NCBI GenBank assembly: GCA_965218425.1 | Contig: OZ244621.1 | Coordinates: 3,232,001-3,296,000, forward strand | Origin: an uncultured Candidatus Binatia bacterium | Lineage (GTDB): Bacteria; Desulfobacterota; Binatia; UBA9968; CAXXLF01 | DNA length: 64,000 nt | Direction of reading: 5' to 3' | Shown: positions 1 through 64,000 of the stretch, piece after piece | Layout: each line of letters begins with the position of its first letter | Position numbering within the stretch: position 1 is the stretch's first letter | The notes under the pieces: model-generated | Seen by the model: only the letters and a program-made list of their open reading frames with translations | Told to the model about the DNA's origin: nothing | Databases searched by the model: none | Position numbers and translations under genes: made by a program

Positions 1-1
1 A

Positions 2-157
2 CAGATCTCCATGATTCCCAAGAACACGGTGGCCCTGGATGCTAAACATGCTGAACAAGCGCTCAAGCTTGCGGAAGAGCTTGAGGACCATGACGACGTC
101 CAGGCCGTTTCAGCGAGCTTCGACATCCCGGATGAATTTCTCGATAAGACCGGTTAA
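2..157 (+). CDS. yebC: YebC/PmpR family protein, C-terminal part (runs off window start)
   Basis: Manual translation QISMIPKNTVALDAKHAEQALKLAEELEDHDDVQAVSASFD ending TAA 155-157; LEDxDDVQ motif; usual position upstream of ruvC. Confidence 0.9.
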   Translation, partial: QISMIPKNTVALDAKHAEQALKLAEELEDHDDVQAVSASFDIPDEFLDKTG

Positions 158-198
158 CGGGTCATGGACGGGTTCATAATCTTCGTGCCCAATGGTTA

Positions 199-747
199 AT
201 GGAAATTAACGAAGAGAGGACTTTGGGGATCGATCCAGGGACCGTTCATACGGGGTGGGGGATCATTGAACTCCACCGCGGGTCCCTGATTCACGTGGCC
301 CACGGAACCATTGGGTCCTCATCCAACCAGGGGCAGGGGGTTCGATTAAAACGCATCTATCGTGGACTCCAAGAAGTCATGCAACGCTATAGGCCCAAGA
401 TCATTAGCGTGGAAAAGGTCTTTTTTGCCCGTAACGCTCAAAGCGCGTTGAAGTTAGGGCAGGCCCGCGGTGTGGCGCTGCTGGCCGGGGCCGAGAACGA
501 CCTGAACCTCCAAGAATACACCCCGGTTGTAATCAAGCAATCGGTGGTGGGATACGGTCATGCCAGCAAGCTCCAAATGCAAAAGATGGTTACCTCGCTT
601 CTTCATCTTACCGAACCCATTTCCACAGATGCAGCTGACGCCCTCGCCGCGGCCATCTGCCATCTCCATCAACGGACCTTTCAATCGCGTGTCGAGGCAG
701 CCACGCCACCGCGGCGCCAGGTGGTGCGTCCATGTTCAGGTCGATAA
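199..747 (+). CDS. ruvC: Holliday junction resolvase RuvC
   Basis: LGIDPG, VEKVF, LGQARG, DAADALA motifs. Confidence 0.97.
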   Translation: MEINEERTLGIDPGTVHTGWGIIELHRGSLIHVAHGTIGSSSNQGQGVRLKRIYRGLQEVMQRYRPKIISVEKVFFARNAQSALKLGQARGVALLAGAENDLNLQEYTPVVIKQSVVGYGHASKLQMQKMVTSLLHLTEPISTDAADALAAAICHLHQRTFQSRVEAATPPRRQVVRPCSGR

Positions 748-762
748 GGATGTGTCACACCC

Positions 763-1353
763 ATGATAGCAAAGATAAACGGCTCCCTCGCCCATAAGGA
801 ACCCGGCGAGGTGGTCATCGACGTTGGGGGTATTGGGTATCAACTCTTTATCTCCCTGGGCGTGTTCTACCGTTTACCGGAAATTGGTAAACCGGTGAGC
901 CTTTTCGTTCATACCCATCTACGGGAGGACGCCCTGCAGTTGTTTGGATTCCTCGAGCACGAGGAGAAGCAGACATTTTTGATGATGAATGGAGTGTCCG
1001 GGATCGGGCCAAAGTTGGCCATCGGTATCCTTTCGGGGATTCCATCAAAGGAACTGGTTCGCGCCCTCAGGGAGGGGGACCAGGTGCGCCTCGTTTCGAT
1101 TCCGGGAGTTGGGAAAAAGCTCGCGGAGCGTATGATTGTTGAGTTGAAAGACAAACTGATGGCCTTGCCCGACGAGAAGCAGATGGGTAGACAGGATGGC
1201 AACTCGCAATTGATGCGGGATGCGGTTTCCGCCCTTGTGAACCTGGGATACCGGCGTGGAGAATCGGAAAGTATCGTACGCGAAGTGGTTAACGGTGAAG
1301 CGGGGAACCTGGAAGTGGTTTTGAAAGAAACCCTGCGCAGGTTGAGTCAATAA
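763..1353 (+). CDS. ruvA: Holliday junction branch migration protein RuvA
   Basis: [42 protein letters not shown]. Confidence 0.97.
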
Positions 1354-1366
1354 GGATACAAAACTC

Positions 1367-2458
1367 ATGGCACAACGAGGGGTCATTGAGCCCAAGGGGA
1401 CTTTGGCATCACCCATGGAGGTTAGTCCCAGTGAGATCTCTGTAATACCGACTGAAGAGGATCTAAAATTCGAGATGGGCCTAAGGCCCCGTGCCTTCGA
1501 CGAATATGTAGGACAGGACAAGGTCAAGGAGAACCTCAAAGTTGCCATTGCCGCAGCCCGAGGACGAAACGATGTCCTTGACCACTTCCTCTTCCATGGC
1601 CCGCCGGGGTTGGGGAAGACCTCATTGGCCTATATCATTTCTAGGGAGATGGGAGTCAATATTAAAGCCACCTCCGGCCCTGTGGTGGAGCGACCCGGAG
1701 ATCTGGCTGCGTTGCTCACCAACCTGGAGGAAGGCGATATCCTCTTTATCGACGAGATCCATCGTCTCAACCATGTGGTGGAGGAGGTTCTCTACCCGGC
1801 CATGGAGGACTACCAGATCGATGTCATGATCGGCCAGGGACCTTCTGCCCGATCCATCAAGCTGGAACTCAAGCGCTTCACCCTCATCGGCGCCACCACG
1901 CGATCGGGACTCCTCACACCTGCGCTGCGCAACCGGTTTGGTGCCGTCTTTCGTCTCGATTTCTATTCCCCCGAGACGCTGGTTCAGATTTTGCAAAGAT
2001 CCGCTTCCCTTCTGGGGACGAAGGGAAACCATGAGGGCATGGCAGAAATTGCACGCCGTTCCCGTGGCACCCCCAGGATCGCCAATCGTCTGCTGCGCAG
2101 GGTGCGGGATTACGCTCAGGTGAAGGCGGGCGGGGTGATTACCAAGGAAGCCACTCAGGGTGCCCTGGAGATGCTTGAAATTGACCACATAGGACTCGAT
2201 AAGATGGACATCATGATCCTGTTAACCTTAATTGATAAATTTGGCGGAGGTCCCGCGGGGCTAGAGACCCTTGCCGCCGCCATTGGAGAGGAAAAAGACA
2301 CCATCGAGGACGCCTATGAGCCCTACCTGATACAGGTGGGTTATCTTAACCGCACACCCAGGGGACGCGTGGCCACTCCTTTAGCCTATGAGCACTTTGG
2401 CCGGAGTAAGGAAACCATGCCGCCAAATGCGGGTGGGAAGCAACAGAACTTGCTTTGA
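1367..2458 (+). CDS. ruvB: Holliday junction branch migration ATPase RuvB
   Basis: [39 protein letters not shown]. Confidence 0.98.
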
Positions 2459-2479
2459 GGAAGGGCAAAAAGTACAGTC

Positions 2480-2692
2480 ATGGGGGATTTGGGAAAGGTC
2501 CTTGTTCTCGTTGGTGTACTGCTGGTGGTTCTGGGAGTTATTTTCTCCCTGGGAGCTAAGATCCCGTGGTTGGGGCAGCTCCCCGGTGATATAACCTTCA
2601 GGAGGGGCAACCTTGCCTTCTATTTTCCTTTGGCTACATGCCTGCTTATCAGCGTAATATTAACCCTTGTCCTTTACTTCTTCAAAAGATAG
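2480..2692 (+). CDS. DUF2905 family small membrane protein
   Basis: LGQLPGDI...FYFPLATCLLIS motif; common neighbour of ruvB. Confidence 0.9.
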   Translation: MGDLGKVLVLVGVLLVVLGVIFSLGAKIPWLGQLPGDITFRRGNLAFYFPLATCLLISVILTLVLYFFKR

Positions 2693-2737
2693 AATCTTTC
2701 CACTTTCCGTGACGGTCCACGGAGGGTCCGGTAGCTT

Positions 2738-4978
2738 ATGGCCTCGCAGGACGGGTCAAAAGGAATAGAAGACGGCCTCAGGCAAGAGGAGGCTAAGGGG
2801 AGAAAGCGCGAAGGGATGGTGATGCTTGTCGCCACCCTGATGGTGCTGCTCTTTGCCTTCTTTGAAGTGCTGATCCCGGAACTCTCCACTGAATACTCCT
2901 TCACCAACAATATCGCATTCTTTCTCCTCGTTAACATCAACATTATTCTTCTCGTTTTGCTGGTGTTCCTGGTGGTGCGCAACCTGGTCAAGCTCCTGTT
3001 CGAGAGAAGGCGGAAGGTACTGGGATCACGCCTTCGGGTGCGGCTGGTCCTTGTCTTTGTTGGACTCTCGCTCATCCCCACCTTACTGCTATTTTTTATT
3101 GCTGGAGGATTCGTAACGAAGTCCTTTGAGAAATGGTTTGGGGTACAGGTGGCCAATGCGCTGCGCGGTTCGCTGGAAATAGGTGAGACCTATTACCAGA
3201 ACTCAGCGAATAACGCCCTGTTTTATGCCCGCCAGCTCAGCCAGCGTATCACCGAGGCGGGGCTGTTTGATCCCAAGTCTATGGACGGTCTGAAGGCCTT
3301 CGTGAAGGCCAAACAGCGCGAGTACAATCTGGGAACGGTGGAAGTCTTCTCCCCTGATCGTAAGCCCCTGGTGGTGGCCTTCAATGACAAAGTGCCCACG
3401 GGCATCACGGTCAAACCCGAATCCGAATTCCTCGATCGTGCGTTGCGTGGACTAGAGGTGACCCGGACTCAAGGGTTTGGAGAGGGAGACATTATCCGGG
3501 GAGGAGTCCCCGTAAAGAGTCAGGACGGAAAAATCCTGGGGGTCGTGGTGGTGGACTACTTTGTCCCCAGGAGTGTCACAAAGAGGGCACTTCAGATCAG
3601 GCGCTCCTATGATGAGCACAAGAACATGGCCATCTTTAAAGAGGATATTAAAAATACTTACCTGTTGACCCTGATCCTCTTTACTCTTGTGATTATCTTT
3701 TCCGCCACCTGGTTCGGCCTTTACCTGGCCAAGGGTATTACCGGTCCCATCCAAAAGCTTGCCGAGGGAACCCATGAGGTGGCCCACGGGAATTGGGACT
3801 ATCAGATCGACGCCAGCGGCGATGATGAGATTAGTATGCTCGTGGGTTCTTTCAACCAGATGACCCGCGATCTCAAGCAGATCAACGCGGAACTGGAACA
3901 GAGACGACGTTATATGGAGACCCTGTTGACCAACGTTACGGCAGGGGTGGTATTCGTGGATCGCCAGGGAAAGGTCCAAACCATCAACCGAGCTGCAGAA
4001 CAGATCTTGGGTCTGGATGCGGGTGAAGTGCTGGGACAACGATACGACAAGGTTTTTCAGTCTGATTCCCTTGTGGTTCTAGAGGAGATCATCGATCGTG
4101 TGCAGGGCGGCAGAGGCATCAAGCGCGAGGTCAGGGTTTCGAGAAGCGACCGGATCCTGACCTTGCTGGTGACCGCCGCTATCTTAAGGGATGATGGTGA
4201 ACAAGTGTTGGGAGTCATGATGTTTGTGGAGGACATCACCGAGATCCAGAAAGTACAACGGATGGGGGCATGGCGCGAGGTGGCCCGGCGCATTGCCCAC
4301 GAGATCAAAAATCCTCTCACTCCCATTCAGCTTTCCGCTCAACGTCTGAGGAAACGCTACGAGCATCTTCTGGAAAGCGACGGTGCAGTACTGGAAAAGT
4401 GCACTTCTACGATCATTAAACAGGTGGAGGAGCTCAAGAACCTGGTGAACGAATTCTCTAACTTCGCCCGTCTACCAACGGCGGAGCTGGCCCCCAATGA
4501 TCTCAACCAGGTGGTTAAAGAGGCTCTCTTTCTTTTCAAGGAGGGACACAGGGATTTGGAATTTCGCTTTGACAAGCGGGGAGACCTCCCGCTGCTCGAT
4601 CTGGACCGGGAACAGATCAAACGTGTCTTGATGAACCTGCTGGACAACGCGGTGGCTGTGGTGGGAGATGGCGGAAAAATCGAAATCTCCACCGAGTATG
4701 ACCCCTCCTTGCGTATCGTTCACCTGGAGGTTGCGGACAACGGTTGTGGATTGTCTCCCGAAGTGAGAGAAAATATTTTCGAACCTTACTTTTCTACCAA
4801 GAAAAACGGGACGGGTTTAGGTCTGGCCATCGTGAGCACCATCGTGTCGGATCACCGGGGTTATATACGGGTACGTCAAAACGAACCCACGGGTACGCGG
4901 TTTATCGTTGAATTGCCCGTGACGGCCCAGGACCAGCCCGTGGAATTGACAAAGCGAGAGCACGGACTTTCGATCTAA
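2738..4978 (+). CDS. ntrY: NtrY-like multi-TM HAMP-PAS sensor histidine kinase
   Basis: N-terminal TM helices, periplasmic domain, HAMP, PAS, H-box AWREVARRIAHEIKNPLTPIQL, DNGCG and GTGLGL boxes. Confidence 0.9.
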   Translation: MASQDGSKGIEDGLRQEEAKGRKREGMVMLVATLMVLLFAFFEVLIPELSTEYSFTNNIAFFLLVNINIILLVLLVFLVVRNLVKLLFERRRKVLGSRLRVRLVLVFVGLSLIPTLLLFFIAGGFVTKSFEKWFGVQVANALRGSLEIGETYYQNSANNALFYARQLSQRITEAGLFDPKSMDGLKAFVKAKQREYNLGTVEVFSPDRKPLVVAFNDKVPTGITVKPESEFLDRALRGLEVTRTQGFGEGDIIRGGVPVKSQDGKILGVVVVDYFVPRSVTKRALQIRRSYDEHKNMAIFKEDIKNTYLLTLILFTLVIIFSATWFGLYLAKGITGPIQKLAEGTHEVAHGNWDYQIDASGDDEISMLVGSFNQMTRDLKQINAELEQRRRYMETLLTNVTAGVVFVDRQGKVQTINRAAEQILGLDAGEVLGQRYDKVFQSDSLVVLEEIIDRVQGGRGIKREVRVSRSDRILTLLVTAAILRDDGEQVLGVMMFVEDITEIQKVQRMGAWREVARRIAHEIKNPLTPIQLSAQRLRKRYEHLLESDGAVLEKCTSTIIKQVEELKNLVNEFSNFARLPTAELAPNDLNQVVKEALFLFKEGHRDLEFRFDKRGDLPLLDLDREQIKRVLMNLLDNAVAVVGDGGKIEISTEYDPSLRIVHLEVADNGCGLSPEVRENIFEPYFSTKKNGTGLGLAIVSTIVSDHRGYIRVRQNEPTGTRFIVELPVTAQDQPVELTKREHGLSI

Positions 4979-5018
4979 CAGCTGGTCAAATGGAGTTAAA
5001 GGCGGAGGAGAACGCGGA

Positions 5019-6341
5019 GTGAAAAGGAACGAAAATACTATTTTAGTTATCGATGATGAGGACGGTGTCCGGGAGACCGTAAGGGAGATCCTCACGGACG
5101 AAGGCTATCAAGTGGTGGAGGCAAAAAATGAGGCCATGGTGCAGGATTTGATCCGCAAGGAGCTGCCCCATCTCGTCTTGCTGGATATCTGGATGCCCAA
5201 CGTGGATGGTATCGATCTTTTAAAACAGATCAAGGAGCAACACCCGAACCTTCGGGTGATTATGATCTCAGGTCACGGCAACATCCACACTGCTGTGACG
5301 GCGGCCAAACTAGGTGCATTTGACTTCTTGGAGAAACCGCTTTCCCTGGAAAGTTTATTGGAAACGGTTCAGCGGGCCTTGGAGGGGCAACCTGCCGTAA
5401 AGACGGCGGCAGAAGTAAAGAGAACCAAAACCACCCAAGGACAAGGGCGTCCTAGGGCGGTGACATCCAAACGATCACGCAAGAAGACCCTGCATCAGAG
5501 GACCCTGAAAAAGAGTGTGGTGGGTGCCGGCCATGGACTTCACTCCGGGGTGAAAACAGGCCTCATCCTCCATCCATTGCCTCCCAATAGCGGCATTCTT
5601 TTCTCCAGTATTTCGGCCGATGCCACGGTTCCCGCCCATCTCCACTACGTGCTCTCCACCGGGTATGCCACCTCTCTTCAAAAAAAGGGCATCATGGTCA
5701 AAACAGTGGAGCATTTTCTCGCCGCCCTGCACTCCTATGGAATTAGCAACCTGCTGGTCAAGATGCATGGAGAAATTCCCATCATGGATGGATCTGCGTT
5801 GGAATTTTGCCGCCTCATCGAAGAAGCCGGCATTGAGGAGCAGGATGCCCAGTGGTCGGAGATTGTGGTGGATAAGCCCTACCGAACGGAAACGGATGGG
5901 GGGGAATGGATTACTGTAGAGCCAGCAGACACCTTTGGGGTCCGCTATATTCTAAACTATCCAGCTCCCGTGGGCACCCAGGAGCACACCTATATCTACT
6001 CCGGTGCGGATTCCTTTCGAGAGGAGATTGCGGGGGCTCGTACCTTTGGATTTGTGAAGGATATCGAACATCTGGAAAAAATGGGACTGGCCAATGGAGG
6101 CCGCCTTAGCAATTGCATCCTGATTGGTGATGAGAAGATCATCAACACGGATCTTCGTTTCCCCGATGAATTGGCCAGGCACAAAATTCTGGACATCGTA
6201 GGCGATTTTTATTTGTTGGGGAAGCCCATTCGAGGCATGGTGACGGCTTGCATGACCGGACACTCGGACAATATTGCTTTACTCAGAGAGATGAAAAGGG
6301 GCATGGCCCTGGAAGAGGAGCCTCGGGTCAACCCTAGCTAG
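5019..6341 (+). CDS. lpxC: Receiver (REC) domain fused to UDP-3-O-acyl-GlcNAc deacetylase LpxC
   Basis: aa ~5-121 REC (VIDDE, LLDIWMP, MISGHG, FLEKP); basic linker; from ~aa160 LpxC (QRTL, GLHSG, TVEHFLAAL, EIPIMDGSA, ARTFGF, HKILDIVGD, GH); one uninterrupted ORF. Confidence 0.93.
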   Translation: MKRNENTILVIDDEDGVRETVREILTDEGYQVVEAKNEAMVQDLIRKELPHLVLLDIWMPNVDGIDLLKQIKEQHPNLRVIMISGHGNIHTAVTAAKLGAFDFLEKPLSLESLLETVQRALEGQPAVKTAAEVKRTKTTQGQGRPRAVTSKRSRKKTLHQRTLKKSVVGAGHGLHSGVKTGLILHPLPPNSGILFSSISADATVPAHLHYVLSTGYATSLQKKGIMVKTVEHFLAALHSYGISNLLVKMHGEIPIMDGSALEFCRLIEEAGIEEQDAQWSEIVVDKPYRTETDGGEWITVEPADTFGVRYILNYPAPVGTQEHTYIYSGADSFREEIAGARTFGFVKDIEHLEKMGLANGGRLSNCILIGDEKIINTDLRFPDELARHKILDIVGDFYLLGKPIRGMVTACMTGHSDNIALLREMKRGMALEEEPRVNPS

Positions 6342-6344
6342 ATC

Positions 6345-6785
6345 ATGGCAAACTTCCAACCCTTTCCTCGTCTTTTCACTGTGGCCGAGGCGAGGTCCCT
6401 TCTTCCTACTTTGCGTCCTTTGATTGAACAGGTATTTCAAAGCCTCGAAGTTATGAAGAGCAAGAGCGAGGCGCTGATTCGCAGGGAGGGGCTCAACCCC
6501 GACAGCCCCGATTTACAAAAGAAGCTCGAAGCGGACGATACAGTTGCCGGCGTCATACGCCGGGTGGAAGGATTAGTGGAGCGGATCAACGATCTTGGCT
6601 GTGTCTGCAAGGGAGTGGAGCAGGGTCTTGTGGATTTTCCCTGCCTCTTGGGAGATGAGGTAGTGTTTCTCTGTTGGCAGTATGGCGAAGAAGACGTTAA
6701 CCATTGGCACAGTATCCATGATGGGTTTACGGGGCGCCGAACTTTGCTCGATCTAGATGAAGAGAAAAAGACTTCCTATCACTGA
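6345..6785 (+). CDS. DUF2203 domain protein
   Basis: FTVAEARSLLP, KG.EQGLVDFP, LCWQYGE, WH...DGFTGR. Confidence 0.9.
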   Translation: MANFQPFPRLFTVAEARSLLPTLRPLIEQVFQSLEVMKSKSEALIRREGLNPDSPDLQKKLEADDTVAGVIRRVEGLVERINDLGCVCKGVEQGLVDFPCLLGDEVVFLCWQYGEEDVNHWHSIHDGFTGRRTLLDLDEEKKTSYH

Positions 6786-7507
6786 TGGGAACCCTTCCTG
6801 AGGGTCCTCCTCGCCTTGAGCACCGGAATCGCGTCAATTTTCTCCTGAGAGATCATAGACCAATAGATTCCGCGTGGTTTGCCCTTGCTGGGACCAAGAG
6901 CCAGGACCTTTTCCGGGGTAATGATTGCGTTGATCGGTATGTCATGTTCGGTCATAGGTATCTCCGAATTGAGGAGTTGCAAGGGGTGGATGGTGGTGAC
7001 GATTGGAGTACTGGCGTCCACTTGCCCTTCTTCCCTGAGCAGAGCATATTCCAGGTCTGAATAGCCTCCTCCCTTGCCCACCCGCGCTCCTTTCCCATTC
7101 ACCGCCACGGATCCGCAAACAATGAGATGGATCTTTTTTATCTTTTCCATGGCCACTGGGCGTCCGTACTTTGTAGCCCCTTTGATGGAGGAGGCGTGGA
7201 AAGGGGAGACTTTCAAGTGTCTTGGGTCCAACTCGATGAATGGCTTCATGCTTTGAAGTCTCGGCACCGCCATATAAACGATCTTACCTTCCTCAAGAGC
7301 CCTTTGACGTACGGCCCTTTGAGGGGAATCCGGGTTGGCTTTGATCCTTTTGGCTTGCTGCCAGGAGGGTAGCTGACTGAGAAGATGAGCACACCTTTCG
7401 GAACCCACGAAGTTGGGAATCCTTCCCTGGGGGCCAGGGAAGCGGGCCACCTGCTTTTCTTTCATGATTTGCCAGATCCCCGCGCGAATGTCGTCCTTTC
7501 TCTCCAT
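6779..7507 (-). CDS. 5-formyltetrahydrofolate cyclo-ligase-like protein (COG0212-type)
   Basis: GRIPNFVG, NPDSPQ, GSVAV..GARVGKGGGYSDLEY, HDIP. Confidence 0.88.
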   Translation of the reverse strand: MERKDDIRAGIWQIMKEKQVARFPGPQGRIPNFVGSERCAHLLSQLPSWQQAKRIKANPDSPQRAVRQRALEEGKIVYMAVPRLQSMKPFIELDPRHLKVSPFHASSIKGATKYGRPVAMEKIKKIHLIVCGSVAVNGKGARVGKGGGYSDLEYALLREEGQVDASTPIVTTIHPLQLLNSEIPMTEHDIPINAIITPEKVLALGPSKGKPRGIYWSMISQEKIDAIPVLKARRTLRKGSHQ

Positions 7508-7551
7508 GGCGAGCGCCTGGTCTAATGGAATTGAGTGTTGGACAGTTACGG

Positions 7552-8628
7552 CTAGCCCTGGGAAAGCAAATTACTCAAATCGATGATACCGGCATTGGCG
7601 CGGGAAATATAGGATGACATCACCAGCGAGTAATTTGCAGTGAAGCCGAAATCCGCTCCGTTGAGAACCATTGGGCTCCATACTGTTCGTTGCGTTGCTT
7701 CCAATTCTCGGATGATCTGTTGGACACTTCTCATGGCATTTTTTTTCTCAAGAACTTCCTTGAAGTCGACCTCCACAGCACGTAGGAAAAGGATCAAGGC
7801 CCAACAGGTTCCTCGCGCCTCGTAAAAGACATCATCAATCTCCAGCCAGGGTGTTTTTATCCCTACTTCGAAGTTCGGCAGGGTGGATTGCTGTGCCTCA
7901 GCATCCCCTGCCAGGTCCGTGTTGATACGAATTTGTCCCACACTGGCGCTCAAGCGTTGGGATAGGCTCCCCAGACGATTGGCCACCACCTTGAGCCAGT
8001 CGCGAAGATTATCCGCACGGGAATAAAATTGCGTGCCCGTATTCGCAGTGTCCGCCACCCCGGCTAGATAACCCTTTAACGCCTCAATTCCCTTGCGGTA
8101 TTCGGTCTCTGCAGAAGGGAACAGCCATGCCTCGTTATCTACGTTGAATTGCGGCTCTGCCTTGGCCAGATCCACGTTCTCCTTTGATTGGGTTTGACCG
8201 CGGCTGATGTCGTTTCGCAACACGCGTGTAAGATCTCGTACCTGGACTAGAGCACCGTATTCCCAGCCGGGCATGTTATCCATGAATACGCCGGGCGGCA
8301 GCACGTCGTTGGTCAAATAGCCACCGGGTTTGTCCAGTAAATTACTTGCCACCTTGATTAGCGTGCTGGTGGTAACATAGCCCGTCACCAGATTTTCGTT
8401 GCGGTCTGCGGCCTGATACTCGGCCACTTGCTGAACATCGAAAAGATTCGGCTCGTTGCTCCAGTAGACCACCACGGTGAATAAAAGCAAAAAAATCAGT
8501 ACCAGGGTGAGGCCTACGGCCCGCATTCTACCCCGGAGTTTCAAATTCCGCGGATTCAATCGTGACAGGATTCGCTTTATTGGATTTTGAGGTTGAATGG
8601 TTTCTGTCTGGATATCGGGAACAGCCAC
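7552..8628 (-). CDS. DUF2333 family protein
   Basis: N-terminal TM; YWSNEP, KPGGYLTND, DNMPGWEYG, FYSRADNL, DDVFYEARG. Confidence 0.85.
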   Translation of the reverse strand: MAVPDIQTETIQPQNPIKRILSRLNPRNLKLRGRMRAVGLTLVLIFLLLFTVVVYWSNEPNLFDVQQVAEYQAADRNENLVTGYVTTSTLIKVASNLLDKPGGYLTNDVLPPGVFMDNMPGWEYGALVQVRDLTRVLRNDISRGQTQSKENVDLAKAEPQFNVDNEAWLFPSAETEYRKGIEALKGYLAGVADTANTGTQFYSRADNLRDWLKVVANRLGSLSQRLSASVGQIRINTDLAGDAEAQQSTLPNFEVGIKTPWLEIDDVFYEARGTCWALILFLRAVEVDFKEVLEKKNAMRSVQQIIRELEATQRTVWSPMVLNGADFGFTANYSLVMSSYISRANAGIIDLSNLLSQG

Positions 8629-8970
8629 AAACTCTCTCCTTCGAATTCATTCGCAAAATGGCATAGGGTGCCCACATTCGGGACCAAAACCAAACCGTCG
8701 TGTGCTCTTTACAATACTCGATTCCGGCGCGGAAAGCGATCTTGATCCTTGTCCCATGGCCAAATTGGGTATGGCGGCTGGACGCTGCCCTCTGACTCAT
8801 GGTATAGCGAGACATAATCCTATGCCATTGCATCACTTTCGTTTTGTGAGGGAGATCACCCCGATCCCCCAACTCTGGAGATCCCTCTGAGCCCACCGAC
8901 TTCCGATAAAGACGAGTCTTCGCCAGAGCCAGCGGCCGCTCGGAAACGCCACCGGGTACTCCAGGCAGTA

Positions 8971-10197
8971 TTGCGCAACCGCGCCTTTGAGGTGATTGGG
9001 TTCCCCGAGTTTCGTTTGCTCTGGTTCGGGCAATCCCTCATGGGCATGGCCACCTGGATGGATCAGGTTGCCAGGGGTTGGCTCATGTATGAGCTAACCA
9101 ATTCACCGGTTCAGCTTGGGCTCGTGCGGGGAATCCAGGCTATCCCGATCCTTTTGTTGTCGCCATTGGCTGGCAGCGCCGCCGACCGCTATGACCGAAA
9201 GACCCAGCTGATGATTGTGCAGATACTGGACTTCTTAATGTATGGCGCAGTCGCCTTGCTCGTATTCACGGATAGCATTCGGCCATGGCATGTGTACGTG
9301 ACTGCGGTAGGGATGTCTACAGTCCAGTCGTTTCAGCATCCCGCCCGCGCTTCCATGGTCGCCGACTCTGTGCCCACGAGCCATCTGACCAACGCCATCG
9401 GTCTAAATTCTGTTGTCTTTAATGTGAGCCGGAGCACCGGCCCAGCGCTGGCAGGTCTCCTCATCGCCATGTTCGGCACCGGCAGCTCCTATGCCGTCCA
9501 GGCCGCTTTTTGCATACTCGCAACTGCTTATACAGTTCAGCTCCGTATAAGCTCGCCTTCTTCTGTCAGCTCTCAGGGGCACGGCACGAAGAGAACGTCC
9601 CTAGGCCGGAGCATTCTAGACGGATGGGAGTTCAGCTGGAGGACCGAAAATGTTCGCATTGGGCTACTCATTACATCCCTTGCATCGCTGTTCATCATTC
9701 CCTTCTCAACTCTCCTGCCAGTGTTCGCAAAGGACGTTCTTGGAGTTGGTGCCACCGGACAGGGTTTGCTTCTCACCGCTATGGGTATCGGTGCCTTGAT
9801 GAGCTCCGTCCTCATCGCTTCACTTGGGGACAGATTAGCCAGGGGCGTTGTCATGCTGGGTGGGGTAGCTCTCTACGGGGTCAGCGTCATCGCCTTCGCC
9901 TGGTCTCCATGGTTCAAGCTCTCCTTCCCATTGATGATTTTGGTGGGCCTCTTTCATGTTGCCTCACACGCCCTGGTGCAGACTGTGGTCCAATCCTACT
10001 CTCCCTCGGAGTTCCGCGGCCGGGTTATGGCCATCTACCATCAGACCCACTTCGTTCACACCATGGGTAGCGTGCTCATTGGGGCCTTGGCCTCAATCTG
10101 GGGAGCGCAGTGGTCGGTTGCATCCATGGCTGCAATGGGTGCGCTGTCCATGGTCATCATCCATGTGACAATGCCCCGTACTCGGCTCATTCGGTAG
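8971..10197 (+). CDS. MFS transporter (start may be upstream, CTG at 8887)
   Basis: Multi-TM MFS, GSAADRYDRK motif; paralog of 14343..15680. Confidence 0.9.
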   Translation: MRNRAFEVIGFPEFRLLWFGQSLMGMATWMDQVARGWLMYELTNSPVQLGLVRGIQAIPILLLSPLAGSAADRYDRKTQLMIVQILDFLMYGAVALLVFTDSIRPWHVYVTAVGMSTVQSFQHPARASMVADSVPTSHLTNAIGLNSVVFNVSRSTGPALAGLLIAMFGTGSSYAVQAAFCILATAYTVQLRISSPSSVSSQGHGTKRTSLGRSILDGWEFSWRTENVRIGLLITSLASLFIIPFSTLLPVFAKDVLGVGATGQGLLLTAMGIGALMSSVLIASLGDRLARGVVMLGGVALYGVSVIAFAWSPWFKLSFPLMILVGLFHVASHALVQTVVQSYSPSEFRGRVMAIYHQTHFVHTMGSVLIGALASIWGAQWSVASMAAMGALSMVIIHVTMPRTRLIR

Positions 10198-10395
10198 GCG
10201 AACCACGACCCCATACCACAGAGTCAAGTGGACGACAGCCCCCGGCCCATGGTATATAGAGTGAGGTTGTTCTGAGCCACGGTTTGGTTTCATTGTTAAA
10301 GATCATCCCCACAGCCCAGTTCTGGAGACTCCCGGAATTCAACTACCACTGGAAAAGAAGGATCCGCCGCGAGTGCAGGTACAACCCCTGAGCCG

Positions 10396-10581
10396 ATGAC
10401 AACTGAACCCACCTCCCGCCTCTTGCGGGCCTTAAGTCGGGTTAGAGCCTTTGAAGCCCTTCGCTACTATGAGTTCCGTTTGCTCTGGCTGGGGCAGCTG
10501 TCCACAGCCATGGGTACCTGGATGGCTCAGGTGGCGCGGGGTTGGCTCATATGTCAGCTCACCAACTCAACTGAAGGTTGA
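10396..10581 (+). pseudogene. Truncated MFS paralog (first TM only)
   Basis: RAFEALRYYEFRLLWLGQ...TWMAQVARGWL..LTNS matches the N-termini of the MFS genes at 8971 and 14343, then stops. Confidence 0.85.
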
Positions 10582-10772
10582 TTACTGACGACTCTTTTCA
10601 CTTAACCCATTCTTTCCTACACCCTATACCCAACCCCCTCCACACTCAGAACTCAGCACTCGTTACTCGTCACTGACTTAGTCGCCTTGCGCCATGCTGT
10701 TCTCGCTTTGCGCTTCTGCGGTAATATTATTAAAGGAATTTCAACTGCCTTTGGTAGGGGCCGGCAAAAGTC

Positions 10773-11858
10773 TCAGACATTGAACAGAAAATGGCTCACG
10801 TCGCCGTCGTGAAGGACGTAATCCTTGCCTTCCAGCCTCACCCGTCCCTGCTTCTTTGCTGAAGCCATGTTACCCGCATGAACCAAGTCCTCAAAGGCCA
10901 CCACCTCGGCCCGAATAAAACCCCTCTGAATATCAGAATGTATGACCCCTCCGGCCTCAACAGCCACGGTGCCTTCGGGGATGGTCCAGGCCCTCACTTC
11001 GTCTTCACCTACGGTGAGAAAACTGATTAGACCTAACAGGGCATAGGATAGGGCAATGATCCGATCCCTAGCCAGCTCATGAATTCCAAGGGATTCCATG
11101 AACTCCTTCGCGTCCCCCTCGTCCAGTTGGGCCATCTCCGCCTCAATCTTCGCACTGAGGGACGCCACGCGACGTTTGGTGGAGGAAAGCTCTTCCAATG
11201 GGCAAGGTTGGGAGAGCTGGTCTTCCCCTATATTGACCACCACGAGGCAAGGCTTCATTGAGAGGAACGTGAAGCCCCGAAGTAGTTTCTCCTCCTGGGG
11301 GGTGAGCTCCATTTGACGAAGGGGTTTCTCCTCCTCCAGGTTGCCTTTGAGACGGGACAAGAGATCACCTTCTACGGTCCTCGACTCTCGTTCTTGACCC
11401 GAAAACTTTTTTATCTCCTTCTGCAATCGATCCAGCCTGCGCTCAATGACCAGGAGATCCGAAAAGATCAGTTCAAGCTCCAGCAAGGACAGATCACGCT
11501 GTGGATCCACTGATCCCAGGGGATGGGGAACGTCGTTATGCTCAAAGGCCCGGACCACGTGAAGCAACGCGTCGGCGGTCCCAATATAACTAAGAAGTTC
11601 GGGGGATAATTCCTTTTCCCGTGCCTCCCCGCCCTTGAAGCCGCCCACGTCCACATATTGGACCTCGGCGGCCGTGACTTTGCGGGGCTTATAGATCTGT
11701 GCCAGGGTCTGCAGTCGCCGGTCCGGGACCTTCACGGCGGCTATATTGGGTTCCAGCTTTGCGGAACTGAAGGATGCGGTTTCCACCGTTTGACCAGTCA
11801 AGGCATTGAAGACGGTTGTCTTGCCACAGTTAGGGAGTCCTATGATTGCGATCTTCAT
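10773..11858 (-). CDS. ychF: Obg-like ATPase YchF
   Basis: GLPNCGKTT P-loop, EVRAWTI, IHSDIQRGFIRAEV, RLEGKDY. Confidence 0.92.
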   Translation of the reverse strand: MKIAIIGLPNCGKTTVFNALTGQTVETASFSSAKLEPNIAAVKVPDRRLQTLAQIYKPRKVTAAEVQYVDVGGFKGGEAREKELSPELLSYIGTADALLHVVRAFEHNDVPHPLGSVDPQRDLSLLELELIFSDLLVIERRLDRLQKEIKKFSGQERESRTVEGDLLSRLKGNLEEEKPLRQMELTPQEEKLLRGFTFLSMKPCLVVVNIGEDQLSQPCPLEELSSTKRRVASLSAKIEAEMAQLDEGDAKEFMESLGIHELARDRIIALSYALLGLISFLTVGEDEVRAWTIPEGTVAVEAGGVIHSDIQRGFIRAEVVAFEDLVHAGNMASAKKQGRVRLEGKDYVLHDGDVSHFLFNV

Positions 11859-12000
11859 TTTTGATTCACGGTACCTCAGGTAGAGTATAGCCGCTCAGAT
11901 TAAGGTTGGCAAAATAGCGGAGGGGATATAGCAACTACAGATTCTTCATGGCCGTTACTAAGGGTTTCTGGAACTTCGTTGGCTTTCCTCGGAGAAAGGG

Positions 12001-12314
12001 TCTTCAAGCTGCGGGCAACACTCCAGTGAATATTTAAAGCTGAACGTTCGATGCCCACGGCCTCCTGTCGCACTCCCCTTCGTCACTTCTCCGGTTTGGG
12101 GCGTAGGGGGCTTGCACCGAAGAAAGGGAGACGTCCGATACCAGAGGTTCAAGCCATATTGGCATGCCAGATTAAATGACGGAGCCTCGAGGTATAGACC
12201 TGTCGGCTCCCGCTGAGGGCAGGCCCCCGAGCCCCTGCTCTTCTCGGGGAACGCGTCTTCAAGCCGCGTACAACACTCCAGTTAATATTTAAAGCTGAAC
12301 GTTCGATGTCCACG
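12001..12314. repeat. Two-copy ~59-bp direct repeat (12001-12059 and 12256-12314)
   Basis: TCTTCAAGCYGCGKRCAACACTCCAGTKAATATTTAAAGCTGAACGTTCGATGYCCACG; 5 mismatches in 59; 255-bp period. Confidence 0.9.
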
Positions 12315-12529
12315 CCCTTCATCCTCATTCCCCTCGTCGACGTTTCCTATTCCCCACTCAGCACTCATTGCTCATTGCGCACTTCAGGGCAATCCCAGAG
12401 CCGTCATCTCCCCGGGCAGCGGGTTTCGGGATTCAAAGAAACGAGCAGTCTTGATTTTTGGCGGTTTGAGGTGGTACCAAAGAGTTCATCTGTTCATAGT
12501 GATTTTAAAGGCGAAAGAAGGAAAAAAAC

Positions 12530-13060
12530 ATGGAGAGGGAAAGAGTCAGAGAAAAGGAACCCGCGCAACGGGACGAAGGGGAGCACTATGAAGAGACCCT
12601 CAAGCGCCACGCGGCTACCAGGAATCGTGCCAGAACAGGCAAGATTGTGCTCAGGGGCAAGGAGATTCCTTGGCGGCAGGGTAGACAAGCGTTATCGAAA
12701 TCCTTTCTCTCCTCCCATGGAAGCGACGACACAGCCGCAGAGGATTGGGTCTGTTTCATCCATGATGTCAAACGTCAATCTGGGAAGCACCGGCACCAGG
12801 GGGGCATTCAGTTGTTTGTCTTGAATGGAGAAGGCTACACTGTGGTGGATGGGAAAAGGGTGGATTGGGAGAAGTGGGACCTGATTGTTCTGCCGGTAAA
12901 GCCCGACGGATGCGAGCACCAGCACTTCAATGAAAAGGGAAAGAGGGCCAGGTGGATGGCCTTCCGCTACAGCCCCTTTACAAAGGTTCTGGGGAGCATG
13001 TTTGAGCAAGTTGAGGACTCACCCGACTGGAAGAGTGCTGGAAAACCGCCTGCCTCTTAG
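12530..13060 (+). CDS. Single-domain cupin protein (gentisate dioxygenase-like fold)
   Basis: SGKHRH, GEGYTVVDG, WEKWDLIVLP, EHQHFN. Confidence 0.8.
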   Translation: MERERVREKEPAQRDEGEHYEETLKRHAATRNRARTGKIVLRGKEIPWRQGRQALSKSFLSSHGSDDTAAEDWVCFIHDVKRQSGKHRHQGGIQLFVLNGEGYTVVDGKRVDWEKWDLIVLPVKPDGCEHQHFNEKGKRARWMAFRYSPFTKVLGSMFEQVEDSPDWKSAGKPPAS

Positions 13061-13083
13061 GTGCGGCGCGCTCGAAATTCCAA

Positions 13084-13857
13084 TCACGAATTTGCCGGAG
13101 AATCCACAGACTCCTGCTTTCCCTGCCAATCGCGCGCACGGGTGTCCCACCGGCGTCCCCAGTAGATGAAGGGCGTGTCCAGCGCCGCAATGACAAGCTT
13201 GATTAAATACTTCGATACCCCCAACTCGATGGCGGTATCCAGGTCCACGATCCCCCACCACACCACCAGCGAATAGATCAACGTGTCGGCTCCCTGGGAA
13301 ATCATGGTGGATCCGTTGTTTCTCAGCCATAGATGGCGGCGCCCGGTGCGATTACGAATGGCGTGAAAGAGAAAGACGTCCAAGTTTTGACTGATATAGT
13401 ACGCCGCGAGGGAGCCGAGTACGAAACGAGGCGTAAAGTCGAACAGGGTGGCAAAGGCCTCATGGACGGCCCGGGAAAATCCCCCAGTTTCGGGGTTTGT
13501 TGACGGCTGGAACATCAGACTGATGGAGATCATCACCAAAATGATACAGCTCACGAGAAACCCGATCATCACAGCGCGGTTTGCCTCCCGCTTGCCGTAC
13601 TTTTCGCTCAGCATGTCGGTGGCAAAATAGATTCCCGAGTAGATAATGACACCCATGCTCGTCTGCATCCCCAGGATGATGATGAGTTTCGGGCCCTGCA
13701 GGTTGGCAAGCAGGATGGATAGCACCACGGAGGCATAGAGCCCCATCTTGCCAAATAGTCGGTACATGAGAAGGGCCGAGCCAAGGTCTAAGGCAACCGT
13801 CGCAAGCCACAGCAACTCCTGTCGGCCGGCAAAATATTCGGTGAGAAATTGGAGCAT
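13084..13857 (-). CDS. Queuosine precursor transporter (YhhQ/VUT family)
   Basis: ATDMLSEKYGKREA, SLAAYYISQNLDV, LWLRNNGSTMISQ, LDTPFIY. Confidence 0.92.
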   Translation of the reverse strand: MLQFLTEYFAGRQELLWLATVALDLGSALLMYRLFGKMGLYASVVLSILLANLQGPKLIIILGMQTSMGVIIYSGIYFATDMLSEKYGKREANRAVMIGFLVSCIILVMISISLMFQPSTNPETGGFSRAVHEAFATLFDFTPRFVLGSLAAYYISQNLDVFLFHAIRNRTGRRHLWLRNNGSTMISQGADTLIYSLVVWWGIVDLDTAIELGVSKYLIKLVIAALDTPFIYWGRRWDTRARDWQGKQESVDSPANS

Positions 13858-13890
13858 GGATATTTGAGTTGAGATCTGAACCTAAATCTT

Positions 13891-14133
13891 TCAACTAACG
13901 ATACGCAAAGAGAGATAGGGTACCAGGTTGAAAAAGAGGATTCCTATTTTAAAAATCGTGATACCCGCATAGTGCAGGGTATCGAACCGATCCAGAGCTA
14001 TGTTGTACCACCGACTGTGCATTCGAAAGGTCCAATCGTGGGCAAACGTGAAAAATAAGAACCACCAAAGGAGCAATCCAAAATTAATGAGGGTACACCA
14101 CCCCAGGGCATCACGAATAATTTCAAGCGTCAT
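13891..14133 (-). CDS. Small membrane protein (DUF6868-like)
   Basis: LGWCTLINFGLLLWWF...FDTLHYAG...FNLVPY; GGAGGAG RBS. Confidence 0.75.
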   Translation of the reverse strand: MTLEIIRDALGWCTLINFGLLLWWFLFFTFAHDWTFRMHSRWYNIALDRFDTLHYAGITIFKIGILFFNLVPYLSLRIVS

Positions 14134-14342
14134 GTTTACTCCTCCTCTTTTGGTCTCTTGCTTAGATTAACAAATTGATGGGTCCAGCGCGACCTCCAAT
14201 CCTTGCCGTCATCCGAAGAACTAACGCAAATCAAATTGTATGGGGTTTCTTGTCTGAACCTGGACGCTCTCCCTGACTCGTGTTATAGCTTACAAAACTA
14301 AAGCGAGCCATTCCGTCGGCAGGTCGTTGGGAACCCTCGTTT

Positions 14343-15680
14343 ATGGAGACTGATCTGCATACCGACCACACTGAAAGAGAGGACCCAGCCCTCGGGCACA
14401 GTGGAGCCGCGCCATCCGCTGCGGCTGAAGAGCCCCGGGGTTATCTAAAGGTCCTGTTGCGATTTCCCATCTTCGAGGGCTTTCGCTCTCGTGAGTACCG
14501 GTTACTCTGGTCAGGGTTTGTCTGTATGGCCATGGGGCTTTGGATGGACCAGGTGGCGCGCGGCTGGCTCATTTACGAGTTGACGAATTCCACGGTTCAG
14601 CTAGGGCTGGTTCGAGGAGTCCAGGCCATTCCGGTCCTCTTTTTGTCCCCTGTGGCGGGGAGTATGGCTGACCGCTACAGCCGTAAGATGCAGTCACTGA
14701 TTGCCCTGGTACTGGACGGGTTGATGTATGCCGCGTTGGCCGTCCTTATTATCTCAGGCCGGATCGAACCCTGGCATGTGTACGTGACTGCCTTTGGAGC
14801 GGCCATTGTTCAGACCTTTCATCATCCATCCCGGGCTGCCATGGTCGCGGATTCTGTGCTAAAGCAGCACCTGACCAACGCCATCGGGCTCAATTCCATC
14901 GCCTTCAACGTCAGCCGCAGCACTGCACCGGCACTGGCCGGCCTGTTGATCGCCAAATTCGGCACCGGAGGCGCCTATGCAGTCCAGGCTACGCTTTACT
15001 TCCTGGGAACCTGGGCAACCGTGCTCCTCGGCATTGGAAGAGGGTCCCCATCTGGGACTCCTGGTCACGTTAAACGAGAGGCCTTCGGTCGGAGCATTAT
15101 CGAGGGGTGGAAGTTTAGTTGGCAAAATGAGAAGGTGCGCGCTGGTTTGCTTGTGGTAATGTTGGCGTCGTTGTTCATTACCCCCTTCAGCACGCTTCTC
15201 CCCGTATTCGCCCGCGACATCTTAAGGGTCGGAGTGACGGGGCAGGGCCTGCTTCTGACGGCAATGGGCCTGGGTGCCCTGTGCAGTGCCGTTCTCATCG
15301 CCACTGTGGGCGATCGGCTGCCCAGGGGCATGATTATGCTGGTGGGAGTGGCGCTGTACGGGTTCACTATCATCGCATTCGCGGTTTCCCCATGGTTTGA
15401 GTTGGCCATGGGCTTAATGGTGTTCACAGGTCTGTTTCACGTGACCTCCCATGCCCTGGTACAGACCGTGATCCAGGCTTACTCGCCTTCGGAGTTCCGC
15501 GGCCGCACCATAGCGGTCTTTCAACAAAATCACTTCATGATGACCGTGGGAAGCATGCTCCTTGGGTTTATGGCTTCCCTATGGGGTGCCCAGTGGGCCT
15601 TGGCTTTGATGGGGCTAGTGGGTACGGTGTCAATGCTAATGATATACTTGACTCTCCCCAGTGTCCGGCATATCCGCTAA
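14343..15680 (+). CDS. MFS transporter
   Basis: GSMADRYSRK motif; multi-TM; close paralog of 8971..10197. Confidence 0.92.
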   Translation: METDLHTDHTEREDPALGHSGAAPSAAAEEPRGYLKVLLRFPIFEGFRSREYRLLWSGFVCMAMGLWMDQVARGWLIYELTNSTVQLGLVRGVQAIPVLFLSPVAGSMADRYSRKMQSLIALVLDGLMYAALAVLIISGRIEPWHVYVTAFGAAIVQTFHHPSRAAMVADSVLKQHLTNAIGLNSIAFNVSRSTAPALAGLLIAKFGTGGAYAVQATLYFLGTWATVLLGIGRGSPSGTPGHVKREAFGRSIIEGWKFSWQNEKVRAGLLVVMLASLFITPFSTLLPVFARDILRVGVTGQGLLLTAMGLGALCSAVLIATVGDRLPRGMIMLVGVALYGFTIIAFAVSPWFELAMGLMVFTGLFHVTSHALVQTVIQAYSPSEFRGRTIAVFQQNHFMMTVGSMLLGFMASLWGAQWALALMGLVGTVSMLMIYLTLPSVRHIR

Positions 15681-15720
15681 GCAAAACGAAATAAAATGCT
15701 TCAGAGTATCATTAGGGGGC

Positions 15721-15751
15721 TTGACAGGATAGTTTAGTTGCTATATATAAT
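15721..15751 (+). promoter_or_regulatory. Sigma70-type promoter of marR overlapped by a putative operator
   Basis: TTGACA 15721-15726; TATAAT 15746-15751; operator-like ATAGTTTAGTTGCTATA within the spacer. Confidence 0.7.
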
Positions 15752-15758
15752 TGGGTGT

Positions 15759-16241
15759 ATGGATCCAGAGGCGGCCAGCAGGGAGGTAATGGAGCTCTTC
15801 ATCAAGGCGGTGAACCGGTATAACTCCCTGGAGAGGTTTCCGATGAAACAGCGGGCAAGGCTCCATCTCTACCATTCGGAGCGTCATATGCTGGATCAGA
15901 TCGCGGACCATCCGAACTTAAACGTATCTCAGTTAGCCGCCATGGTTGGAGTGACCAAGGGTGCCATCTCGCAAGTCGTAAAAAAGCTAGAGGCCAAAGG
16001 TGTGGCTCAAAGGTACAGGAAGAGCAGCAATGACAAGGAGGTTTTTGTGGAGTTGACCAGAACGGGGAAAGACCTGTATCGAAAACACCAGGCCATCAAC
16101 CATGAGACCGTCAGGACATTGTCCAAGGAGCTGGGGAGGTATTCCGATGACAAGGTGGAGTTCCTGGTCAGGATGTTCCACTGGTTCAATTCGTTCCTGG
16201 ACCATAGCAGCAAGAAAATAAAAGGACACTCGCAGGGCTAG
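15759..16241 (+). CDS. MarR family transcriptional regulator
   Basis: LAAMVGVTKGAISQVVKKLEAKG...NDKEVFVELTRTG winged HTH; ATG 15759 chosen over TTG 15738. Confidence 0.9.
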   Translation: MDPEAASREVMELFIKAVNRYNSLERFPMKQRARLHLYHSERHMLDQIADHPNLNVSQLAAMVGVTKGAISQVVKKLEAKGVAQRYRKSSNDKEVFVELTRTGKDLYRKHQAINHETVRTLSKELGRYSDDKVEFLVRMFHWFNSFLDHSSKKIKGHSQG

Positions 16242-16260
16242 GACAAATTTTTTTGATTTT

Positions 16261-16278
16261 ATAGTTTAGTAACTAAAT
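16261..16278. promoter_or_regulatory. Second copy of the putative MarR operator
   Basis: ATAGTTTAGTAACTAAAT contains palindrome TTTAGT-N-ACTAAA; first 10 nt identical to 15729-15738. Confidence 0.6.
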
Positions 16279-16286
16279 GAAATGAG

Positions 16287-16523
16287 GTGAAAGCTGTGCA
16301 GATATTTGACAGCCGTGGATGGGGAAGGGGCCTGCAAGGTAGAGGGCACAAGCTGATGGGCTCCCTTTTGACAACCATAGGGTTCTTTTGGCTGGCCCAC
16401 AAGGCTGGTTGGATTCCGGTGTCGGATGGTGGTTCCGTGATCTTTTGGCCGTCGGTCATTATGGTGCTCGGATTGATCGTCCTCTTTGGTTCCGGGCGCG
16501 GGCAGATCAGAGACCACGGGTAG
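16287..16523 (+). CDS. Small two-TM membrane protein
   Basis: Two hydrophobic segments, IFWPSVIMVLG; GAGGTG RBS (start may be GTG 16296). Confidence 0.65.
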   Translation: MKAVQIFDSRGWGRGLQGRGHKLMGSLLTTIGFFWLAHKAGWIPVSDGGSVIFWPSVIMVLGLIVLFGSGRGQIRDHG

Positions 16524-16593
16524 GAGTGCGCGCAGGTGAGGGACAGGCGAAAAACTTGTCCACTCTTTTTTGTCTTACCGGCCTTCATCCAAT

Positions 16594-16932
16594 TCACAGC
16601 AGTTTCAGTGCTCCGGTCAACTTGTCCAGTTCGTCGTCATCGGCCGGTCCCAGGCCCAAAGCCGTAATGGTCCCAGCGGCCAGCACGGTTTTTCCCGCGT
16701 CGGTGATGAGCGATACGGGGATGCCCTGTTTACGGGCTGCATCTTCGAGACGTTTCAATTGGTCTGCGTCCCGAGCCTTAACCACGATCTTCGGCATCCC
16801 ATTGGATTGCCATGCGCGTCTCGCTCTAGCGCCGGCGGTGATAAAAGCGGCCACCGCTGCATGGGCCACCTAAGCCGCCAGTTTCCCACGTGGTAATTTG
16901 AGTGAAGCGTCTACTACGATGATCTGTTTCAT
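16594..16932 (-). pseudogene. pth2: Peptidyl-tRNA hydrolase Pth2 with in-frame TAG
   Basis: MKQIIVVDASLKLPRGKLAA*VAHAA...KIVVK...DAGKT...TALGLGP...LTGALKLL; TAG 16870-16872 replaces Q of GKxAAQxAHA. Confidence 0.88.
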
Positions 16933-16974
16933 TGCGTTAAGGACTGTCTAGCCCTCCATGGGTTGTTCCATCCC

Positions 16975-18171
16975 CTATGATTCAAGATCCGGGCGCCCCC
17001 CCCGGCGGCTTCGGCTAAATATGCCAAAGAGTAATAGCCCTGAGGTTACCACTCCCGCAGCCACGCCGTACATGGCAGAGAAGTTTTTGCCCACTAGGTC
17101 CAAGAAGTTCCCCAAGGCCACTGCGCCCAGAGCGTTTCCCAGATCATGAAAGGTTTGGAACTGGGCCATGGAGAGACCCCGTCGCTGGGCGGGTACCAGG
17201 TCGATGGCCAGCGCCATGAGGGGAGGGTGTGCAAGAGCAAGGCCCAGTCCAGTGACGGCTCCCGCGGAAAACAGGACGGCTGCAGAGGGGGCCTTTGCAA
17301 TAAGAATGAGGCCAAGAATCTGAAGCACAAAACCGGGGAGGATAATGGCACGACGGTTGATTCGGTCGGATAGGGGACCCACGATGGGCCGGCTGATCAT
17401 GACGGAAACCGACTCCACCACGAAAAAATAAGCGGGATTGCCGAAATCCTGCTGCAGGATGTAAAGAGGTATGAAAGTCGCGGTGCCGGAGTGACCGAAA
17501 GCGATAAAGGCCATTGCCACCGCGGGCAGGAGTGACTCCCGCACCACGAAAAGCTCCCACCAGGTCATGAGAGGTCCTTCTGTGGCTTTGAGTCTTTGGG
17601 ATTCCTTGATGGGGAGGGAAAAGAGTAAACCCACAAGGACCACTCCGAATACCGTCAAGAACATTCCGTGAAAGCCGAGGTGCTGATATGCGGCAAAACC
17701 TGCGATGGGACCCAGGGCTGCGCCAAGATTACTGGCCAGACCAGCGTATGAAATGATGGTTCCCCGTTTGTTGCTTGGCGCGATATCGGCGGCCAAGGTG
17801 GCAACGGCTGTGGTGCCACAGGACCACCCCAGCCCTTGAGTGGTCCGAAACACAACGAGAGTCATGATAGTGGGGGCCCAGGCATAGCCCAGGGTCGTTA
17901 GGCCGAATATGCCCAGGCCCAGTAGCAAAAACACTTTTCGTCCTGAGCGATCCATCAGCATGCCGATGAAGGGACGACTCACTGTTGCCATAATCGTAAA
18001 AGAAGACATGACAAAGCCAATGAGCGTTCCTGATGCTCCAAGACTCGACAGGTATACGGGGAAGACCGGTTGTACCTGGCGATGGGAGAAGAACATGCAG
18101 AATCGCGAGATGGAGAGGAGGACGAAATCCCGCAACCATGTAGGATGTTTTGGCTCTTCTGATTCTACCAT
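16975..18171 (-). CDS. MFS transporter
   Basis: GMLMDRSGRK and GPLSDRINRR motifs; multi-TM. Confidence 0.9.
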   Translation of the reverse strand: MVESEEPKHPTWLRDFVLLSISRFCMFFSHRQVQPVFPVYLSSLGASGTLIGFVMSSFTIMATVSRPFIGMLMDRSGRKVFLLLGLGIFGLTTLGYAWAPTIMTLVVFRTTQGLGWSCGTTAVATLAADIAPSNKRGTIISYAGLASNLGAALGPIAGFAAYQHLGFHGMFLTVFGVVLVGLLFSLPIKESQRLKATEGPLMTWWELFVVRESLLPAVAMAFIAFGHSGTATFIPLYILQQDFGNPAYFFVVESVSVMISRPIVGPLSDRINRRAIILPGFVLQILGLILIAKAPSAAVLFSAGAVTGLGLALAHPPLMALAIDLVPAQRRGLSMAQFQTFHDLGNALGAVALGNFLDLVGKNFSAMYGVAAGVVTSGLLLFGIFSRSRRGGRPDLES

Positions 18172-18719
18172 CAGGTTTGATTCCTGGTGAGCCGTTTATT
18201 CTGAGTAAGCTCAATGGTTTTGCCAATAACTTTCCGCAAAAATCGAATCGCCTTCCTGCAATCATAGTGGTGAGGGACGTGGATAAATCCGAATGGAACA
18301 TCCAAATGGCGTCCCTTGAGGTAATCTAATATGACGTACATAGAATAATTGCAGACATAATCGCCCGCGTCTTTCGAAAATTTGGTTTCCCTGCCTGGAG
18401 CCAATTTGAGGTTGGTTGAAAGCGTTCGCTTTCCCGCCGTTTTTATGGGCATGGATTTAGTTCTCGTATCATGCCGCCTCCTGTTGACCGCCTTGGTCTC
18501 AATCCTCAAGCGCCAGCCTCCATTGCACTGTCCCAACCCCAAAATCACGTCCGGATTCGTTTCCTTGACGACTTTGATAAACTGTCCATGGTGAAATCTA
18601 ACTGGGAAAACAACTTTTTTGACCCCTTTGTGCCTTGGGAGTCGCCGTAACACCCGCTCAGTGATGTTTTGGTGAAATTCTTGATACGGGCCAAAGCCGT
18701 AGATGAGAAGACGCATCAC
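18171..18719 (-). CDS. pcp: Pyroglutamyl-peptidase I (C15) family
   Basis: GFGPY, GLGQ, RIE, AGDYVCN (Cys), FIHVP (His). Confidence 0.85.
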   Translation of the reverse strand: MMRLLIYGFGPYQEFHQNITERVLRRLPRHKGVKKVVFPVRFHHGQFIKVVKETNPDVILGLGQCNGGWRLRIETKAVNRRRHDTRTKSMPIKTAGKRTLSTNLKLAPGRETKFSKDAGDYVCNYSMYVILDYLKGRHLDVPFGFIHVPHHYDCRKAIRFLRKVIGKTIELTQNKRLTRNQT

Positions 18720-18755
18720 AATCGATGGAGATTCCAGAGCAATGGACTATGACAC

Positions 18756-19817
18756 CTAGGGTGATGCAGAGGAGTCTGTTGCCAGCAGGGGCATCACCTT
18801 TGTGGCGAACAATTCGATTGAGTGACTCACCTGGCCATGGCTCAAGCCGCCAAAACTGAACATTCCCACCAAGCTGTCAGGATGTGCGGCTTGGATCACC
18901 GCCCGGGCGTTTAGGGCCACGGTTTCCGGGCTACCGATGAGTGAGGTCTGCCACTCTCGCATCCGCTCCAAGGTTAGCCCTCCCTGGAAATAGGCAAAGC
19001 GCTTGGTAAATTGAGGAAGATCTCGAGTAGTGACCGGTTCCAGGCGCCAGACGTTGTCACTGGCCAGTTGCCAAAAGCGGGCGATCTCCGGGCCGGCTTC
19101 TGACCACGCCTGTTCGTCAGAATCGGTTACGTAGATATCCCGTACCAAGATCGCGTCGCCACCGTTGGATGAGTCCCCGAGGGCTACTCGTTCCGCCCGA
19201 TAAGATTTGATGGCCTGAGCGCAGTTGGCAAGGGGTTGACGCGAGACGGCTAGATTCCAGCCCCGGCCCGCCACCTTCGCCGGGCTATCAGGAGAGGTGG
19301 CGCCGTAGTAGATGGGTGGATGAGGTCGTTGGATCGGCGGTGGGCGGCACGAAATTTCATCATAGCTCCATGCCGTACCCGCGTAGCTGAAGGTGTTTTC
19401 GGTCCAGGCCTTAATCAGAATTTCGACTCCCTCTTCGAAACGGGCCTGAGCCGTATCACGATCGAGTCTGTGTTTGAGATCATCGCGTGGTACCCCTCGA
19501 CCCAGACCCACGTTCAATCGTCCACCGGTGAGTATATCCAAGATTGCACACTCTTGCGCCAGACGCATGGGATCGTGGAGAGGAAGAGCATTGACCAAGT
19601 TGCCGAAGCGGAGTTTTTTAGTACGGTCGGCAAGGGCGGCGATGATGAGATTGGGGGATGCCAACATTCCGTAGTCCGAGTGATGATGCTCGGCAAACCA
19701 GGCCTCGTCGAAACCGAGCCTTTCGGTTAGTTGGATCTGCTCCAACAGTTCTTCGAAGGCCTGGCGCTCCGGCACCCATGGTCGGGCCTGATTATAGCTG
19801 AAAGTTCCAAACCGCAT
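18756..19817 (-). CDS. Luciferase-like (LLM) flavin monooxygenase
   Basis: WFAEHHHS, LDILTGGRLNVGLGRG, FATKVMP; GGGAGG RBS before ATG 19817. Confidence 0.9.
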   Translation of the reverse strand: MRFGTFSYNQARPWVPERQAFEELLEQIQLTERLGFDEAWFAEHHHSDYGMLASPNLIIAALADRTKKLRFGNLVNALPLHDPMRLAQECAILDILTGGRLNVGLGRGVPRDDLKHRLDRDTAQARFEEGVEILIKAWTENTFSYAGTAWSYDEISCRPPPIQRPHPPIYYGATSPDSPAKVAGRGWNLAVSRQPLANCAQAIKSYRAERVALGDSSNGGDAILVRDIYVTDSDEQAWSEAGPEIARFWQLASDNVWRLEPVTTRDLPQFTKRFAYFQGGLTLERMREWQTSLIGSPETVALNARAVIQAAHPDSLVGMFSFGGLSHGQVSHSIELFATKVMPLLATDSSASP

Positions 19818-20001
19818 GAGATAACCTCCCCAATGATTTCTCAGGCACGGCCGCATTTAACTCATTTTTCAGGGTTCTCAACAACCAATACTAATTTGCC
19901 AAGGTCACGGCAAACACTGAAATAGCAAAGAGCAAGGCGCAAAGCGTATTCCAAACTACTGGCCTTTGCTTCCTGCTATCATTTCCCGCGATCTTCTATC
20001 C

Positions 20002-20280
20002 TCAATCTTCCATTGAATTCCTTTTGATCTCGCTAAAGAGATATTCGAAAAACCCTTCGGTTTTGATGAGACCACCTCGAGAAAACTCGGCCGAAAAGGC
20101 CGTGACCCATTTCAATAGGTCAGATCGCTTCTCGATTACGTCGCGCCAGGTGTCGTCTTTTAGAATCAAATGGTTCTCAAGTCGTTCTTTGATCCTCTTG
20201 CCGGGAATGCCGGAGGCGTAAATGGCTCCCACCAGTGCCCCCATGCTGCTCCCGGCGACAATGCTAGGTTGGATGCCGAA
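20002..20280 (-). pseudogene. Internal fragment of a patatin-like phospholipase
   Basis: FGIQPSIVAGSSMGALVGAIYASG (GxSxG); Gly-rich N-terminus and DGG motif absent. Confidence 0.75.
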
Positions 20281-20668
20281 TTGCGTGGCATTTCCAGGAG
20301 AGCTTCTAGAGTGTATTTCATTTTGCCTCCTTAACTAATTCGATATCCAAGGTTCACCTCCTCTTCTCCTCCCGGGTTGCCGCAAACTCGATAGGATAGA
20401 GACAAGTCTAGTGTTGCAATTGAGTAACGACAAGTCCGGAATTCGGGATGGGAGATGCCACCGAGGCGGCTAAAAGCACGACTCGCTTAGGCCGCCGGTG
20501 GCAGCGTCTTTAACTGCTTTGCCATGAGAGTCTTCATTATCTCCATGGCGAGGTGTTTCTCAGGTCCGGGTTTCGAACCTATGGATGGTTTCCTAAGGGT
20601 CAAAGGACCTGGGGGCGGACCCGCGGTCTCCGCGTGGAAAACACTCGGTTAACGGTCTTTGGCCGAAT

Positions 20669-21820
20669 CTATTGGTAAACCGATTCGGGCATACTAAATT
20701 CAGCCCCTTCTTTCGCTAGGGCTGAGAGAAAATCCTTTCGGATTTGAGGGTCTTCGTCTCGGTACTCAATGGTATTGCCGCCTTGGGATTGGTCGAGATT
20801 CCAGGTGTGCTCATCACCCGGAGCCCCTAATACTGGCCTGGGCCATCCCCCGAGAAAGGCAAGAACTCGGAAATTCCCCTTGTCGGTGCCAAAGTGGGCA
20901 TGGTACCAGTTATCGCCGCCTGGGGCTGCGCTGACGAGCCCCCCAGCTGTATAGTCTTGTCTTTTAACGAGGTGCCCTTTGCCGTTTTCCCACGGGCGGA
21001 TGCCGATGGAGGTCGGCCAGGTGATGGAGTATCCCTTTCCTTTTAGGCAGACAACCACTGGTCCCGATGGGTGGTAGTGGGCCTTGGAGTATCGACCGGG
21101 AGGGTACTCGGCCAGGAAACCATGAAAGGTGTTCCCGGAGAGACTCCAGCCAAAATGACGGTGACCTGCTCCCCGTTGGTTTTCCAAGGGCACTTCGCAG
21201 TTCAAAGTATCAGGAATGAGATTGCTGGGATTCAGGTATCGACCGGATAACGGGTTGGTGGCCAGCTGTTCAGCGGGTTTGAAGTAGTCGCTGTTGGCTT
21301 GGTAGCGGTCTTCAAACTCGTAGGGATTGTCGAAGATAAACCGGCGGCTCCGATAGAGGGCCATAATAGGAGGGGCGTTCGTTGCTGCCAACAATAACGC
21401 CGGACTCGATGCCGCATTCACCAAACGGTGGGCGGTATTCATTGGGGGGGCGAAAAGACTACCCTGCTGCCATTCGAATACCTGTTTCCTGTGAGGGTTA
21501 CTGTCGCTCCAGATTTCGGTGGTGCCCCGGCCTTCCACAACGTAAAAATTCTCCTCGTACATGTGTTTTTCGGGATTGAGAGCCCCGCCTGGCGGTATCT
21601 CCAAGATGAAAAGCCCCGACTTGCCCCCGACTCCGTTGAGTTCGAGATAGGCACCGCTGCCACCCGTACGTTTCCAGGGACCCAGGGTTACGTCTCTCAC
21701 GTCATATACCCCCAAACCGCGGACAATGGGGATCCCTTCCTCCTCGATGAAGGTCTCGTATACCGTGGGGGGACGGCTCCAGCGAAATTTACCGACTACC
21801 TCTAGATTTTCGTCAGTCAT
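20669..21820 (-). CDS. Bicupin protein (uncharacterised dioxygenase-like family)
   Basis: EIPPGGALNPEKHMYEE, FEWQQGSLFAPP.N..H, YSKAHYH, WYHAHF. Confidence 0.85.
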   Translation of the reverse strand: MTDENLEVVGKFRWSRPPTVYETFIEEEGIPIVRGLGVYDVRDVTLGPWKRTGGSGAYLELNGVGGKSGLFILEIPPGGALNPEKHMYEENFYVVEGRGTTEIWSDSNPHRKQVFEWQQGSLFAPPMNTAHRLVNAASSPALLLAATNAPPIMALYRSRRFIFDNPYEFEDRYQANSDYFKPAEQLATNPLSGRYLNPSNLIPDTLNCEVPLENQRGAGHRHFGWSLSGNTFHGFLAEYPPGRYSKAHYHPSGPVVVCLKGKGYSITWPTSIGIRPWENGKGHLVKRQDYTAGGLVSAAPGGDNWYHAHFGTDKGNFRVLAFLGGWPRPVLGAPGDEHTWNLDQSQGGNTIEYRDEDPQIRKDFLSALAKEGAEFSMPESVYQ

Positions 21821-22068
21821 TTATTTCCCTCCAATTTGATTTGCGATTTAAGCATTAAGTTGCGGACCCATTGTGGACCCCAATCAGGGGATTCCCGGCG
21901 CCGCAAAAATCAAAAAAACCGACGTGACATTTATACCTATTGGCGGGAAAAGATCAATGGGCGGTTTTGAGGACTAAATGACCCGGTTGAATGCGGGTAG
22001 GTTCACCGGGGAGGGGTGTCCAAAGTGCCCGGATTCTCACGGAGTGAGCTTTTAGGCGCTGCATTCTC

Positions 22069-22506
22069 TCACTTCTGAAGCGGCATTGTATAGCGGACCG
22101 CACTGCCCTCAAGAACCACGGTGTTATCGACACCAATGACGCGCGTCTTGAGTTCCGTAATGGGCTTGTGGGTGCGGACCTTGGTCACCTCCACCTCGCC
22201 AGTAATGGTATCGCCGGGTCGGACCGGGGCCTTGAAACCCCAGTTGACCTGCAGGAACACTGTGCCCGGGCCGGGCAAGTTTTCGGCCACCACTGCGTTC
22301 ATGATCGCGCTGGTGACACCGCCCTGAACCACGATGCCGCCGAAACGAGTCGCCGCTGCGACTTTTTCGTCATAGTGAATGGGATTACGGTCGCCGCTTA
22401 TATCAGTAAACAGTTCGATATCGTGCGCCGTTACCTCTCTCGACCACTGCGCTTTTTAGCCAACTTCCGGCATAGCGTTCGGCTACACCTCGTTCTTTTT
22501 TGCCAT
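22069..22506 (-). pseudogene. MaoC-family dehydratase with nonsense codons
   Basis: MAKKNEV*PNAMPEVG*KAQWSREVT...SGDRNPIHYD...LPGPG..FKAPVRPGD; TAG 22483-85, TAA 22456-58. Confidence 0.85.
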
Positions 22507-22611
22507 GCCTACTTTTCTTTGAGGACGATCCCAGGTCCCACCTTTGATGCCAATTTCATGCCGGTTAAACGTTCCTTTTTGGTATCCACAATAGTAGTTT
22601 AAACCCAGCAT

Positions 22612-23115
22612 TCAAAATTCGGCTGCAAGACGCTTGATCCCCTCTGCGGTGACACGATGGACCGTCCATTCCTTCATGGGAGAAGCGCCAAGGGATCTGT
22701 AGAATTTCCACGCGGGCTCATTCCAGTCGAGCACCGACCATTCTAGCCGGCCACATTGGCGTTGCTTGGCTAGATTTGCCACGTAGGCAAGCATGACTTT
22801 CCCAAAGCCTCTCCTGCGCATCTCAGGCTTGACGAACAAATCCTCGAGGTAGATGCCGGCTCGGCCAAGAAATGTGGAATAGTTGTGAAAAAACAACGCA
22901 AAACTCACGGGTTCCCCCTTAAAATCTCCGAGGATCACTTCCGCCACAGGTCGCGAACCGAACAGCGAGTCACGTAGTGCCTCTTCCGTGGCCACCACTT
23001 CATGTGAAAGCTTTTCGTACTCTGCCAGTCCTTTGATCAACGACAAAACTACAGGTGCATCCTCCACCGTCGCTGGTCTAATCGTGAAATCCTTTATTCT
23101 TGTAGAAACTTTCAT
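22612..23115 (-). CDS. GNAT acetyltransferase (diamine/SSAT-like)
   Basis: LAEYEKL, IYLEDLFV, RRRGFGK, LEWSVLDWNEPA. Confidence 0.92.
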   Translation of the reverse strand: MKVSTRIKDFTIRPATVEDAPVVLSLIKGLAEYEKLSHEVVATEEALRDSLFGSRPVAEVILGDFKGEPVSFALFFHNYSTFLGRAGIYLEDLFVKPEMRRRGFGKVMLAYVANLAKQRQCGRLEWSVLDWNEPAWKFYRSLGASPMKEWTVHRVTAEGIKRLAAEF

Positions 23116-23168
23116 TCATGTTCTCCATATTTGACGGTTCTCAGGTTTAATATAGGTCAAAAGCAAAA

Positions 23169-23599
23169 CTAAATGTCCTTGAGAAACACATGCTGTGTTT
23201 TCACAATTTTGTAGCCTTTTCTCTCGTAGAAGGGGCGAGCCTCCGTTCGCTTCATATTCGAATGAACGCACATAGTTGAAAGGTCCCGTTCATTAGCCCA
23301 ATTCTCACAGGCCGCAAGGAGGGCTTTTCCTAACCCCTGTCCTCGAGAATCAGCATCGACGACTAATCCGCCGATCTCCGCGTATGCGCGTCTGACTCCA
23401 CCAGCCGCACAACGTAAACGTGTATCCACCCCGCGACCCGTCCTTGCTCAGTTTCTCTCACAAAGGCAGCAAAGTCTGCTTCCTGTGTCATGGCGCCGAG
23501 ACGCTTTTTAATATCCGAAGCGGAAGAAGGATATCCCAACTGGTTCGATAGCAAAGCCACCTGCGTTGCATCGCTTTGAGTCATTTCACGCACTTTCAT
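23169..23599 (-). pseudogene. GNAT acetyltransferase split by a frameshift
   Basis: MKVREMT..QLGYP...RLVESD continues in another frame as AYAEIGGLVVDADSRGQGLGK; apparent GC duplication near 23386-23391. Confidence 0.85.
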
Positions 23600-23640
23600 C
23601 TCGGACCCTCCTGACCTGCCCCCAGGAGTGGTACCACCCT

Positions 23641-24546
23641 TTAAGTTAGAGCCGGAATTATCTGGAGTCCAGCCCATGGGGATGAATTCCCAGCCTGCGC
23701 TCTGGGCAGAAAGGCCTCCGGTGCCGGAGAACGATAGCCCAGGGCGCTGTGAGGCCGCCGCTGGTTATACTCTCTTCTCCATCTTTCGATCAGCACCTGA
23801 GCTTCCCTCAGGGTTTCAAACACCTCCCGGTTGAGCAGCTCATCCCTGAGTTTTCCGTTAAAACTCTCCACGTAGCCATTCTCCCAAGGACTGCCAGGCT
23901 CGATGTAGAGTGTCCTGACACCAATGGCCTTGAGCCAGTCCCGGATAGCCTGAGCCGTAAACTCGGGGCCATTGTCGGACCGAAGGGACTGCGGCACGCC
24001 CCGTTCCACGAATAGCTCCGCTAACCGTTCCAGCACATCCCGGTGATTCATCCGTCTGGCCACATCAATCGCCAAGCACTCCCGGGTGTATTCATCCAGG
24101 ATGCTCAACAGCCGAAAGGCCCGACCGTCTTCGGTTCGCTCGTGCACGAAGTCATAACTCCACACATGGTTTCGATGCGCCGGTCTCAGGCGAATGCAGG
24201 AGCCATCAGTCAACCGGAGCCTCCCTCGCTTAGGCTGACGGCTGAGGACTTTCAGCCCTTCCTGCCTCCAGAGCCTCTCCACTCGCTTGTGGTTGACCTT
24301 CCACCCCTCCCCACGCAGCATGGCCGTAATCCTCCGGTAGCCGTATCGCCCGTATTCGCTGGCCAGCTCCATCATCCGAGCCACTAGTCTTGCTTCCTCT
24401 TCCGGGATCTCTCGGACTCTTCGTTGCGTCGATCGCGGCTGTCCCAACACTTGGCAAGCCCGGCGTTCGCAGACTCGATCAGGTCCCAATCTTTCTCTGG
24501 CCCATATCACCGCTCGTCTCCTCTTCGCCGGGCCTAGAAGTTTCCC
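23641..24546 (-). CDS. IS3 transposase OrfB (DDE), reached by -1 frameshift
   Basis: [28 protein letters not shown]; slippery G_GGA_AAC at 24546-24540. Confidence 0.9.
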
Positions 24547-24812
24547 GAGGACACTTCCTTCAGGATCTGGTTGTCCAGCGATAGATCCGCCACCAGCTTC
24601 TTCAACCGCGCATTCTCCTTGTCCAAGGCCTTGAGCCTCTTGGCCTGATCCATCTTCAGGCCTCCATATTCCTTCCTCCACCGGTAGTAGGTCTGCACGG
24701 TTACCCCCACCTGCTTGCACACCTGGCCCACCGCCTTCCCTTGGGCCAAGCTCACCTCCGCCTCACGCAGCTTGAGGATAATCTGCTCGGCCGTAAATCG
24801 CTTTCTTGCCAT
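24534..24812 (-). CDS. IS3 transposase OrfA (HTH)
   Basis: [39 protein letters not shown]. Confidence 0.92.
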
Positions 24813-24984
24813 CCTTGCCTCCTTCCTAAAATCAAAATCCCTAACATTTCACCTGGACTCGTTTTAGGGGGCAAGGTCACTCCTGATTGCTGGGGACAGT
24901 ATACTTCATTGCACTCCCTAGCAATTGAACTGGTTCTGCATGCGCGGCTGATCCAGTAAATTGTTTTCTACTGTCCTCATGAAA

Positions 24985-25218
24985 TTAACGGTGCGGGTGT
25001 AGGTGCTGCTCTCGGTGTTGGCGTAACAGGTCCTTGCCGTAATCGTTGCCGTTTGGCGTTCTCACGATGGTGTGTATGTGGTGGCGCGACGGTTTGTCGT
25101 TGTCCAGCACAATGCCGTTCTGGTGGTCAAATTCGATAAGGGCTACCGGGCTATGGATTCGGTAGTAGAACACGCTGTCCTCGGCAAACCCGCCCATCCA
25201 TGCGAAGTAGGTCTCTCC
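24985..25218 (-). pseudogene. C-terminal fragment of a DUF3500 protein
   Basis: ETYFAWMGG...[15 protein letters not shown]...[19 protein letters not shown]. Confidence 0.8.
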
Positions 25219-25235
25219 AAGACGTTGCCGCCTCT

Positions 25236-25370
25236 TTCTTCGGTTGAGTCTTCTTTGTCAACGGTGAGCCGTAGTGGAAGCCCTAGATATCTGACGCCGC
25301 ATTGCTGCAGCATGGAGGCCTCGGCTTCGTCCATGACTCCAGCGATTTGAATCAGGTTGTGATCAAGCAT
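25236..25370 (-). pseudogene. N-terminal fragment of a TrpF-like (phosphoribosylanthranilate isomerase) protein
   Basis: MLDHNLIQIAGVMDEAEASMLQQCGVRYLGLPLRL; start overlaps upstream stop; breaks off after ~45 aa. Confidence 0.6.
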
Positions 25371-26079
25371 GGGGCTCTGCGTCAAGAATTTCCTGCAGTT
25401 GGCCGGTGGAACCGTAGGCTTCACGGAAAATCGCGAGGGCTCCAATGCCAAGTTCATCTTGGGGCGTCCATACACAATCTTCCAGGATCATAGTTTTGAA
25501 TTGATGAATCGAAGCGCTTTTCGCAGTAGCAAAGACACACACATGGGTCTCCACTCCTACTATGATAACGGTCTGTACATCCTTCGTCTGTAAGAATTGC
25601 AGCAACTCCGTTTGGAAAAAACCATCAAAGGTGTGTTTTTCGATTACTTTTTCACTCGGGTGGGCGAGTTTGATATCTGCTAGCTGGGAAATAGGGTCAA
25701 TGAAGGCTGCACCCCAGCTATGGGGTCTACAGGGGTGATGTTCGCGAAGGGGCTCTCGCGTTAGAAAAGGAGGTAGGACATCGAATTGGCGGCTGTAGAC
25801 CGCTTGCAGATAGGCGACGGGTCCTTGCTTCATCCTAGCGTGTTTAATGACGGAGCAGACGTTGGCTACGATAAGTGCCAGAGACGTGGTTCGATAACTA
25901 AAGGTCGCCGGGGGAGCCACGCTTGGTTGACCCATCACACGGTTTCTGAAATCCATTGAGATTTTTCCGGTGCCAACCTGTTTGTCTAGGTCATCCCTTC
26001 GGGCGTAGTATCCACCCGTGGCCAGGAAATCATTTTGCATATCCACGACGATGAGACCCCAATCTTCGAGCCTATTCAC
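25363..26079 (-). CDS. Isochorismatase-family cysteine hydrolase
   Basis: VVDMQNDF, EKHTFDGF, GVETHVCV (D-K-C triad). Confidence 0.88.
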   Translation of the reverse strand: MNRLEDWGLIVVDMQNDFLATGGYYARRDDLDKQVGTGKISMDFRNRVMGQPSVAPPATFSYRTTSLALIVANVCSVIKHARMKQGPVAYLQAVYSRQFDVLPPFLTREPLREHHPCRPHSWGAAFIDPISQLADIKLAHPSEKVIEKHTFDGFFQTELLQFLQTKDVQTVIIVGVETHVCVFATAKSASIHQFKTMILEDCVWTPQDELGIGALAIFREAYGSTGQLQEILDAEPHA

Positions 26080-26262
26080 GTTAGCATCTCCATCTACTTA
26101 ATTGCCCCGACCATAAACATTTCTTCCGCCCAATCGCCTCACTTACACACTACACTGCTCTTGACCCCACCCGCAATAAGTGCAATACCGCTAGGCGAGG
26201 ACTGGAATAGGAAGGAAAAATTCTCAACCTCTTGTTCTCGGAATCTGATCGGGAGGAGAAAC

Positions 26263-27396
26263 ATGCAGCAGCAACGACGTACGGCAGCCATTAAGAACTA
26301 CTATGAAAATTGGATGATGGAAGAGGGGGTGCCCATCCATGAGGCCGTGGCCGGACTCGACGATGTCACCGAGCTGCCTCGAAAACCCTGGTCCCGCACG
26401 GGTGGTCTGGGAACCTTCATCCATATGCTGGGCCCCAAACAGGCGGAACGTGGCATCTACGTGGGGGAGATCCCGGGAGGGAAATCCCTGAATCCGGAAA
26501 AACACCTCTACCAGGAGGTTATTATCGTCCTAAAGGGACTAGGCAGCACCGAGATCTGGCAGGAAGGCATGGCAAAACAAAGCTTCGAATGGGGCGAAGG
26601 AAGCGTCTTTGCGCCTCCGCTCAATTGCTGGCACCGGCTCATCAGCGGCTCGCGGGAGCCCGCGCTGTTTCTTGCCGTGACCACCGCTCCCAAGGCCTTT
26701 AATCTTTTTTGCGGTGAGGAAGGTATCTATAACAGCGACCAACGCTTTTCCAATCACTTCAATGGGGAGACCGATTACTTTAAAGAGACCCAGAGGCGGG
26801 AGACGGTGGGAAGTTATTCAGAATCCATCTGGTATACTAATTTTATCGCAAACGCGAACACTGTCTTACTCGAGGATTTAGAGCAGAAGGTGGCTGGCGG
26901 ACAGCTGACGGGTTACAGGATGGCAGGGGGATTTCCTAGCGGACATGTTTCCGAATGGCCTTCCGGCAGGTATCACAAGGCCCATTTTCACGGTCCCGGG
27001 GCCATTCTGGTAGGCCTGGAAGGCCAGGGCTATGTTCTCGTATGGCCGTCAACGCTGGGGGTTCACCCCTACAAGGACGGTCACGGAGACAGGGTGCTAA
27101 AGGTCAATTGGGGGCCGCGCAGTATCTATAGCCCACCAGACGCGTGGTTTCATCAGCACTTTAACGTGGACAAAGGACCCGCGAGGCACCTAGCGGTCTA
27201 CAGTGGTACGGAGTCAACCGCTCCGGGTTACCAATACAGCTTTGGCGACGACTTCAGCGGTATGGTCAGCTTCAAAGACGGGGGCACCCTCATCGATTAC
27301 GAAGAAGAGGACCCGCAGGTGCGAAAAGATTTTGAGAAAACGATCGCCGAAAAAGGAATTAAACTCCAGATGCCGCCGGTTACCTATCGCCAATAG
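26263..27396 (+). CDS. Bicupin protein, paralog of 20669..21820
   Basis: EIPGGKSLNPEKHLYQE, FEWGEGSVFAPPLNCWH, YHKAHFHGPG, WFHQHF; GGGAGGAG RBS before ATG 26263. Confidence 0.87.
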   Translation: MQQQRRTAAIKNYYENWMMEEGVPIHEAVAGLDDVTELPRKPWSRTGGLGTFIHMLGPKQAERGIYVGEIPGGKSLNPEKHLYQEVIIVLKGLGSTEIWQEGMAKQSFEWGEGSVFAPPLNCWHRLISGSREPALFLAVTTAPKAFNLFCGEEGIYNSDQRFSNHFNGETDYFKETQRRETVGSYSESIWYTNFIANANTVLLEDLEQKVAGGQLTGYRMAGGFPSGHVSEWPSGRYHKAHFHGPGAILVGLEGQGYVLVWPSTLGVHPYKDGHGDRVLKVNWGPRSIYSPPDAWFHQHFNVDKGPARHLAVYSGTESTAPGYQYSFGDDFSGMVSFKDGGTLIDYEEEDPQVRKDFEKTIAEKGIKLQMPPVTYRQ

Positions 27397-27895
27397 GGGT
27401 TTCCCCCGATTCTCGTCTTGAAGCGTGCGTCATGGATCAGTTCACGGCATGAGGCTTTCGGGCGGCGGGTTTGCATCAAAAGGCAGCTTGGCCTTGGAAG
27501 TCTCTTTTTAACTTGTGGTAGTTGGTAATCTCGCTAGCATTGGAGTGCATGTTAAATAGTTTTTTCTGGTGAAGGCAAGTCATCACTGCAAAGACGGCAA
27601 GGACCGGAAAGAAAAGCGCGGAAAAATAGTTCCTGTTTTTCATAGCGAAAAATTCAGCGATCAGAACTACGGCAAAAACACGCCACAAAAAAATAGTAAA
27701 AACTTAAACATTGGGTGGTGTTTGTAACAATAACCCTGTCTCCTTCTCGATGAATCTAAGTTCTTTCTTGAGTTGCGGTGAGATCTCGGTTTCCGGACGC
27801 TAGCCCTCCATCTGCTATTCCAGGGACTTGGCAAAGAGAACTTGAAGCCCATAAAAAGGGTTGACCCAGTATCCTCGCCGCAGTAGATTGGCGGT

Positions 27896-28732
27896 ATGGG
27901 AAGCGACCACGAGTTCGAAGTACAGGAACAGGACGTTGAATATTTTAACCAGGGTGGAAAGACCCGGCTGGCTCGCGTCTATCAACCCAAAGGAGCCGGC
28001 CCTTTTCCCACCATCATCGACGTACATGGGGGCGCCTGGCACAACGGGGATCGGAAGAATAATGTTGGCATCGACCGCTCCCTGGCGGCCAAGGGTATGG
28101 TGGTGGCGGCCCTGGATTTCCGGCAGCCACCGGAGGCGGGCTATCCAGCTTCCATCTGCGACGTGAACTTGGGTATTCGCTGGCTCAAGGCCCACGCGAC
28201 CGAGTTCGAGGGGACAGCCACCGTTGGGGCCTTTGGCAATTCCAGCGGGGGGCACCAGGTGGTGCTCAGTGGTCTTCGGCCGAGTTACCCAAGTTATACT
28301 TCGTTGGAGTTACCAAAGCATCCCGAAATCAATGCTGGCCTGTCCTATATTATCGCCGCATGGCCGGTGATTGACCCGCTATTCCGCTTCCACTTTGCCC
28401 AGAAATCCGACCGTCAGGAGCTGATCAAGGCCCATCTGGAATACTGGAAAACAGAAGACGCCATGGCGGAAGGCAGCCCCCAGACGGCCGTGGAGCAGGA
28501 CAAACAAGTGGAACTACCTCCCGTGCTCCTCCTGCTGAAGGAAAACGATACCAACCATCCGCTGGAGATGCAGGAGCGCTTTATCGCTTCCTATGGAAAA
28601 CGGGGAGGTGACATCGAGGTGCATACATTTAGCAGCCTGGCGGAACACCGAATGGTCCCATCCCCCGACAAACCGGAATCCATACGCCTCATCGAAGCCA
28701 TCACCGCATTCGCCTATCGGCACACCGGCTAG
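27896..28732 (+). CDS. Alpha/beta hydrolase (HSL-like esterase)
   Basis: VHGGAW, GNSSGG. Confidence 0.85.
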   Translation: MGSDHEFEVQEQDVEYFNQGGKTRLARVYQPKGAGPFPTIIDVHGGAWHNGDRKNNVGIDRSLAAKGMVVAALDFRQPPEAGYPASICDVNLGIRWLKAHATEFEGTATVGAFGNSSGGHQVVLSGLRPSYPSYTSLELPKHPEINAGLSYIIAAWPVIDPLFRFHFAQKSDRQELIKAHLEYWKTEDAMAEGSPQTAVEQDKQVELPPVLLLLKENDTNHPLEMQERFIASYGKRGGDIEVHTFSSLAEHRMVPSPDKPESIRLIEAITAFAYRHTG

Positions 28733-28750
28733 TGTTCCAATTGTTTGCTG

Positions 28751-29314
28751 TCAGCCTTCTGAATACTGGTTATCCGTTGAATTAGGATTGTTGGAAGGTT
28801 CGCTGAATGGACTGATGGCTTTGCACGAGGCTTCAATTCCGTTGGCAGGCGGTTCTTCCTTGTGGATTAATCCAAGCTGAGCAAGGACAGAGGCCTGGTC
28901 CCAGTAGATTCGCTCACCGGCGATTTTTCCGTTTTCAAACCGTACGACTACCACCACGGCCACCTCAACCCTTTTGCTCGTGGGCGGTACTCCTGGAAGC
29001 ATTCACGGCATCTCGACTGTGTGGGTGAACTTATGAATGAGTTCGCCCACAAGACGGTCCTCTCCAACCGTGCGGGCCACCGGTGTGATTTCGGTGTCCG
29101 GCGGCTGGGCGGGAATGAAATAGGTGCTGTAGAATTGTTGGACTGCACTGCGTCCAACGCCACCTGTCATTAAGGCAACGTGATTCACAAAAGGGGCCGA
29201 TGTCATGGTCGCCATGGTTGCATCGACGCTTTTTTCTTCGAACTCGGCGGCCATGTGTCGCTCCCACGTTTCAACCATTTCCCGTTGCTGGGCGTTGAGT
29301 CCTTGATCAGCCAT
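28751..29314 (-). pseudogene. SnoaL-like ester cyclase with in-frame TGA
   Basis: WERHMAAEF...TMATM..P.VNHV...FTHTVEMP*MLPGVPPT...ERIYWDQASVL; TGA 29003-29005 at a usual Trp position. Confidence 0.82.
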
Positions 29315-29346
29315 GGGTCTTTCTCTTCCTTTCAATCGTCAGTAAT

Positions 29347-29529
29347 TTAGGGTTTGCCTCGGAGCGGGTTAGATGAGCCAGCATGAGATGTCAGGCAGTA
29401 GGCTCCCAGGGTTACCACGGTGGTAACGGTGCCCACCACTGTGAAAGCGATGAGAATGGTAGCGGCCACAAGTCGCAGGGCTAGGGGCAGTTTGCGCGGC
29501 GATGTTTCAAAGGAATCAGGTGATTCCAT
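29347..29529 (-). CDS. Small single-TM hypothetical protein
   Basis: Hydrophobic LRLVAATILIAFTVVGTVTTVVTLGAYCL; co-oriented with neighbours. Confidence 0.5.
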   Translation of the reverse strand: MESPDSFETSPRKLPLALRLVAATILIAFTVVGTVTTVVTLGAYCLTSHAGSSNPLRGKP

Positions 29530-29624
29530 GATCCCAACCGGATTGACCCGGGGAAGTTGCAGGATCCTTGTTGGGTTTTCCTGTGACATCATGTCGAAAG
29601 AATGCGGTCCTCCCATAAGCGTTC

Positions 29625-30320
29625 TCAGTCAGGGATGGTCCAAACGTCGTAAAGGAGCTCCATCCGTCGCAGCGTTACTTCCCGGGTCTGCTCTTGCAGC
29701 GGGGCCGTTGAGAGGTAGCGCAGAGCGATTTCTTCGGCCAAAGTGCCATGCTCTTCGTCGGCTTCGAAATGCACGGTAAAAAACCTCACCTGCTCAGGTT
29801 TCAGACCATAATTTTTAATCAGACCTTTTCCCAAGGCGGCAACTGCCGGAGGGAATGTCCCCTCCGCGCCCATTTGGGCGGCCATAACCACAAACCAGGG
29901 GAGGGTGTGAACGATGAGCTCCGCGTAGTAAAGATGGGCAGCCGTTGCGGGGCGAAGCGCCGCGGTCTCCAGCTCATGGCGGGTGACGCCGATGGATTCT
30001 GCGAATTCCACAAACATGTCCGGGTGCCCGATACTGCCGGCACGAAGCCCACGAGTCTCGTCTTGCACCACCCCGTAAATCCTGGGCTGGAATTCCGGGT
30101 CGGTGCAGGCCAAGTAGCGGAGCATGGAGATACGCGGGACTATGCGCCGGAACTGATAGTCCTGCAGTGCCCAGGCGCGGATTTGTTCCATGGATGCCTT
30201 TCCTTCGGAAACGGAGAGGACAAAGGGATGGTTGACACGCTGCTTTGGGGAGCTTTTGATCTCTTCTCTTAAGCTGCGTACAAAATCTTTTGATGAAAGG
30301 ACTTGGGATTGCTCGGGCAT
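29625..30320 (-). CDS. PqqC/TenA/CADD-like heme-oxygenase-like iron redox enzyme
   Basis: NHPF, WALQDY, DE...GH, E, HFEADEEH ligand pattern. Confidence 0.8.
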   Translation of the reverse strand: MPEQSQVLSSKDFVRSLREEIKSSPKQRVNHPFVLSVSEGKASMEQIRAWALQDYQFRRIVPRISMLRYLACTDPEFQPRIYGVVQDETRGLRAGSIGHPDMFVEFAESIGVTRHELETAALRPATAAHLYYAELIVHTLPWFVVMAAQMGAEGTFPPAVAALGKGLIKNYGLKPEQVRFFTVHFEADEEHGTLAEEIALRYLSTAPLQEQTREVTLRRMELLYDVWTIPD

Positions 30321-30504
30321 CTCCTGATCCTCCTGGCGGCCGTCTCGGCCGGCGTCGATCCCAGCCGCCCCATGGTTTACAACCAGCCGTGCATGGAAAC
30401 CGGTCCTTCGCGCTTAAAGTTCGGCCGACCCTTCGGTCCTAGCGGGGCATGGCCTCTCTCCGTTATACGGTCCGGCACCAACGGTGGGTGGAATCGATAC
30501 TTAG

Positions 30505-30789
30505 CTACCGGGTACGATGATATTCGTAACTTTCCACCTCACCGGCTCCACCGCGCAGGTCGGGTCGTGCCTGTGGGCGCTTCAGTTGTTCATGGGCGTC
30601 CAGCGCTCCCTGGTCGGTCCAGCGTTCCAGCAGAATTATCTTGTCGGGGTTCACGATGCTTTGGAAGGCCTCGAAGTGTTCGCAGCCCGGCTCTTTCATG
30701 GTATCCGCACAACGATCCGGATAGACCTTTGCCAGTTCGGCGCCTTTGCCCTCTTTCGCATTTATCGTAACGATGATTCGAATTGCCAT
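30505..30789 (-). CDS. Antibiotic biosynthesis monooxygenase (ABM) family
   Basis: KEPGC..F, LLERWTDQGALDAH; GGAGG RBS. Confidence 0.85.
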   Translation of the reverse strand: MAIRIIVTINAKEGKGAELAKVYPDRCADTMKEPGCEHFEAFQSIVNPDKIILLERWTDQGALDAHEQLKRPQARPDLRGGAGEVESYEYHRTR

Positions 30790-30908
30790 AGTGCACCCTC
30801 CATGGAATTGACGGGAAAACAGATCGCGTCTCGGGGCGAATGTTCCACGGATGGATAACACCGCAGGTCAAAGGTTGTCAAGAATCCAAAGCTTTACCCC
30901 TTCCACGT

Positions 30909-31187
30909 CTATTTGGAGGTCAACTCCCGTATAATCCGTTCCGGTCCGCCTTCAGGCATCGTGGCGAATGAAGGAAGCTTCGGATCCACGTAGTCCCATG
31001 AGGGTGCGCGGCTGGTGTATAGGATCATCTGGGGCTTGACCCTCTCCGGATCATCCAGGCTCGAAGCACGTGGGAATACCATTCCTGGCATGCCGGAATT
31101 TTTGGAATAGATGGGCGAGCCACAGGTAGGGCAGAAGCCGCGACTCACCATGTTCCCGCTATCAGCGGGGCGATCGTAGAATTTCAC
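30909..31187 (-). pseudogene. GFA-family protein lacking its N-terminal half
   Basis: SGNMVSRGFCPTCGSPIY...SLDDP present; N-terminal CxC/CxCxxC absent. Confidence 0.8.
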
Positions 31188-31189
31188 TA

Positions 31190-31507
31190 TTGGATATTTT
31201 AGGCGACCGGTGGACCCTCGTTTTGGTGCGGGATCTGCTGACGGGAAAAAAACGGTTCGCGGAGTTTCTTGAGTCCCCCGAACGTATTACCACGAGCATT
31301 CTCAGCGACCGGCTGTTGCTGATGGAGAAAATGGGCCTGATTCGAAAGGTCCAGTATCAGAACAATCCCATACGGTTCGACTACAAACTGACTAAAAAAG
31401 GCCTGGGATTGCTTCCCGTTGTTCAAGAAATTTGCCGGTGGGCCAACCGCTTTATTCCCGGTACCTGGAAACCTCCTGAGAGTTTCCTGAAGCGCACGAT
31501 TAAATAG
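31190..31507 (+). pseudogene. HxlR-family winged-helix regulator, 5'-truncated
   Basis: LDILGDRWTLVLVRDL..GKKRF..Y.LTKKG; no RBS; abuts the GFA fragment with a 2-bp gap. Confidence 0.7.
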
Positions 31508-31558
31508 GGCTTTGCAGATCAAGGGCCGCATAAGAATGTTTCGGTCCGGCGCAACGAT

Positions 31559-32452
31559 TTATCCGGGTTTGGCGGGTGGTGGCGGAATGGGTTCATCCGC
31601 CGGTAGCTTGGAAATAATCTCTTCAGCGATACCCATTTGCTCCACAAGAAACTTCACTCTCTCCGTGCTTTTCATGAACTCACTGGTTGTCTGACCGTCT
31701 GCCCTTATGGTGATCTTCCGATCCGCAACGACTCCCGTGACCTGATCCTGAGTATTGCTCCTGGCATAGAGGAAATAGTTGAAGGGACTCCAGGCACGTG
31801 TACCCTGGTAGTACCGATCAAAGGTAGACGTAGATACGTCCATCGAATCGATGCGGCACCATATGCCTTCGAGGCGATGGAGAGGGCGCCAGAAAATTTG
31901 CCACTGTTCAGCACGTCTTTCGAGCTGGACCCGTGCGGCCGGATGCCCGGCCTCACTGGGGGAGCTATCCAGCAATGGGAGCGGATGCTCGGTTAGCATG
32001 GAGCCATCCACCAGATAGTGGCGGCCTTCGAGTGTGACAATAACGGTGCCGTGATTGGGACCACGGACCGTTGGCGAGGTCAGCATCGTGCCGGAGGCCC
32101 TTTTCACATCAAAACCCAATGAATGTAAGAGGTCGTGCAACGCGTGGCTAACTGCCCAACAGGTGCCTCCTGTGCCGTGAGCGAGCCATTCGGTGAAGAA
32201 GTCTTTTGCTGTGTGGCTGGGCATTGGCCCTAAGCCACCGGCGGAAAGGTACATTCGCTTCTGCAAGTTATCAAAAGGTACCTTGCGGCACCATCGATTA
32301 AACAGGATTTCCAGACTTTTCAGATTGTTTCCGGAGTGGTTTTGAAGGCCTAACTTCTCGAGCACCCGTTCAACTAGCTCTGTTGTGATGGTCCCGTCTC
32401 CCAATTGCGTCGCCAGGTATCGGTATCTTATTTGGATATGGGCATATGTCAA
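31559..32452 (-). CDS. Arylamine N-acetyltransferase family
   Basis: VPFDN, GGTCW (Cys), PNHG (His), LVDG (Asp); start uncertain. Confidence 0.85.
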   Translation of the reverse strand: MTYAHIQIRYRYLATQLGDGTITTELVERVLEKLGLQNHSGNNLKSLEILFNRWCRKVPFDNLQKRMYLSAGGLGPMPSHTAKDFFTEWLAHGTGGTCWAVSHALHDLLHSLGFDVKRASGTMLTSPTVRGPNHGTVIVTLEGRHYLVDGSMLTEHPLPLLDSSPSEAGHPAARVQLERRAEQWQIFWRPLHRLEGIWCRIDSMDVSTSTFDRYYQGTRAWSPFNYFLYARSNTQDQVTGVVADRKITIRADGQTTSEFMKSTERVKFLVEQMGIAEEIISKLPADEPIPPPPAKPG

Positions 32453-32460
32453 TCCGCGAA

Positions 32461-32987
32461 TTACCCTATGGCTTCATGGCTCCAAGGTTTGTTAAATGGC
32501 AGGTCGATTAGGGCTTCCAATACGAGCACCAGGGTATCAGCGAACCAGAGTTCATCCACCTTGGCATCGAGAAACCACGCTTTGTTACTGTTTACTACCG
32601 CGCGACTGATGGTGATTTCAGGTAGGCCTTTTGATTTTTTGTAGGAGACCATGGAATACAGTATAAACGGATTTTTTCCAGGCGACCTAGGCGCCTTTTC
32701 GCGATGATCTGGTAATCGGGATAAACGCCGGGTATGGAAGCCACAGCACGACCGTAATAGGCATGGGGGAGTATCTGGGAAGGGGACATGCGCCTTATAT
32801 TGAGCTCTTGCCCGTTTTTCAGACGTATTTGCTTGGAATTGTTCTCAACGATTGACCCGAGCGATATAAAGCAGATGGAAATCAAAGTTCTCATTGGCTT
32901 TGGAATGACTGAAAAGGTGGCTGGCATAATCAAAGGTACCTTTATTGACCCTGAGATAAATTTTACTGCGATTCTGAACCTGGGCAA
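32461..32987 (-). other. Possible frameshifted remnant of an unknown gene
   Basis: Two overlapping minus-strand ORFs (32595..32987, 32461..32652) in a lower-GC stretch; no family recognised. Confidence 0.3.
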
Positions 32988-33103
32988 AGGGAATTCAAAA
33001 GGTCATGGGGCTTACAGCCCATAATGCCTTGGATGATTGACAGATTGTTTGCCAATCATTACAAAGGGGGCTGAAAAAAACCAAATGGTTTAGGGGGATA
33101 CTC

Positions 33104-34045
33104 ATGAGTGAGACCGGATCTTCAACGGCAGCCTCGGCGGAGCAGGATCCCATCAAGGGAAAGGGCCCGTTTGTTTGGCTCCACATGGACCAGAAGGAAC
33201 TCGATGATGCCTACGATCAGGCCTGTTGGGCGCCCAATCGCGAGCACCTCCAGAAGCGCCGCCGTGTTGCGAGCGAACAGGCCATCGCCCGCGTGGGGTC
33301 GCCCAAGCGTGTGGCCTACGGACCCACGGAGATCGAAAAACTCGACATTTACCAATCCAGTAGACCCAATGCACCGATTAACGTCTTCATCCATGGCGGC
33401 GCGTGGCGTGGCGGCTTTGCCAGGGATTCCGCTTACATGGCTGAAATGTACCTTGCCGCTGGCGCGCATCTTGTCATCCCGGATTTCGTCTGGGTTCAGG
33501 ATGCGGGGGACAGTCTGATGCCTATGGCCGATCAGGTTCGCCGCGCGGTGGCATGGGTCTATAAGAACGCTACGAGCTTCGGTGGCGACCCGAATCGCCT
33601 CTATATTTCGGGCCACTCCTCGGGCGGCCATCTCGGCGGCGTGGTTGTGATCACGGATTGGAAAAAGGACTTTGAACTGCCAGCCGACATCATCAAAGGG
33701 GCCTTGCTGATCAGCGGCATGTACGATCTGAAGGCGGTGCGCCTCTCAAAAAGGAGTAAATACGTTAATTTCGACGACCGGACAGTGGAGGCCCTAAGCG
33801 CCGAACGCCATATCGATATGATTAATATGCCTCTGATCATTGCCCATGGTTCGCTTGAGTCGCCGGAGTTCCAGCGTCAATCTCGCGACTTTGCCGCAGC
33901 GGTGAAGGCTGAGGGCAAACCGGTGGAATTCATCGTGGGACAGGGGTTCAATCACTTTGAAATGCAGGAGACCATGGGAAATCCCTTTGGCCTGGGCGGC
34001 CGGGCCGCGCTGTCGATGATGAAGCTAAAAATCGGAGAGACTTGA
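33104..34045 (+). CDS. Arylformamidase-like alpha/beta hydrolase
   Basis: ELDDAYDQ, FIHGGAW, GHSSGG, ESPEFQRQS, NHFE. Confidence 0.88.
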   Translation: MSETGSSTAASAEQDPIKGKGPFVWLHMDQKELDDAYDQACWAPNREHLQKRRRVASEQAIARVGSPKRVAYGPTEIEKLDIYQSSRPNAPINVFIHGGAWRGGFARDSAYMAEMYLAAGAHLVIPDFVWVQDAGDSLMPMADQVRRAVAWVYKNATSFGGDPNRLYISGHSSGGHLGGVVVITDWKKDFELPADIIKGALLISGMYDLKAVRLSKRSKYVNFDDRTVEALSAERHIDMINMPLIIAHGSLESPEFQRQSRDFAAAVKAEGKPVEFIVGQGFNHFEMQETMGNPFGLGGRAALSMMKLKIGET

Positions 34046-34603
34046 GGCCAGACTTAGAAAAGCAATTAATAATTAATTCTTAACGATTCGGATGATTTGG
34101 GGATTGTTTGGTAGCCCAATCAAACCCTCAAAACCCTGCCCCGACGCTTGAACGATAAAGCAGGTTTGCAGCGGATCCGCCAGAGAGGTTATTCCGGAAA
34201 GGAATATGCCACCGATGGCAAAGCGGCCTACGATTGGTTTGAAGTGTTGCCCTAGTGACCTAAACGATAACGGCGACTTATTGTCGAATGACCGATCCCT
34301 AAGCAAATGCCAGACGCAGTATACCGAGACGGTAAAAAGAACTGGTATGATAATTTTAATGGATTCAGTGTAAGTCTGAGCAACAGCGTAACTCTCTCAG
34401 TTAAAACCCTAAGTGCTTGATCTCAATCTCTAAATACCGGTTATATTCTTGTTCACATTCCTGATTTTAGGGCGGATTGTGCTGCTGTTTTGATGGTTAG
34501 CAATAAAAAAACTTAAGGGTGAGTGAGTATGTGATCTTATAACGTTGAAAGTGGGGGTCTTTGGTTTGAGAAGTTGTATTATTAAACAGATTACCCGTGT
34601 CTG

Positions 34604-35842
34604 CTAGCGCGCTATGAAGCGTGGGGTGGAGGTGCCGCCTTTCGTTGCAGGCAATGCCATTACGATTGCCAAGGTCACTCCGAACATCACCGCTGCCAAG
34701 TAGAAGGTGGCGATGATACCTGCCACTGCCGCAAGCGCGCCTGCCAGGACTGGTGCTGCGCTCCCGAGGGCCATTCCTGTGAGGAACTGTGCAGCCGTTA
34801 CCGAGCTGTGAAGTTCCCGTGGCGCGATATCCAGGCCCAGGGCGCCTAACAGCACGGCTGAACTGAACAGAAAGAGACCTATGAGGCTCACCACGGCCAG
34901 CAGCGACCATGGGCCGTCCACCAGCGCAAGAAGCGGGGTCATGGACACTAGCACGATGACACCGGGCAGGAGGGTGGCCTTGCGGCTGGTACGGTCGGAG
35001 AGGTACCCAAGCACGGGTTGCGACACCAGGCTGAGCCCCATCAAAAGGGCGAGCAAGACCCCGACGAAGCTAGGCCCCAGACCCAAGTTGTCCCTCGCAT
35101 AGATGGGCACAAATGTTAGAAGGATGTTCTGTCCCGCCGATCTCGTGGCCGCAGCCATGATCGACAGGAGCAGTGGCCGGTGTCCCATGGCCTGGCGCAG
35201 TGCGTTGAAGTAGCCGGACAACGAAACATGGCCCCGTTTATCCCCAACGCCGGTGCCTCGCACCACCAAAAAGAACGCACTCGCCAGGACAATGGCAGGC
35301 GGCAAGCTGGCCTGGAAAATTTTGTCCCGCGAAACGATGAGTAAGAGTGCGCCTACAACCAATGGCCCGGACAGGTCACCCACGCTGGCGCCTATGCCGT
35401 GGATGGCGATCACCGATCCACGTCGGGTGGGAAACTGAGTGGACAGAAGTCCCACCGCTGGGGGATGCCAGAGGGCGGGGGCGACTCCCAGGACCGCCGC
35501 GAAAATAATGATCCACGTTTGATTCGGTGCAATGCCGATGAGAAAGTACGCCCCTCCGTACCAAAGCAAACTCGCAGCCATGAACTGCGTGCGGCGGTGG
35601 GCGTACCGATCCGCCACCATCCCCATGGGAATGTTGGCCACCGCGCCGGAAAGGCTGCGCATACCCATGATGGTTCCCGCGGCCAGGGGGCTGAGTCCCG
35701 TGCTGGCCACGAGTTCAGCCAGAAGCAGGGGAAACGCTTGTGTAAACCAGTGAACAACCGCGTGCCCGCATGCGATACTCCCCAGCAGAGTCAGGTTGCG
35801 CGGGCTGGTGAGGCTGGTATCTTGCTCCTGGGTGTTATCCAT
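34604..35842 (-). CDS. MFS transporter (Fsr-like)
   Basis: GHAVVHW, GMVADRY, LWHPPA, GYLSDRTSRK; ATG 35842 preferred. Confidence 0.87.
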   Translation of the reverse strand: MDNTQEQDTSLTSPRNLTLLGSIACGHAVVHWFTQAFPLLLAELVASTGLSPLAAGTIMGMRSLSGAVANIPMGMVADRYAHRRTQFMAASLLWYGGAYFLIGIAPNQTWIIIFAAVLGVAPALWHPPAVGLLSTQFPTRRGSVIAIHGIGASVGDLSGPLVVGALLLIVSRDKIFQASLPPAIVLASAFFLVVRGTGVGDKRGHVSLSGYFNALRQAMGHRPLLLSIMAAATRSAGQNILLTFVPIYARDNLGLGPSFVGVLLALLMGLSLVSQPVLGYLSDRTSRKATLLPGVIVLVSMTPLLALVDGPWSLLAVVSLIGLFLFSSAVLLGALGLDIAPRELHSSVTAAQFLTGMALGSAAPVLAGALAAVAGIIATFYLAAVMFGVTLAIVMALPATKGGTSTPRFIAR

Positions 35843-35889
35843 GGTGGAAAAGGGCAGCGGACCAAAAGATCCGTGACCGTGAGGCTTGC

Positions 35890-36369
35890 CTACTGTAGCG
35901 GTAAATGGGTATGCACTTCCAGCAATCGAGTATCCAGTACGACCCGTCGCTTTTGAAATAGCCATGAGCCATTGGTTCCCACGACCTCGTCCTCGCTGTG
36001 ACCCACCGCATATAAACTCGTCCTTCCCGCCTCGGTGGTACGGTAGACCACGAAATTTGACCTAGCCGTTGCAGCTTTACCACGGAGGTTTATATGGATG
36101 TTCGACACCATATGAATTCGCTTTGCCGTATCAAGCACATAATTGGGCACCAGGGTCATTCTCTTTACCAGCTCATCTTTGTTGAGCTTTATCATGTAAT
36201 CGTCGACACCGCCTATTTCCTTGTTATGAAACAACATCTCGTATCGTGCTGTTTCTGTGAAGAGTTCAGTCCATTCCCCGACTCGTCCTTCGTCGAGCAA
36301 ATGAGCTGCGCTAAAAAGTAGCGCCTCTACTGCGTGATAGGACGCCCAGTCTGATGGTGCGGCTGCCAT
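35890..36369 (-). CDS. Rieske oxygenase beta subunit (MsmB-like, NTF2 fold)
   Basis: LLDE...W..LF, HMVSN, YRT..G.T.LYAVG, RRVVLDTRLL..HLP. Confidence 0.8.
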   Translation of the reverse strand: MAAAPSDWASYHAVEALLFSAAHLLDEGRVGEWTELFTETARYEMLFHNKEIGGVDDYMIKLNKDELVKRMTLVPNYVLDTAKRIHMVSNIHINLRGKAATARSNFVVYRTTEAGRTSLYAVGHSEDEVVGTNGSWLFQKRRVVLDTRLLEVHTHLPLQ

Positions 36370-36659
36370 GGAGAAATTCGCCAATGCCAATAAAGCGGAT
36401 TTTTCGCTGAAAGGATAGCCAAGAGTTTTGCCGCTCATGTCTTATCGAAGAGACCACCGAGCGAGGCCAGCGCCTTCCAGGGAATCCAGCGACTTATAGT
36501 TCTGATCCCAGGGCAGTGTCAAGGCTCACGGGTCAGGCATTTGAGAATCTTGAGTGTTCATTTACATTTTGGTGTATTACAATAACGCGATAACCAACAG
36601 CCGACTGCCCCTGTGAAAGCCAACCACTGCGGGCTGGCCTTGGAAGGGAGGTATCTTAT

Positions 36660-37901
36660 ATGAGCTTTGACGGGCGAGGTGTAAGACCTGAGAAGGTCCC
36701 CAATCTGCCTCGGACTCATTTTATCGATACTCGAATCTATACCGATCCAATAATTTTTGAAGAGGAGCGGTCAAAGATCTTCGCCAATGTATGGAATTTC
36801 GTGTGTCATGAAAGTGAGCTTCCCGACCCGGGGTGTTTCCGGACAGCGATCATTGCCGATTTTCCCCTGTTAATTGTTCGGCAGGAGGATGGGGGTATCA
36901 AAGGTTTCTACAATATTTGCAGGCATCGGCAGGCACAGGTGGTGAGGTCGTGCAGCGGCCAGGCTAAAGCCTTTCAGTGCTTTTATCATCTGTGGACCTA
37001 TGGGTTAGATGGTCGGCTCTTGGGGGTGACGTTGCCAGAGGGTTATGAAAACACCGGGTTCCATGCGGCGGATTATGGCTTGAGGGAGGTCCGGGCTGAA
37101 ATGGTGGCGGGACTGGTCTTTGTGTGTCTCAGTGACGAAACGGAATCTCTGCGGGAGTATTTGGGAGAGGTCGCCTCGGTGCTTGAAAGGTATGCTTCCC
37201 CTGAGGGGTTTGAGGTGTTTCACCTCCACCAGTCGGAAATCAAGACCAATTGGAAGCTTTTTTTCGAAAACAATTCGGAAAGATACCACACGGCTCTCCA
37301 TTGGGCACACAGGAATCGGGCCAATTGGGGTAAACCGGGGGGACCTGCGGATGGGTGGACCTTCGTTGGGAACGGTCATAACTACACCCCCTTTGATCGG
37401 GGTAAACACATGGGGCAAAGCAAGAGTATCGGGCTTGAAGAGCGGGATAGGTTTACCCTACCTGGGCACCGGGGAAATGTAACTAGCTCTCATCATCTGT
37501 TCCCTGACCTGCTGCTGGTTACCATAACCACCGTCCTCAGGATCGATCATCTGATACCTTTAGGTCCAGGCCGCACCTTAGCCGAGTGGCGCGGGCTCGG
37601 AGTGAAAGGGGAGCCGCCGGAAGTTCGAAACCTTAGGATCAAGCATCACAATGAGTTTTGGGGTTACTCGGGCGCAAATTTACCCGAGGATATTTCGGCT
37701 GCAGAATCGCAATGGCCCATGATGGCTGCAGGCGCGGTAAGATACAGCGTTATTGCAAGGGAGGGAGAATCCTTCAGCGACGAAGCCTTGCGCCATTATT
37801 ACAAAGAGTGGAGCCGCCGCATGGGCCGGAGTTATTGGGATCCGTTCGGGGAGCTTAAGGATTCAAGTCCAATGGGTTTCAAGGCATCAACCAATGGGTG
37901 A
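36660..37901 (+). CDS. Rieske non-heme iron oxygenase alpha subunit (MsmA-like)
   Basis: CRH-x17-CFYH; NWK...NSERYHTALH; RGLG..HN.FWG..G.NL.ED; RHYY.EWSRRMGR. Confidence 0.88.
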   Translation: MSFDGRGVRPEKVPNLPRTHFIDTRIYTDPIIFEEERSKIFANVWNFVCHESELPDPGCFRTAIIADFPLLIVRQEDGGIKGFYNICRHRQAQVVRSCSGQAKAFQCFYHLWTYGLDGRLLGVTLPEGYENTGFHAADYGLREVRAEMVAGLVFVCLSDETESLREYLGEVASVLERYASPEGFEVFHLHQSEIKTNWKLFFENNSERYHTALHWAHRNRANWGKPGGPADGWTFVGNGHNYTPFDRGKHMGQSKSIGLEERDRFTLPGHRGNVTSSHHLFPDLLLVTITTVLRIDHLIPLGPGRTLAEWRGLGVKGEPPEVRNLRIKHHNEFWGYSGANLPEDISAAESQWPMMAAGAVRYSVIAREGESFSDEALRHYYKEWSRRMGRSYWDPFGELKDSSPMGFKASTNG

Positions 37902-37954
37902 CCGGTGAGCCCCACCCAGGTGGAGCCGCCAATGGTTGTGGCTGACAGCGACGT

Positions 37955-39073
37955 TCAGTCACGGATGTCCTGGAGAAACCATTGGGTGGGGAGCTCACGT
38001 CCAAGTCCGGCCTCGCGAGCCTTTCGATAGACTACGGATCCAACCGCCGCAAACTGAAGCCCCTGGTTTCCACCGTTCAGATACAGGGTGATGTCGTCTG
38101 CTGACTGGCGTGTTCCGCCTTTACCCGCCACCAGGTCAGTGAATGTTGGGTAGCGCTCGGCGACTCCCATTCGTCCCAATTGATGCCCAGGCTCCGGCAA
38201 CCGAGCCATTTCCCGATCGTTACCGGCTACGTAGGCCACAGGGCTATGGCCCCGACCGTACTGAATACGCGGGTTGTCCTCCGCGAGCCTTGCACCGCCC
38301 ACACCCTGGCGAATGATGGCCGTGGCCCGCTGAAAGACTTCGTCATCGAGCTCGTACCCGCCGAGGTTAGTGACGTGCATGCCGGGCGTAAGCCACTGGC
38401 CCTTTAGCACCGGCGACATGGTGTCCGTGCAGGTGGAGACAATGTCCGCGCCGCGTACCGCGCTCTCGGCATCGCCCACTGGCTCCACCTCGATGTTGAG
38501 CATTTCACTCATCTGTGAGGCGTAGTTCTCTCTATGGTCTTTGGTGGGACTGAAAACGCGAACCTTGCGGATGTCTCGCTCGTTGCAAAACGCTGCGAGG
38601 TAAGTGCGGGCCATGCCACCTGAGCCGAGCATCGCCACCACCCGGGAGTCTTCTCGCGACATGTACCGCACTCCGAGGCCGGCACCACCCCCAACCCGCA
38701 TGTGCTGCAGATGGCCGTCATTGATCATGGCCAGGGGCTCACCGTTCACGGTGCTGAAAAGAAAGATCAGCCCGCAGTAGGTGCCGGGCTCAACGCAATA
38801 CTTCTCCTCGGTCCAGTTGCCCGCCCTGTCCACCGGCCACGAAATCACGTCCGACTTCATACGGATGGCGAAGACGCCGAGGTCGCGGCTTGCGCCTTCC
38901 ATGGTGCCCCAGCGGTAATAGTCTTCCTCACGACCCGTGGGAACATAGACGTCGATGCGAGGGCGGTGGATGGAGCCGCCGTCCACGAGTCCTCGGAACG
39001 CTTTGTCTAAGGAGTCGATGGTGTCGGAGATGTTCAGTATCTGACTAACGGTCTCGTTGTCTATGAACAGCAT
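37955..39073 (-). CDS. Ornithine cyclodeaminase/mu-crystallin family
   Basis: IRMKSD, NDGHLQHMRV, LGSGGMA, GLQFAA, WFLQDIRD. Confidence 0.87.
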   Translation of the reverse strand: MLFIDNETVSQILNISDTIDSLDKAFRGLVDGGSIHRPRIDVYVPTGREEDYYRWGTMEGASRDLGVFAIRMKSDVISWPVDRAGNWTEEKYCVEPGTYCGLIFLFSTVNGEPLAMINDGHLQHMRVGGGAGLGVRYMSREDSRVVAMLGSGGMARTYLAAFCNERDIRKVRVFSPTKDHRENYASQMSEMLNIEVEPVGDAESAVRGADIVSTCTDTMSPVLKGQWLTPGMHVTNLGGYELDDEVFQRATAIIRQGVGGARLAEDNPRIQYGRGHSPVAYVAGNDREMARLPEPGHQLGRMGVAERYPTFTDLVAGKGGTRQSADDITLYLNGGNQGLQFAAVGSVVYRKAREAGLGRELPTQWFLQDIRD

Positions 39074-39135
39074 CGCCTCGGACCTCCTTCATCTGCTTTT
39101 CTGGACCTGTCCAACTAGACTCCGGAAAAATTCAG

Positions 39136-40647
39136 TTACGCCACCTCTTTGACAGAATCCGATAACCGCTCACCGATCATAATCGAGGTGAGGTTGGTGT
39201 TGGCGTGGCTCACGGTGGGCATGATGGAGGCATCGCCAACCCACAGGTTCTCCATGCCGTGGACCCGAAGCTTTTCATCCACCACCGCCATGGGGTTCGA
39301 AGCGGGACCCATCATGCAGGTTCCCGCCCCGTGGTGGTAGCTGTCGTATGTGGAGCGTGCGAATTTGCCCCATTGGTCATCGGGCCCGGGTTGAATGAGG
39401 GGGCCGTAAAATTCCGTCGCCGGCCCTTTGTGTACCATTTCATCGATGAAGTGCATTGCTTCCACCATGGCTTTCAAATCTTCTGGATGTTCCAGCATTT
39501 GTGAGTCCACGCCGGGTAGTTCGTCGGGGTCCTTGCTTTTAAGATAAACCCGACCGCGATTGCGCTGCTCCAGTAAATAGGCGGTAACGGGCATCATGCG
39601 CTTAATACCCGGGATCTCCGTAGATGGCCGCATAATAATGTGAAAATTGCCGCAGTCGTAAATAGGATTCTTTTTGATGATGAGACGAAAGCGTGGGACT
39701 ACCCAATCCGCATTGAAAGATTTCGGCCCCTCGAAGGTCATGACCACCCCGGGATGATCGTGATAGTTTTCTCCGATGCCCGGCATGTCATGGACCAGCG
39801 GGATGTCATGCTTTTTCAGCTCCGGATGGGGTCCTACGCCGGAGAGCATAAGGATTTGCGGAGAATGGTAGACTCCGGCGGTCAGCAGAATTTGCCCACC
39901 CATGACGGTGTGCTCTCGGCCGTCTTTTTTATAGCAAACGCCTTCGGCTTTCTTTCCGGATAGCACCAATGACTGTGTGAGAGCCCCGGCAACGATGGTC
40001 AGGTTCGGCCGATTCCGTGCGCTATCGAGGTAAGCCACCACCGTGGACTGACGCTTCCCATCCTTAATGTTGTAGGGGGACTCACATACGCCGTAGGGTT
40101 CGGGCACGTTCAAGTCCGGGCATTTCGGCAAACCCATGGCGTAGGCGCTGGCGAGATAGGCTTCCACGGGTGGGGTCGTGGGCATGTCCAGCTTATAATT
40201 GCGTTTAACATAGAGGGGTCCACTATTGCCGTGGATTGGACTATCTGGATAATCCTGATCCGATTCGATCCGCTTCATGACCGGCAAACATTTTTCATAG
40301 GACCAGTCGGGATTTCCCAGCTTCACCCAGTTTTCCAGATCGGCTTTCATGGGGCGTGGCGCCGACATTACATTAACCGAGGAGCCGCCCCCCATGATTT
40401 TCCCTGACAATGCGTAGTAGGTGCTGCCGTCCACGTGTCGTTCACCGGGATACATGCGTAAAAAATCAGATTCCAACAATAGACGCGTCTGCTTGTCCGC
40501 ATCGGCCACTAGCTCGGGCAGGGGCCAAGGATCCGGGCCAGCTTCCAGCAGTAAAACCTTTCTTTTGGGATCCTCCGAAAGCCGGGTTGCAGCCACGCAA
40601 CCCGCCGATCCTCCCCCCACAATGATCACGTCATATGCATCCGCCAT
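39136..40647 (-). CDS. GMC oxidoreductase (choline dehydrogenase-like)
   Basis: GGGSAG, GGGSSVN, SPQILMLSGVG, HGAGTCMMG, DASIMP..ANTN. Confidence 0.92.
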   Translation of the reverse strand: MADAYDVIIVGGGSAGCVAATRLSEDPKRKVLLLEAGPDPWPLPELVADADKQTRLLLESDFLRMYPGERHVDGSTYYALSGKIMGGGSSVNVMSAPRPMKADLENWVKLGNPDWSYEKCLPVMKRIESDQDYPDSPIHGNSGPLYVKRNYKLDMPTTPPVEAYLASAYAMGLPKCPDLNVPEPYGVCESPYNIKDGKRQSTVVAYLDSARNRPNLTIVAGALTQSLVLSGKKAEGVCYKKDGREHTVMGGQILLTAGVYHSPQILMLSGVGPHPELKKHDIPLVHDMPGIGENYHDHPGVVMTFEGPKSFNADWVVPRFRLIIKKNPIYDCGNFHIIMRPSTEIPGIKRMMPVTAYLLEQRNRGRVYLKSKDPDELPGVDSQMLEHPEDLKAMVEAMHFIDEMVHKGPATEFYGPLIQPGPDDQWGKFARSTYDSYHHGAGTCMMGPASNPMAVVDEKLRVHGMENLWVGDASIMPTVSHANTNLTSIMIGERLSDSVKEVA

Positions 40648-40681
40648 AATGGACCCTCCTCCATTGGATTCGAGCCGCCCA

Positions 40682-41128
40682 CTAATCGGCGAGCCCTTTA
40701 TTCAAGCGCCGCGCGAACTCCTGGAGTATCAATGTGGCCGTTGCCCTGAGAATCATCTCACCGAGAATGGCAAGGCGGCCATTGATTTTCACGTCGGCTT
40801 TATAGTTCATCTCCGTATTGTTTGCCGCAACTTTGGTCAAATCAACCGTCATATCGGCGGTGACATTGCTCTTTGTGACCGAATCCGTTCCTTCCGTTCG
40901 GACCGCCATCCGCTCCGGTGGTTGACTGTCCAGAATCGTGGAGCGGAAGTTGAACTTCCCCGAAATAGGTCCCACCGTGGCCGCCAACGTGCCCTCGAAG
41001 GTTTTGTCGTCAATTTGCCTGACCTCTTCGATGCCGGGCAAGCAGGTGGTGAATTTGTCGATATCGATCAAGAAGTCCCAGACGTTTTCTATGGCAACCT
41101 CGATGTCAATCTTCCCTTCGAAATTCAT
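40682..41128 (-). CDS. CoxG-like SRPBCC protein
   Basis: VWDFL.D....CLPG, VGPI, GRLAILG. Confidence 0.85.
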   Translation of the reverse strand: MNFEGKIDIEVAIENVWDFLIDIDKFTTCLPGIEEVRQIDDKTFEGTLAATVGPISGKFNFRSTILDSQPPERMAVRTEGTDSVTKSNVTADMTVDLTKVAANNTEMNYKADVKINGRLAILGEMILRATATLILQEFARRLNKGLAD

Positions 41129-41184
41129 GGAACTTGCACTAATATCCGATAAGCCACGATGGTGTCAAACCAGGCGTCCTCGTA

Positions 41185-41412
41185 TTTCCCCGGGCAAAGA
41201 TCCCATCGTCTAGCTTGGCCGTCAGAACCTTGAGCCCAAACTCCTTGCATTGTGATCGTACTCGTCACTGGCATCCACGTACTGGGCTCCCATTTCGGCA
41301 TGGAGACCATCGGCAAAGGAATCGCGGTAGGTTCTGACCCTTCCGCCTGCCGGCTGCGGGCCTCGAGGACAGTGACTCCAAAACCGGCTTTATGGAGCTC
41401 ATAGGCCGCTGT
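41185..41412 (-). pseudogene. Frameshifted remnant of a flavin monoamine oxidase
   Basis: Joining frames by hand gives AAYELHKAGFGVTVLEARSR/GGRVRTYRDSFADGLHAEMGAQYV; not called as such in the ORF track. Confidence 0.75.
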
Positions 41413-41453
41413 CCCATGCGGTGTCGGATTGCAAGACCTGAGACCGGTTACTC

Positions 41454-42281
41454 TTAACTATGGTTCTTCACCCAGGAAAGAATGACGTTGTTGGTTTCTT
41501 CTGCGGCCTGCCAGAAGAATCCGTGGGACTGTCCATTCAGAACCTTCATCTCCGCATTACGAATCCTCTCTTTCAACACTTGCGATTGTGCGATGTGATT
41601 GCTCCCCACCGTGTCAGCCGCGCCGATCAGTACCAGTGTGGGTGCTTTTACGTCACCCAGACGGTGCGTGCCTTCAAAATTGTGGCGTGCGATGCACAGG
41701 TGAAGGTATTCCGGAAGCTTTGCATGAGTCGCCCAGGCAAGTTTGTAAAATTGCTCAACCTCGGCGCGATGGCTTGTACGGTAATCTTTTGTAAAAAAGG
41801 TATCCGATTCGACGATCTCGTTGTAAATACGCTTCTCGAAACCCTTCTCAACCAATTCCACCACCAGTCGGTGCGGTAAACCCGGAATGCAGTCCGGACC
41901 TGATCTGGCCGCTGGCCCGGAGCCGCTGGCTGCCATGATCAAGCTCTTTACCCGCCCCGGAAAATTCTGCGCTAGCGACAACGCAATCCGACCGCCCATG
42001 GAGTGGCCGATCAAATGGGCCGAGGAATACTCGAGATGATCCATCAGCGTCACGATATCCAAGGCCATCTGTTCGATTGTGTAAACGCTTTGCTCCGCCA
42101 CTGAGCGGCCGCAGCCGCGCGGATCGTGAAAAATGACGTTAATCGATTCTGCCAGCGGCATCTGAGACGGTTTCCAGACCTCACCGGAATAGGCCGTCGA
42201 TGGAACGAAGATCAGCGGCTCGCCCTGTCCGTGGGTTTCGTAATAGAGATCCAATCCAGTTGGTAAACTGACATTGGGCAT
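41454..42281 (-). CDS. Alpha/beta hydrolase
   Basis: DPRGCGRS, GHSMGG, HGFF. Confidence 0.88.
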   Translation of the reverse strand: MPNVSLPTGLDLYYETHGQGEPLIFVPSTAYSGEVWKPSQMPLAESINVIFHDPRGCGRSVAEQSVYTIEQMALDIVTLMDHLEYSSAHLIGHSMGGRIALSLAQNFPGRVKSLIMAASGSGPAARSGPDCIPGLPHRLVVELVEKGFEKRIYNEIVESDTFFTKDYRTSHRAEVEQFYKLAWATHAKLPEYLHLCIARHNFEGTHRLGDVKAPTLVLIGAADTVGSNHIAQSQVLKERIRNAEMKVLNGQSHGFFWQAAEETNNVILSWVKNHS

Positions 42282-42376
42282 GAGGTAGTCCTCCTATTAC
42301 GAATATTAGTGCGGCAACCAACGCACGGCTGCAATGTATTGTATTGCAAGATTTGACCCCGTCCGTTCGACTTCGA

Positions 42377-43249
42377 TTACCCCGTTTTAATAAAGTTTGT
42401 TAAGACCGTGTTGAAATCCTCAGGATGCTCTCGAAAACTGTGGTGGCCGGCCCGGCTAAATATATGCATTTGCGCACGGGTTGAGTGCGCGCTAATCAAT
42501 CTGAAGAGGTTGAGCCCAGAATCGAGAGGAGCAGACGGGTCGTTAAGTCCCCAGATGACAAGGGTAGGGACCCGAAGCCGTCCTTCCCGTATCCAACCCA
42601 AAGTCTCCGCCTTGGCCAGCTCGAAATCAGCGAGGAAAGACGCTCTCAGTTGTCTTATTTTTTCTTTTATCTCGGAGAACTTCGGCAATCGCGCCATCTC
42701 CTCCATATTATCGAGCCACTCCTTGGTTATATGCGAGGGCGAAAATGCATGGGCGGCATATATAAATCGGATATGTTCCCTTGTACCCACAGGGGCGGAG
42801 TTTTTTTCAGCAAGGTCTCTGTTAAAGGAACTTTTCAGCGCGTCGTTTGGCGCCATTGATCCGCTGTCAACAATTACGAGGTTCCTGGCCATCTCAGGAT
42901 GTTCCAAGGCGAGGCGCGTGACAAGGTAGCCCCCTCGGGATTGACCGACTAGGTTCGCCTGATCTAGCCCTAGGGTTTGCATGAAGTCATAAGCATGATT
43001 TACTACGGCGCCGATAGTGTAATCGCTATTAGTTTTAGGATTGTCGGTGTAGCCCATTCCTAGTTTATCCACGGCGAAGACGTGGAAAAATTTCGCCAAA
43101 CCCTCGATGTTGAGGCCCCAGGCCTCGGCGTTCATCATGTTCGCGCTTCCAAATTCTGCTCCGTGAAATAAGACCACGGGTTCACCTGATCCTGCTTCGA
43201 TAAAGCGAGTATTGACGCCCTTTACATTCGCAAATCTGATATTTCTCAT
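42377..43249 (-). CDS. Alpha/beta hydrolase, meta-cleavage product hydrolase-like
   Basis: FHG, DKLGMG, GQSRGG, WGLND, AGHHSFREHP. Confidence 0.85.
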   Translation of the reverse strand: MRNIRFANVKGVNTRFIEAGSGEPVVLFHGAEFGSANMMNAEAWGLNIEGLAKFFHVFAVDKLGMGYTDNPKTNSDYTIGAVVNHAYDFMQTLGLDQANLVGQSRGGYLVTRLALEHPEMARNLVIVDSGSMAPNDALKSSFNRDLAEKNSAPVGTREHIRFIYAAHAFSPSHITKEWLDNMEEMARLPKFSEIKEKIRQLRASFLADFELAKAETLGWIREGRLRVPTLVIWGLNDPSAPLDSGLNLFRLISAHSTRAQMHIFSRAGHHSFREHPEDFNTVLTNFIKTG

Positions 43250-43313
43250 GGTCTCGTACTCCTTGAGAGTTTCAACGCTAACATTGAATCACGCCTGGGC
43301 ACCGTTAACGAAA

Positions 43314-44489
43314 TCAGATCACACCCTTTTTTTTGAAGTCCGCGATTGTCCTCTCTTCATAGCCGAGGGTCTTGAGAATCTCGTCGTTGTGTTCGCCTAA
43401 CTCCGGTGGTGGGGTAGGGTGCGGTATCTTTGTCTCGCTGTAATCCACGGGGAACTTGACGGTGCGAATGTCCGGCTTATCCCGCCTTTCGATTTTGATC
43501 TCCATGCCCATGTGTTTGATCTGAGGGTCCTGGAACACTTCGGTGATGTTGTAGACGGGGGTGCAGGGCACCTCGTTGGCATCGAGTTTTTCCAGCCAGT
43601 AGGAACGTGGCTTTTCCTTGAAATACTGGCGGAAGGTTTTATTCAGTTCCCAGTAGTTCTTCCTGCGGTTGGGCCGCGTGTGGAAGCGCGGGTCGTCGAT
43701 CAGCTCGGGATGCCCCACCGCTTTACACAATCCCTCGAAGAATTTTTGCGGTGAGGACAAGTGGATAGCAAAGGGCAGGCCGTCTGCCGCGGAAAAAGCA
43801 TGGGTCTGGGATGCAACGGGACGGCTGTAGGGACCCGGAGCTGTGCCGGTGGCAAGGGTAGAGGTGGCGGGGCCAATGAGAAACCCAAGGATGGACCCGG
43901 CCATTGTGGCGTCCACCCGCTGGCCCTGGCCGGTTTGTGCTCTCGCCACCAAGGCTCCCAACACTCCCACGCAGGAAAATAAGCCGCTCAGACTGTCGGC
44001 GTAGTTGGGACCAATGGGCCGCGGGTTGTCAGCCTCCATCAAAAGACTCAGCATGCCGCCGAGTCCCTGTCCCACGGTGTCATAGGCGGGTCGATTCTTA
44101 TAGGGACCCGTGGGTCCCGTTCCCGTGATGGAGCAATGGATGATCCTTGGATTCAGCACGCGGAGGGATTCGTAGTCGATTCCCAGCTTCTTCATCACAC
44201 CGGGTCTGAAGTTTTCCAGGACCACGTCGGCGGTTTCAGCCAGCCCTAGAAATATTTTCTTGCCCTGTGGAGTTTGCAGGTTCAAGGTGATGCTTTTCTT
44301 GCCGCGGTTGAAGGCCCAGAAATTGGGTTGGTCCCCCCCCAAGTCCCAGCCGCGGAACGGGTCGCCGCCTTTAGGATTTTCCACCTTGATCACTTGGGCT
44401 CCCATGTCCGCAAGCAAACAGGCCCCATAGGGGCCGGAAATAAAATTACCAAGCTCCAGAACCTTGACTCCCTCTAAAGCGCCTTTCAT
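43314..44489 (-). CDS. Family III CoA-transferase (CaiB/BaiF)
   Basis: LADMGAQVIKVE, NRGKKS, ENFRPG, AYD, PPELGEH. Confidence 0.93.
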   Translation of the reverse strand: MKGALEGVKVLELGNFISGPYGACLLADMGAQVIKVENPKGGDPFRGWDLGGDQPNFWAFNRGKKSITLNLQTPQGKKIFLGLAETADVVLENFRPGVMKKLGIDYESLRVLNPRIIHCSITGTGPTGPYKNRPAYDTVGQGLGGMLSLLMEADNPRPIGPNYADSLSGLFSCVGVLGALVARAQTGQGQRVDATMAGSILGFLIGPATSTLATGTAPGPYSRPVASQTHAFSAADGLPFAIHLSSPQKFFEGLCKAVGHPELIDDPRFHTRPNRRKNYWELNKTFRQYFKEKPRSYWLEKLDANEVPCTPVYNITEVFQDPQIKHMGMEIKIERRDKPDIRTVKFPVDYSETKIPHPTPPPELGEHNDEILKTLGYEERTIADFKKKGVI

Positions 44490-44531
44490 GGGTCACTCCT
44501 TCCCAGAGGATTCATGGTGTTCAATTCAGCT

Positions 44532-45080
44532 CTAGCGAAATTTGGCAGGATACTTGGCTTCGCTTGGAAACCATCCGCCGAGCCGGTGATAAGCCTTCAA
44601 GTAACTGATCTGTCCTTGATTGGTCATGGCGTTTTCCAACACGCTGATGAGGCGGATGGCTACGGTGGGGTGCGGTTGATATTGAGGCTCCTCCAGTTGC
44701 CGTGTTAACTCCTCTTCGGTTGCCGTGGTGAGATACGCATTCATTCGCCCGTAAGTGGCATCGTGATACGCCAGTATCGATTCCGCTGAGGCGCGAAAGG
44801 CTCGCACCTGCTCGCGGGTGTGAGTCACCGATCGCCCGAAATCCGCGGGATCGGGTGGCATGCCGAATCGAGCGGCCCAACCATCTCCGATCCAAAGCTG
44901 CTCCTGGCCCGAAAGCCGCGATACGTTGTTGTCCATGACCCGGGTGAGGCGCCAGGCAAGCCATCCCATGGGCGGATGGGGCTCCCGGGTAAGCTCCTCC
45001 TCGGTGAGTTCAGGCAGAGTCTGGTGCAAGGACTCTTTTACTCGCGTGAAACCGTCCAGTAAAACGTCAGCCGCTAACAT
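44532..45080 (-). CDS. DinB-like protein
   Basis: MGWLAWRLTRVMD, GWAARF, GQISYL; usual His ligands appear substituted. Confidence 0.75.
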   Translation of the reverse strand: MLAADVLLDGFTRVKESLHQTLPELTEEELTREPHPPMGWLAWRLTRVMDNNVSRLSGQEQLWIGDGWAARFGMPPDPADFGRSVTHTREQVRAFRASAESILAYHDATYGRMNAYLTTATEEELTRQLEEPQYQPHPTVAIRLISVLENAMTNQGQISYLKAYHRLGGWFPSEAKYPAKFR

Positions 45081-45352
45081 TGTAGACCACCTTTCTTCGG
45101 GACTGTGTTGTCGATTCCCGCGCGATCCAGTTCTTTACCGACTCCAGAGCGAACCAATGGCTGTCGGTTTGGGCCGGATTTTAGCGCGACTCCTAGACCT
45201 TAACAAGGGTTGATTGAGGCCCGGCGGCGCAGATCACAATGCCAGCTTCGTGTGACGAGGTTAGCGATGCGTAATAATTTGGAAACGAAGGGGTGGAGGG
45301 CGTCCAGCGGTAGCGAGGCCGATTCAGGCGGTCGGTCTGTTTGCGTTGTAGG

Positions 45353-46069
45353 TCACCGACGAGTCCACTTCCCTGCAAAGACGTCCAGCAAGAAAGTGAT
45401 GAACATTGCCCATGCCGCCTCGGCCGATTCGTGGTGATAGGTGTGTGACTTGAGGTTGAGCCAGGCATGATCCGTGTCACGAAAAATTCGTATCTGATAG
45501 CCTTGCCGTGTTGCTCCATCTCGTTCCTGAAGCGACGGACATTTTCCAGGGGGCACCCGCGGGTCCCGCTCCCCAAAGGCCCCAAGCACAGGACAGGACA
45601 ACTTAGGAATAAAATTGCCGATGGGCTCCTGCCCCGCAAAGGAGCCGTCAAAGTCACGCGTATAGACCCCGCCATGAAACATCGCCACGGCTTTTGCGTC
45701 GCGTGCCGCGGCGTAGGGTGCAATGCGCCCGCTCATGCAGAACCCCGCCCCGCTCGCCGTCCACGTAGGGAAGGGTTCTCAGGTATGTAATGGTTTGTCC
45801 AGTTCAGCCAGGTACTCCGCGTCGCCATAATCGATGCGTGATTCCTGGGCTTCGATGAGCCTACGATCCCCTGTGAATCGATGGTAAAGGTCCGGGACGC
45901 ATCCCACGAAGCCGTCGCGCGCGAGCCTTTCCACTCTGTCCCAGTTGCCATCCACATCGATAGGCCCCCGTCGTCCATGCATAATAATGACGGCCGGCCG
46001 TTTCATAGCCGAGTCGGGACGCGCGCACCAGATCTTCATGCCGCTAGCGAGGGTTAGTTCATTAAGCAT
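45353..46069 (-). pseudogene. Dienelactone hydrolase with two frameshifts
   Basis: PAVIIMH..LARDGF...PDLYHR / TITYLRTLPYVDGER / GFCMSGR...PVLGAFGERD...DHAW in successive frames, breaks near 45740-45800. Confidence 0.82.
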
Positions 46070-46114
46070 CCGGACCTCCTTGCGACGTTGTTGGTCATAA
46101 TGGCCCCAGATGCT

Positions 46115-46942
46115 TTACTCTACGTCTTGTCCCCGATCATTATCGGGGTGGTTGATAGTGCCATTTTTCCAGTAACCGTGGGTGAGGGCATGGGCTCGAT
46201 CCACCCCCTGATCGCTCAATAAGTGGCGACGGATAATGCGCATTACGCCGGCTTCACAGCCTAACCAAACCCTGCCGTTGCCCTCTGGGAACGGGAAGTT
46301 GTATACGGACTCTGCCAATTTGCGTCCCACCTGTCCGGCCGCCCGGCCGTGGTGCAACCAGGTAATTTGAAACCGGGCCGGTGACTCCATGTCTAGCTCC
46401 TCGTCCTCGTCTCCCACCTCGACGAAGACATGGGCAATGCAGGATGTCGGCAGTGCCTCGAGCAGCGTTCCCACGGCGGGCAGTGCCGAATCGTCGGCCG
46501 CTATCAAGTACCAGTCAGCTTCGGTATCAATTTTGTAAGCGCCCCCCGCTTGCCCCGACACAGCTACCACCTGGCCCGGTTTGGCCTGTTGCGCCCAGGT
46601 GGAGCCAGGCCCTTCACCATGGAGCAGGAAGTCGACGGTCAGTTCCCTCGCCTTTGGATCCCATCGTCGCGGGGTGTAGGTGCGATTCAAAGGTCGTTGT
46701 TGACCTTCCTGGAGGATCGGACCATCGGGCCCCCATTCAGGAAGCAATACATTTGATTCACCTGCGGGCGGCAGGAATACCTTCAGATGTTGCGCGGGAC
46801 CGTTGGTCGTCATTCCATCCAGTTCCTCCCCGGCAACAACGACGCGGATCATATGTGGAGTGAGGCGCTCAACCCGGACGACTTGAACCTGACGCGGCTT
46901 TGGGCGCACACGGCGAGGTTTCTGAGGGTGGGATGAATTCAT
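46115..46942 (-). CDS. Siderophore-interacting protein (ViuB/YqjH family)
   Basis: LTPHMIRV, RTYTPR, DFLLHGEGPGSTWA, DDSALPA, GYW. Confidence 0.92.
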   Translation of the reverse strand: MNSSHPQKPRRVRPKPRQVQVVRVERLTPHMIRVVVAGEELDGMTTNGPAQHLKVFLPPAGESNVLLPEWGPDGPILQEGQQRPLNRTYTPRRWDPKARELTVDFLLHGEGPGSTWAQQAKPGQVVAVSGQAGGAYKIDTEADWYLIAADDSALPAVGTLLEALPTSCIAHVFVEVGDEDEELDMESPARFQITWLHHGRAAGQVGRKLAESVYNFPFPEGNGRVWLGCEAGVMRIIRRHLLSDQGVDRAHALTHGYWKNGTINHPDNDRGQDVE

Positions 46943-47026
46943 TTAGGCTCCTTAAATCGTTGGATCACGGCAATGGAAATGATTATCGAACCGGAACTAA
47001 TTGTATTCTGTGGGTACCACCGCCGG

Positions 47027-48169
47027 TTATTCGTATCGCATGTTGGACGTCACGCCGCGCTTTCGGCATTCTTCCTCGAACAGCGCCCGGACTTCCGGCT
47101 GCTCGTTCTTGAACTCGATCTGAATGCTGGGCGATTCCTGCCGGCTCTTGCCCTGCGGTCTTTGCCCTTCCCGAAGGCCGAATAGAGGGTTGCCATAGCG
47201 GAGCACCAGGTAGCGTGCGGCTTCACCGCTGGGATTGAAGTGCTGATGGCCTGCGTGGCCGTTTGTCATTAGTGAATGCTTCTTGAAGTTGAACTGTTTG
47301 AACTCGACTCCTGGTCCCGGCATGACTCCCGAAGCCCACTGCAGGTCGTAGCCGTCGCCGCTGAGGAAGAGGTAGCTGTTCTCGTTGATGAGCCCGGTCC
47401 TGCTGGGCCCGCCGGTGGCCGCCCCACCGGCACCAAAGCCGTGCGCCTTCTTGTACGACGCCGGGGGGAATTCGGATACGTGGCAGACGAACCTCCCGCC
47501 GGCCATCAGGACATGCGTGTTGGTGCCCGGACCGCGGTAGCTATAACCGTCGAGCGATAGCCGCGTAACGCTGGGGACGAAGTTCGACCGCAGGAGCCGG
47601 TCCTCCAGCTTTGTGGCCTCGCGGCTGAAATACTCCTCGTCGTTGGGATCGAATCGATCGTTGAAGGTGTTGGCGCAGTTGAAGACGAACTCGGGGCTGC
47701 CGTAAAGGTTGAATGGGGTTGGCATGTTGGTGGCGGCGTAAAGCCTCACGCTCTCCGAACCGCTCCCATTGTGGATTTCGTGCCACGTGTTCAGGGGTAT
47801 GGCAAAGACGGCATCTTCCTCCCATTCGAAGGTTAGTTTAGGGGAGCCCTCGTTCCACACCTCGGTGGCGCCCCGTCCCTTCAAAACATAAAAGATCTCT
47901 TCGTACATGTGCTTTTCCGGCTTGAAAGTGCCCCCCGGAGGTATTTCCACGAGATAGCGGGTAGTGCCCTGGTTGTTGATCATGACCTTGTCCGAAGGGT
48001 CCTGGGTCATATCCAGCAGTGCCCCGAGGCAGCCCGTTTGCTTCCATGGTTCCAGCTCAACGGCCAGGACGTCGGGAACCGTGTGAGTCGTGATGACTTT
48101 CAATCCTTCGGCCTGAACCCACTGCTCGAAAGGGGTCAGTCTTACATGAGAAAAACGCGAATAGTCCAT
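47027..48169 (-). CDS. Bicupin protein, divergent paralog
   Basis: EIPPGG...EKHMYEE, FEWEEDAVFAIPLNTWH, YKKAH, HQHFN. Confidence 0.83.
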   Translation of the reverse strand: MDYSRFSHVRLTPFEQWVQAEGLKVITTHTVPDVLAVELEPWKQTGCLGALLDMTQDPSDKVMINNQGTTRYLVEIPPGGTFKPEKHMYEEIFYVLKGRGATEVWNEGSPKLTFEWEEDAVFAIPLNTWHEIHNGSGSESVRLYAATNMPTPFNLYGSPEFVFNCANTFNDRFDPNDEEYFSREATKLEDRLLRSNFVPSVTRLSLDGYSYRGPGTNTHVLMAGGRFVCHVSEFPPASYKKAHGFGAGGAATGGPSRTGLINENSYLFLSGDGYDLQWASGVMPGPGVEFKQFNFKKHSLMTNGHAGHQHFNPSGEAARYLVLRYGNPLFGLREGQRPQGKSRQESPSIQIEFKNEQPEVRALFEEECRKRGVTSNMRYE

Positions 48170-48419
48170 GCTTCTTCCACTCCAGTGATAGAAATTTCCC
48201 TTAGATGTCCACCGTTCACACGTGATAACTCAACTGATGGACAATATCCGATAAGGCCTTGTCCTGTCAAACTTGGGGCGGCGATTCTCCTTTTATACGG
48301 TTATACGGCCACAAACGAACTTGACCCGTTCCAAATCGTGTGCTTTGAAATGAAAACGAACAGGATAGTCATTTGATGATTCGCTGACACGAGATTCGTT
48401 CCATGAAATGAGGTGTGAG

Positions 48420-49502
48420 ATGAACGAAGATCAGTATGTCTACTTCATCGACAACAAAGTCCAGCACCAGGTGCTGGACGCTGAGGCCTGCATAGAGGCA
48501 ATCGAGAACGGGTACCGCGCCTGGGGCAGGGGGCGCGCGGCCATAAACCCCAAGACGGAGCTTCACGTCTACAGGGAGGGTGGCTACTACAATTTCGGTC
48601 TGATCCACGGCGCGGTGGAATCCATGGGCGTAGCTGCCCTGCGCATCAAGTCGGACAATTTCACTCAAACCGGGCCCACCTCCTATGGCGACAAGCATGC
48701 CGGCATTGAGGGGCGCTTCTGCGGGCTGGTGTTGCTGTTCAACACCACCAACGGTCTACCATTGGCCATCCTCAACGACGGTCATATCCAGCACATGCGG
48801 GTTGCCGCGGCCGCCGCCGTGGCGGCCAAGTACCTGGCGCGGGAGGACTCGGAAACCCTCTGTATCCTTGGCTCGGGCGGTATGGCTCACGCCCATGCGG
48901 AATCCCTTTGCGCGGTACGGCCCGTCAAGACCATCCAGGTGTACAGCCCAAACCAAAAGCACCGCGAAACCTTCGCACGTGAGATCGGAGAACGGCTCAA
49001 AGTTGAGGCTCGGGCTCACGTTCGTCCGGAGGATACTATCAAAGGCAGCGATATCGTCGCATGCTGCACGAATTCGAACCGCAAGGAGGTCATTTTAAGT
49101 GAATGGTTGGAGCCTGGCATGCACGTCACGACGGTGCTGGGTGCGGAGCTGGGGCGAGCTGCGGCGCAGCGAATCGACCACGCGGTGAAAAATCAACCGG
49201 TGCGCGACTTGCAGAACCACTTTTCCGTGGCGGGAAGGCCACCGCAAGGTGTGGTGCCGAGGCCCCAGGGCTGGAAGCCGCCTGCGGTGGCCCCCGGGAT
49301 GCCACTCCTGTCCGACGTTATCCTTGGCAATGCTCCCGGCCGTACTTCCAGCCGCCAGATCACCTATTTCAGCAACAACGAGGGGACCGGCATTCAGTTC
49401 GCCTCTGCGGGCGCAAAGGTGCTGGAACGGCTCGCGCAACAGGGCTTTGCCGGTGTGGCCAAGGTTCCCCTCGCCTGGTTTGTTCAGGATATAAGGGACT
49501 AA
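48420..49502 (+). CDS. Ornithine cyclodeaminase/mu-crystallin family, paralog of 37955..39073
   Basis: LRIKSD, NDGHIQHMRV, LGSGGMA, GIQFAS, WFVQDIRD. Confidence 0.87.
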   Translation: MNEDQYVYFIDNKVQHQVLDAEACIEAIENGYRAWGRGRAAINPKTELHVYREGGYYNFGLIHGAVESMGVAALRIKSDNFTQTGPTSYGDKHAGIEGRFCGLVLLFNTTNGLPLAILNDGHIQHMRVAAAAAVAAKYLAREDSETLCILGSGGMAHAHAESLCAVRPVKTIQVYSPNQKHRETFAREIGERLKVEARAHVRPEDTIKGSDIVACCTNSNRKEVILSEWLEPGMHVTTVLGAELGRAAAQRIDHAVKNQPVRDLQNHFSVAGRPPQGVVPRPQGWKPPAVAPGMPLLSDVILGNAPGRTSSRQITYFSNNEGTGIQFASAGAKVLERLAQQGFAGVAKVPLAWFVQDIRD

Positions 49503-49509
49503 CAGCTGA

Positions 49510-49527
49510 AGCGCGGTCTAGCCGCGC
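49510..49527 (+). terminator. GC hairpin after the OCD-like gene
   Basis: GCGCGG-TCTAG-CCGCGC just after the stop; no clear U-tract. Confidence 0.4.
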
Positions 49528-49729
49528 GAAACCGCCTGTAATTATAACGTCCAAATAGAACGGACGGGTTGGCAACAATGATCCGCTGGAGTCATTTTCG
49601 GCGCAGCAAGGTTGCGTTTTGTCGGAGGAAATAAGATGCTTGACTCCCTTAGCCCATGTGCTAAAGAGTCTTTCTTTCAGATCTAGAGACCAGCGATGGT
49701 CAATATCCAGTACGAGGAGGGTACGTGCA

Positions 49730-50941
49730 ATGTTTGGAGTACTTCGTTCCTTCGAGTGGGTGCAACTCAGGGATAAATTTTCACCAGTGAGTCTGCTGGC
49801 GATTCTGTTGACGGCGCTGTTGATTCCTACAATGGTGGCCCCGGCCGGCGCCGACAAGTGGGATGAGACACTCGCGAAGGCCAAAAAGGAAGGAAAACTG
49901 GTCGCGGCCCTGGGCGGCTCGGCGTCCCGTAACTACCGGCCAATCTTCAAGATATTTGAAAAGAAGTTCGGCATCGAGGCCGTGGTTTCCACTGGCGGCG
50001 GGGGCTTGCAGGCGGACCGGCTCCTGGCGGAGCGTCGAGCCGGCAGGTACGCGGTGGACATTTTCATGGTGGGCCCCACCATCGGAAATAGCCGGATCAT
50101 CGCCAACAACGCAGCCGATCCCATCAAAGATCTCTTGTTTCTCCCTGACGTCGTGGACCAGTCCCTGTGGTACAGGGGTAGGCACCAATACAGCGACCCA
50201 CAGCAGAAATACATCTTCGCCGTCTCGGGTAACGCCGAATTTGCCCCCATCGGCATGCGCTTCAATACCAACAAACTATCCATCAAGGACGCCAAAAAGA
50301 TCAAATCTTCGTGGGAGTTCCTGGACAAGCGTTTCGCCGGTAAGGTGGTCGCCCTTCCGCCCACTTCTGCGGGTGCCCTCGGTACCTACGTCACCGTCCA
50401 GTTCCATCCGGATTTTGGGGAAAAGTTTCTGCGGCGCTTCTTTGACCCAGAGGTGAACGTCCAGTTCACCCACGATTTTCGACAGCTTGCCGACGGGGTT
50501 GCCAAGGGAAAATATACTATGGCGATCTTCGCAGGCTCGGCCGGACGCGATATCGACAGGCTCGGAAGGCGGGGATTGCCCGTGGCCAACTACGGCCGGC
50601 TGCTTAAAAAGCCGATTAAAGAACGCCCCCTCCTCCAGGGGAGCGGGTCCAGCAATAATCTTATGGTGATCAACCGGCGGCCCAACCCGCACGCCACAAC
50701 GCTATTTGTCAACTGGTTTCTCTCCAAGGAGGGCCAAACCGTTATGCAAACAAAGAGCGCGCGCACTCCTGACCAGTCGTTCCGGGAGGACAATACGGAA
50801 ATGGGCAAGGTAAACCCGGCCGAAGTTCGCAGGCCGGACGTTGATTACATGACCTTCTCCCATAATCCTGAGGTGTTGCAAAAGCAGAGTTGGGCGTTGA
50901 AGAACGCGGCGAAGCTTTACCGGCAAATCCGGGGGAAATAG
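49730..50941 (+). CDS. Extracellular solute-binding protein (ABC-type)
   Basis: Signal peptide, WDETLAKAKKEG, PNPHATTLFVNWFLSKEGQ; GAGGAGG RBS. Confidence 0.85.
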   Translation: MFGVLRSFEWVQLRDKFSPVSLLAILLTALLIPTMVAPAGADKWDETLAKAKKEGKLVAALGGSASRNYRPIFKIFEKKFGIEAVVSTGGGGLQADRLLAERRAGRYAVDIFMVGPTIGNSRIIANNAADPIKDLLFLPDVVDQSLWYRGRHQYSDPQQKYIFAVSGNAEFAPIGMRFNTNKLSIKDAKKIKSSWEFLDKRFAGKVVALPPTSAGALGTYVTVQFHPDFGEKFLRRFFDPEVNVQFTHDFRQLADGVAKGKYTMAIFAGSAGRDIDRLGRRGLPVANYGRLLKKPIKERPLLQGSGSSNNLMVINRRPNPHATTLFVNWFLSKEGQTVMQTKSARTPDQSFREDNTEMGKVNPAEVRRPDVDYMTFSHNPEVLQKQSWALKNAAKLYRQIRGK

Positions 50942-51103
50942 AGTCCTTCGCGGGAAGGTTAGCGAATCCGAGGCACAAAAACACGCCGCCCGACTGAGAG
51001 TAGAACTATTCCATCATCAGGCCGCGTGTTAGATCCCTGTTGCCCATGGAAACTTATTCCATAGCCTGTCAACCGCCCGACCCTAAAAGGAGATTTGTCA
51101 CCC

Positions 51104-51567
51104 CTGGATACGCAGGCAATCTTTGGACTACAGTTTTTGCTGAGTCTCATTGTTTAGGGCGTAATCGCGAAGTGCCTGTTGTCTCCCGGTTAGGGGCAAA
51201 ACCCACACACGAAGCTCTTTTTTGATTAGTCCTGCCCCATGCCTTTCGCCACATCGGCATGGTCTTCCTTGTCCCTAACGTCCTGGCGCGTCCGCGCTAC
51301 CGGATGTCTTTGCCGTACCGGCTGTCTATGGAGACCTGGCCAGCGGTATTGCTAGCACTGCTCGCCCTTAGAACCGGGACGGCTGGTGCATTGGTGCTGG
51401 TGTGGATCTTCAATCTAGTGGGTACAGCGGACCTCCTCAATGCGCTACGTCGTGTGGATGTGGCTCAGAGTTTTGGGGCGGCCTGGTATATTCCGACGTT
51501 CCTTGTGCCGTTACTGCTTGTGGCTCACTTCATGATATTTGTCCGGCTGCTAAAACGCGGCGGATAA
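51104..51567 (+). pseudogene. Decayed multi-TM membrane protein gene
   Basis: (L)DTQAIFGLQFLLSLIV*GVIAK.../HEALF*LVLPHAFRHIGMVFLVP.../YGDLASG/...LVWIFNLVGTADL; TAG 51155-57, TGA 51223-25, frameshifts. Confidence 0.7.
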
Positions 51568-51581
51568 AACTGATTAACGAC

Positions 51582-52238
51582 TCACCTCCTGCAACACTCC
51601 TTTTCGCGAATACAGCGACAGCATAGAATCGCAATATTAGCGCCAATAAGCGGAGCCAGGACATAGATCCATACTAGTGTGATATTGCCGCTGACGATCG
51701 CGGGAGCCAAAGAACGAGCAGGATTCATGGACGCCCCGGAAACAGGTCCGGCGAAGAGGGCCTCCAGCCCAACCACGGCTCCTATGGCCACTCCGGCTAC
51801 AATTCCCTTTTCCTTGGCACCGGTAGCTACATTGATAATGGTGAGCATTAGAATAAAGGTTAAAATAATCTCCAAGACAAAGGACTGTGTCCATGAGCCC
51901 GACGGTAGCGTGGCACCGAGAGTTTGGTGGTCTGAAAATAACAGATAAACCATTAAACTTGCGGTAACGGCTCCTAATATTTGGCTCATTATGTAAAAAG
52001 ATGAATCCCTTCCGGAAATACGACCGGCTTGCCAGAATGCGACGGTGACCGCTGGGTTGATGTGCGCACCTGAAATATCCCCGACGGTGTAAATCATGGC
52101 AGCCACCACAAGGCCGAAAACCATTGCAATGCCAACATGAGTGATCACTCCGCCGCTAGTGTCGTTAATCACGATTGCAGAGGTGCCTGCAAAGACCAGG
52201 ACAAACGTGCCGATGAATTCTGCAAAAGGTTTTTTCAC
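51582..52238 (-). CDS. Aquaporin/MIP channel (NIP/AqpS-like)
   Basis: SGAHINPAVT and GASMNPARS NPA boxes; Cys-rich C-terminus. Confidence 0.93.
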   Translation of the reverse strand: MKKPFAEFIGTFVLVFAGTSAIVINDTSGGVITHVGIAMVFGLVVAAMIYTVGDISGAHINPAVTVAFWQAGRISGRDSSFYIMSQILGAVTASLMVYLLFSDHQTLGATLPSGSWTQSFVLEIILTFILMLTIINVATGAKEKGIVAGVAIGAVVGLEALFAGPVSGASMNPARSLAPAIVSGNITLVWIYVLAPLIGANIAILCCRCIREKECCRR

Positions 52239-52306
52239 AATCTATTCCTTATGGTCTCTTAATTATTTTACTCAAGACACATCGCGCCAAAAATCATCGG
52301 TGCTGA

Positions 52307-52543
52307 TTAGGTTTTCTTCTTTATCCCACCTTCTGTGAGCACACCGTACCCGGATTTGAATTTTTGGAAGATTCTTTCAACTTCTTTTAGTTTTGTAATG
52401 CCTTCAAGGTTCTCCAACAAGATTGTCAGCAAGTAATTATTGCCGTATCCATGCTTCTTTTTCAATGCCCTGAGATTACTGTAGGTTTTATTGGACAATG
52501 CCACGTTAAAACGTTTTAGCAAAGGGTATCGTTTTGCACTCAT
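52307..52543 (-). CDS. Small basic hypothetical protein (possibly ribbon-helix-helix)
   Basis: KRFNVALSNKTYSNLRALKKKHG pattern; AT-rich. Confidence 0.5.
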   Translation of the reverse strand: MSAKRYPLLKRFNVALSNKTYSNLRALKKKHGYGNNYLLTILLENLEGITKLKEVERIFQKFKSGYGVLTEGGIKKKT

Positions 52544-52987
52544 CTTGATTGATGATTCGTTCCTGTTGTACTTGATAATTGTGGATTCAAATTTACCGCG
52601 AGTTCAATGGCTTAACAAGTGATCAACCCTAATGATGTGACCCCAAGGAAGTCGTAGCACATTGCGCAATGTAATAAGCCTGAATCGGTGCAATTCCTGT
52701 GTTGTTTGTTGTGTCTCGCCCTGAAATCGACTCTCCTTGACAGTCGGTTTCCATATGATATGGGTTTTTTCGAAGAGCTTCCCCCCAGATGTGACGTTGT
52801 AGAAATGAAAGTGAGGCCAAGTAGCGGAACTTAGAGGTTTCTTGGGGGGGAGGATGAGGAAATTCCAGCCAGTGCCCTTTTGCCATGTGTCAATGGGTGT
52901 GCTGGCTTCATTGTTTCTAGCCCCTTACGGGTGACAACCCTAAGAGGTATGGGTGAGCTGATCCAATTCCAGAGGAGGAAAACCAGG

Positions 52988-54199
52988 ATGCGTAGAAAGA
53001 ATCGTTATGGATTAGTAACGCAAATGAGAAACCCTTTCAGCTTCGTCGACCCGATGGTCTTTTTCTTGACGGTACTGTTAGTCATGGCCATGGCAAGTTT
53101 GTCCGGTGCCGATACGTGGGACGAGACACTGGCGAAGGCCAAAAAGGAAGATAAACTCGTGGCCGCCCTGGGCGGCTCGGCCTCCCGCAACTACCGCCCG
53201 GTTTTCAAATATTTCGAAAACAAATTCGGTATAAAGACAGTGGTCTCCACGGGTGGCGGAACGAGACAAGCGGACCGGCTCTTTGCGGAGAGGGGGGCTG
53301 GCAAGTACAAGGTGGATATCTTCATGGTGGGCCCCACCACCGGGAATAGACGGATCATTGCTAACGGTGCGGCGGATCCCATCAAGCCGTTGTTGTTTCT
53401 CCCCGACGTCATAGACCAGTCCCTGTGGTATCAGGGCAAGCACCACTACAGCGACCCTGAAGAGAGGTATATCTTTGCCCTCTCGGCCAACGCCGAGTTT
53501 TCGCCCGTCTCAATGCACTTCAATACGAACAAACTGTCAATCAAGGAGGCTAAGAAGATCGACTCCGTGTGGAAGTTCTTGGACAAGCGGTTCGCCGGCA
53601 AGATCGTCGCCGTACCGCCCACGACGGGCGGCTCGGCCGTAACCTATCTCGTAGCCCAGGTCCACCCGGATTTGGGGGAGAAGTTCCTACGGCGCATGTT
53701 TGACCCGGAGTTGAACGTCCAGTTCCTTTTGGATTTTCGCCAGCTTGCCGACGGCGTTGCCAAGGGAAAGTATACTATGGCGATCTTCGCGGGCTCCGCC
53801 GGACGAGACATTGACAGGCTCGGCAGGCGAGGTTTACCCGTGGCGAACTTTGGACGGCTCCTGGACAAGCCGATTAAGGAACGTCTCCTCCTCCAGGGGA
53901 CCGGTTCAGGCAATAACCTTATGGTGCTCAACCGGCGCCCGCACCCGTACGCAACGAAGCTTTTTGTTAACTGGTTTCTCTCCAAGGAGGGCCAGACCAT
54001 CATGCACACAAAGAGTGATCGACAGCCCGACCAGTCGTTCCGTAACGACATAACGGATATGGGCAAGGTGAATAAGGACGAGATACGAAGGCCGGACATT
54101 GATTACATCACCTTGGCGCATGACCCTGGAGTTGCAAAAATACAGACCCGGTTACTGAAGAAGGCGGAGAAACTTTACCTGCAGAGTCGGAAGAAATAG
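52988..54199 (+). CDS. Extracellular solute-binding protein, paralog of 49730..50941
   Basis: Same 1212-nt length; long identical blocks such as LADGVAKGKYTMAIFAGSAGRDIDRLGRRGLPVAN. Confidence 0.87.
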   Translation: MRRKNRYGLVTQMRNPFSFVDPMVFFLTVLLVMAMASLSGADTWDETLAKAKKEDKLVAALGGSASRNYRPVFKYFENKFGIKTVVSTGGGTRQADRLFAERGAGKYKVDIFMVGPTTGNRRIIANGAADPIKPLLFLPDVIDQSLWYQGKHHYSDPEERYIFALSANAEFSPVSMHFNTNKLSIKEAKKIDSVWKFLDKRFAGKIVAVPPTTGGSAVTYLVAQVHPDLGEKFLRRMFDPELNVQFLLDFRQLADGVAKGKYTMAIFAGSAGRDIDRLGRRGLPVANFGRLLDKPIKERLLLQGTGSGNNLMVLNRRPHPYATKLFVNWFLSKEGQTIMHTKSDRQPDQSFRNDITDMGKVNKDEIRRPDIDYITLAHDPGVAKIQTRLLKKAEKLYLQSRKK

Positions 54200-54295
54200 A
54201 GCATCAAGTACTTGATCCCTTTATCAAGTACGAATTTAGCAAACTTTATCGCCGACCTCGGTATTGCGTATTCACGCTGATGTTGACTTGATACT

Positions 54296-55045
54296 CTAGT
54301 CTAGAACTGTAACACTGTCCCCGCGTTTAATTTCGCCTGGCGCGAGGACTTCCGCATATACGCCGAAATGCAGATCCGCCTCTTGCGAAAGGAACTCCAA
54401 TATTTTGGAATTGTAGGGTAAATCCGCCTGTTCAGAGGCCACCATTCCACACCGCTCTGTTGACTCGCAAACTCGCAGCCTGACTGCCTCGCCAATGGCC
54501 AGTATCTTCCCAAGCCAACTTCGTTCGACTTGCGTTACTCCAGGCAGATCAATTAGGAGGTTGGGACGGAACCGACGTTCGTCGATTGAAACATTAAGTA
54601 ACCCAGCCTGCAACCACGCGAGGGACGCAGTCGTCAATAAATGTACTGGACCGGCGTCCAAGTGCGAGGTGGCAGCCTCCGGCGCGAGTGTGACCGGCTG
54701 TCCTAGAGCTCTGGACAGGGCAGTGTGAACCTCAGAATTGTCTCCCCTCAAAATCCGGCCGTCCGGGAAGAAGATGATTGGCACATTGCCCTCATAGACC
54801 GCCTGGAATCCGAGTAACCCGTCGATGCAGAGAAAACGGTTCGTGGTCTTGCCGCTCCCGAATTTCCCATTGATATCCCGTAGTGCAAAGAGTCGGTCAC
54901 TTTCAACACCACGGGTGTTAACAGTAATGGACTCGCACTGCTCACCTCGCAATGATTTCACGGGGTAGCGCCACAGCTGTGCCACGATTCCTGCCGGGTA
55001 CGTGCCATGTTTTCCTAGTTGCGAGTTGGTCGGCAGGTTTTGCAT
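54296..55045 (-). CDS. MOSC domain protein
   Basis: LWRYPVKS, DRLFA, RRFRPNL, RC, FGVYAEV. Confidence 0.88.
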   Translation of the reverse strand: MQNLPTNSQLGKHGTYPAGIVAQLWRYPVKSLRGEQCESITVNTRGVESDRLFALRDINGKFGSGKTTNRFLCIDGLLGFQAVYEGNVPIIFFPDGRILRGDNSEVHTALSRALGQPVTLAPEAATSHLDAGPVHLLTTASLAWLQAGLLNVSIDERRFRPNLLIDLPGVTQVERSWLGKILAIGEAVRLRVCESTERCGMVASEQADLPYNSKILEFLSQEADLHFGVYAEVLAPGEIKRGDSVTVLD

Positions 55046-55192
55046 GGCCGCACCTTCAAGACGAGACGAAGAATTTCCGTCTCACAGCCCAGCATTGACC
55101 GATGGGGGAATCTGCTTTTTCCACAGATCCAGCAGCTCCAGAATTGTGCAGCCGTGCATTCGAAGCTTCCACGAGAGAATCATCCAGATAGA

Positions 55193-55528
55193 TTAGGATC
55201 TGGGCTCCTCCTTGACATGCGCATGAGCGGAAGCTAAGGACTCTTCTTGAAAGACTACGCTGTCTATTAAACCGACGCCTTCGAGTTGTTCCGAATACGG
55301 CTCGGGATCGAGGGCGAAAAAGTCTGTGAAGGTGGCATAAGCAGGCCGTGTGATCATCGAATACCCTTTCAACGAAAGGCGGTTCTTGAGCATGCGGTGG
55401 ACGACGATCACATCGAAGCCGAATAGCTTCTCGAAGCCCTGTATCGGCTCGATTGACACTTCCCCAAAATGGAGTACTTGTTTGAGACGCAGATTGCCAA
55501 TGGTGGTACAGGCCTCGCAAACGCACGC
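55193..55528 (-). pseudogene. C-terminal fragment of a DUF2652 protein
   Basis: ACVCEACTTIGNLRLKQVLHFGEV...KLFGFDVIVVHRMLKN; N-terminal half missing. Confidence 0.75.
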
Positions 55529-55817
55529 GGGAAGTCTCGTTCATCTGGTACCGCCAATCTTTAACACACCGCCACCGGTGAATCCATGTAAATTGTTGAA
55601 ATTAATGTTTAAAGATCTCTAGCTCCAGAGATCTAAAAACCACTTATCCAGCCACAGGTAGGAGCTACGCTGCTGAGGCGGGAATTGAATTGGGAGCACA
55701 ACATTCACAAAATCCATTACCCTCGCTAAAGAGCCCCCTTGAAATTCGAGGAAAAAATGTCGTATAAAAGCCGGCTTGCCTATCACGGAGGTCTCTGGCG
55801 GTTAAAAAGGAGGTTTT

Positions 55818-56078
55818 ATGCGAAATCAGGGTTCTCTCATGTCCTTGTTGCTCGGCGCTGTGTTAATGTCATCCGTATTTTTATTTATGGGCGCCAGTAA
55901 AGGGAATTTCGACGGAAGGTATCAGCTGACCGTAACACGGGATGGACTGTACGTGATTGACAGCAGGACCGGTCAAATTAAAGTGATTAAAACCCTTCAA
56001 ACGAAGTGGGAATCGGGCACCACAGTACTGGATTGGAAGACAAATTACACCGAGCTGAAAAGCTACAAAGAAAAATAA
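55818..56078 (+). CDS. Small exported hypothetical protein
   Basis: AAGGAGG RBS, signal-like N-terminus, GRYQL...VIDSRTG. Confidence 0.7.
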   Translation: MRNQGSLMSLLLGAVLMSSVFLFMGASKGNFDGRYQLTVTRDGLYVIDSRTGQIKVIKTLQTKWESGTTVLDWKTNYTELKSYKEK

Positions 56079-56140
56079 TCCATGCCTGAGTATCAGGGTG
56101 TTTTTTAGCGTAAGTGGCGTTACAACAGAGAAGCGATGGG

Positions 56141-57292
56141 CTATGAACCCCAAAGTTTTCGTGTGGCCAGACGAGCACCCTCCGCCATGGCCTCAAACTT
56201 CGCCCAAGCGATCTTGGGATGACCTACCCTTGTACCTAAGCCGCAATCGGTGCCGGCGATGACATTCTCGCGACCCACCACATTAGCAAATCGTACCAAT
56301 CGCTGCGCTACCAGCTCTGGATGCTCCACCATGTTGTGTATGTGGCTGACAACACCGGGAATGAGCAACTTTCCCTCGGGAAGCTTCACATTTTTCCACA
56401 CCTGCCACTCGTGTTCATGGCGTGGATTTGCGGCTTCAAGGGAATAGGCCTCCACAGGGATTTTCAAGATAAGATCCACGATGTCGCGAAGGGGGACGTC
56501 GTATTTGTGGGGACCGTGGTAACTGCCCCAGCATACATGTAAACGTACCCTCTCCGGCGGGATTCCTCGCAGCGCATGGATAATCGCATCCACCCGAAGA
56601 GCGGCGTATTTACGATACTCAGCCAGATCCATATGAGGATGCATCTGCCACGCATCCGGTAAGTCCGGGTCGTCAATCTGAAGGATAAACCCGCCGTCCA
56701 CTATGGCCTTGTATTCTTCGTGCATCGCGTCCGCAATGGCCAAGAGAAAGGCCTCGTCGTTGGGGTAATAGTCGTTTTTTAACCAATGCTCCATGGTGCC
56801 AGGCGCCACCGCGGGCAAAAAGGCCTCCTCAACGTTGACCCCCTGGAGCGCTATTTTAAGGTTTTCCGTATCCGATTGGATGGCGGCCTGCCCGATATAC
56901 TCAAGCGGCGCATTGCAGTAAAAGACCCTTGTGTGTAGCCCCCGGCTGGCTTTACCCAGATCAAAAAACTCCGGAAAGTCTTTGATATCGCGCCCAAAGA
57001 TCATTGTCGGTTGAAAATCGGGTTTCGGGGCCTGTTCAATAAAGCCTCTCAGACGCTCTCGAGTATAGCGTGAGAAATTTGTCTTTCCAAACTCGCCGTC
57101 GTTAACGATATCGATGCCGCAGTTCACTTGCTCCTTTACTACTTGAGCGACAGCGCTCCGGAGACGCTTGGCATAGGCCTCTTGATCGTAGCTTTGCCCT
57201 TCAAGCTTCGCGTTTAGCATATTCAACAAGTCATCCGGTCTGGCGAGGCTTCCTACGTGGGTGACGAGTATTCGGTCGGTGCTTCGCTTCAT
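56141..57292 (-). CDS. Cobalamin-independent methionine synthase II (MetE C-terminal-like) family
   Basis: THVGSL.RP, NDGEFGK, LQIDDP, HVCWG, EAANPRH, GTDCG. Confidence 0.92.
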   Translation of the reverse strand: MKRSTDRILVTHVGSLARPDDLLNMLNAKLEGQSYDQEAYAKRLRSAVAQVVKEQVNCGIDIVNDGEFGKTNFSRYTRERLRGFIEQAPKPDFQPTMIFGRDIKDFPEFFDLGKASRGLHTRVFYCNAPLEYIGQAAIQSDTENLKIALQGVNVEEAFLPAVAPGTMEHWLKNDYYPNDEAFLLAIADAMHEEYKAIVDGGFILQIDDPDLPDAWQMHPHMDLAEYRKYAALRVDAIIHALRGIPPERVRLHVCWGSYHGPHKYDVPLRDIVDLILKIPVEAYSLEAANPRHEHEWQVWKNVKLPEGKLLIPGVVSHIHNMVEHPELVAQRLVRFANVVGRENVIAGTDCGLGTRVGHPKIAWAKFEAMAEGARLATRKLWGS

Positions 57293-57371
57293 CGCAACCT
57301 TACATCCCGTAACGTTGCAAGGTTAGGTATGGATTTGTAGAGCAATGGAAACTGATTTGATCTTGAAGTCA

Positions 57372-58019
57372 CTACCAGGGTCCCTTTCCCATGGCCCATC
57401 GGTCTAGACTGGCGAGGTACTCGCGAAAGAGTACCATACGCATGGCCACGGCCCGGCGTGCCACGTCCTGCTTTTCAGGTTCCGTTGCGTAGCGCTTCAG
57501 GATTTGCTGGGGAATACTGCCGTGACCCTCTTCATCGCCGGTGATCCGTCGATAGGGTTGTTTGATCCAATCCGGCACGGACTGGTCTCGAAGGGACATT
57601 TGCGTCAGATAGGCTGCAACCGATTCTCCCGCCAGGGAGAACCCGGTAATTCGCTGGCAGGTATTCGTTAGTCCCTCCAGTGCGTTGAACATCGCCGTTT
57701 GGGCGGGGAGTGGCCGGTAGTCGAATGGCTCGTGTCCCAGGCCCGAGATTCGATCCGCCAGAAGCTCTGCATGGACCATTTCCTCGTGAGCCGATTTCGC
57801 CAGCAGGGCCTTAATCTCAAACTCCGGTGTTGTTCTTAGCCAGGTACCAAAGAGGTCGGCCGCGCGGAGCTCGTTGAATAATCGACTCTTCATCACGCGA
57901 ATCCGCTCTTCGTCAGTTTTCAGAGGAATGTAACAGTAGGCAGGTGGTTGGGCGTCTAGCGTTCGGCAAAAGTCTCTTACAATGCCCAGTAATTCTTGTA
58001 CGAATTCTTGGCTCTCCAT
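57372..58019 (-). CDS. Ferritin-like diiron-carboxylate protein
   Basis: NE..A, EEMVH, AGE, DEEGH ligand pattern; ATG 58019 after GGGAG. Confidence 0.75.
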   Translation of the reverse strand: MESQEFVQELLGIVRDFCRTLDAQPPAYCYIPLKTDEERIRVMKSRLFNELRAADLFGTWLRTTPEFEIKALLAKSAHEEMVHAELLADRISGLGHEPFDYRPLPAQTAMFNALEGLTNTCQRITGFSLAGESVAAYLTQMSLRDQSVPDWIKQPYRRITGDEEGHGSIPQQILKRYATEPEKQDVARRAVAMRMVLFREYLASLDRWAMGKGPW

Positions 58020-58323
58020 TACAAATCTCCCGTTATTCGACACTGTGACAAGAGTTCTCTCCCTATCACACGAGAAAAAGGTGTCAAGGTTGCGGTTGAA
58101 AAAGCCAAATCAGAATTCATCCAGGGTTCCGAAACTTTCTGATGGCTGGCCCCCGTTGCAAACCGGGTGCTCCCCGGTGAACGCGGGTAATCGGGAGTGA
58201 GGTTGGCCGACCTAAATGAAAATTTTACCGAGTTAGATTGCTAAAAGATAATTCTAGCCGGTTCAGGGAAGCGTGATCTTGCACCGAAGGAACCCGTAGA
58301 GGGTTCCCTGATGGTAGGTTATC

Positions 58324-60006
58324 CTAGCCGACCAGCTTCCCGTTGGATTTGATATACTGCGCAGTGCGGTACGCAAGGGCACTCACTGTGGGCGTGGCGG
58401 CATAGCCAGTCATGGTGGGAAACACCGCAGAGCCCACCACAAAGAGATTTTCCACGTCGTGAGTCTGGCAGTAGCCATTGACCACCGACTTTTTCGGATC
58501 ATCGCCCATGCGTGTTCCGCCGGCCCAACGGCTGCCACGGTTACTTGGTTTTGTCCAAACATGGCTCGCGCCTGCCTCCCGCATGATTCCTTCCGACTTT
58601 TCACCGATGTAGCGCCACACGCGGTGCTCGTTGTGGTGGAAGTCGAAGGTAACACGGGGCAGTGGAACTCCCCAGGCGTCTTTTCGCACCGGGTCCAGGT
58701 CCACAAAGTTGTCCTTATGGGCGAGGGTCTCGGGGTGTATGCTTACATCGAAGCCCCGGGTGTAGTAGCGAGCGAGATTTTCTTTGTACTTTTCCCCCCA
58801 ACGGGGCCAACCCGGTGGAATGACATCGCATCGCTCGATGGGTGCACCGCCGCCACTGGTTCCGATTGTGCCTCCGCGGATAAATCCCAGGCCGGCATGG
58901 TCGAAGTTATTGCCGTTGAAGTCATCCAATCGCATGCCGCCGTTGGGGCCAATAAATCCGTTGATAATGGTATCGTCAAATAGACCCGTGGTACGGACAT
59001 CCCCATGGGCCATAATACAACGGCCCAACATCCCGCTGGAATTAGCGAGGCCCTTTTTCCCCTCTCCCGAGAGCAGCAGTAACCGGATGTTTTCGTAGAG
59101 AAAGCCTGCCAGGATAATCACCTTGGCGGATTGTTCCACCACTTTACCGTCTGGGTCGAAATAGGAAACGCTATTGGCCCGTCCATTGGGGCCGGAGTTG
59201 ACCCGAAAGACCTTGCATCGTGTGCGCAGGTCCAGGTTCCCTGTTTCCAGCGCAGCCGGGATCACGGTGAAAGGCGAGGAAGTCTTGGCATGCACATGGC
59301 AGCCGTAGTTGTTGCAATGACCGCAATAAACGCACCCTTGGCGCTCGGGTATACGTTGATCGTATGGCGCTGGAGGTTTGTAGGGCTGCGACAGGATGCC
59401 CTGGGGGGTCTGGTAGGCATGGTATCCGAGACGCTTGCAGGCGTCGCCGAATAGTTGCGTACGGGTACTCGGACGCAATGGAGGCAAGGGGTAGCCTTTT
59501 TTGCGAGGGCCTTCGAAAGGATTGGCGCCGGAATTACCCGAAACACCCATTTCCCACTCAAAACGTTCATAATAGGGCTCAAGGTCGTCGTAGGTGATGG
59601 GCCAATCGGCGATATTGTAACCTTTCAGGTCAGCGCCGGCTCGTTTGGCAACCCCTCCGCGTACGTCGTTGCTATAGACTTTGAAGTCGTCCGGCATAAA
59701 TCGTGTTGCACTACCTGTCCAGATCATCAGTCCGCCACCAACACTGTTACTCGGAGAGGTGGTGTATTGGAGCCTTGTCTTGGCGCCACGCTCAGGCCGG
59801 ATGCTGATGGGTTCGTGCTTGACCTTTTCCTCGAGTTGTCGTCTGGCAATGGCACGTATGGAGTCCTTGTAAGCGTAGTCCTCGAACTCGAGAAGCGGGC
59901 CCCGCTCGAGCCCTGCCACTTTCAGTCCGGCGGACGCGAGCTCCTTTGCCATGATGCCGCCCACCGCACCCATGCCCACGATGCAAACGTCAACGGGATT
60001 TGGCAT
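58324..60006 (-). CDS. GMC flavoprotein, gluconate 2-dehydrogenase alpha-like
   Basis: VGMGAVG, YDDLEPYY, CVYCGHC...GC, GGTRMG; GAGGAGGAG RBS before ATG 60006. Confidence 0.88.
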   Translation of the reverse strand: MPNPVDVCIVGMGAVGGIMAKELASAGLKVAGLERGPLLEFEDYAYKDSIRAIARRQLEEKVKHEPISIRPERGAKTRLQYTTSPSNSVGGGLMIWTGSATRFMPDDFKVYSNDVRGGVAKRAGADLKGYNIADWPITYDDLEPYYERFEWEMGVSGNSGANPFEGPRKKGYPLPPLRPSTRTQLFGDACKRLGYHAYQTPQGILSQPYKPPAPYDQRIPERQGCVYCGHCNNYGCHVHAKTSSPFTVIPAALETGNLDLRTRCKVFRVNSGPNGRANSVSYFDPDGKVVEQSAKVIILAGFLYENIRLLLLSGEGKKGLANSSGMLGRCIMAHGDVRTTGLFDDTIINGFIGPNGGMRLDDFNGNNFDHAGLGFIRGGTIGTSGGGAPIERCDVIPPGWPRWGEKYKENLARYYTRGFDVSIHPETLAHKDNFVDLDPVRKDAWGVPLPRVTFDFHHNEHRVWRYIGEKSEGIMREAGASHVWTKPSNRGSRWAGGTRMGDDPKKSVVNGYCQTHDVENLFVVGSAVFPTMTGYAATPTVSALAYRTAQYIKSNGKLVG

Positions 60007-60523
60007 GCCACTCCTCCTCGGTTGAAAAGGGCCGGTCCACTGCCACTGGCTCAACATCCACGCGCTGGTTGATGTACTGATGGGAATAACCAAATTGATG
60101 ACCGGGGAAGCCCACCAGTCGCCAGCCTACCATATCACGGTTCCCCCCGTATGCAGGCTCGCCGAGGACACCCTCCATGGTGTGGTCCCGAAGCATCTCA
60201 AAGAAGTCAGTGGCTTGTTTGAAGTCGGGGACCTGGTCCGCCTCGAAATCCGCAAGCACTAAGTCCCGGTCAGTTACGGCTATGCGTAGGAAGCCAACGC
60301 CGAATCGGCGTTTTGCGTGGCGATTCAAGGCGCGGCACCCGCTCCGGTAAAGGGAGGCGAGCTCCGGGAACGCTTCACCGAGCAACCGTTGGATGTAATT
60401 AATTACTCCGGCTTCGGTGGCACCAGGAGTTTCAGTGGTGGGAAAAATTCGCGCAGCGGCCGCTTCCACTACGGCCGCGTGCATTTTGATCAATACTGGA
60501 CTCGTATCTCGGTTGTCGCTCAT
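59990..60523 (-). CDS. Gluconate 2-dehydrogenase subunit-3 family protein
   Basis: RIFP..ETPGA.EAGV..YI, HTMEG..GEPAYGGNRDMVGWRLVGFPG. Confidence 0.87.
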   Translation of the reverse strand: MSDNRDTSPVLIKMHAAVVEAAAARIFPTTETPGATEAGVINYIQRLLGEAFPELASLYRSGCRALNRHAKRRFGVGFLRIAVTDRDLVLADFEADQVPDFKQATDFFEMLRDHTMEGVLGEPAYGGNRDMVGWRLVGFPGHQFGYSHQYINQRVDVEPVAVDRPFSTEEEWHAKSR

Positions 60524-60644
60524 AATGGCGCGCAGGATATGCGAAAACGAGGGGGCTGTCAATCGGCCGCTAGGGTTAGATTATTTGATGGCTTGACAGG
60601 TCGGCTGCCGCCGGTATTTTTTACTTTTTGAGAGGTGCATCTTT

Positions 60645-61175
60645 TTATCTGCCTTTCTTTTTCTTGGCGTCAAAATACCCCCACAACAAATTTCGCGAGA
60701 CCCAACCTTCGTCTCCTTCGTCGGTTTGCACCTTGACCCAATCGCCCTGTTTGGCCAGAATTCGAAAAGCCACACCCTTGTCGGCGGTCAGTATGATGGG
60801 GTGACGGGTGCCGGGACCCTGTCGGACATTGGCCCTGGGCACCTTTACTGCGGCAGCAGGCTCCTTGTCCGTCAGCGGACCATAGATCCAATCCTCGAAC
60901 CCTTCAAAGTCCCTCACCTTCAGCCAAGAACCTTTCCGACTGATTACCCGGTAGGGATAATTCTCCGGGACCTTTCCTACTTTATCGAATTTTTTTCCAG
61001 GTCCGGATCGGATATTAGCGGTTTTCACCTTGACTCGCACCATATCCGCCGCCCAGGATAGTCCTTCCAACGAGACCAAACAGATGAGAGTGCTTGCTAT
61101 AAAAACCGCGATCAGGCGACCGTGGCTCAATGAAGCTAGAGTGCGATTTGGGTAAGTTCTATGTTGTCGGTTCAT
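60645..61175 (-). CDS. Exported protein with two bacterial SH3 domains
   Basis: ANIRSGPG...WLKVRDFEG, ANVRQGPG...EGWVSRNLLWG. Confidence 0.88.
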   Translation of the reverse strand: MNRQHRTYPNRTLASLSHGRLIAVFIASTLICLVSLEGLSWAADMVRVKVKTANIRSGPGKKFDKVGKVPENYPYRVISRKGSWLKVRDFEGFEDWIYGPLTDKEPAAAVKVPRANVRQGPGTRHPIILTADKGVAFRILAKQGDWVKVQTDEGDEGWVSRNLLWGYFDAKKKKGR

Positions 61176-61298
61176 ATGGTCAAATCCTTGAGAGATCATA
61201 ACATTAATTTTCATTCTGCAGTAAGAATATATTGTTGTGTTTGGTTCCCTGCCAACCTCATCCGTCTATATGAATTGTTCGATAAAAATCCCATTTTC

Positions 61299-62042
61299 TC
61301 AAGTCCAACCACACACTTGCATAGAATATTTACATCTATTCCGTGCCCCATGCCACCTGTGCTTCCATGGGGTTTGAAATGGTTCCTTGTATGGCGACTT
61401 CACATCTCCCGTGGAGACCTTTCTTACGGTCCCACCACTCGTTTTCATAACCGTTAAGCCATTGTTCCAGAGTTTTTTGAAGAAATCCCAGCCAAACTTA
61501 CTGGAAAGGGCCTCTACTGTATCGAGAGTTGACCACGAGTAGTTGGGAGCTGGTATTGCAATTTGGCCCTTCCATTTATTGTCGAGGAGGTTCATCCAGT
61601 CTTTAGGTGACTGGTCGGGACTGACCATTTTCGTGTTATAGGTGATGCCCATGTTCAGGATTCTACCTACGGTGAAGAAACCGTCAGGATCTTTGTAGAT
61701 GGATGGAATCACAGATGCGTTGGGCGAGGTATACTTCAAAAGCAACCCTTGTTCCTTTAGGTCGATAAAATACGCGGGGTCGGCCGCCCATATCAGGTTG
61801 GCCTTAACTCTCCCGGTAGATTTAAGGTCGGATTTTACTTTGACGATGATCTTGTTGGTTCCAGATCGGTAACCCCGGAAGTTAATATCTGGATTGAGCT
61901 GGTCAATTTGCTTTATAATCGGTAGGATCACGCTGTTGGGTACTGACGTGTAGATGGTCGACGGCGTTTCTCCATAGGCTGTTGCCGGTAGCAGCAGCAA
62001 AAACATAATGGTGGATCCAAGGGCGTACTTCCCAGTTCCCAT
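61299..62042 (-). pseudogene. Iron(III)-type ABC solute-binding protein truncated at the 3' end
   Basis: IYTS, YNTKMV..PKDW.NLLD.KWKG; similarity ends at VRKVSTGD; no permease follows. Confidence 0.7.
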
Positions 62043-62261
62043 GCCTCTCCTTCCCACCAACGATTCTCCCTTCAATACGATAACATCGAGGCTTAGACGC
62101 CCGATACTGCTCTTGATCTGCTTGTGAACAGCTGGCTCTCTGAGGTCAAGCTCGTAGCCTCCTCCAATGGACCCCCATAGACATGGCGGTGACCTTATAA
62201 TATAGTGCCCCTGCTAACGGGGTGATCCGTAATTTAACTCATCCAGGGAGGAACCTGACGA

Positions 62262-63227
62262 TTGGGTAGTGGCAAAGCGCTTCATGTTGCAACTCATTCC
62301 GGCTGGTACCGCTTTGAAAACAACGGTGGCGTTTATAAGGAGACCGGCAGGGCGCTTACCTACTGGACTTTAAGCTGCCTTGCCGTGGATCCAGAAGATC
62401 CTCAGACCGTCTATGCGGGCACTGATCACTCGGGCCTGTTTTTCTCACCTGACGGTGGTGTCTCGTGGTTGCGAGCAAACCCCGGCATACCCCATCTGAA
62501 CTTGTTTTCATTACTTGCCTTACCTGGATCACTCCTGGTGGGAACACGGCCGGCAGCCGTGTACCGTGGCATTCCAGGTGGCGACTGGCTGGAACTAGAG
62601 GGGGTGCGGACTGAGAGTGCCGGTGGAGTGTTTCCCCCTAACCCAGAACTCAGCCCACGGGTCCGCGCCTTGGCTGAAGATCCAGGTTCGCCCTCTCGCA
62701 TATATGCCGGGATAGAAGTCGGTGGGTTGCTGGTAAGCGACGATGGGGGCGAGGCATGGCAACCTGCAAACGACGGTCTCACCGATCCCGACGTGCACCA
62801 GATCTGCCATTGCGGTTACAACCCGGAATTGGTTCTTGCGGCCTGCGGTGAGGGAGTTTTTCGTAGCGTCGACCGTGCTTCCCACTGGGCAGAGGTTACG
62901 CCACAGGGGTCAAGGACCTATGGAACTACCATTGCTGAGGCGGCTGGCGGGATGATGTATCTGGGAATTTCTTTGGGCCGGCCCAACACCTGGCTCGGAA
63001 CAGGAAGAGCCAACTCTGCAATTATTCGAAGCCGTGAAGGGGGTCTTGACTGGGAAGTGGTAGCGGAAGGCCTCCGTGGTGGTATCATGGACACGACACC
63101 CGACCCAGACAGTGACGGAATTATCGCCGCAACCTCAGAGGGCGAGCTACTTGCCATTGAGGGGTCTGAATGTCGAACCCTTATAAGCGGCCTTCCCTGT
63201 ATTTCCGCTGTCGTATTTGGTGGCTGA
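62262..63227 (+). CDS. BNR/WD40-YVTN beta-propeller protein
   Basis: Repeated S.DGG..W Asp-boxes, GTRPA, GIEVGG, DVH; TTG start after GGAGG. Confidence 0.82.
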   Translation: MGSGKALHVATHSGWYRFENNGGVYKETGRALTYWTLSCLAVDPEDPQTVYAGTDHSGLFFSPDGGVSWLRANPGIPHLNLFSLLALPGSLLVGTRPAAVYRGIPGGDWLELEGVRTESAGGVFPPNPELSPRVRALAEDPGSPSRIYAGIEVGGLLVSDDGGEAWQPANDGLTDPDVHQICHCGYNPELVLAACGEGVFRSVDRASHWAEVTPQGSRTYGTTIAEAAGGMMYLGISLGRPNTWLGTGRANSAIIRSREGGLDWEVVAEGLRGGIMDTTPDPDSDGIIAATSEGELLAIEGSECRTLISGLPCISAVVFGG

Positions 63228-63249
63228 CCGTCGCTAGATGTTAAAGACC

Positions 63250-63732
63250 CTATCTGCGGGCATAAATTTGCATCCCACCGTTCCGGTCGAAGCCAATGAC
63301 GTTGTATGGCTGAGGGTTGGGACCCTCCATTCCGGGCGAGCCTATGGGCATGCCCGGTACGCCCAAGCCGGTGAGGGATGTACTCTCGTTTAATAGTTTC
63401 ATTATGAGATCGGCAGGGACATGACCTTCGATGACATATGTGCCAATGAGTGCGGTGTGGCACGAATATAAGGCGGGGGGAACGCCATGCTTTACCTTCA
63501 CCGTTTGAAGTTGAGACTGCGATAGCTCTTTGATCGTAACACGAAAACCATTCTCTTCCAGGTGACCCACCCAGCTGGAACAACAACCTCAACCCGGGCT
63601 TCTGTAGACCGTAATCTGCGGTCCAGCGGGGAGATTGGGCTGGGAGTATAGAACGGTAGCAGCAACCACAACTCCTATGGCGATGCTCATCAGTGAGAGC
63701 AATCGCAACCTTTTGATATTCATTTTCTTCAT
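63250..63732 (-). CDS. DUF411 (CopG-like) metal-binding protein with in-frame TGA, candidate selenoprotein
   Basis: Signal peptide, VYRSPG[TGA]GCCSSWVGHL, SCHTA, EGHVPA, VPGMPIGSPGME; TGA 63589-63591. Confidence 0.82.
63550..63588 (-). promoter_or_regulatory. Putative bacterial SECIS hairpin
   Basis: After UGA: GGUUGUUG UUCCAG C UGG GUGGG UCA C CUGGAA GAGAAU; G-containing apical loop about 18 nt from UGA. Confidence 0.6.
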
Positions 63733-63794
63733 TTTCCTCTAGCTAGTTCTCACTGAAAAACTACCGTTTGTAGATGACTCTATGGCCCTGACAC

Positions 63795-64000
63795 TCACAT
63801 CAGGCATTTCATTGCCGAGAAGGTGCGGTCCTTACCACCATCTTTTACCTCCTGCTGCCACAGATTGTATGCAAAAATGACCCATCCCGTCCAGATCGCC
63901 GTGCCTGGAGCTCCCCTAGCCAGTACTCGACCCAGAGAAAACTTGCCTTTGAGCATACCGATCCCCGCTTCTATCCCGCAGCCGACCCCTTGCATTGCCC
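63795..64000 (-). pseudogene. C-terminal part of a DDE transposase (continues beyond window)
   Basis: GIEAGIGMLKGKFSLGRVLARG...WTGWVIFAYNLW resembles the IE...LK...AxNL C-terminus of IS4/IS5-type transposases. Confidence 0.6.

Follow-up and report, generated by a model that had tools for sequence, protein, structure and literature searches.

A phospho-receiver fused to the sole LpxC of a Binatia bacterium, directly behind an NtrY-type sensor kinase, suggests a direct phosphorylation switch on outer-membrane synthesis

Two-component systems whose only reported target is lpxC have been described in Desulfovibrio, which belongs to the same phylum-level lineage as the organism studied here. In D. 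vulgaris, lpxC is given as the single target of DVU2934, and in S. fumaroxidans lpxC is reported to lie directly upstream of the orthologous regulator operon (PMC3333781). A mutant of the D. alaskensis kinase Dde_3000 shows strongly increased lpxC expression, and lpxC appears to be the sole target of the sigma54 activator Dde_3003 (PMC4045070). Both pairs, DVU2931/DVU2934 and Dde_3000/Dde_3003, consist of a membrane kinase and, after it, a regulator with a receiver; they act on transcription, through an intact GAFTGA AAA+ activator at a sigma54 promoter. In R. sphaeroides and C. crescentus, lpxC transcript levels are reduced by NtrYX (PMC12444477, PMC7240162), and in R. sphaeroides LPS is reduced as well (PMC7240162). 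NtrX of the alpha- and betaproteobacteria, including Brucella, binds DNA and controls a large regulon; in R. sphaeroides, it affects lpxC indirectly. In enterobacteria, LpxC output, the committed step, is fitted to envelope status, an aim that the locus studied here would share; as described in PMC12444477, the FtsH/LapB/YejM route is one of regulated proteolysis, acting through a C-terminal degron and adaptors, with no phosphorelay and no fused domain.

The window analysed here is a stretch of 64,000 nucleotides from an uncultured Candidatus Binatia bacterium. Near one end, a gene for an NtrY-type sensor histidine kinase is followed by a single gene that encodes both a response-regulator receiver and LpxC. 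The features of the locus are collected in Table 1.

Table 1. Features of the kinase and receiver-LpxC locus, in window positions
Feature	Position	Strand	Basis or remark
ruvB, last gene of ruvC-ruvA-ruvB (199-2458)	1367..2458	+	Pfam RuvB_N, AAA_lid_4, RuvB_C
NtrY-type sensor histidine kinase, 746 aa	2738..4978	+	Pfam
Spacer between kinase and fusion, 40 bp	4979..5018	+	Holds GGAGGAG
REC::LpxC fusion gene, 440 aa, GTG start	5019..6341	+	ORF, Pfam, NCBIfam
Receiver domain, residues 8-117	5040..5369	+	Pfam Response_reg 1.6e-31
Codon of phospho-acceptor D56	5184-5186	+	
Disordered basic linker, residues 123-156	5385..5486	+	AlphaFold2, relatives' alignment
LpxC catalytic domain, residues 157-425	5487..6293	+	Pfam, NCBIfam, solved chains
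DUF2203 gene, 146 aa	6345..6785	+	Pfam 1.5e-32; starts 3 bp after fusion stop

The fusion gene, preceded by a Shine-Dalgarno-like stretch just 5' of its start codon, holds an intact receiver, a disordered basic linker and a complete LpxC in one open reading frame. The receiver scores 109.2 bits with PF00072 (cut-off 30.2) and contains D12, D13, D56 (in LLDIWMP), S84 (in MISGHG) and K106-P107; among solved structures, it is closest to 4d6x and 5m7n, receiver chains of Brucella NtrX. The linker is rich in Lys, Arg and Thr, and the AlphaFold2 model has a pLDDT below 50 across residues 124-152. The LpxC domain begins at the usual LpxC N-terminus (QRTLK). PF03331 covers residues 160-425 at profile positions 1-266 of 268 (3.8e-83, 279.5 bits), and the score with NCBIfam lpxC TIGR00325 is 250.9 bits (cut-off 187.25). 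The domain carries E231, H232, T342, H388, K389, D392, D396 and H415, and its TVEH, ARTFGF, HKILD..GD and GH motifs match solved LpxC chains residue by residue (E 1.4e-52). E231-H232, H388, D392, D396 and H415 are identical to the aligned residues of these chains, and include the zinc ligands (His, His, Asp) and the catalytic Glu and His. In the Pfam search, the protein has no output domain besides LpxC and no AAA+ or HTH module. The NtrX model NF051870 reaches 138.5 bits against a cut-off of 600, and its match, at profile positions 3-155 of 452, spans the receiver only.

An earlier note on this DNA, made from the letters alone, had described a receiver-LpxC fusion behind an NtrY-like kinase; open reading frames and Pfam agree with it, and every receiver, zinc and catalytic residue it named was found. 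Its Lys/Arg/Thr-rich linker holds in composition, with a length of about 34 residues in place of the proposed 38 or so. The view of the gene as the counterpart of ntrX does not fit the score with the NtrX model, and an lpxC-dedicated sigma54 activator makes the better ancestor, as set out below. A second, stand-alone lpxC was also sought: in the closed 4.46-Mb genome (97% complete), the fusion is the single match to PF03331, while two lpxA genes are above cut-off. Among the 26 sampled genomes with a fused form, a second LpxC-type match occurs among the matches listed for only one, G034. The gene is best explained as encoding the working LpxC of the cell with a putatively functional phospho-receiver at its N-terminus.

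The kinase consists of NtrY_N, HAMP, PAS, HisKA and HATPase_c, in this order and all above the Pfam cut-offs (NtrY_N at 34.4 bits against 23.2). Its N-terminus has hydrophobic segments and a periplasmic-looking region that corresponds to NtrY_N, and its H-box reads HEIKNPL. No NCBIfam equivalog exceeds its cut-off, the best being the LIC_11548 family with 300.6 against 750. On the + strand, no terminator-like site was found within the spacer, and no sigma54-like consensus, allowing up to two mismatches, upstream of the operon. The kinase gene lies directly upstream of the fused gene in nine loci of relatives (L014, L017, L019, L025, L027, L028 and L060-L062). With ruvB as a synteny anchor (tblastn), the order is ruvB-kinase-REC::lpxC in fused relatives (L025, L027, L060-L062) and ruvB-lpxC-kinase-regulator in unfused ones (L040, L041). 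No second regulator was found beside the kinase; the two other REC-AAA-HTH proteins of the genome, with GAFTGA or GSFTGA, are encoded elsewhere, each adjoined by an open reading frame with a kinase-like ending. By adjacency and conserved synteny, the kinase is the putative partner of the receiver. The DUF2203 gene begins where the earlier note had placed it and is probably co-transcribed with the fusion. In the loci of the relatives, however, tblastn detects it 3' of the fusion in 2 of 45, L060 and L061, from the two closest relatives, and it therefore stands outside the conserved unit: the expected synteny is borne out for the kinase and not for DUF2203.

The fused architecture recurs widely. 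REC and LpxC are joined in all of the best 120 relatives of the fusion and in 40 of 52 cluster representatives (picked among 150 listed), and 26 of 121 sampled genomes of the host's phylum have a fused form. A longer form of about 730 residues, in which a degenerate sigma54-type AAA+ module and an HTH separate REC from LpxC, is as common as the short one; LpxC and sigma54-type AAA+ are present in 120 of the best 120 matches to it, and REC in 119. A literature search returned no published description of a REC-LpxC fusion, in line with the earlier statement that no characterised example was known.

Conservation is uneven along the protein. Mean identity among close relatives is 0.73 for the receiver and 0.79 for LpxC, against 0.27 for the linker, and D12, D13, D56, S84 and K106 are kept in 120 of 120 close relatives. 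The phospho-acceptor Asp is present in 39 of 40 short and 21 of 22 long forms, so that one of each lacks it, and the conserved receiver Lys in 40 of 40 and 21 of 22, respectively. On the enzyme side, all 63 fused sequences share E231, H232, H388, K389, D392, D396 and H415, and all 52 free LpxC sequences share E231-H232, H388, D392, D396 and H415 as well; the T342 position is Thr in 60 of the fused sequences and Ser in three. Within the clade of the window, the linker varies in sequence and keeps its length and positive charge (net charge of +4 or more in 109 of 120 relatives). Between clades, linkers differ strongly in length and sequence, and elsewhere they are acidic or neutral. This pattern points to a receiver under constraint.

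The LpxC tree gathers all 63 fused domains into a single clade (SH-aLRT 97). Short and long forms are intermingled within it, and the well-supported branches call for at least three changes for the short state. The short form is therefore a repeatedly reduced derivative. The earlier note had seen linker and LpxC in place of AAA+ and HTH, as is the case; the 440-residue protein is, in addition, the reduced end of a series that starts from the long forms, with REC+HTH+LpxC intermediates (P0259, P0242), and the receiver was retained at each loss of the AAA+ and HTH modules. Nested in the fused clade are three proteins with LpxC only (P0280, P0283, P0307; 289-292 residues); they may be fragments or miscalled starts, or could be secondary fissions whose enzyme then works without a receiver. 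In eight unfused relatives (L034-L041), selected for a receiver match nearby, lpxC lies directly 5' of the kinase and regulator genes, and the same order is found in 3 of 12 loci not so selected (L046, L049, L053). The eight regulators all possess GAFTGA or GSFTGA together with Walker A and Walker B, as opposed to 0 of 20 long fused forms with GAFTGA and 0 of 20 with the Walker B DE. In the kinase tree, the kinases of fused genes and of lpxC-linked loci form one group (21 rows, SH-aLRT 90), which includes the kinase of the window; a branch with support 100 parts this group from betaproteobacterial NtrY. A GAFTGA-bearing sigma54 activator of an lpxC-dedicated system, of the DVU2934/Dde_3003 type, describes the ancestor better than NtrX proper does, and in our reading a transcriptional circuit dedicated to lpxC would have been converted into direct control at the protein level.

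The link to the Desulfovibrio systems is drawn from the gene order reported for S. fumaroxidans, which is that of the unfused relatives of the window. The window protein has its receiver covalently on the enzyme and is devoid of AAA+ and HTH, while the regulators of the unfused relatives are intact; the fused gene is therefore a derivative of the Desulfovibrio-type system and not a member of it. In Desulfovibrio and in alphaproteobacteria, lpxC is expressed more strongly when the kinase or the system is lost, an observation that can be read either way for a fused protein. NtrY of the NtrY/NtrX systems has the same architecture as the kinase of the window, but betaproteobacterial NtrY is only about 30-32% identical to it, and the window protein falls far below the NtrX cut-off. 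A natural LpxC fusion is known in LpxC/FabZ (NCBIfam PRK13188), found here among the weaker matches (P0346, P0348, P0361, P0364); there, the partner is C-terminal and metabolic, whereas here it is an N-terminal signalling domain. The layout of the window protein, a receiver, a flexible linker and an enzyme, is shared with the enzymatic-output response regulators CheB, PleD/WspR and RpfG. Phosphorylation of the CheB receiver frees the active site, which this domain otherwise blocks. The likeness to CheB is one of general layout, and the output differs: a signalling enzyme in the CheB type, a biosynthetic enzyme of an essential envelope pathway in the window.

These comparisons suggest a course of events. 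An NtrY-type kinase and a sigma54 activator would at first have switched on the neighbouring lpxC gene. Next, lpxC would have been joined to the regulator gene at its 3' end; the AAA+ and DNA-binding modules, now useless, would have decayed and been lost, leaving receiver, linker and LpxC. In the resulting protein, the adjacent kinase would respond to a membrane or periplasmic signal by adjusting the phosphorylation of D56, which in turn would determine LpxC output and hence the flux into lipid A. The sole lpxC, a receiver conserved nearly as well as the enzyme and the persistence of the receiver through repeated module loss favour a real phospho-control of LpxC, and we consider direct control of its output at the protein level to be rather likely. 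A form like that of CheB, in which the unphosphorylated receiver on its flexible linker would restrain the enzyme and phosphorylation would release it, is in our view the most likely one and takes about half of that confidence, by analogy; it would preserve the ancestral rule that LpxC increases when the regulator is phosphorylated. A rigid allosteric relay is disfavoured because the linker is long, disordered and variable between clades. The architecture, the intact residues, the sole copy, the conservation, the common origin and the ancestral gene order are established by the comparisons above; that the adjacent kinase passes phosphate to the receiver, and that this affects LpxC in a given direction and by a given mechanism, we infer, and the direction is a guess. 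That the system has been rewired wholly to a post-translational switch, the kinase reading envelope status and turning the sole LpxC on and off via D56, is a more tentative proposal, to which we give slightly less than even credence.

An artefact, either an assembly or frame error joining two genes or a fusion bypassed by LpxC made from an internal start, is scarcely credible. In-frame GTG codons do occur at residues 148, 167 and 168, but no clear ribosome-binding site precedes them, no internal ATG lies near the domain border, and a start at 167 or 168 would drop the conserved N-terminus of LpxC. Hundreds of relatives keep this frame open, and the support for the junction that the earlier note lacked is at hand: in contigs from public runs of three studies, one of which may be the source of the assembly, the stretch is found with 0 differences and 0 gaps (two contigs covering 4700-6800 and one 4700-6304). 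It is also improbable that the receiver regulates nothing, the fusion being a neutral relic of rearrangement, or the receiver a phosphate sink or dimerisation handle, with LpxC constitutive. Regulatory parts do decay in this family, as the AAA+ and HTH modules clearly did after fusion, and the LpxC-only proteins inside the fused clade would fit such a reading. Yet the middle modules were lost independently at least three times while the receiver stayed, its functional residues persist in all close relatives and nearly all distant ones, its identity stays near that of the enzyme while the linker drifts, and the kinase gene still adjoins the fused gene in the nine loci named above.

Phosphorylation could instead govern the amount of LpxC and not its catalysis. 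Depending on its phosphorylation, the receiver, possibly together with the exposed basic linker, would then act as a degron or bind an adaptor for a protease (FtsH, Lon or ClpXP, for example), in place of the enterobacterial FtsH/LapB/YejM route. All studied systems covered in PMC12444477 control LpxC mainly by level, through proteolysis or transcription, and the disordered interdomain segment of 27-36 residues with conserved positive charge would suit this role. No match to the LapB zinc ribbon was found in the genome, a weak negative because the model, 28 positions long, has matches in 10 of 14 control genomes as well, among them Gram-positives. We regard this explanation as unlikely: no degron, adaptor or protease link was identified, and a linker-based mechanism cannot be general, since the basic linker is specific to one clade. 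Less likely still is a reverse flow, in which the LpxC domain would report substrate or product occupancy to receiver and kinase, through altered phosphatase or kinase activity or competition for the phosphoryl group. The system would then be a sensor of lipid A precursor flux with other outputs. An HTH_8 is still present in the long forms P0256, P0258 and P0259, so some LpxC-bearing members could still act on DNA, but GAFTGA and Walker B are gone from the long forms, and the window protein offers neither another output domain nor a second regulator beside its kinase.

Lipid A synthesis has its control point in LpxC, an enzyme that has long been an antibiotic target and whose known modes of control are proteolysis (FtsH/LapB/YejM, Lon) and transcription. 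If direct phospho-control is true, an LpxC with its own phospho-switch would be a third mode, undescribed both as a way of controlling LPS and as a response-regulator output, and a committed biosynthetic enzyme would join the range of such outputs. With it, the envelope signals to which NtrY-type kinases respond could be studied in a simple in-vitro system. The fused-LpxC family records a transcriptional circuit collapsing on its single target, from neighbouring genes, through fusion and the decay of the ATPase and DNA-binding parts, to a minimal receiver-enzyme.

The 440-residue product encoded behind the NtrY-type histidine kinase gene joins an intact receiver (REC) and the sole, intact LpxC of the genome in one polypeptide. 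Pfam places Response_reg at residues 8-117 (1.6e-31) and LpxC (PF03331) at residues 160-425 (3.8e-83), the latter spanning positions 1-266 of the 268 in the profile. With the NCBIfam lpxC equivalog the score is 250.9 bits, above the cut-off of 187.25; with the NtrX model, which matches the receiver alone, it is 138.5 bits, below the cut-off of 600. Solved LpxC chains align with residues 157-425 (E 1.4e-52) and share the motifs TVEH, ARTFGF, HKILD..GD and GH as identical residues. The architecture described in the earlier note, a receiver, a linker and a full LpxC in one open reading frame, is thus borne out by Pfam, NCBIfam and the structural alignment, and the catalytic motifs that it listed (TVEH, HKILD and GH) align residue for residue with solved LpxC. 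We take the conserved motif residues to be the zinc ligands, the general base and their like. AlphaFold2, run on a 37-row alignment, predicts two confident domains (mean pLDDT 84.6, pTM 0.67) separated by a linker, residues 124-152, with pLDDT < 50. A complex prediction of REC (1-125) against LpxC (157-440), with alignment input, returned 'no answer' (0.00 twice) and is neutral on an interface.

Coordinates of the fusion gene, its neighbours and comparison genes
Feature	Sequence	Position	Strand	Basis
ruvC-ruvA-ruvB	window	199-2458	+	Pfam
Histidine kinase, 746 aa	window	2738-4978	+	Pfam NtrY_N + HAMP + PAS + HisKA + HATPase_c
REC::LpxC fusion, 440 aa	window	5019-6341	+	Pfam Response_reg + LpxC
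Linker of the fusion	window	5385-5486		
DUF2203 ORF, 146 aa	window	6345-6785	+	Pfam
5-Formyltetrahydrofolate cyclo-ligase family	window	6779-7507	-	
DUF2333	window	7552-8628	-	496 bits
Transposase-like integrase core	window	23641-24720	-	rve, rve_3, HTH_21
lpxA	contig C1, own genome	3110918-3111679		above TIGR01852 cut-off
lpxA	contig C1, own genome	1840756-1841511		above TIGR01852 cut-off
Long form, other family of the phylum	L014	3151-5328		
Long form, other family of the phylum	L017	5768-8002	-	
Long form, other family of the phylum	L018	4555-6783		
Long form, other family of the phylum	L019	4710-6893		
Long form, other family of the phylum	L021	6070-8154	-	

Contigs from public runs of three studies, one of which may be the source of the assembly itself, carry the fusion junction unchanged; two of them (X1 and X2) over 4700-6800 and the third (X3) over 4700-6304 show 0 differences and 0 gaps with respect to the window. 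No RNA run is listed among the 22 found. The stronger argument for a genuine fusion is its conservation among homologous sequences. A GGAGGAG stretch precedes the GTG start at 5019. Separate production of LpxC from an internal start is unlikely: no ATG lies in frame around the REC/LpxC border, the GTGs in frame at residues 148, 167 and 168 are not preceded by a clear ribosome-binding site, and starts at residue 167 or 168 would remove the conserved LpxC N-terminus QRTLK. A second, stand-alone lpxC was not found in the genome (one contig, 4.46 Mb, 97% complete), where the fusion is the single PF03331 match; two lpxA genes are present.

The fusion is common to relatives. The best 120 matches among 5.8 billion proteins (408-444 aa, 68-100% identity) all contain PF03331 and PF00072. 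In a sample of 121 genomes of the phylum, including that of the window, the fused gene was found in 26, as the short form (REC-linker-LpxC) in 19 and in seven as a long form of 694-745 aa; a further candidate genome (G074) has the gene cut by a contig end. Pfam detects REC, Sigma54_activat, AAA_lid_14 and LpxC in five of the seven long forms. The best 120 matches to a long form all combine LpxC with AAA+ domains, and 119 have REC as well. Among the best 150 cluster representatives of a 50% identity library, 52 were picked by length and scanned: 24 contain REC and LpxC alone, one REC, HTH_8 and LpxC, 15 REC, AAA+ and LpxC (with HTH_8 in two of them), four LpxC and FabA, and two something else. 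The remaining six have AAA+ or its lid with LpxC without a receiver, and are probably N-terminally cut. Still larger fusions suggested by open frames of 1007 and 1378 aa were rejected as spurious long frames of high-GC genomes, in which the kinase lies in a different frame.

Among the matches listed, G034 is the only fused genome with a second, free lpxC. Its fused copy (L024) lies on contig C11 and its free lpxC, beside a kinase in the ancestral linkage, on contig C33 (L053); either a natural intermediate state or the mixing of two organisms in one bin could account for this. Bins with the fused form are labelled delta proteobacterium, Deltaproteobacteria, Candidatus Binatia or Thermodesulfobacteriota, and one is labelled Leptospirales (L064). 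The latter, a Spirochaetota bin, encodes a short form 44% identical to the fusion, with no NtrY-type kinase directly upstream, and its LpxC groups with the fused copy of G034 in the LpxC tree; its placement could reflect inter-phylum transfer or a binning error. Three sampled genomes (G079, G004 and G120) gave no LpxC-type match, their best match to the fusion being at receiver level (E ~1e-21 to 1e-22); the listed completeness of G079 is 100%.

A maximum-likelihood tree of 119 LpxC domains (40 short, 22 long, one intermediate, 52 free and four LpxC-FabZ as outgroup) shows that the fused forms have a common origin. A single clade (SH-aLRT 97) contains every fused domain, with short and long forms interleaved in it. 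On this tree, a minimum of three changes in the short state is required by well-supported branches, and the parsimony count is 12; the receiver has repeatedly been retained through the decay of the AAA+ and HTH modules. The long form is read as ancestral because re-insertion of AAA+-HTH at the same place is implausible, and we read the 440-residue form as a reduced derivative of it. Two intermediate proteins fit a reduction from long to short form: P0259 (491 aa) has REC-HTH_8-LpxC and no AAA+ domain, and P0242 (505 aa) has a linker of ~120 aa with a remnant resembling a Fis-type HTH. Three LpxC-only proteins of 289-292 aa nested in the fused clade (P0280, P0283 and P0307) could be explained by secondary fission, by miscalled starts or as fragments at contig ends.

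Both domains are conserved at their functional positions. Among 62 diverse fused sequences (40 short, 22 long), the phospho-Asp is kept in 39/40 short and 21/22 long forms, the receiver Lys in 40/40 and 21/22, and the Ser/Thr in every one. In LpxC, no substitution of E, H, H, K, D, D or H is seen in 63/63 fused sequences. The 120 close relatives have all five receiver residues invariant throughout. Their mean identity to the fusion is 0.79 over LpxC, 0.73 over the receiver and 0.27 over the linker, which nevertheless spans 27-36 aa across these relatives and has a net charge of at least +4 in 109/120; the linkers of other clades are longer, neutral or acidic. Membrane contact, nucleic-acid contact and protease access are possible purposes of the basic linker.

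The unfused relatives show the ancestral gene order, in which lpxC directly precedes a homologous kinase gene followed by a REC-AAA+-HTH regulator; in L040 and L041, ruvB flanks lpxC on its other side. Eight loci (L034-L041) were picked for a receiver match near lpxC; among 12 others not so picked, the linkage is present in L046, L049 and L053, a different regulator is near in L048 and L052, and seven have none. All regulators of L034-L041 (8/8) carry Walker A, Walker B (hhhDE) and either GAFTGA or GSFTGA, which marks them as ordinary sigma54 activators and not as NtrX. In the long fused forms, GAFTGA and the Walker B DE occur in 0/20 and Walker A in 15/20. The receiver of the fusion, called NtrX-like in the earlier note, has Brucella NtrX chains (4d6x, 5m7n) as its closest solved relatives. 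In a tree of 39 kinases, the fused-adjacent and lpxC-linked kinases form one group of 21 rows with an SH-aLRT of 90, short of the mark of 95; this group and sampled kinases of other phyla are set apart from betaproteobacterial NtrY by a branch whose support is 100. By tblastn, lpxC-linked kinases are 40-50% identical to that of the window and betaproteobacterial NtrY ~30-32%. The two other REC-AAA-HTH proteins of the genome have GAFTGA or GSFTGA, and their genes, each adjoining an ORF with a kinase-like end, are located elsewhere; the kinase gene before the fusion therefore adjoins no other regulator gene.

Synteny with DUF2203, also put forward earlier, holds locally: the gene lies directly behind the fusion in the window and in L060 and L061, ~70% identical relatives, but was not found by tblastn in the other 43 of 45 loci. 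By this comparison DUF2203 is a local neighbour and not a member of the conserved unit. The cyclo-ligase family gene converges on it, with stop regions overlapping by 7 bp, and is followed by the DUF2333 gene; the integrase-core gene lies amid metabolic genes. Pfam found no envelope or LPS genes among the 47 ORFs from 8971 onwards. A sigma70-like site at 2667-2695 before the kinase gene is not significant, since shuffled sequence has a mean of 3.0 such sites. With a sigma54 -24/-12 consensus and up to 2 mismatches, no + strand match occurs within 2000-5100, and the 56 matches window-wide are below the shuffled mean of 64.8. No match to the LapB model PF18073 occurs in the genome; absence of a LapB-type route is only weakly indicated because the model spans 28 positions and matches 10/14 control genomes.

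Transcriptional control of lpxC by related systems is described in several papers. Desulfovibrio vulgaris DVU2934 has lpxC as its single target by DAP-chip, and in S. fumaroxidans the operon of the orthologous regulator has lpxC directly upstream (PMC3333781). Transposon disruption of the kinase Dde_3000 in D. alaskensis G20 leads to a strong increase in lpxC, and lpxC is apparently the sole target of the sigma54 activator Dde_3003 (PMC4045070). Putative orthology of the Desulfovibrio system with the fusion family is based on shared gene order and kinase architecture. R. sphaeroides without NtrYX shows an 8.8-fold rise in lpxC transcripts and more LPS, an indirect effect (PMC7240162) that a 2025 review of lipid A regulation counts as LpxC regulation (PMC12444477); the words 'fusion' and 'fused' are absent from that review. 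In the open-access literature searched, neither a receiver-LpxC nor an NtrX-LpxC fusion was found described, nor did anything relevant on deacetylases as response-regulator outputs turn up among the papers listed.

In the proposed mechanism, the kinase would set the phosphorylation of D56, and the state of D56 would in turn set LpxC output. The favoured form is CheB-like, with phosphorylation of the receiver releasing autoinhibition of LpxC, because in the ancestral logic phosphorylation of the activator goes with more LpxC, and because the domains are flexibly tethered. An effect of phosphorylation on stability or on oligomerisation would fit almost as well as CheB-like release. By comparative evidence, the proposed link between kinase, D56 and LpxC is well supported. 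The fusion gene itself is real, conserved and uncharacterised; it adds a new variant to the response regulators that have enzymatic outputs and is a candidate for a new mode of LpxC control.
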